From Promethearchaeota archaeon (GTDB taxonomy: Archaea > Asgardarchaeota > Lokiarchaeia > Sigyniarchaeales > SOKP01): DNA of 20,268 nucleotides. The notes beneath the pieces were generated by a model. The model did not search any database, was not told the origin of the DNA, and saw only the letters and a program-made list of their open reading frames with translations. The stretch is from the NCBI GenBank assembly GCA_016839745.1, contig JAEOTS010000030.1, forward strand, positions 1 to 20,268. The letters are read 5' to 3'. Shown here one piece after another: positions 1 to 20,268 of this stretch (its first letter is position 1; the number at the start of each line of letters is the position of its first letter). The translations under genes and the position numbers were made by a program.

Positions 1-151
1 GATAGAGATTAAGATGCTCGTCAAATCCCATAAGCATACCTCTAAACAACCGATTTCGCTTAACTTTTATCAGTATGATCTTATTAATAGAATTCTTCAA
101 ATAATCTATAGGTCTGTTAGGTCTACCCTGTTGGTAATTTCTCCTTTCCAT
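1..151 (-). CDS. Sm-like archaeal protein (SmAP/LSm), 5' portion; runs off the window edge
   Basis: Not in the ORF track. Manual translation from ATG at 151: MERRNYQQGRPNRPIDYLKNSINKIILIKVKRNRLFRGMLMGFDEHLNLY... This matches the Sm1 motif (RPxDxL...G.L.GFD.HLNL). Confidence 0.9.
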   Translation of the reverse strand, partial: MERRNYQQGRPNRPIDYLKNSINKIILIKVKRNRLFRGMLMGFDEHLNLY

Positions 152-327
152 TTCTCTTAACACTAAAAAAAAATATTTCAAAAAAATCTAATATAATAAT
201 TTAAATTGAAGTTCAGAATTAAAACCTTTTGTTTATTTATTCTAACATACTTAAAAAGATCACAGTATTATCTGTAATTTTTTATTTTATTGTGTTTTTA
301 AGATCATAGTATCTACTTTTTTATCAA

Positions 328-450
328 AGGCTCGTGGCGAAGCATGGATATCGCAGCTGCCTCCTACATAACATAATTGGAGAAAGCAGAAGATCGGGGG
401 TTCAATATAATACGCACTTCGCGCTTCTTGAACAAATCCCCTCGGGCCTG
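328..450 (+). tRNA. tRNA-Arg(CCT) with two introns (367-384 at position 37/38; 406-435 at position 58/59 in the T-loop)
   Basis: Acceptor stem AGGCTCG(328-334)/CGGGCCT(443-449) with discriminator G450. D-arm GCGA-AGCATGGATA-TCGC carries the Arg identity base A20. The spliced anticodon arm is GCTGC-CT-CCT-AA-GCAGA and the spliced T-arm is GGGGG-TTCAAAT-CCCCT. BHB central helices are CTCC/GGAG and GTTC/GAAC. CCA is not encoded. Confidence 0.9.
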
Positions 451-494
451 CTTATTTTATAATTTCGAGTGCTAATCCCCTTTTGACAAGTATG

Positions 495-529
495 TCGTTT
501 GGGTTACACATTATTTCGTTTGGTTTACA
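495..529 (+). repeat. Tandem direct repeat TCGTTTGG(G/T)TTACA x2, 21-bp period, upstream of aor
   Basis: 495-508 TCGTTTGGGTTACA and 516-529 TCGTTTGGTTTACA are 13/14 identical. Confidence 0.7.
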
Positions 530-553
530 TTTACATAACGTAAATTTATATAA
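528..553 (+). promoter_or_regulatory. Putative aor promoter: palindrome TTTAC-N5-GTAAA (530-544) abutting TATA box TTTATATAA (545-553)
   Basis: Archaeal TATA consensus about 45 nt upstream of the aor start. A near-identical palindrome occurs upstream of thiC. Confidence 0.55.
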
Positions 554-597
554 TCTTCTATCACATATATTAAATGCCTAAAAATAGAGGTGAAATT

Positions 598-2334
598 ATG
601 TCAAAAAGAATATTAAGAGTAGATATGACGAAACTTGAAGCGAAATTTGAAGATTTACCAGCAGATTTCGTAGCTCTAGGTGGACGCGCTCTTACATCTA
701 CAATTGTTGCGAAGGAAGTTGATCCACTTTGCCATCCATTAGGTCCAAATAATAAACTCGTATTTGCTCCTGGTTTGGTGACTGGCACAAAAGCTCCAAC
801 ATCGGGAAGGATTTCGGTCGGAGCGAAGTCTCCTTTAACAGGGGGCATTAAAGAGGCAAACGCTGGAACAAATTTCTCTCAAAAATTAGGGAGAATGAGA
901 ATAGCAGCGATTGTAATCGAAGGAAAACACGCTGGAGACGATTATTATCTATTAAAAATAACAATGGATAGCGCTGAATTCATAAATGCCAACAAGTGGT
1001 TAAACAGAGGACTCTATGATGTTTATAAAGATTTGTTTAATGAATTTGGAGATAAAGTTGGCGTTTGTGGAGTTGGTATAGCTTCTGAAATAATGGGAGC
1101 TGCTTCGGGGATATGTTTCAACGACCCTGAAGGATTACCTAGTCGATACGCAGGACGAGGCGGACTTGGGGCTGTTATGGCCTCAAAAGGATTAAAATTT
1201 ATGATAGTTGACGAAACTGGAGCACCAGGTGTAGAAATCCTGAACCAAGAAGCCTTTGATATGGGTGTTAGAAAGCTTCGAGATGCTTTAACGAGTCACG
1301 ATGTAACTAAGCCGGGTGGGGGTCTTAACTCGTTCGGTACAAGTGTACTTGTTAATATTATAAATGAGGCTGGCGGTTTACCACAACGTAATTTTTCAGC
1401 AGGTCAGGATGATAGATCAGAAAAAGTGTCTGGAGAAGTAAAGGCAGAAGAAATTAAGAAGCGAGGAGGCGTCCGTCCTCATTTCTGTAGTCCAGGATGT
1501 ATAATCCAATGTTCGGAAGTGTGGACAAAACCAGGTGGAGCGGACCCAGTTGGGGTATTAGAATACGAAAGTGTATGGGCGTTAGGTCCAAATTGTGGAA
1601 TTTATGATTTAGATGTCATTGGAGAATTAAATAGAGCGTGTAACGATTTAGGTTTGGATACAATTGAGGCAGGAGATTTGCTTGGAGTAGCAATGGAGGG
1701 TGGGTTAACTGAATTTGGAAATGGTGAAGGAGCCTTAAAATTAATGGAAGAAGTTAAGAATAAAACTCCTTTGGGTAGAATTTTAGCTAATGGTACCGCA
1801 TATGTAGGCAAAGCATTTGGAGTAACCAGAGTTCCTGTTGTTAAAGGACAGGGTTTACCAGCATATGATCCACGAGCAATAAAAGGAATAGGAGTGACTT
1901 ACGCAACAACACCGATGGGAGCAGATCACACAGCGGGATATGCCATTGCTACTGAAATTATGGGAGTTGGTGGAACAGCAGATCCTAAAGACACTAAGAA
2001 AGCAGAATTATCGCGAAACTTACAAGTTGCTACTGCTGCCGTTGATGCTACAGGATATTGTCTTTTCATTGCTTTTGCTGTATTGGATATTCCTGAAGGC
2101 TTAGAGGGTGTCGTTGACACTTTAAATGGGGTTTTAGGAACGAGTCTTACGGTAGCAGATGTCCCGGGTTACGGATTGCAAATCATAAAAACGGAAAGAG
2201 AATTTAATAAGGCAGCAGGTTTTAATGAAAAACACGATAGACTACCAGAATTTTTTCTAAAGGAGCCATTACCACCTCACAATGAAGTTTTTGGTGTTAC
2301 TGACGAGGAATTAGACAAAGTTTGGGGCGAATAA
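598..2334 (+). CDS. aor: Tungsten-containing aldehyde:ferredoxin oxidoreductase (AOR family)
   Basis: AOR motifs KSPLTGGIKEANAG, AGRGGLGAVMASKGLK, Fe-S Cys motif CSPGCIIQC, EYE, CNDLGLDTI, VKGQGLPAYDPR, GADH and D..GYC. The start is placed at ATG598 because of the SD GAGGTGA at 587-593; ATG574 is an alternative, possibly leaderless, start. Confidence 0.93.
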   Translation: MSKRILRVDMTKLEAKFEDLPADFVALGGRALTSTIVAKEVDPLCHPLGPNNKLVFAPGLVTGTKAPTSGRISVGAKSPLTGGIKEANAGTNFSQKLGRMRIAAIVIEGKHAGDDYYLLKITMDSAEFINANKWLNRGLYDVYKDLFNEFGDKVGVCGVGIASEIMGAASGICFNDPEGLPSRYAGRGGLGAVMASKGLKFMIVDETGAPGVEILNQEAFDMGVRKLRDALTSHDVTKPGGGLNSFGTSVLVNIINEAGGLPQRNFSAGQDDRSEKVSGEVKAEEIKKRGGVRPHFCSPGCIIQCSEVWTKPGGADPVGVLEYESVWALGPNCGIYDLDVIGELNRACNDLGLDTIEAGDLLGVAMEGGLTEFGNGEGALKLMEEVKNKTPLGRILANGTAYVGKAFGVTRVPVVKGQGLPAYDPRAIKGIGVTYATTPMGADHTAGYAIATEIMGVGGTADPKDTKKAELSRNLQVATAAVDATGYCLFIAFAVLDIPEGLEGVVDTLNGVLGTSLTVADVPGYGLQIIKTEREFNKAAGFNEKHDRLPEFFLKEPLPPHNEVFGVTDEELDKVWGE

Positions 2335-2342
2335 CTTAAAAT

Positions 2343-2630
2343 ATGACTATCTTAGTGAAAATTTTTGGAGACTTACGAAAAAAAATTAAGGGATCTAATG
2401 TTACAAATTCCTTACCCTTAAATATGCATATTGAAAGCAATGAAATCGTAACTATCGCTGATATTTTAGATAAATTTGCAATTGAAAAAGAGGAAACCAG
2501 CCACCTTTTTGTGAATGGGACTTATTCGGGATTTAATAAGAAAGTAAAAGACGGTGATAGAGTTGGCTTATTTCCAAAGAATATGTCTCTATTATACAAA
2601 TGGTACTTTACAAAAAATGAAGATGATTGA
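2343..2630 (+). CDS. MoaD/ThiS/SAMP-like beta-grasp protein lacking the C-terminal Gly-Gly
   Basis: VKIFGDLR...TIADILD...LFVNG...VKDGDRVGLFP is a typical MoaD pattern, but the protein ends KNMSLLYKWYFTKNEDD. It lies 8 bp after aor. Confidence 0.8.
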   Translation: MTILVKIFGDLRKKIKGSNVTNSLPLNMHIESNEIVTIADILDKFAIEKEETSHLFVNGTYSGFNKKVKDGDRVGLFPKNMSLLYKWYFTKNEDD

Positions 2631-2868
2631 GCAAGACGAGATTACTACGACTGTGAAATTTTTCGCTAATTTAAGGAGTATTGCCCCACCAAAGAAAGTA
2701 ATTACCTTGGCTTTAGGAAGTACAGTAAGCACAATATTAGATATGTTTAACATTCCAAAAGAATCAAAATTGATAATTCTAATAAATGGCATCCCACATC
2801 AAAAGAAAGACACAGTAATCAAAAATGGTGATATCGTAGCGATTTTCCCTCCACTTGCAGGAGGATAA
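2623..2868 (+). CDS. MoaD/ThiS/SAMP-family ubiquitin-like sulfur carrier
   Basis: VKFFANLR...TVSTILD...ILING...IKNGDIVAIFPPLAGG ends in C-terminal GG. The likely start ATG2623 overlaps the upstream stop (ATGATTGA) and is preferred over the ORF-track start at 2554. Confidence 0.88.
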   Translation: MIEQDEITTTVKFFANLRSIAPPKKVITLALGSTVSTILDMFNIPKESKLIILINGIPHQKKDTVIKNGDIVAIFPPLAGG

Positions 2869-2883
2869 TGAAAATTTAAAAAT

Positions 2884-2918
2884 TATTTATTTTTTTTCTT
2901 TACTTTTTTTTTATTTCT
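2884..2918 (+). terminator. Oligo-T tract terminator after the aor-moaD operon
   Basis: Long T runs (TTTTTTTTTCTTTACTTTTTTTTT) immediately after the stop, typical of archaeal intrinsic termination. Confidence 0.5.
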
Positions 2919-2999
2919 TGAATTTTAACCAATTTTCAGTTTGATAATTCTTCATAAATCATTTAGAGCTACGAAAAGGAAGAATACAAAAGGAATAAA

Positions 3000-4190
3000 T
3001 TAAAGGTATTCGCTTTTAACTCTTGTAAACGCAGTGAGTATCAATATCATAACTCCAATTATTATAAACATTATAAATAGGTTCCATTCTACAATTAGCC
3101 CAACGAATGGATATAAAATAGCCATCGAAATGCTTCCAAACATGTTTATTGTGCTAAGAACGGTAGCTCTATTTTCAGATTCAATTTGTTTATTAATTCC
3201 ATTTATGTATATAAGCCCTCGGGTATATCCAAAACTAACAATTAGAAAAAGCATTAAAATACCGATAATAGGAAGAACAGCAAAACCTAATATAATATAA
3301 GCAATTCCGTTGATGACATTAATTGTAATTAACATATTCTTTTTGTTATTAACTTTTTTCAGGAATCTGGGAATTAACTCATTAAAAATTGCGTTAAATA
3401 CATTCATTGCTGCTAGAATAAACCCAAACAATACTATAGGGAGGTTGACAGCAGTTAGATATGGCTGATAGGTCCAAAATAGGAGGTGTATAAAAATTTG
3501 TACGAGTAGCCTATCAAAACAAAGGATTCGTAAGATTTTATTTTTTCTTAGTTCTTTAAAACCATCCTTTAAAATTGTGAGGTATCTTTTAGTTTTTTCT
3601 TCTTGCTTAAATATCGGTTCTTTAAAAGTAAGTGATGTGATAAAAGAACCAATATAAATCAATCCTAAACAAGTCATCGTAAACTGTAAAGAGACAAATT
3701 CGGCAATTATAGAGCCTAAAGGTGCAGATATAACATTTGCGATTAAATGTAATAAATGAGTTCTCCCTAAAACCTTTGTTAATTTTTCTTCTTCACCTGT
3801 TGTTTTTAAGGTGCTATAGATAAACGCTTCGTCGGTTCCTGAATGAAGAGCTATACTAAAAGCCCAAAATGTTTCGGCTAAGAAGAATAGAAAGATATTT
3901 GGATAAATACTATAAGTAAATGCCGCTGCAATAACAAATATTGCAGATAACACTAAGGCTGTTTTCCTACTCAAATAATCGGCGATTGCCCCTGAGGGAA
4001 TTTCTAAAATAAAAATCATAAACATAAAATAACTCTGTAGGAGCATCATTTCAAAAAAGGTTAAACCGCCCCATACGGTCATATATGGAAAGTAAACGCC
4101 CCGAACTGTGTGAATCCCAAAAATGAATATGAACAAATAGAACTTCCTAATATTTCCAGAGAACTTGCTAGTATTTTCTTCTTGAGTCAC
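3000..4190 (-). CDS. MFS transporter
   Basis: About 12 hydrophobic segments; motif LEIPSGAIADYLSRK; SGTDEAFIY; ENRATVLS. GTG start. Confidence 0.9.
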   Translation of the reverse strand: MTQEENTSKFSGNIRKFYLFIFIFGIHTVRGVYFPYMTVWGGLTFFEMMLLQSYFMFMIFILEIPSGAIADYLSRKTALVLSAIFVIAAAFTYSIYPNIFLFFLAETFWAFSIALHSGTDEAFIYSTLKTTGEEEKLTKVLGRTHLLHLIANVISAPLGSIIAEFVSLQFTMTCLGLIYIGSFITSLTFKEPIFKQEEKTKRYLTILKDGFKELRKNKILRILCFDRLLVQIFIHLLFWTYQPYLTAVNLPIVLFGFILAAMNVFNAIFNELIPRFLKKVNNKKNMLITINVINGIAYIILGFAVLPIIGILMLFLIVSFGYTRGLIYINGINKQIESENRATVLSTINMFGSISMAILYPFVGLIVEWNLFIMFIIIGVMILILTAFTRVKSEYL

Positions 4191-4350
4191 TTGATATCAC
4201 TCTTATAAAATTAACCAGAATCCATTTGTTATTAATTTAATGATTACAGAGTTCGAGATGGTTCGAACTTAGTTTTTTATAGAATTTAGTTTAAATAATT
4301 TTATACAAAAAAATAAAAAAAAAGAATATTATAAAAATTGAGTTTTAATT

Positions 4351-4563
4351 CTACATTAATTTCATTGCCAGAGCCATATCATTATCAGTTAATTTCTTCC
4401 TACCAGCGTGTCGAGTCATTTCGAGAGCTTTGTTTGTTACGCCTTTAGCGACTTTTTCAAGATAGTCGATTAATGCGTCAACAGCTTCACGAGCGACCAT
4501 TTCAGCGCCGTTATCTTTCATTAACTTTCTAACGGGTGACCAGGCAAATACTTTTTTAGCCAT
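4351..4563 (-). CDS. Archaeal histone (histone fold, Asgard/Loki-like)
   Basis: 70 aa, FAWSPVRKLMKDNGAEMVAREAV...ALEMTRHAGRKKLTDNDMALA, an HMf-like fold with the HAGRK...D motif. Strong SD GGAGG upstream. Confidence 0.92.
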   Translation of the reverse strand: MAKKVFAWSPVRKLMKDNGAEMVAREAVDALIDYLEKVAKGVTNKALEMTRHAGRKKLTDNDMALAMKLM

Positions 4564-4970
4564 TATTTTATTCCTCCACTTTTAATTTTTACTTATTTTT
4601 TTATAAAGTCCATATATTTTACTTTGAACTTTATTATATTATATATCTTCTTTCAAATATTTAAAAGTTGTTGAAATTTTTCGATAGGATATGTTTCGGT
4701 TAATAAAATCACCCTTATCGACAAAATTGCGATGTAAGAGAAGAAATGCGATAAAGGTGCTACTGAGCGCTTAGATGAGAGATTTTTTTTTATTTTTAAT
4801 TTTAGATACGATACTACTAAATTCATCATAATATTAAACTAGATTTGAAATTACGGATTTCTTGTTAAAGATTTCTAAAAAGGATCTATTTATTAGCTAT
4901 ATAAATAAATAAAGATTAAATAAAATTGTTGAATAGAATAAGAAATAAAGAATAATAAAAAAACTTAAGA

Positions 4971-5525
4971 TTAAACCTCAATCTTTTTTCTAACTGGTTC
5001 AGGTGGTTTTATTTTAGGAATTTTGATTGTTAGCATCCCTTTCTCTAAGTTTGCTTCGATACTATCCTCGTCTATGTACTCTGGTAAATTAAAAGCTCTA
5101 TAGTATTTGGAAGAACGAAACTCTCGTCTAACTGATTCTCCTTCTACTTCTTCGCTTTTTTCTTCCTTACTTTCACCTTTAATTTCTAACTTTCCATCTT
5201 GAATTGTGAGTTCAATATCACCCTTGTTAATTCCAGGTAGCTCTGCTGTGATGTTAAACTGATCTTCTGTTTCATGGATATTTGTTAAAGGGGTTCGAAA
5301 GATAGGTTCGATATCGCGGATTACTAAGTCAAAAGGGTTGTGTCGCCTTCGGTTAAAGGGCCATATAAAGTTATCAAAAACATCATCAAACCAACGATCC
5401 ATTTCTTGAAATAAGGAAAATGGACTTTCACGTCTCACGGTTATTTCCCTTGTTTTTTTATCGTCCTTTATTTCTTCTGGTGCTTCTTCTTTACTTTTAA
5501 TCTCGATTTCTTCTTTATCTGACAT
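4971..5525 (-). CDS. Small heat shock protein (Hsp20/alpha-crystallin family)
   Basis: PF.LF.EMDRWFDD N-terminal region; alpha-crystallin domain (ITAELPGINKGDI...YYRAFNLP...A.LEKGMLTIKIPK); C-terminal IxV motif (KIEV). SD GGAGG. Confidence 0.95.
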   Translation of the reverse strand: MSDKEEIEIKSKEEAPEEIKDDKKTREITVRRESPFSLFQEMDRWFDDVFDNFIWPFNRRRHNPFDLVIRDIEPIFRTPLTNIHETEDQFNITAELPGINKGDIELTIQDGKLEIKGESKEEKSEEVEGESVRREFRSSKYYRAFNLPEYIDEDSIEANLEKGMLTIKIPKIKPPEPVRKKIEV

Positions 5526-5570
5526 ACATTCTACCTCCTTTTTTTTTTTTTTTTTTTGTTAATTTCGTGA

Positions 5571-5632
5571 TGTCAACTTGTGGTTGACAACATCCATGTT
5601 ACATAAAATGAAATAAATATATAAATGTTTCG
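5571..5632 (-). promoter_or_regulatory. Hsp20 promoter (BRE CGAAACA plus TATA TTTATATA, 5632-5618) with downstream inverted repeat TGTCAAC-N5-GTTGACA (5571-5589)
   Basis: Canonical BRE-TATA arrangement on the minus strand. A perfect 7-bp inverted repeat lies between the predicted TSS (~5595) and the SD. Confidence 0.55.
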
Positions 5633-5733
5633 ATCGGTTAAATCCCATAGAAATATCACTAAACACTGTGAAATACAGATTTTTGAAAATTTCACTATGA
5701 AGAAAATATCAGAAAAAAGGGAATTTAATGCTT

Positions 5734-6306
5734 TTAAACTAAAGGTTTTCGCATCAGTAAAAAATGCTCGTCCTCTGTTACAACTGAGAAACCTTCAGAA
5801 GAAAACAAAGAAACTGGACCGTGATAGCTGTGAGCATCTGATAGCTCACCCTTTCTAGGATAAGCCTCAATCCAAGAGAAGCCTTGTTCTTTTAGGGTTT
5901 TTGTAGCGTGATTTAAGAGTTTTCGTGCGACACCTTTTTTTCTGTAAGCAGGGGCTATTAGAAAACACACTACCGAAGCTATCTTTTCTTTTAGATTATC
6001 TTCAGGCTCACTAACAATAGGGGTTTTTTCATATATCTCTTTAAAATTGACATTGCACCATCCTACGGGTTCATTATTTACGAAAGCTAGAAGCCCCGTC
6101 ATTAATTTCTCCTTGATTAAATTTATCGTTGCATTACGATTGTGTTCTTTTGTACATTTTTCCCACTGTTCCATGTTCCCAGCAAAATGATAAAAATGAC
6201 AGTAGCATCCTCCCCACTTAGGGTTGTCAGAAAAGGCGATAATATCAAAAAAATGTAAGAAATCCTCAAGTAAATCAGGCGTTAGTTCTTTGATGATTAA
6301 TTCCAA
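5734..6306 (-). CDS. GNAT family N-acetyltransferase
   Basis: Motif A CFLIAPAYRKKGVARKLL; PVGWC; IEAYP; N-terminal CYC. TTG start with GGAG upstream. Confidence 0.85.
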   Translation of the reverse strand: MELIIKELTPDLLEDFLHFFDIIAFSDNPKWGGCYCHFYHFAGNMEQWEKCTKEHNRNATINLIKEKLMTGLLAFVNNEPVGWCNVNFKEIYEKTPIVSEPEDNLKEKIASVVCFLIAPAYRKKGVARKLLNHATKTLKEQGFSWIEAYPRKGELSDAHSYHGPVSLFSSEGFSVVTEDEHFLLMRKPLV

Positions 6307-6468
6307 TTCCTTTTTGCTCCTTATTATTTATATCAAAAAAACTATCAGCTGGTGACAACATAATTACTACTCTTAAAAATAAGTTTAAACAAGAAGAATT
6401 AAGAATAATATTTAAATCTTCTATTCTAAATATTAAGTAAATTTCTAAAAATAGAGTGTGTATTTAGT

Positions 6469-7533
6469 ATGAAGAAAACAATAGCAATCACTCGTGGTGA
6501 TGGATGCGGTCCAGAAGTTGTGAATGAGGCAGTTAATATCCTTAAAATCGTTTCAGATTTTACTGAATTTGATTTTGAATTTATAGAGGCCCCAGCGGGG
6601 GGTGAAGTGTGGAAAAAATATGGTACTAACCTTCCTGAACAATCGTTTGAAACAATAAAAAAGTCTGATGCTCTACTATTTGGTGCTATTGGTTTACCTG
6701 ATTTAAAGCCTGGGATAGCAGAAAGTGCTATCTTGAAGATTCGACAAGGTTTGGATTTATATGTAAATTTACGACCTATAAAATTATATCAAGTTCTCCG
6801 CGAGATCTGTCCTTTAAAAGACGAGTTTATAGGAGACGGAATAGATATTACGTTTGTACGAGAAAACACGGAAGGACTCTATAAAAATATAGGTAAGTTG
6901 GAAGAAAATTCTGCCGAGAATCTAATGCTTTACACAAGAGAAGGTTGTGAGCGAATAATAAAGTTTGCCTTTGAGTTTGCTAAAAGAAAGGGGCACAATA
7001 AAGTCACCTCCGTTGATAAAGCAAATATTCTGAAGCCAAGCCAATTATGGAGAAGTATATTTCACGAGATGAGTAAAAGCTATTCAAAAATAGAAATAGA
7101 AGATATTTACATTGACGCATTTTGCCAATGGCTCATTCGGGCACCTTTTAAATTTCAAACTGTTGTAACTGGTAATATGTTTGGTGACATAATAAGTGAC
7201 GAAGCAGCATTCTTAATTGGGAGCCTAGGAATGGCTTCAAGTGGCAACATTCATCCCGGTAAGGTTTCTATGTATGAACCAATTCATGGTTCAGCACCAG
7301 ATATTGCTGGAAAAGGGATTGCTAATCCCATAGGTACCATTTTAAGCGTAAAATTGATGATGGAAGAATCGTTTAATTCACTCGAAATAGGAAATGAAAT
7401 CGATCACGCAGTAGAAGCGGCATTGCAAGAAGGAAGGACCGTAGACATAAGAAGTAACAGTTTAAAAACGCTCTCAACCATAGAAATGGGAGATTTAATC
7501 GCAAGTAAATTAAAAAGAAGATTAAAAGCTTAA
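6469..7533 (+). CDS. leuB: 3-isopropylmalate dehydrogenase
   Basis: GDGCGPEV, ESAILKIRQGLDLYVNLRP (IPMDH-type), RENTEGLY, VDKANIL, NMFGDIISD and EPIHGSAPDIAGKGIANP. Confidence 0.85.
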   Translation: MKKTIAITRGDGCGPEVVNEAVNILKIVSDFTEFDFEFIEAPAGGEVWKKYGTNLPEQSFETIKKSDALLFGAIGLPDLKPGIAESAILKIRQGLDLYVNLRPIKLYQVLREICPLKDEFIGDGIDITFVRENTEGLYKNIGKLEENSAENLMLYTREGCERIIKFAFEFAKRKGHNKVTSVDKANILKPSQLWRSIFHEMSKSYSKIEIEDIYIDAFCQWLIRAPFKFQTVVTGNMFGDIISDEAAFLIGSLGMASSGNIHPGKVSMYEPIHGSAPDIAGKGIANPIGTILSVKLMMEESFNSLEIGNEIDHAVEAALQEGRTVDIRSNSLKTLSTIEMGDLIASKLKRRLKA

Positions 7534-7540
7534 ATAATAA

Positions 7541-9103
7541 TTATTTGAGTTTCCTCGTGTTAACAATAAGATCTAACAAGAGTATAATATTATCGTATAT
7601 TTTTTCTCTGTAATCTGAACCGATTTTGAGAAAGAGAACTGATACAACTTTCTCTTCTAAATCCTTATCGATAACAAATTCTTCCATTAATTGTGGATAG
7701 TACGTATCGTCGGAGACTCGGAGCCCGATAAGAACGGCGCGTTTTTTCCTCAACTTTCTGATGACATTCATAAGAGTCTCTTTCCATTTTGGATCAATAT
7801 GTTCCTTTTCTCGGGCGTCAAAAATTATAAAAACGCCATCTGAATTAGAGAGAGTAAACTCGTCATATGTGTAGCCGCTAATTATCAATCCATTTTTGTA
7901 GGGATATAACTTCTCGTTGTGGTTATCTTTTAACTTCGAGAATTCACCCAATCCATCGATATTGATGATCGTCTGGAATCCGGGATTCCAGTTTAAATTT
8001 TCTGTAATAAAGGTTAATTCTAGTATTACAAGTTCTTTTAAAGTCGAAACAATTGCTTCTGTTAAACTTTTCTCTATAAGATCTTTTTCTTTTTTTTTAC
8101 TTTTTATAATATAATGGTAAGCAATTAATTCAAAGGCGTCTTTGACATTGCTTCCCGTCAGAGCGCTCGTTTCAATGTATTCTATACCACTTATTGATAG
8201 TGATTTTGCTAATGCTTCTCCTTCAGCTATAGATACCACTCTTTGTTCAGCTAAATCGTCTTTATTCCCAACAAGAATGATTGGAATATCTGATTCATCA
8301 ATGAGTTCATTGAGTTCTTTAAACCAATCTTTAACTTCTTCAAACGATTCCCTATTAGTGATGTCGAAAACAATGAACGCAGCTTCTGCACCGTTGTAAT
8401 AAATTCTACGAAAGCGTTTAAAGTATTGTTGTGCTCCAATATCCCATAGTTGAACACTTAATTCGTTTCCTTGAAAGTCAAAATTATGAGCAAAGATGTT
8501 AAGACCTATTGTAGCTCGATAATCGCGAGAAAACTTGCGTTCTACAAATTGACGAATTAATGATGTTTTCCCTACCTCATGGTTCCCTACGATTACGAAT
8601 TTAAAGGAATAAGATACGCATTCGTCTAATGCAGATTGACAAATTGATTCTTTTAGTCTTTCGTGTCTTTCTTTTTCATAATCAAAATCGGGGATCGCTA
8701 ATTGAAGTGTATCGCCCTCACTAGAATTAAGTATCTGAGCGGATTTTTCAGCTAAGAAGTACGTATAGGGCGCAACTTTTTCTACTGATGCCATGCTATT
8801 AAAAATTAGACTTAGAATTCTCTCTTCGTCAATTGTGATAAAAAGTAATCGATGTTCGTCCGTGTCAAATGATGCCGTTCCAAATTTCTTAAAGCTGAAC
8901 TCGTTCCTTATTCTTTCTAAAACGGGATTTATTAGTGTAGTTAATACCGATACGATTTCTATGTTACTTTCAGTATCCTTTCTTTTTTCCCCTGCAATAA
9001 CTAAACCTTCGACATCTGATATAATAATTGCTTCTACATCAGAGAATCTTTCCAGAAAATTGTTTAAAATCTCGTCAAATAGTCGTTTTCTATTCACTAA
9101 CAA
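7541..9103 (-). CDS. Roadblock/LC7 - Rab-like small GTPase - degenerate GTPase-fold fusion protein (paralog 2)
   Basis: N-terminal roadblock pattern (VEAIIISDVEGLVIAG). G1 GNHEVGKTS, G2 YRATIG, G3 variant WDIGAQ, G4 GNKDD, G5 ETSAL. The C-terminal ~160-aa alpha/beta domain has no G motifs. The TTG start aligns with the paralog start. Confidence 0.88.
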   Translation of the reverse strand: MLVNRKRLFDEILNNFLERFSDVEAIIISDVEGLVIAGEKRKDTESNIEIVSVLTTLINPVLERIRNEFSFKKFGTASFDTDEHRLLFITIDEERILSLIFNSMASVEKVAPYTYFLAEKSAQILNSSEGDTLQLAIPDFDYEKERHERLKESICQSALDECVSYSFKFVIVGNHEVGKTSLIRQFVERKFSRDYRATIGLNIFAHNFDFQGNELSVQLWDIGAQQYFKRFRRIYYNGAEAAFIVFDITNRESFEEVKDWFKELNELIDESDIPIILVGNKDDLAEQRVVSIAEGEALAKSLSISGIEYIETSALTGSNVKDAFELIAYHYIIKSKKKEKDLIEKSLTEAIVSTLKELVILELTFITENLNWNPGFQTIINIDGLGEFSKLKDNHNEKLYPYKNGLIISGYTYDEFTLSNSDGVFIIFDAREKEHIDPKWKETLMNVIRKLRKKRAVLIGLRVSDDTYYPQLMEEFVIDKDLEEKVVSVLFLKIGSDYREKIYDNIILLLDLIVNTRKLK

Positions 9104-9230
9104 TGGAATACACCATCAAACTGGGATTTGATCAAGAAGAAATTCTTCTTATCATAAATATAAGATAACTTATTATTAAAAGTAGTTATTTAAAAATATT
9201 AGATTTTGGAGTATAATTTTACATTGAATT

Positions 9231-10796
9231 TTACGAATTAATTATTGTACTAAACATAACATCAAGTTCATCATAGATTTCCAATCGGTACTCAAGGCCT
9301 ATCTTAAAAAACAAGAGAGAGACCAATTTTTCTTCCAAATATTCATTAACATTAAATTGTTCCATAATATCTGACCAATCGATTTCGTCAGAAACCCTAA
9401 TACCAATCAGAATTACTTTATTTTCTTTTAAATTTCTAATAATATTAATAACAACTTCCTTCCACTTAGGGTCGATATGTTTCTTGTTTCGCGCGTCAAA
9501 GATGACAAAAACACCATCAGAATTGGCAACATCAAAAGTATCAAAAAGAAAGTTCTTTACAAGCAATCCGTTGGAGTATTGATACAATCTTCTTTCTTTG
9601 TCATCTATTAATTTATCGCAATCACATAAACTATTAACCTCACTTAAGATTTGCAACCCAGGGCTCCAAAACGGATTTTCGGTTATAAACGTGATCTCTA
9701 AATTCTTATTCTTGTTTAAAATCGAATTAATCTGAATCATTAAATTTTCTTTAAGTTTTTGTTCCTCTCGTTCTTTACTCTTCGTTATATAGTGATAAGC
9801 TATTAAGCTAAATGCATCTCCAATATTCTCACCCGTTAAAGCGCTGGTTTCAATATATGAAAAATCGCTATCACTATTTTGTTGTGAGAGCTCGTCAACT
9901 AACGCTATTCCTTCTTTATATTGAACACTTCTCAGATCAGACAAATCGATCTTATTCCCTACAATTACTATGGGAATGTTCTTATTTCCAAGAAATTCTT
10001 TAAGTTCCTCATACCATTTTTTTATATTTATGAAGGTTACTCGTTCACAAACATCAAAAACTATAAACGCTGCTTGCGTTCCGGTATAATATGTCTTTCT
10101 AAATCGTTTGAAATAATCCTGCCCTCCAAGGTCCCAAAGTAAAAAACTAACTTCATTTCCATAAAAGTTCATAGAATGTGAAAGAACATTTAAGCCAAGA
10201 GTAGAGCGGTAATCAAGAGAAAATTTGTTTTCTACAAATCTTCGTACTATTGATGATTTTCCTACTGCTTTATCACCTACGATTATAAATTTAAATTTAT
10301 AAACTCCTCCCGAATCTAAACGCATCTGATAAATCTGTTCTTTTATTCTCCCTGTGTCGCTTATAGTATCAATCTCCGTTCCAAAGTTAGGTATATCAAC
10401 CTGAATAATATCTTCTTCGCTTGCGTTAATAATTTGAGCTGTTTTCTCTGCAAGAAAGTAAGCATAGGGGCTAACATTATCAACAGAAGCCATTGTATCT
10501 AATACTACGCTAAGAGTTGTGTTTTCATCTATAGAAATAAAGAGTAATCGATTTTCTTCTGTGTCAAAACTCGCGGATCCAAACTTTTTAAAAGCAAACT
10601 CGTCTCTTATTCTTTCTAGAACTGGATTTATTAGAGCGGTTAATACCGATACTAATTCCATATCGACACTCGCTCTTTTTTGACCAGCTATGATAAAACC
10701 TTCGTGATCTGATACAATAAGAGCATCTACATCTTCATACTTCAGTAAAAATCTAGTAAGAAGCTCGTTAAACAACCGTTTTTTGTTTAAAGTCAT
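9231..10796 (-). CDS. Roadblock/LC7 - Rab-like small GTPase - degenerate GTPase-fold fusion protein (paralog 1)
   Basis: Roadblock (VDALIVSDHEGFIIAG). G1 GDKAVGKSS, G2 YRSTLG, G3 WDLGGQ, G4 GNKID, G5 ETSAL. Colinear with the 7541-9103 protein over its full length. Confidence 0.9.
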   Translation of the reverse strand: MTLNKKRLFNELLTRFLLKYEDVDALIVSDHEGFIIAGQKRASVDMELVSVLTALINPVLERIRDEFAFKKFGSASFDTEENRLLFISIDENTTLSVVLDTMASVDNVSPYAYFLAEKTAQIINASEEDIIQVDIPNFGTEIDTISDTGRIKEQIYQMRLDSGGVYKFKFIIVGDKAVGKSSIVRRFVENKFSLDYRSTLGLNVLSHSMNFYGNEVSFLLWDLGGQDYFKRFRKTYYTGTQAAFIVFDVCERVTFINIKKWYEELKEFLGNKNIPIVIVGNKIDLSDLRSVQYKEGIALVDELSQQNSDSDFSYIETSALTGENIGDAFSLIAYHYITKSKEREEQKLKENLMIQINSILNKNKNLEITFITENPFWSPGLQILSEVNSLCDCDKLIDDKERRLYQYSNGLLVKNFLFDTFDVANSDGVFVIFDARNKKHIDPKWKEVVINIIRNLKENKVILIGIRVSDEIDWSDIMEQFNVNEYLEEKLVSLLFFKIGLEYRLEIYDELDVMFSTIINS

Positions 10797-10899
10797 AATG
10801 GATTAGTGAGTAATACGAATATATTAGAATGAATTATTAAAAACAACATATACTTAAAAGTGATTATTTTATAATTTATTAAATAGTTTTCTGATTGAT

Positions 10900-11475
10900 A
10901 TGACTACATGTATTATTTGTCATTTGGGTATTATTGAAGGAGTAGATTCTTCCCAAGATTGCCCCAATGGTCATCTCGCTCACATCGATTGTTTGAAAGA
11001 ATGGTTACTTCATTCTTCAAACTGTCCTCTTTGTAGAGAACCGTATCCAGATCAAGTTCTCAACCAATTTAAAGAATTTATTAATCAAAAAGAGACAGAA
11101 AAACAAGCTGCTATAGAGAATGAATTAAAGCAAGAAGAAATGAAAAAAATGGAACAGGTTGCTTCTAAAATAACCTTTTTGAAATTTCTTGAATCTATCG
11201 AAATATTGATTAATGAACAAGAATTCGAGTACGCCTTATCACGATTAGACTTGCATAATAACGGTAGTAATTCAATCCAATGGGAACACGATATCTTATT
11301 TTTAAAAGGGAAGATTAATTACATAAGAGGACGTTATGATCTGGCAATTAATCAGTTATTTAAATTAGTAAAAGAAAAATACGACTATCCCGAGGGATTT
11401 CTCTACCTTGGAAAGGCATACGAAGCCTTAGGTTTAGATGATAAAGCACAATGGGCGTATGAAAGAGTTAAATAA
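10900..11475 (+). CDS. RING-H2 finger plus TPR protein (putative E3 ubiquitin ligase)
   Basis: CIIC-x13-CPNGH-x2-H-x2-C-x3-W-x6-CPLC is a C3H2C3 RING with the conserved Trp. A charged helical linker is followed by TPR-like motifs (LFLKGKINYIRGRYDLAI; YLGKAYEALGLDDKA). Confidence 0.82.
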   Translation: MTTCIICHLGIIEGVDSSQDCPNGHLAHIDCLKEWLLHSSNCPLCREPYPDQVLNQFKEFINQKETEKQAAIENELKQEEMKKMEQVASKITFLKFLESIEILINEQEFEYALSRLDLHNNGSNSIQWEHDILFLKGKINYIRGRYDLAINQLFKLVKEKYDYPEGFLYLGKAYEALGLDDKAQWAYERVK

Positions 11476-11501
11476 GCTTCTATTTTTACTAATATTATAC
11501 T

Positions 11502-12905
11502 ATGAAACCTTTTTGTTTAACAATAGCGGGTTCTGATCCTACATCTGGTGCCGGAATTCAGGCAGATATCAGAACTTTTGACCGAATTGGAGTTCACCCA
11601 TTCTCGGCAATTACCGCAATTACGTATCAAACAGCCACAGAATTCTACGGATTTAAATCTCTTTCGGAGGAATTAGGCAAGCAACTTGATGCGATTTTAA
11701 ATGCTTACCCCATCAAATATGTGAAAATAGGGATGATACCTGATATTAAATCCTTAGATTTAATAAAATACTCGATTCTGTCTTATAAGTTAATCGCTGT
11801 TTTAGATCCTGTTAATATATCTAGCGTTGGCGAACGACTATCGAGTGAAGGTTTTGAACTGGAAATTGAAAGAAACCTTTTTCCTTTAGTAACTGTTCTA
11901 ACTCCAAATCTAGAAGAAGCAGGTTATTACGCCAATAAAGAACTTAAAAACAAAACTTTAGATGACTTAGAACTCCTCAAAGATGTAGCGGAAACAATCA
12001 TTAAAAAAATGTACGTGGATCAAAGAATCTCCGAAATTCAGAAAGCAATTGTTATTAAAAGTGCAGGGACTGATCATGATAGCATATTTGACCTTGCTTG
12101 CGTGAGTAAATTAACAAACGGTAAAGAGAATCTCAATTTTAAAATATTTAAAAAACCAAAATTATCGCTCCAGGGAAACGTACACGGAACTGGGTGTGTT
12201 TTTTCTTCAGCCATTACTGCTTATCTATCACTAGGGAATACTTTACTAGAATCAATAGAAAAAGCAGAACTGTTTTTTGGCGATAGATTTCTTAATTTTA
12301 TCAAACTACCCCAAGAGGGAAGGATATTAGATTTAACGCTTGATCAGGAACACATCGAGGTTGTTAATCAAATCAAGGAGATTTATAACTTTATTTCCAG
12401 TAATAGAAAATTTAGTATGTTAATACCAGAAGTAAGAATGAACATTTCGGGATCGCTCCCTAATGCAGTTTCTAAAGAAGAAATAGCAGGAATTGAAGGA
12501 CGAATTACAATCGTAGATGAATATCCTAAAGCGTCAGGCGAAATAAAATTCGGTATTTCTAATCATACCGCCCGATTAATACTTGAAGCTAAAAAATTTG
12601 ATAATTCCATTAACTTTATTTTAAACATGAAATATAAGTCTGATTGGATTAAATCACTTCAGGAAAAAACAGATTTAGAATTTCAAGAAATAATTAGAGA
12701 ACAGCAACCTAAAGAAATAATGGTAGAGGAAGAATCTACTATGCAATGGTTAATTAAAAAGAGCATCAAAGAAATTGGGAGAATTCCAGATATAATTTGG
12801 GATAAAGGATCAATCGGAAAAGAACCAATGATTAGATTGTTTGGCAAAAATGCAGAAGATATAGTAAATAAACTTCAAAAAATAATAAATTCGATTTTCA
12901 ATTAG
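11502..12905 (+). CDS. thiDN: Bifunctional HMP/HMP-P kinase - thiamine-phosphate synthase ThiN fusion
   Basis: ThiD: LTIAGSDPTSGAGIQADIRT, VKIGM, TPNLEEA, HGTGCVFSSAI. ThiN: LIPEVRMN, GRI, SNHTAR, PDIIWDKGSIGKEPMIRLFG. Confidence 0.92.
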   Translation: MKPFCLTIAGSDPTSGAGIQADIRTFDRIGVHPFSAITAITYQTATEFYGFKSLSEELGKQLDAILNAYPIKYVKIGMIPDIKSLDLIKYSILSYKLIAVLDPVNISSVGERLSSEGFELEIERNLFPLVTVLTPNLEEAGYYANKELKNKTLDDLELLKDVAETIIKKMYVDQRISEIQKAIVIKSAGTDHDSIFDLACVSKLTNGKENLNFKIFKKPKLSLQGNVHGTGCVFSSAITAYLSLGNTLLESIEKAELFFGDRFLNFIKLPQEGRILDLTLDQEHIEVVNQIKEIYNFISSNRKFSMLIPEVRMNISGSLPNAVSKEEIAGIEGRITIVDEYPKASGEIKFGISNHTARLILEAKKFDNSINFILNMKYKSDWIKSLQEKTDLEFQEIIREQQPKEIMVEEESTMQWLIKKSIKEIGRIPDIIWDKGSIGKEPMIRLFGKNAEDIVNKLQKIINSIFN

Positions 12906-14215
12906 AGTATTTTCTTTGATGCTTTTTTGTCAAGAGCGTCCTTTAAAATCTTAATGGCGCAAAATTCCCCGCACATACTGCATACATCATCATCAATCTT
13001 TCCATTTCGATAATGAATCTCCCGCGATAATTCTGGATCGATTGAATGCTTTATCATCCCTTCCCAATCGAGATTTTTTCGGGCCATATCCATTTTGTAG
13101 TCCCAATCTGATGCTTTTCTGCCATACTTAGCTATGTTTACTGCATGGGCAGCGATTTTTGAAGCAATTACACCTCTTTTTACTTCTTCCTTATTAGGCA
13201 ATGCTAAGTGTTCAGAAGGAGTAACATAGCAGAGATAATCCGCACCTGCTAATCCTGCCATCACACCACCGATAGCGCTTACGAGGTGATCGTATCCCGG
13301 AGCAATATCAGTGACTAGAGGTCCTAACACATAAAATGGAGCGTTATCGCATAAGGACTTCATTATTTTAATGTTTCTTTCAATTTCATTCGCAGGTATA
13401 TGCCCAGGGCCCTCAACCATAACTTGTACGTTCTGTGACCACGCTCGCTTTACTAATTTAGAGATTTCAATAAGTTCTTGAATCTGTGCATAATCAGTTG
13501 AATCAAAAATACTACCTGGCCTCATCCCATCTCCAAGAGATAGAGTGAAATCATATTGCTTAGCCATATCTAATAGATATTCGTAATTACGATTAAAAGG
13601 ATTTTCTAAATCGTTTTCGAGAATCCAAGCGGCCAAAAAAGTTCCACCACGAGATACGACTCCCATGGTCCTCGGATGGTCTTTTAAGTAATTAACAAGA
13701 TCTTTAGTCACCCCAACATGAATTGTAAAGAAGTCCACTCCTTCTTTAGCTTGATCTTCCACCACATTAAAAAGATCGTCTTCGTCAAAATTTATAATAG
13801 CTCCTTTTGTCTCTAACGCTCTTAGTGCGGATTGGTAGATTGGAACTGTACCTATTGGAACTTTGATCTCGTTTAATATCTGTTTTCGAATGTTATTAAC
13901 ATCTTCTTCAGTTACACCAGTGCTTAAATCCATAACTGTGTCCGCCCCAAACTTCACTGCGATCTTGGCTTTTTCTAACTCTTCTTCAATATTGCATACT
14001 CGTTTACTTGAACCTATGTTAGCATTGATTTTTACTAGTAATCCTTCACCTATACCTATAGGATCGGTATCTCGTTGGTTAGATTTTGGTACGACAATTC
14101 TTCCTTTAGCGATTCCTTTACGGATAAACTCTATATCAACTCGCTCTTTTTGAGCTACAATTTCCATCTCTTTAGTAACTTTTCCTTCTCTGGCAGTTTT
14201 TATTAGTGTGGACAA
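12902..14215 (-). CDS. thiC: Phosphomethylpyrimidine synthase ThiC
   Basis: KINANIGSS, GADTVMDLSTG, GTVPIYQ, VSRGG, SLGDGMRPG, EGPGH, APFYVLGPLVTD, CYVTPSEHL and the C-terminal CSMCGEFCA Fe-S motif. TTG start. Confidence 0.97.
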   Translation of the reverse strand: MSTLIKTAREGKVTKEMEIVAQKERVDIEFIRKGIAKGRIVVPKSNQRDTDPIGIGEGLLVKINANIGSSKRVCNIEEELEKAKIAVKFGADTVMDLSTGVTEEDVNNIRKQILNEIKVPIGTVPIYQSALRALETKGAIINFDEDDLFNVVEDQAKEGVDFFTIHVGVTKDLVNYLKDHPRTMGVVSRGGTFLAAWILENDLENPFNRNYEYLLDMAKQYDFTLSLGDGMRPGSIFDSTDYAQIQELIEISKLVKRAWSQNVQVMVEGPGHIPANEIERNIKIMKSLCDNAPFYVLGPLVTDIAPGYDHLVSAIGGVMAGLAGADYLCYVTPSEHLALPNKEEVKRGVIASKIAAHAVNIAKYGRKASDWDYKMDMARKNLDWEGMIKHSIDPELSREIHYRNGKIDDDVCSMCGEFCAIKILKDALDKKASKKIL

Positions 14216-14243
14216 ATTAGTTAGCCTTTATCGATTCAATTAG

Positions 14244-14260
14244 CATTTACATATCGTAAA
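14244..14260. promoter_or_regulatory. Palindromic motif CATTTACATATCGTAAA upstream of thiC
   Basis: 16/17 identical to CATTTACATAACGTAAA at 528-544 upstream of aor. It lies between a TATA-like TTTAATATA (14281-14273, minus strand) and the thiC start. Confidence 0.5.
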
Positions 14261-14406
14261 GTAATAGTTTTCTATATTAAATAATAAAATTATAATTATA
14301 TTCTTTTGTTTAATAAATAATAAAACAATTCGATTAGGACTTATCAAACTCTATATTTATTACAAATTAATAATTTTTATAGTTAAAAGTATAATGGGGA
14401 TCTTTT

Positions 14407-15309
14407 ATGGTTAGTAAGCAAATGGGATATGTAATTAAGGGATTATGGTACGGTAGAAATCTTGAAATCAAAAAAAGGGTAGAGGAACATCGTAAAGGAT
14501 TGGAAATTATGACGGAAGGAATTAAATTTCCTGACGATGTAGAGTCTGAACAAATAGATATCGATGAGTTATCAGGTAAATTGTTTATTACTCCTGAATC
14601 TAAAAATGACCGAATTGTTTTATTTTTTCATGGAGGTGCCTATATCGCAGGATCAGTTGAGACATCCAAATATCACTCTGTATTAATCTCTCGACTAGCT
14701 AAAGCACAACTACTTAATATAAATTATAGGCTCGCTCCTGAACACCCCTTTCCAGCAGCATTAGAAGATGCTGTAAAAGCTTATAATTGGCTTATTGAAG
14801 AAAAGAAGTTCTCTCCCAAAAAAATTGTAATTGTAGGAGTATCAGCTGGGGGAGGATTGGCTGTTGCCACACTATTAAAGTTAAAAGAACTAAAAATCGA
14901 TTTACCTTTAGCTGTTGTATGCATCTCTCCATGGGCAGATTTAGCCTTTACGGGTGACACTTTTAAAGAAAGAGCTAAGATCGATCCTTTTACATCTCCT
15001 TACAATTTGGATTTTGCTGCGAGTCTTTATGTTGGCGAAAATGATCCTAGGGATCCCTTTATTTCCCCAATTTGCGCAGATCTTCAAGGATTACCCCCTC
15101 TATTTATCATGGTCGGCACAGCAGAAATTTTATTCGATGACTCTAATCGTTTAGCAGAGTATGCTGCATTCGCAGGGGTTGAAGTGACACTAGACATATG
15201 GGAGGATATGATACACGCTTTTCCTGTATTTGCAAGCGTTGCACCTGAGAGTAAAAGTGCTATAGAAAAAATAAGTAATTTCATAAACGACTCATTTGAG
15301 CAAAAATAA
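14407..15309 (+). CDS. Alpha/beta hydrolase, HSL-like esterase/lipase
   Basis: HGGAY oxyanion motif, YRLAPEHPFPAALED, nucleophile GVSAGG, ISPWADL, E..(D)D and H in MIHAF. Confidence 0.92.
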   Translation: MVSKQMGYVIKGLWYGRNLEIKKRVEEHRKGLEIMTEGIKFPDDVESEQIDIDELSGKLFITPESKNDRIVLFFHGGAYIAGSVETSKYHSVLISRLAKAQLLNINYRLAPEHPFPAALEDAVKAYNWLIEEKKFSPKKIVIVGVSAGGGLAVATLLKLKELKIDLPLAVVCISPWADLAFTGDTFKERAKIDPFTSPYNLDFAASLYVGENDPRDPFISPICADLQGLPPLFIMVGTAEILFDDSNRLAEYAAFAGVEVTLDIWEDMIHAFPVFASVAPESKSAIEKISNFINDSFEQK

Positions 15310-15403
15310 AAAGAAAAAATGACTATTAGTTCTAATTGTTATTCTGATACTTCTACAAGTTAAAGTTTATACTTCTGGTGGAGTCATACCTAAGATTTTA
15401 TAA

Positions 15404-15871
15404 TTAATAACCAATTTTTAATTGCTTTAAAAGCTCAATTAATGATTCTGTTAAAGTATAATTCTTTAAATCATCAAAAAGCACGAATTTAGCATCTAAT
15501 GCGTCAGAATTTGGTACTGGTTGTTGGTTTCGATCTCCCTCTATTTGTTCTACGAAATAATTAATTAAAACATAGTGGTATTCAACCTTACCACTCTCAT
15601 CGTACATAATTTTATCAATAATACCTGCTAATTTGGAAACTTTCACTATAAACCCTGTTTCTTCGTAAGCTTCCCTTTCAGCTGCTATTTCTACTCTTTC
15701 ACCGAGGTCTAAGTGTCCACCTGGAATGGCCCAATACCCAGCATCAGGATCGAATTTCCTTTTTACTAATAATAAAGAGTTATCCCGGGTTAACAATACC
15801 CCTACTCCTACTAACGGAACGATAGGATACTTTCTTAAATCAAAGGGTTTTAAATCTTTTTTATCAACCAT
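15404..15871 (-). CDS. NUDIX hydrolase (ADP-ribose pyrophosphatase-like)
   Basis: Nudix box GGHLDLGERVEIAAEREAYEETG; PLVGVG; EYHYVLI; SDALDA. Confidence 0.9.
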   Translation of the reverse strand: MVDKKDLKPFDLRKYPIVPLVGVGVLLTRDNSLLLVKRKFDPDAGYWAIPGGHLDLGERVEIAAEREAYEETGFIVKVSKLAGIIDKIMYDESGKVEYHYVLINYFVEQIEGDRNQQPVPNSDALDAKFVLFDDLKNYTLTESLIELLKQLKIGY

Positions 15872-15958
15872 TTACAACAAGTTTTACATTTTATTAATTA
15901 TTAATACTTTTGAAAGATTATAAAGCTTCAAGTTAAGTTAATTCTTAAATGCATTACT

Positions 15959-16441
15959 ATGGTGAGACCTTCTTACTGGCCTACTGATGGAATGCCATAT
16001 AAATCCGAGCCGTTTACTTGGATAGTTAAAGGAAAAATAGCGGCAAGTTGGTGGCCAGATCCTCCAATACGGACAATATACGAAGTTGAAAGAATTGCTG
16101 TTATTATAAATTGTTCAGAATTTGACAATCGGAAGGAAGTTCAAGGATCGTTTCAATATTATCATATTAACATTCCTGATTATGCATTAGCTACGGAAAA
16201 GCAAATTGAAACTTTTTTAGCTATCTGTGAAAAACACGGTATGAAAAATGAATCAATTGTAGTTCATTGTGTAGCGGGATGCGGAAGAACTGGGCAATTT
16301 ATTGTAGCGTGGGGAGCAAAAAATGGATATATCCCTAAAACCATGGACCCTGTAAAATGGGTTCGAAAATTCAGACCATGTAGTCTTGAGACTATGGAAC
16401 AGATGAATTTTGCGAGAAAAATTGCAAAAAAATATCAATAA
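15959..16441 (+). CDS. Dual-specificity/protein-tyrosine phosphatase family (CX5R)
   Basis: P-loop VHCVAGCGRTG, general-acid loop IPDY, and a VRKFRPCSLETMEQ Q-loop pattern. Confidence 0.9.
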   Translation: MVRPSYWPTDGMPYKSEPFTWIVKGKIAASWWPDPPIRTIYEVERIAVIINCSEFDNRKEVQGSFQYYHINIPDYALATEKQIETFLAICEKHGMKNESIVVHCVAGCGRTGQFIVAWGAKNGYIPKTMDPVKWVRKFRPCSLETMEQMNFARKIAKKYQ

Positions 16442-16554
16442 TTTCGATAATGGAAAGTATTTATTCTATTAATTTTATTAGTTTAGTAAGTTTGCCTAGA
16501 GAATTTAACATTAAATTAATATAAACTTAGAATATATAATTGTACAGAGCGCAT

Positions 16555-17709
16555 ATGAATAAATCTGATTATGTTTACATGATTTTGGATAATGTCTTAG
16601 TCTACAACATCAACCTCCCTCCAGAATATCAAGGTGAGGGATTAAACAATCACCTTAATAAATTCGATGAGAAAAACATAAAAATTGTCGCAGGTTTTAA
16701 CAAAAACTTCTTAGAACATTTTTTAACAGTTACAAAAGGTAAATCACAACAAGATGTAGCTGAACTGTTAAAAAAAATGGAAAAAATATCATACATGGTT
16801 GGGCCTATTGGAAATTTAAGTTACTTAGGTAGCGATCAAGTAGATTACATACTTACTAAAATAGATTCATTCAAAATAGATGAAATCAACGAAGAAAAAA
16901 TAATGGTTGCCGCGGACGACCAATTAAGAGAACAATTTGGTGGAACAGGAGGTTATAATTCTTCTCAGGCTTTAGAAAACCAATTAGCTAGTGCGGCTTT
17001 TTACTTAATGAACATGGGCTATTCTAGAGAAGAAATTCAAGAGAGATTTAACGAAGTTAGGCGAGATCCTACAAAATTAGAGGCATTGTTCAACATTCAG
17101 CAGAGAGAGATTTATAACATGCCATCTGAAATACAACATTCACCTCCATCATCGACTCAAAGTCATCAAGAAGCCTCAATTGATCAAAGTCAAGATTTAG
17201 ATGACTCGATTGCTCAGCATATAAAAAATATTCATCAAGATATTACTGAAGATAGAGCACAAAAAGTTGATTTAATTCTCGAAGAAATTAAAGCTTATGT
17301 CAAAGAAAGTCTATCCGAACTTCAAGAGAAAGTATTTAGACAAATGCATCCCGATAGATTAAATCGTGCGCTTAAAATGCTTAAAACAACTAAAAGAAAA
17401 TCGAAAAGAATGAATTTGTACATTGAATGGCTTACCGATAGTTTACTGCTTTCAAAAATTGAGTTGAAAGTAGAGCATTGGCAAGTTTCATCCTCGGCAG
17501 ATCACTCCAGTGCTGGAGTTTATACAGCAGGAATAGATTTTTCGAGATATGATAATATTGTTCGCGAATTTTCGGATGCAAAATTAACTAAAGTGGTTAA
17601 TATTAGTAGACGCATATTACAAAATCCCACTAAAAAAGCTATTCAAAAATTAGGCCAAGATTTGATATCTGAAACGGGTTTTGACGAACACCTTTATTTC
17701 ACAGACTAG
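16555..17709 (+). CDS. Hypothetical protein with a possible UBA-like helical motif and an S/Q-rich linker
   Basis: Long open frame. ATG16555 is preferred over TTG16540. Internal LMNMGYSREEIQ; no recognisable catalytic motif. Confidence 0.75.
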   Translation: MNKSDYVYMILDNVLVYNINLPPEYQGEGLNNHLNKFDEKNIKIVAGFNKNFLEHFLTVTKGKSQQDVAELLKKMEKISYMVGPIGNLSYLGSDQVDYILTKIDSFKIDEINEEKIMVAADDQLREQFGGTGGYNSSQALENQLASAAFYLMNMGYSREEIQERFNEVRRDPTKLEALFNIQQREIYNMPSEIQHSPPSSTQSHQEASIDQSQDLDDSIAQHIKNIHQDITEDRAQKVDLILEEIKAYVKESLSELQEKVFRQMHPDRLNRALKMLKTTKRKSKRMNLYIEWLTDSLLLSKIELKVEHWQVSSSADHSSAGVYTAGIDFSRYDNIVREFSDAKLTKVVNISRRILQNPTKKAIQKLGQDLISETGFDEHLYFTD

Positions 17710-17724
17710 ACGTACAGTAACACA

Positions 17725-19344
17725 CTAGATCTTTTTTTTAAAAACCGTTTTACCCCTAATAATAGTTTCTACTACTTTGATTTCCTTAATTTCATCCTTT
17801 GGTGTCTCTAGTGGATTTCTATCCAATATCGCAAAATCAGCCAATTTTCCTACTCCTATACTTCCCTTAGTATCTTCTTCAAAAGCAGCATAAGCAGCAT
17901 TAAGAGTGTAGGTTTTCAGAGCTTCCTCTACAGATATGCATTCCTCAATTATTAATCCATTTCGATTAATAAGTGCATGTAAACCAAGTAAGGGATTAGG
18001 GTCCTCAATCGGACAATCAGAACCTGATGCTAAGATTACCCCCGAATCTATAATAGATTTAAATGGGTAAGTGTACTTCAGACGTTCTTTTCCTAATCTT
18101 TTCTCTAACCAAGTATACTCTGAATTTAAAAATGGTGGTTGGCAGGATGCTATTATTCCATATTTCTTCATATCTTGTATTACATCCTGTGTTAACATGG
18201 AAGCGTGTTCAATTCTATGTCTATGGTTTTCTCTAGGAAATTCTTCTAAAAGTTTTATATATAAATCAACTAAAATCCGATTTCCTTTATCTCCAATCGC
18301 ATGAACACAAATCTGAAAGCCGTTGTTATGAGCAATTTTCATTTTTTCATAGATCTCATGTTCATCAACAACGCAAAAACCACACATATTTGGGGCATCA
18401 GAAAATGGTTCATGCATACAGGCTGTTTTTGCTCCAAATGTACCATCTAAAAATAGTTTTAAACAATTAATTTTAAATTTACTTTCTCTAGAATAATCAT
18501 CTAATGGAGGTTTCTTTAATCGTATTAATTTCTTCGGTTTATCAGTATTAATTAAAGCATACCAATTTTGAGGAATACTATCTAGCAAGCTTTTGTATAT
18601 GGACATTTCAACTGCGGCAGCTCCACCAAACTCTCCCTTTGTATCCGTGCTAATAACGCCATGAAGGGAGGTCAGTCCTTTTTCAGCTAGAATTATGAAA
18701 GCTTGCTTTGCAGCACCTTTGATTTCTTTCGGTCCCGGAAATGAAATTTTTGATAATATTAAATCTAAGGCTTTTTCAGATATTATCCCCGTTAAATCCC
18801 CTTTATCATTTTTTCTTATTTCTCCTCCTTCGGGAGCAATGCTATCATGTGTAATACCTGCTAATTCTAATGCTTTAGAATTAGCTATCCCAATATGTCC
18901 ATCGTAACGCATAATAAAGATTGGTATAGTCGAGCAAGCATCATCTAAATCCCACTTGTTAGGTAAAATTGGTTTATCAAAATTTTCTTCCTTTAAATTA
19001 AACCCTACCAGTAATTCATCTTCTCCCTTAGTCTCGGAAGCGTTTTTAAGTAATTGTTTTAAATCTTCAAGACTTTTTACGTTGGTTAAATCAGGATTTA
19101 ATAAATAAAATGCAAAAATTATGGGGTGAAGATGGCAATCAATAAATCCAGGTAATAAAGTGTTTCCATTTAAATTAACTAAATTATAATCGTTTTCCAT
19201 TCCATTTTTAACATCTTCTAAACTTCCCACAAAATTGATTTTTTCTCCTATAACACCTATTGCTTCAACCGTTGGTTGCTTATCATTTATGGTTATAATA
19301 GGTCCCCCAAAAAAGATTTTCCTTTCAACGCTTTTTTCAATCAC
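17725..19344 (-). CDS. Metal-dependent amidohydrolase (YtcJ-like, amidohydrolase 3 family)
   Basis: PGFIDCHLH, KLFLDG, HAIGD, RHRIEHAS, GSDCP, and YTLNAAYAAFEEDTKGSIGVGKLADFAILD. Confidence 0.93.
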   Translation of the reverse strand: MIEKSVERKIFFGGPIITINDKQPTVEAIGVIGEKINFVGSLEDVKNGMENDYNLVNLNGNTLLPGFIDCHLHPIIFAFYLLNPDLTNVKSLEDLKQLLKNASETKGEDELLVGFNLKEENFDKPILPNKWDLDDACSTIPIFIMRYDGHIGIANSKALELAGITHDSIAPEGGEIRKNDKGDLTGIISEKALDLILSKISFPGPKEIKGAAKQAFIILAEKGLTSLHGVISTDTKGEFGGAAAVEMSIYKSLLDSIPQNWYALINTDKPKKLIRLKKPPLDDYSRESKFKINCLKLFLDGTFGAKTACMHEPFSDAPNMCGFCVVDEHEIYEKMKIAHNNGFQICVHAIGDKGNRILVDLYIKLLEEFPRENHRHRIEHASMLTQDVIQDMKKYGIIASCQPPFLNSEYTWLEKRLGKERLKYTYPFKSIIDSGVILASGSDCPIEDPNPLLGLHALINRNGLIIEECISVEEALKTYTLNAAYAAFEEDTKGSIGVGKLADFAILDRNPLETPKDEIKEIKVVETIIRGKTVFKKKI

Positions 19345-19544
19345 TGAAAATTACCTAAATTTTTCTTATTTTAATTAAAGTTCGCATGAATCCAATTTAA
19401 AACTTTACCTACATATTAATACATTTAATCCAAATGATGTTTTAGATTCAACTCTTATAAGAAAAGTTTAAAAAATTTAGATTAATTCTAAGGATTAATA
19501 TTAAAAATGAAATAATTCTGATAATTTATATTGGCGAATAGAAT

Positions 19545-20268
19545 ATGGTAAAGAAATCTGACTTAAAGAAATTAAATTCCATCATGCAAGAAGGGAATGA
19601 GTTTAAAAATCAAAAAAAATACAATAAAGCTGTTGAAAAGTATTTAGAAGCTTTAAGTTTTGTTGAAGAGAGAGTTAAAGAGCCAGAAGAGCGTGTTGAC
19701 GAGACCTCAAATATTAAATCTCAGATAGACCAAGTATATTCCGTTAAAATCATTGATATGATTGAAACCGCAGGAAATTTTGTCGATAATGGAGATTTCA
19801 ACTCTGCATTTGACACTTTTGACGAAGCAGTGAGAATTGCGGATAAAATCGAGGATAAAGACATGAAAGACTATGAAGTAAATCAAATTAACTATTTGAT
19901 AAACAAAACGAAAATCGAAGAATCTCTCTTTCAGGGTATTGCAGTTAAAGAGAGAAAAGAGTTTGATAAGGCTATTAGCATGCTTAGAGACACTTTAAAT
20001 GCAGCAAAAGAGTTTTACATGGAAGATCTGGAGGACGAAATGATTAAAAAAATTCAGAATTCTATAAATGAAACTTATTCGTTAAAGGTAAACATTTTGG
20101 TTGAAAAAGGCAGTGCATTAAGAGAAAGTGAGAATCTCGAAGGTGCGCTAGAAGCATATAAAAATGCTCTAAAATTAATTGATAATTATTTTGAATCTGA
20201 TTTAAAAGAATCGGACAAAAAGAATTTAGAAAATCTTTCTAACCATATATATTCAAATAAAATTAATC
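19545..20268 (+). CDS. TPR-like/three-helix repeat protein, 3'-truncated by the window edge
   Basis: Not in the ORF track. Manual translation from ATG19545 (MVKKSDLKKLNSIMQEGNEFKNQKKYNKAVEKYLEAL...) is open to the window end and contains four ~55-59-aa helical repeats. Confidence 0.82.
   Translation, partial: MVKKSDLKKLNSIMQEGNEFKNQKKYNKAVEKYLEALSFVEERVKEPEERVDETSNIKSQIDQVYSVKIIDMIETAGNFVDNGDFNSAFDTFDEAVRIADKIEDKDMKDYEVNQINYLINKTKIEESLFQGIAVKERKEFDKAISMLRDTLNAAKEFYMEDLEDEMIKKIQNSINETYSLKVNILVEKGSALRESENLEGALEAYKNALKLIDNYFESDLKESDKKNLENLSNHIYSNKIN

Follow-up and report, generated by a model that had tools for sequence, protein, structure and literature searches.

A lineage-restricted archaeal protein family joining a divergent roadblock domain, a Rab-like GTPase and a predicted pseudoGTPase in one chain

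Two neighbouring genes, A and B, lying in a 20,268-nucleotide stretch of DNA from a Promethearchaeota archaeon (the window), belong to a lineage-restricted family that we call RRP (roadblock - Rab-like GTPase - pseudoGTPase). The original prediction had given each protein three domains, which is borne out by Pfam, an AF2 model, fold searches and all 78 full-length homologs from 54 related loci, where the same D1-D2-D3 design recurs. We consider it reasonably probable that RRP proteins work as roadblock-based dimers, in which the roadblock platform would carry a Rab-like switch and a nucleotide-free third domain, and that the tandem pair arose by duplication, with A and B entering homodimers as well as heterodimers.

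The two genes were confirmed as colinear open reading frames on the same strand, and BLASTP aligns their products from end to end, with 52% identity, 74% positives and nine gap positions. The features of the locus are listed in Table 1. For gene A, an alternative GTG start is located two codons downstream, and the corresponding 518-aa form is on record. Gene A probably has a promoter of its own, since a three-gene cassette occupies the B-A spacer in three related species. The ORFs at 8142-8399 and 8793-9131, both on the (+) strand, were rejected as genes; they are antisense shadows of gene A, and their apparent conservation only mirrors the sense gene. Two 151-nt contigs of one sediment metatranscriptome are identical to gene A (8444-8594 and 8619-8769), with DNA carry-over being possible. 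The same metatranscriptome contained nothing usable for gene B, and contigs of this kind cannot reveal co-transcription.

Table 1. Features of the RRP locus, numbered from the first nucleotide of the window.
Feature	Position	Strand	Remarks
Gene A (paralog 'A', distal copy), roadblock-Rab-like-pseudoGTPase	7541..9103	-	520 aa, TTG start
A domain 1 (aa 1-135), divergent roadblock	8699..9103	-	AF2 secondary structure; 7yh1 profile match; sub-threshold Robl_LC7 and MAPKK1_Int
A domain 2 (aa 163-338), Rab-like G domain	8090..8617	-	Pfam Ras; structural match Rab43 2hup; motif table
A G3/switch II motif WDIGAQ	8429..8446	-	DxGAQ replaces DxxGQ
A connecting helix and domain 3 (aa 339-520), predicted pseudoGTPase	7544..8089	-	AF2 model, Foldseek, VIA, hhalign, motifs
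B-A spacer, 127 bp, A+T-rich	9104..9230	-	TATA-like runs; GGTG ahead of the TTG start of A
Gene B (paralog 'B', RING-adjacent copy), three-domain like A	9231..10796	-	521 aa, ATG start
B domain 1 (aa 1-135), roadblock	10392..10796	-	Comparison with homologs
B domain 2 (aa 164-345), Rab-like G domain	9762..10307	-	Pfam Ras E 7.9e-43
B G3 motif WDLGGQ	10119-10136	-	Motif table
B connecting helix and domain 3 (aa 346-521), predicted pseudoGTPase	9234..9761	-	Comparison with homologs, motifs
Divergent intergenic region, 103 bp, between gene B and RING-TPR gene	10797..10899	.	
RING-TPR protein, 191 aa: RING aa 3-46, TPR aa ~131-178	10900..11475	+	Pfam

Domain 1 is a divergent member of the roadblock superfamily rather than a Pfam-level member. 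HMM searches, named in the original prediction as a check, gave a divided answer: the Ras model matches well above its threshold, and Robl_LC7 stays below its own, with a best score of 18.9 bits against a cut-off of 23 and weak matches in 10 of 21 homologs. MAPKK1_Int is likewise weakly matched by 8 of the 21, and the family profile reaches the solved Roadblock/LC7 protein 7yh1 with an E-value of 0.0048. The AF2 model of A domain 1 consists of a helix (residues 5-19), two strands (23-30 and 35-40), a central helix extending to residue 68, three further strands (76-80, 85-92 and 95-101) and a last helix (105-125). This H-E-E-H-E-E-E-H order over residues 5-125 agrees with that of the solved Asgard roadblock (RB) proteins as described in PMC10933270. 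The central helix is the best conserved part of the domain, with a nearly invariant NPxLERIR stretch, and is at the same time the low-confidence part of the A monomer model. Its strong conservation between A and B had been predicted, and the two strings concerned, VSVLTTLINPVLERIRNEF and VSVLTALINPVLERIRDEF, are indeed both present and nearly identical.

The G domain of RRP is Rab-like, not Rag-like. Pfam Ras covers residues 168-328 of A (E 4.3e-48, 163 bits) and 169-333 of B (146 bits), the cut-off being 21.6 bits, whereas PF04670 (Gtr1/RagA) gives 14.6 bits for A, below its cut-off of 22, and 23.3 bits for B. The structural neighbours are Rabs. Searched with VIA, A domain 2 superimposes best on Rab43 (2hup; Z 23.5, rmsd 1.9, 162 aligned residues, 36% identity), and Rab43, Rab3, Rab8, Rab1, Rab4 and Sec4 together span Z 22-23.5, rmsd ~2, 162-177 aligned residues and 30-38% identity. 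With the full-length model as query, the fold search gave Rab matches only, all of them to domain 2. The G1 motif GNHEVGKT, the switch I threonine, the G4 motif NKDD and the G5 motif ETSAL are intact in A, and the family as a whole keeps GxxxxGK[ST], the switch I threonine, the catalytic glutamine, NKxD and ETSA[LK]. With these elements retained, domain 2 is most likely a real GTP-binding switch. The departure from the canonical G1-G5 set is at G3, which in A and most other family members reads DxGAQ rather than DxxGQ, and in the present B reads DLGGQ; among the 62 Ras-like-domain ORFs of this genome, DxGAQ occurs only in gene A and one other. Ras carrying G60A or A59G is impaired, which is relevant to GTP hydrolysis by a G domain with DxGAQ. 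No prenylation motif had been predicted for either protein, and their C-termini (..NTRKLK in A and ..TIINS in B) are free of cysteine, as is the C-terminal tail of every one of 80 family members inspected.

Domain 3 is, as judged from its sequence and model, a pseudoGTPase, that is, a G fold from which the nucleotide motifs are missing. It is an alpha/beta domain (residues ~355-520) modelled by AF2 with a pLDDT of 89. Foldseek places it with the Asgard Arf HodArfR1 (8oul) and with Arf1 (E 2.2e-6, probability 1.00). The wide VIA search likewise puts an Asgard Arf on top (Z 14.2, rmsd 3.4, 165 aligned residues); next come Arf, Arl, Sar1, LokiRagM and MglA (Z 10.9-13.0), and the GTPase-like domain of FBXO4 is matched with Z 10.1, rmsd 3.9 and 146 aligned residues. 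Towards domain 2 the likeness is weak (hhalign E 7e-4) and located at strand 4 - helix 3 - strand 5. CENP-M, a known pseudoGTPase, forms the nearest language-model clusters with a score of 0.86, which is a lead only. The sequences tell the other half: across 80 of them no GKS/T, DxxG or NKxD was found, the P-loop position reads ENxxWxPG[LF]Q and the G4 position G[IL]RVS, and no Pfam GTPase family matches within the domain. The original prediction of a pseudoGTPase is thus upheld both by the G fold found with Foldseek and VIA and by the loss of G1, G3 and G4.

In place of the lost motifs, domain 3 has a conserved set of its own (W-x-P-G, FDAR, DPKW, G-I-R-V and F-K-I-G), with conserved residues F365, P374, G405, D422, F428, D429, R431, W440, R462 and G495. 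The strongly conserved ones sit at the C-terminal ends of strands 1, 4, 5 and 6, the nucleotide-pocket site of G domains, and the domain could still bind some ligand. A bolder reading, which we regard as rather improbable, makes domain 3 a re-tooled sensor: the invariant W-x-P-G, F-D-A-R, G-I-R and K-I-G motifs lining the former pocket may bind another ligand or a partner peptide and signal through the rigid helix to the DxGAQ domain, with A and B joined by their roadblocks in an asymmetric complex of two switches and two sensors. If so, RRP would provide the first archaeal case of a GTPase controlled by a pseudoGTPase, as well as an independent archaeal counterpart of Rag-Ragulator logic.

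The distribution of RRP is narrow. Domain 3 is a sequence orphan that matches 28 clusters among 1.84 billion representatives; used as a query, it was detected in 124 of the 134 genomes of one GTDB family and in none of the 14 genomes of the sister family, two closed ones (4.36 and 6.04 Mb) included. In nearly all species of the species-rich genera g1 and g12 the tandem pair occurs in the same order, B beside the RING-TPR gene and A downstream. Across genera, a single gene is the commonest state of the locus (nine genera: g4-g8, g10, g11, g13 and one g2 genome). Synteny, suggested as a check on whether the pair is retained, cuts both ways. At least two RRP paralogs, tandem or dispersed, are present in most genomes of the GTDB family, and genomes of 97-100% completeness with only one family member exist. 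Two or more paralogs per genome would likewise be expected if two different subunits were needed. The dispersed C-type paralogs have conserved neighbouring ORFs of 415-425 aa that match no Pfam family.

Is the duplication recent? A and B are 50-53% identical to each other within every g1 species, and each is ~71% identical to its own orthologs; together with the tandem order common to g1 and g12, this argues that the duplication is old. The original prediction had named a recent duplication of a usually single gene as what would speak against the pair, and of this only the single-gene half agrees with the locus across genera. Orthology of A and B between genera is favoured but not secure: under LG+G4, independent duplications in these two genera, g1 and g12, remained acceptable in AU tests (p-AU 0.069 and 0.057). 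Only two of 520 positions show fixed A/B differences (I96T and D497E), neither in the central roadblock helix, and clade-specific residues at the roadblock interface were accordingly dropped as a candidate signature. An asymmetry in switch II was discarded too, as DxGAQ appears in clades A, B, C and X and in most B copies, with DLGGQ limited to a few g1 B copies, one g3 copy and one g13 copy.

How then would A and B assemble? In solved Asgard RB proteins, dimerisation is mediated by the central roadblock helix (PMC10933270). By analogy with these dimers and with MglB, the RRP roadblock domain would dimerise through its own nearly invariant helix and provide a built-in platform for the G domains, acting in a GAP/GEF-like manner or as a scaffold. 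Domain 3, tied to domain 2 by one long helix, would be a nucleotide-free scaffold or partner-binding domain, and the tandem pair would have come from duplication of a single ancestral gene beside the RING-TPR gene. With the dimer helix almost identical in A and B and with single-copy relatives in existence, the ancestral protein was probably homodimeric, and A and B are probably capable of forming homodimers and heterodimers alike.

A complex model of A(1-340) with B(1-135) reached an ipSAE of 0.41, against 0.00 for the best of three controls; it reports no interface and cannot separate heterodimers from homodimers. The runs share at least 70% of contacts, with a partner pLDDT of at least 73. 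The resulting verdict is weak support; 58 of 80 solved complexes attained this mark, as did 2 of 110 mismatched pairs, and with an ipSAE of 0.60 or less it was attained by only 7 of those 80 complexes but by both mismatches. RB dimers have already been solved, so such a pass may reflect likeness to known structures.

The original prediction went further and proposed a Rag-like heterodimer specific to the two paralogs. In a strict form of such a model, A and B would pair only with each other through their roadblocks and hold opposite nucleotide states, A (DIGAQ) being slow or locked and B (DLGGQ) cycling. The tandem order kept in two genera, the presence of at least two paralogs in most genomes of the family, the different G3 motifs in the window, the weak support for a hetero-complex and the published operonic Rag-like pair of MK-D1 (PMC10933270) are all in keeping with it. 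However, DxGAQ is shared by both clades, the two fixed differences leave the central helix untouched, single-copy genomes exist, the three-gene cassette splits A from B in three species, the G domain belongs with the Rabs, the complex model scores weakly and separate duplications in g1 and g12 are not rejected. The paralog-specific heterodimer is thus not supported or at best unproven; an obligate one of the Rag type is not indicated, and we regard it as unlikely.

Another alternative dispenses with the dimer: the roadblock would fold back on its own G domain or pseudoGTPase, leaving A and B as independent switches with different partners. The two domains do share one chain with a ~30-residue helix-containing linker, the A monomer model has a pTM of 0.66, and an engineered linked MglA-MglB construct is functional (PMC11016934). 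On the other hand, the RB domains known so far function as dimers, and in MglB both protomers are required (PMC11016934); the central helix hardly varies yet is poorly modelled in the monomer; and the complex model points to an RB-RB contact more than the controls do. A cis-regulated monomer is therefore distinctly improbable, and the roadblock dimer remains our preferred reading.

The gene next to B invites a further proposal, compatible with any of the dimer models. The RING-TPR gene is head to head with the first RRP gene at 41 of the 54 related loci, in at least ten genera, and one RRP paralog clade without this neighbour includes forms of 822-896 aa in which a C-terminal TPR array is fused to the pseudoGTPase. 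RRP could accordingly be the GTPase arm of a ubiquitin-type pathway, for example as a GTP-controlled adaptor or substrate of the RING-TPR protein. Against this, ThiDN, ThiC and an isocitrate/isopropylmalate dehydrogenase-family gene are also conserved at the locus, so that the gene order may be merely inherited, and TPR fusions are common. Strict co-distribution was rejected: RING-TPR orthologs occur in 13 of the 14 genomes of family f3, none of them beside an RRP gene, and the domain 3 query found no RRP in that family, one genome of which keeps the ThiC-ThiDN-RING order. We rate this pathway link as very unlikely.

Asgard archaea encode small GTPases by the dozen, almost none with a known partner or regulator, and gene fusions give the best hint at present of which proteins act together. 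In this respect RRP offers a compact system for how roadblock domains act on Rab-like GTPases. The literature we found contained nothing on archaeal pseudoGTPases or the RRP architecture, nor on the PDB entries LokiRagO and LokiRagM (8yl2, 9m28); as far as that literature goes, no archaeal pseudoGTPase domain would have been described before domain 3. The original prediction regarded the three-domain pair as uncharacterised, which holds for the architecture: the addition of a pseudoGTPase to an RB-GTPase fusion appears to be undescribed. RB-GTPase fusions as such and an operonic Rag-like pair predicted to heterodimerise have, however, already been published. For eukaryogenesis, RRP is of limited value. 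It is confined to a single Lokiarchaeial family, was not detected in the sister family and carries a G domain that is not Rag-like, and so appears to be an elaboration within one lineage, not a forerunner of the Rag-Ragulator system.

The closest known proteins are the Asgard RB-GTPase fusions, described with the same inverted order in Ca. Prometheoarchaeum MK-D1 (Tran et al. 2024, PMC10933270) and, for Lokiarchaeum, by Klinger et al. 2016 as cited in PMC4917890. Like RRP, they combine RB and a Ras-superfamily G domain in one chain and have no prenylation cysteines. Two-domain RB-Rab proteins are also encoded in the same genome as A and B. In contrast to them, RRP always possesses the C-terminal pseudoGTPase, has DxGAQ at G3 and is confined, by the domain 3 query, to the one GTDB family. 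The operonic pair of MK-D1, predicted to heterodimerise through RB (PMC10933270), is G-RB and Rag/Arf-like, whereas the RRP pair is RB-Rab-like.

RagA/B-RagC/D and Gtr1-Gtr2 resemble A and B in being two paralogous GTPases, each with a roadblock that might serve for dimerisation and without a lipid anchor. Their roadblock is C-terminal and their G domain of the Rag family; in RRP the roadblock is N-terminal, the G domain Rab-like, and each chain carries the extra pseudoGTPase. Moreover, the Rag subunits are clearly distinct and universally paired subfamilies, whereas A and B show two fixed differences and single-copy species exist. A description as Rag-like with inverted domain order is apt for the position of the roadblock, and fails for the G domain and for subfamilies that are not always paired.

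In the MglA-MglB system of Myxococcus and Thermus, a roadblock dimer serves as GAP and GEF for a small Ras-like GTPase, and an artificial MglA-MglB fusion is functional (PMC11016934). The MglB GAP residues Asn37 and Arg98 (PMC11016934) could not be aligned reliably with RRP domain 1. The two Mgl proteins, MglA and MglB, are distinct chains that assemble 1:2, and the G3 and switch features of MglA are peculiar to it; RRP, by contrast, is a natural 1:1 RB-G fusion with a Rab-like G domain.

The eukaryotic pseudoGTPases CENP-M, p190RhoGAP pG1/pG2 and FBXO4 share with domain 3 a G fold that has lost its nucleotide motifs, and p190RhoGAP, like RRP, contains active GTPase and pseudoGTPase domains in one chain. 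No sequence relationship between them and domain 3 is detectable. Unlike them, domain 3 is archaeal, is joined by one continuous helix to an active-looking Rab-like domain, and bears its own conserved motif set at the edge of the former nucleotide pocket.

Genes A and B are adjacent on the minus strand of the window and, as the original prediction had it, are paralogous open reading frames colinear over their full length, with 52% identity in an end-to-end alignment. The helix strings quoted for their roadblock domains were found in both sequences, and a prenylation motif is indeed absent, both C-termini being free of cysteines. The middle of each protein gives a strong Pfam Ras match (E 4.3e-48 for A and 7.9e-43 for B), the N-terminus weak roadblock-type matches, and the last ~180 residues no Pfam match. 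A gene for a RING-TPR protein lies head to head with B across a spacer of 103 bp; it is the exception among flanking genes that otherwise look like housekeeping ones (an isocitrate/isopropylmalate dehydrogenase-family gene, ThiD/ThiN and ThiC). The genome assembly (3.5 Mb, 192 contigs) contains 62 ORFs with a Ras-like domain. Homologs carry the source labels Lokiarchaeota/Promethearchaeota. Two stretches of gene A are matched identically by metatranscriptome contigs, and related DNA was found in metagenomes of marine sediment, sediment and soil.

Coordinates of the gene pair and of related features (L, related loci; C129, a contig of the window's genome; the first four rows are window positions)
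Feature	Position	Strand	Remarks
Gene A	7541-9103	-	520 aa, TTG start
Gene B	9231-10796	-	521 aa
RING-TPR protein	10900-11475	+	191 aa, RING at aa 3-46; divergent from B
Metatranscriptome matches in gene A	8444-8594, 8619-8769		identical 151-nt contigs, n=2, one sediment metatranscriptome
C129 ORF	C129:1-1292 (= L009:3-1292)	-	430 aa, runs to contig end; Rab-like domain
B-A cassette	L050:2340-5224; likewise L051, L052		180-aa Ras-family GTPase and proteins of 358 and 377 aa
Neighbour ORFs of dispersed paralogs	L053:6172-7419, L084:4589-5842, L086:2447-3700	-, -, +	415-425 aa
Long TPR-bearing members	L066:3687-6155, L066:11526-14216; L072:3597-6284	+, +; -	dispersed paralog clade

The C-terminal domain 3 was modelled alone from 16 sequences (pLDDT 89), and its elements follow the order b1-a1-b2-b3-b4-a3-b5-a4-b6-a5, as in a G domain. 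Its best PDB matches in Foldseek are Arf-family GTPases (8oul HodArfR1, E 2.2e-6; Arf1, 4.1e-6; prob 1.00, identity about 10%), and a Foldseek-independent search aligned 165 residues with 8oul (Z 14.2, rmsd 3.4), followed by Arf, Arl and Sar1 (Z 12-13), the Asgard proteins LokiRagM and LokiRagO (Z 11.1) and MglA (Z 10.9); the GTPase-like domain of FBXO4 is also among the structural matches (Z 10.1). In a profile comparison with the Rab-like domain 2, strand 4 - helix 3 - strand 5 aligned (E 7e-4). Where a P-loop would be expected the sequence is ENxxWxPG[LF]Q, in place of NKxD it has G[IL]RVS, and DxxG is absent. With a predicted G fold and the nucleotide motifs lost from its sequence, the third alpha/beta domain is best described as a pseudoGTPase, in agreement with the original prediction. 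Ten residues are invariant (F365, P374, G405, D422, F428, D429, R431, W440, R462 and G495); judged from topology rather than coordinates, most would sit where the parallel strands have their C-terminal ends, on the nucleotide-binding edge of a G domain, which points to a functional site kept by conservation and not to decay. By language model, the closest clusters are those of CENP-M (score 0.86), which is no more than a lead. Domains 2 and 3 are connected by one unbroken helix (aa 320-358, pLDDT about 90).

Elsewhere in the genome, the Rab-like domain of the C129 ORF shares 41% identity and the rare DIGAQ motif with domain 2 of A. In the second stretch that follows it, the strand patterns of a G domain appear in degenerate form (RFLILGNEEVQKF, SDGVIVFYD, EIILTTG). 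The ORF has no roadblock domain, aligns with domain 3 in hhalign (E 0.0017) and may be another GTPase-pseudoGTPase tandem.

The structural neighbours of domain 2 are Rab43, Rab3, Rab8, Rab1, Rab4 and Sec4 (Z 22-23.5, rmsd ~2 Å, 162-177 residues aligned, identity 30-38%). None of the 80 family members examined has lost G1, the switch I threonine, the catalytic glutamine, NKxD or ETSA[LK], and nearly every one of them reads D-x-G-A-Q at G3. The proposed asymmetry between DIGAQ in A and DLGGQ in B does not generalise. Since most B orthologs also have DxGAQ, which within the window's genome is limited to A and one other of the 62 Ras-like ORFs, the motif is a hallmark of the family rather than a paralog marker. 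In Ras, the G60A and A59G substitutions slow hydrolysis and disturb switch II; by this analogy domain 2 could plausibly be a slow GTPase dependent on a regulator. Among the 62 ORFs, a rough regular expression, which misread gene A, counted the G3 motifs DxGGQ (21), DxAGQ (14) and Dx[AG]GE (10). The same genome has three two-domain roadblock-GTPase genes (on contigs C181, C93 and C116) with canonical G3 and without a third domain, which are likely the nearest relatives of the family.

For domain 1, the AlphaFold2 model of A (50 homologs in the alignment, mean pLDDT 79) gives a helix at 5-19, strands at 23-30 and 35-40, the central helix up to 68, strands at 76-80, 85-92 and 95-101, and a helix at 105-125. 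This predicted order is the roadblock arrangement of solved Asgard proteins, in which a five-stranded sheet has a single central helix on one face and the N- and C-terminal helices on the other (PMC10933270). The sequence-level match is weak: of 21 homologs, 10 gave a sub-threshold match to Robl_LC7 and 8 to MAPKK1_Int, and the family profile matched the solved 7yh1 'Roadblock/LC7 domain protein' with E 0.0048. On the model and these matches, we take domain 1 to be a divergent roadblock domain. Its best conserved stretch, the central helix, is also the sole low-confidence part of the monomer model; solved roadblock proteins dimerise via the C-terminal half of this helix.

The order roadblock, Rab-like GTPase, pseudoGTPase (hence RRP) is common to all 78 full-length homologs, which come from 54 loci. 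When 1.84 billion representative proteins were scanned in full by HMMER with domain 3 as the query, only 28 clusters matched, all of them fragments or proteins of ~510-545 aa apart from one form of 894 aa. In a set of 400 genomes from the phylum, the domain is present in 124 of the 134 from the window's family and in the only f2 genome, as a copy 22% identical; it was not found in 14 genomes of the sister family f3, including closed ones of 4.36 and 6.04 Mb. One f16 genome has it on a 4330-bp contig (L077, G073:C309) with RING, B, A and the dehydrogenase-family gene; the proteins nest inside genus g12 in the tree, and the contig is probably mis-binned and no evidence of a wider range. The RRP family is well defined and narrow in distribution. 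A few long members (822-896 aa) have about 5-7 TPR repeats arrayed C-terminally to the pseudoGTPase; they belong to the clade of dispersed paralogs, which is without a RING-TPR neighbour.

Gene order at the locus is shared across the family: at 41 of the 54 loci, ThiC, ThiDN and RING-TPR come in this order, one or two RRP genes follow in head-to-head orientation to RING-TPR, and the dehydrogenase-family gene comes last. RING-TPR orthologs (35-42% identity) occur in 13 of 14 f3 genomes, with no RRP gene adjoining. Two RRP genes are found in 13/13 sampled genomes of g1, the window's genus (window counted), and 9/12 of g12, B always adjoining RING and A downstream. The locus has one RRP gene in g4, g5, g6, g7, g8, g10, g11, g13 and one g2 genome; a second paralog of ~525-565 aa is dispersed elsewhere in g4-g8, g2 has a tandem duplicate of its own, and a total of one copy is the usual state in g11, g13 and three g12 species, genomes 97-100% complete among them. 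Dispersed ~545-aa paralogs have a conserved neighbour of their own, an ORF with no Pfam match.

The LG+G4 tree groups g1-A with g12-A (SH-aLRT 88) and g1-B with g12-B and g7 (SH-aLRT 94). Raw identities are nearly flat (g1A-g12A 0.53, g1A-g1B 0.51, g12A-g12B 0.58, g1B-g12B 0.60), and AU tests did not reject independent duplications in g1 and g12 (p 0.069 and 0.057). Because A-A and B-B identities are about 0.71-0.80 versus 0.50-0.61 for A-B within one genome, sequence comparison firmly dates each duplication before the radiation of its genus, and nearly all species have retained the pair since. The duplication, then, is not recent, and it is not shared by the whole family.

Does A pair with B as a Rag-like heterodimer? 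A(1-340) with partner B(1-135), modelled in three runs with three controls, scored an ipSAE of 0.41 versus 0.00 for controls ('weak support'), A:B not being separable from A:A; the runs share at least 70% of contacts, with partner pLDDT at least 73. In the benchmark, 58 of 80 solved complexes attained this mark, as did 2 of 110 mismatches, and passes at or below 0.60 comprised only 7 of the 80 and both mismatches. Since roadblock dimers have already been solved, resemblance to known structures may account for the pass. A comparison of 26 A with 25 B sequences gave just two fixed differences (I96T and D497E) and 148 identically conserved positions; A and B have almost the same central roadblock helix. 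Three g1 species have a three-gene cassette between B and A, and the 127-bp B-A spacer of the window contains TATA-like runs, so strict co-transcription seems unnecessary. (Neither of the two larger cassette proteins matches Pfam; each has about seven hydrophobic segments in its N-terminal part.) Dimerisation through the roadblock domains is likely, and the formation of A:B heterodimers, given an interface common to both proteins, is somewhat more likely than not. An obligate Rag-type heterodimer is improbable in view of the two fixed differences and the single-copy species; the Rag-like reading is one possibility, not the best-supported one. In a roadblock-mediated dimer, the roadblock domains would form a platform, the Rab-like domain a switch and the nucleotide-free G-fold domain 3 a scaffold.

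Roadblock-GTPase fusions of Lokiarchaeum are mentioned in a passage of PMC4917890 citing Klinger et al. 2016. For MK-D1, Tran et al. 2024 (PMC10933270) list both RB-GTPase and GTPase-RB architectures and report one operonic pair of Rag-like proteins for which RB-mediated heterodimerisation is predicted. The 'inverted order' and the idea of paired paralogs were therefore already known. Our literature search found no roadblock-GTPase fusion with a third pseudoGTPase domain and no archaeal pseudoGTPase. Rag proteins differ from A and B in their G-domain family, in their C-terminal roadblock and in their obligate paired subfamilies. We therefore file RRP as a variant of the known Asgard roadblock-GTPase fusions rather than a member of the Rag family.

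Follow-up and report, generated by a model that had tools for sequence, protein, structure and literature searches.

The C-terminal domain (CTD) of two tandemly encoded proteins of an Asgard archaeon is a real and conserved domain of the pseudoGTPase type that has apparently gone undescribed in archaea. The genes lie in a stretch of 20,268 nucleotides from a Promethearchaeota archaeon (hereafter, the window), and in each protein the CTD follows a Rab-like G domain. Among prokaryotes, sets of Ras-superfamily GTPases are largest in the Asgard archaea, where the origins of eukaryotic membrane and signalling machinery are sought. Work on pseudoGTPases has to date concentrated on eukaryotes. A conserved, inactive G domain joined to a live one would mean that inactivated GTPase folds had already been reused as scaffolds in this lineage, and their union in one polypeptide provides a simple, expressible system for learning what the pseudoGTPase contributes to a GTP switch. 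We consider it reasonably probable that the CTD is a class-i pseudoGTPase that holds no nucleotide and serves as a fixed docking module, most likely for a TPR partner such as the RING-TPR protein encoded next to it.

Two tandem three-domain proteins

The ORF list and its translation define paralog 1 (P0001, 521 aa) at positions 9231..10796 of the minus strand and paralog 2 (P0002, 520 aa, with a TTG start) at 7541..9103 of the same strand. The two genes form a co-directional tandem in an AT-rich window (GC about 0.27-0.42), and their products are colinear, are 52% identical and share one layout, a Roadblock domain, a Rab-like G domain and the CTD. An earlier note on this DNA had placed a GTPase-shaped domain without G motifs at 9231-9701 and again at 7541-8023. 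The ORFs, sequences and coordinates were as it described, the first interval corresponding to residues 366-521 of paralog 1 plus the stop codon and the second to residues 361-520 of paralog 2.

The Roadblock-type domain of paralog 1 (10422..10796, minus strand; approximately residues 1-125) was recognised by its alpha-beta-beta-alpha-beta-beta-beta-alpha succession in AF2 models and by weak Pfam matches to MAPKK1_Int/LAMTOR3 and Robl_LC7. It is followed by the Rab-like G domain (9762..10301, minus strand; residues 166-345), which Pfam Ras matched over residues 169-333 (E 7.9e-43) and which carries G1 (GDKAVGKS), G3 (DLGGQ), G4 (NKID) and G5 (TSA). With G1-G5 intact, this domain presumably cycles through GTP. 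The combination of a Roadblock and a Rab-like G domain was thus recovered in paralog 1 from AF2 secondary structure and from Pfam Ras (~1e-43), and the preference of the paralog G domain for Ras (1e-43) over Gtr1_RagA (5e-5) marks it as Rab-like. Paralog 2 matched Ras at 4.3e-48 and, weakly, Robl_LC7 at 0.013. The CTD of paralog 1 was left without any family. As modelled, it occupies 9234..9746 of the minus strand (residues 351-521), the core named by the earlier note being 9234-9701, and it overlaps the end of a long helix (9708..9824, minus strand; residues 325-363) in which alpha5 of the G domain extends into the CTD of the full-length AF2 model. Its counterpart in paralog 2 (7544..8056, minus strand; residues 350-520) is 47% identical to it.

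DNA of the window is present in marine-sediment metagenomes, and related loci come from MAGs labelled Promethearchaeota/Lokiarchaeota. In a metatranscriptome, two perfect contigs of 151 nt fell in paralog 2 (8444-8594 and 8619-8769) and 0 on either CTD; DNA carry-over is possible in that dataset, so these contigs are uninformative about expression of the CTD.

Predicted fold of the C-terminal domain

We collected 33 loci from species-representative genomes and aligned their CTDs and G domains separately. The AF2 model of the paralog 1 CTD, built from a shallow alignment of 35 rows, reached a mean pLDDT of 92.6 and a pTM of 0.89, and a full-length AF2 run on a different alignment gave the same elements at residues 366-520. 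The order of elements was a helix, beta1, alpha1, three strands, beta4, alpha3, beta5, two short helices, beta6 and a long helix. Both runs placed beta1 (LEITFIT) at residues 366-372, helix 1 at 379-385, a hairpin (RLYQYS / LLVKNF) at 404-407 and 411-416, beta4 (GVFVIFD) at 428-434, alpha3 (PKWKEVVINII) at 443-455, beta5 (VILIGIR) at 461-467, the two short helices at 474-489, beta6 (LLFFKIG) at 493-499 and the terminal helix at 503-520, so that every secondary-structure element named by the earlier note was reproduced from two different alignments. AF2 added a strand at residues 395-399, before the beta2/beta3 hairpin, and joined beta3 to beta4 by a loop of about 10 residues in place of the switch-II helix (alpha2). 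The description of the domain as a Ras fold consequently holds for the order of elements and for the predicted superposition on GTPases, but needs amendment at the missing alpha2 and the extra strand.

Foldseek searches of the PDB with the CTD model returned mostly small GTPases at about E 1e-6, and when the top 1000 matches were re-aligned the top 50 were all Arf, Arl, Sar or Rag GTPases. By the order of its elements and by its superposition on solved G domains, the modelled CTD belongs to the small-GTPase fold. Outside the GTPases, XOAT1 matched best (11.7), ahead of a TIR domain (10.8) and of REC domains (9.3-9.7), and the GTPase-like but atypical domain of Fbx4 scored 9.5-9.7. We regard it as very improbable that the CTD is a three-layer alpha/beta domain of Rossmann-like type (flavodoxin, REC, TIR or SGNH-like) that superposes on GTPases without being related to them. 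GTPases stood 2.5-3 Z units ahead and aligned over about 160 residues, compared with 108-125 for REC/TIR (XOAT1, 162). In addition, independent profiles matched Rab/Rho and Arf-like sequences at the structurally equivalent beta4-beta5 region, above the level of shuffles (see below). The earlier note had named a flavodoxin/REC-like prediction beforehand as the outcome that would speak against a Ras fold; the prediction obtained was of another kind, with three successive strands that have no helices between them. This feature of the predicted structure does not fit a (beta-alpha)5 arrangement, and a flavodoxin/CheY-REC fold was rejected for the CTD.

Lacking alpha2 and having a seventh strand, the CTD is most like the GDP form of Arf proteins, and the best structural matches to its model were Arf-GDP structures (such as HodArfR1-GDP, 8OUL, and Arf1-GDP, 1HUR). 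According to the models, the domain is an incomplete Ras fold whose predicted shape is nearest to GDP-form Arf. Note however that the lead of Arf-GDP is partly owed to the first 13 residues of the construct, which form a helix overlaying the N-terminal helix of Arf-GDP. When the CTD was modelled alone, helix turns at residues 351-362 (H2-13 of the model) pack on the CTD core and were aligned from Arf residues 2/4 onward, and in the full-length model the same turns belong to the single helix 325-363, alpha5 of the Rab-like domain running into the CTD. The N-terminal helix of Arf is free and myristoylated, whereas its counterpart in the CTD is an internal linker. The CTD also differs from Arf in sequence, since it has neither an Arf signature nor a Pfam Arf match and its surviving sequence relic is Rab/Rho-like.

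Degenerate loops and a probable GTPase relic

The earlier note had claimed that all G motifs were lost from the CTD, and this claim holds for every CTD sequence examined: the patterns GxxxxGK[ST], DxxG, [NT]KxD and SAK occurred in 0/70 distinct CTD sequences. In lacking all of G1-G5, the CTD differs from an active Ras-like G domain. What stands in place of the motifs is itself conserved. Between beta1 and alpha1, the former P-loop reads E-N-P-F-W-S-P-G in paralog 1 (9657..9680, minus strand; residues 373-380) and T/S-E-N-P-F-W-S-P-G across the 70 CTDs, with W377 kept in 64/70, P379 in 69/70 and G380 in 63/70. The G3 site after beta3 is a plain loop without DxxG. At the former G4 site, L-I-G-I-R-V-S-D (9387..9410, minus strand; residues 463-470) replaces V-G-N-K-x-D and follows the pattern G465-[IV]-R467-V-S469-[DE], in which 69/70 CTDs keep G465 and 58/70 keep R467. 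The former G5 site at the end of beta6, F-F-K-I-G (9297..9311, minus strand; residues 496-500), replaces S-A-K/L and follows the pattern F-K498-I-G500 in the 70 CTDs. In the two full-length relatives that have diverged furthest (26-28% identity), the G1 site reads V-G-D-N-P-F-W-N-P-F and the G4 site G-I-K-T, sequences that might be read as faint echoes of G-D-x-x-x-G-K-T and N-K-x-D; the resemblance is suggestive only.

Judging from its sequence, the Trp and the two Pro of the former P-loop would abolish the amide cradle that binds phosphate and fill the phosphate site. The loops that follow beta1, beta4, beta5 and beta6 are where P-loop NTPases hold their ligand, and conservation of the CTD is highest on these same loops (W377, P379, G380, D434, G465, R467, S469, K498 and G500). 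The most conserved residues therefore lie on former nucleotide-binding loops, a distribution that a ligand pocket fits as well as a docking surface. A CTD that binds a small ligand, a non-canonical nucleotide or a metabolite, in the remodelled pocket would be a sensor instead of an inert scaffold, and the aromatic residue with Arg, Lys and Asp could conceivably accommodate a base and a phosphate. We nevertheless judge this improbable. The pocket has no Walker A lysine or Ser/Thr, no Mg-binding Thr/Asp and no NKxD, the two prolines would remove the amide anion hole, and the AAGAB psGD and the pG1/pG2 domains of p190RhoGAP, which are equally degenerate, bind no nucleotide.

Part of the CTD can still be aligned with GTPases in sequence. 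The beta4 segment N-S-D-G-V-F-V-I-F-D-A (9492..9524, minus strand; residues 425-435), together with W445 of alpha3, aligns to Rab/Rho G domains; such a hydrophobic beta4, ending in F-D and followed by an alpha3 Trp, is a mark of Rab/Rho/Ras more than of Arf. When the CTD profile was compared with the PDB, Rnd1/Rho6 was matched at E 0.011 and Arf1 at E 1.6, with beta4-alpha3-beta5 in register for both. An hhalign comparison of the 70 CTDs with 41 diverse Rab-like G domains drawn from the window's own genome aligned 63-67 columns (P 6.4e-5 to 1.1e-4, probability 56-64%), spanning beta4-alpha3-beta5-alpha4 of the CTD in register. The real score of 34.6 compares with 22.6 for the best of 30 column shuffles and 14.7 for a reversed profile. 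A profile of 14 Arf/Rag-like domains matched the same region at P 1.5e-3, against 6e-5 for the Rab-like profile. Overall, this is modest sequence evidence for homology of the CTD and GTPases.

Family-level searches were silent on the domain. Pfam gave no family for the two CTDs of the window or for any of 35 orthologs; PF00025 (Arf) matched 0/35 CTDs at E <= 1, and PF11111 (CENP-M) matched no CTD at E <= 1. Features of a protein language model placed the CTD nearest to CENP-M clusters with a score of 0.87, below the 0.9 level, and this resemblance is a lead only. When all ORFs of the window's own genome were searched by HMMER with the CTD profile, nothing was significant besides the two copies. 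Its sub-threshold GTPase matches share the beta4-beta5 register and are individually meaningless, and one match (C130_+1_13308, E 0.003) is unexplained.

Given a Rab/Rho-like relic in a domain whose model resembles Arf-GDP, we read the CTD as the descendant of a Rab-like G domain whose shape drifted to an Arf-GDP-like form. The earlier note had gone further and proposed an internal duplication. Its GTPase ancestry agrees with the Rab/Rho-like relic, but the protein's own G domain was not singled out as the source: hhalign of the CTD against the alignment of that domain alone paired columns 71-115 with 71-116 at P 0.012 and a probability of 3.5%, a match too faint by itself that improved only when more diverse profiles were used, and the relic does not favour the protein's own G domain above other Rab-like domains. 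A donor within the same protein, as opposed to capture of another Rab-like domain, is thus weakly supported.

Conservation, gene neighbourhood and proposed role

The CTD evolves much as the active G domain does. Among orthologs its identity ranges over 87-61%, in step with 86-58% for the G domain, and Nei-Gojobori estimates between eight colinear orthologs gave pairwise dN/dS of 0.03-0.15 for the CTD, 0.03-0.16 for the G domain, similar values for the Roadblock domain and 0.10-0.45 for the linker; dS is near saturation in many pairs, and the closest pair (dS 0.14-0.28) gives the same picture. That the CTD is conserved under selection, as proposed earlier, is borne out by values that match those of the active G domain.

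A profile search of 400 genomes of the phylum found the CTD in 124/134 genomes of the window's Lokiarchaeial family. It gave one weak match in a sister family and one elsewhere in the phylum that is likely mis-binned; the remaining genomes of this sample yielded none. These include 14 genomes of a further family (f3) in the order to which the window's family belongs, of which two are single-contig assemblies (4.4 and 6.0 Mb). Most of the genomes that carry the CTD have two copies, as has the window's own genome; a single copy prevails in genera g11 and g13. A search of 1.84 billion protein representatives with the CTD alone returned only 42 clusters, which all belong to the same family and many of which are fragments. 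In this search we found no true GTPase and no sign of a stand-alone CTD gene, the short clusters being fragments. The weight of the finding is limited accordingly, with the CTD confined to one Lokiarchaeial family and seemingly absent from the closed genomes of its sister family. The domain is probably a lineage-specific invention and not the ancestor of any eukaryotic pseudoGTPase.

Copy number bears on the possibility that the CTD regulates a live G domain in cis or in trans, by pairing with the Rab-like domain of its own chain or with that of the paralog in a G-pseudoG pseudo-dimer that would set hydrolysis or exchange, by analogy with tuning within dimerising GTPases. We consider such regulation unlikely, although several observations suit it: the CTD is always fused directly behind the G domain through one long helix, its conserved residues, including R467 (58/70), lie on the G-domain dimerisation face, and in the main genera most genomes retain both paralogs in tandem. 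Against it, AF2 gave no confident packing between domains. The inter-domain arrangement of the full-length model is uncertain (pTM 0.55, switch I pLDDT <50), and at this pTM the model is unusable for reading an interface. The version with a heterodimer of the paralogs is further weakened by g11 and g13, in which a single copy in most genomes means that such a heterodimer is not obligatory.

The docking reading draws in part on the neighbourhood of the genes. A RING-H2 and TPR gene (10900..11475, plus strand; Pfam zf-RING_2 1.2e-7, TPR_11 9e-5) lies divergent from paralog 1, and it adjoins the paralog-1 ortholog in 26/27 loci of the paralog-1 type, the 27th being a 2.7-kb contig without that flank. 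Throughout these loci (L001-L027), gene order is kept while identity of paralog 1 falls to as low as 60%: ThiD/N, RING-TPR, divergent paralog 1, paralog 2 and a convergent isocitrate/isopropylmalate dehydrogenase. A third clade (L028-L033), about 50% identical, is located elsewhere. In a fourth form, 894-896 aa long, a coiled coil and a strong TPR array follow immediately behind the CTD, and such CTD-TPR fusions came from three independent sources (one metagenome contig and two genomes). Neighbourhood and fusions point to a functional association of TPR proteins with the CTD, and because the RING-TPR neighbour is conserved and natural CTD-TPR fusions exist, the partner of the CTD may be a TPR protein. 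Note however that TPR proteins are common and that the TPR region of the 894-aa fusion showed only generic TPR similarity to the RING-TPR neighbour (E 0.085), so that the assignment of a TPR partner is weak.

In the docking role that we favour, the CTD would keep the alpha/beta core of a small GTPase, here made of seven strands and devoid of the switch-II helix, against which an N-terminal helix packs; since this helix continues alpha5 of the Rab-like domain, the CTD would stand on a helical stalk behind the live domain. With its GTP-holding loops replaced by E-N-P-F-W-S-P-G, G-[IV]-R-V-S-[DE] and F-K-I-G, the domain would not cycle and would offer the Roadblock-Rab switch a permanent protein-docking surface. 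The docked partner would most likely contain TPRs, as does the RING-TPR neighbour, and the GTP state of the Rab-like domain, controlled by the Roadblock domain, would be coupled to that partner. The Roadblock domain itself may act as a dimerisation or regulatory platform, a function established for MglB and Rag/Ragulator. Computation shows the predicted fold, the lost motifs, the purifying selection, the distribution and the gene neighbourhood; we infer that the CTD binds no guanine nucleotide, that it docks a protein and which protein this might be. A more specific proposal, that the CTD is the first archaeal class-i pseudoGTPase, Rab-derived and frozen in an Arf-GDP-like shape, tied rigidly to the live Rab-like domain by a continuous helix and acting as a nucleotide-independent adaptor from a GTP switch to a TPR/RING partner of the ubiquitin-ligase type, is possible but doubtful. 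If true, this adaptor would be an Asgard precedent for eukaryotic scaffolds that join a GTPase with a pseudoGTPase.

Class-i pseudoGTPases are defined by a GTPase fold with degenerate G motifs (PMC12490416), and the CTD, its fold being predicted, has both. The pseudoGTPase reading of the earlier note is in this way supported, with AF2 and Foldseek favouring a GTPase fold whose motifs are lost. The AAGAB psGD, CENP-M and pG1/pG2 of p190RhoGAP likewise retain the GTPase fold and have lost all G motifs. AAGAB is a pure protein-binding module that binds sigma subunits of longin/roadblock fold (PMC12490416), and eukaryotic class-i domains serve, where their function is known, as protein-binding modules; by analogy, such a role may be proposed for the CTD. 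The layout of the paralogs is also found in p190RhoGAP, where nucleotide-free pseudoGTPase domains lie behind a GTP-binding one in the same chain. The CTD differs from the eukaryotic class-i domains in having no detectable sequence relation to them, in being archaeal and confined to one family, in its fusion to a Roadblock-Rab protein and in the lack of alpha2. We found no paper on an archaeal pseudoGTPase in a literature of incomplete coverage, where pseudoGTPase with archaea or Asgard led only to general reviews.

Among GTPases that combine a G domain with a Roadblock domain, the Rag proteins resemble paralogs 1 and 2 in this combination and in the side-by-side arrangement of paralogous genes. 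However, the Rag order, a G domain with a C-terminal roadblock, is inverted relative to the paralogs, which add a third, dead G-like domain and whose single-copy genera argue against an obligate heterodimer. Liu et al. described Roadblock and GTPase families and their operons, and the CTD is absent from that description. Tran et al. 2024 surveyed the GTPase architectures of one cultured Lokiarchaeon in terms of the domains G, R, L and '?' (PMC10933270). The Asgard RB-GTPases of that survey share with both paralogs the order of a Roadblock followed by a Rab-like G domain; their only extra domains are '?' domains of unknown function and none is a dead GTPase-shaped domain, whereas the paralogs carry the CTD. 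The window's own genome contains 56 G-domain ORFs and at least 7 two-domain Roadblock-GTPase proteins of about 340-380 aa.

Fusions in the paralog family and the neighbour of paralog 1

One paralog subfamily, whose members are 894-896 amino acids long and are encoded at three of the loci carrying relatives (L036, positions 1510-4194; L049, 1026-3716; L050, 1097-3784), extends the Roadblock, Rab-like and predicted pseudoGTPase domains, within the same protein, by a coiled-coil stretch and an array of about seven TPR repeats. TPR repeats also occur next to paralog 1, in a RING-H2 and coiled-coil protein encoded divergently from it on the plus strand (10900-11475). Conservation of this RING-H2/TPR gene at that position extends to 26 of the 27 loci of the paralog-1 type, where its identity is as low as 51%.

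G domains in the family and in the same genome

Alignment of the family's G domains showed that the G3 motif of paralog 2 reads W-D-I-G-A-Q (window 8429-8446), as it does in most of the family, with alanine where DxxG normally has glycine and the glycine shifted one position earlier; paralog 1 retains D-L-G-G-Q. The whole genome from which the window derives encodes 56 ORFs with a Ras-like G domain. Roadblock-G two-domain proteins of 340-380 amino acids that lack the C-terminal domain account for at least seven of these (the closest being C181_+0_4148).

A second, different tandem is encoded outside the window, on the minus strand of contig C129. In this 430-amino-acid ORF, residues 8-172 form a Rab-like G domain (E = 6e-41), and behind it lies a G-like domain that is half degenerate (residues 220-382; iE = 0.042), which has G-N-E-E-V-Q-K-F as its P-loop and S-D-G-V-I-V-F-Y-D as beta4, and from which NKxD is absent. 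The second domain may be a pseudoGTPase that has eroded less far. The sole ORF of this genome outside the family to match the C-terminal domain profile, and then marginally, was C130_+1_13308 (contig C130; 421 amino acids; residues 195-255 against profile positions 13-71, E = 0.003), in which the G-domain HMM detected no GTPase.

Transcription and taxonomic labels

Two 151-nt contigs of a sediment metatranscriptome match paralog 2 perfectly (window 8444-8594 and 8619-8769), a faint hint that the gene is transcribed, with DNA carry-over as a possible alternative source.

Several records have unexpected taxonomic placements or labels, likely the result of mis-binning or mislabelling. The MAG that contains the Lokiarchaeial gene cluster of locus L012 (DATKTW010000108.1) bears the name 'Candidatus Nanopelagicaceae bacterium'; genome G073 of the phylum sample gave a single strong match in family f16, the rest of which was negative; and other records of the family (L004, L028, L031) bear Hermod- or Hodarchaeota labels.
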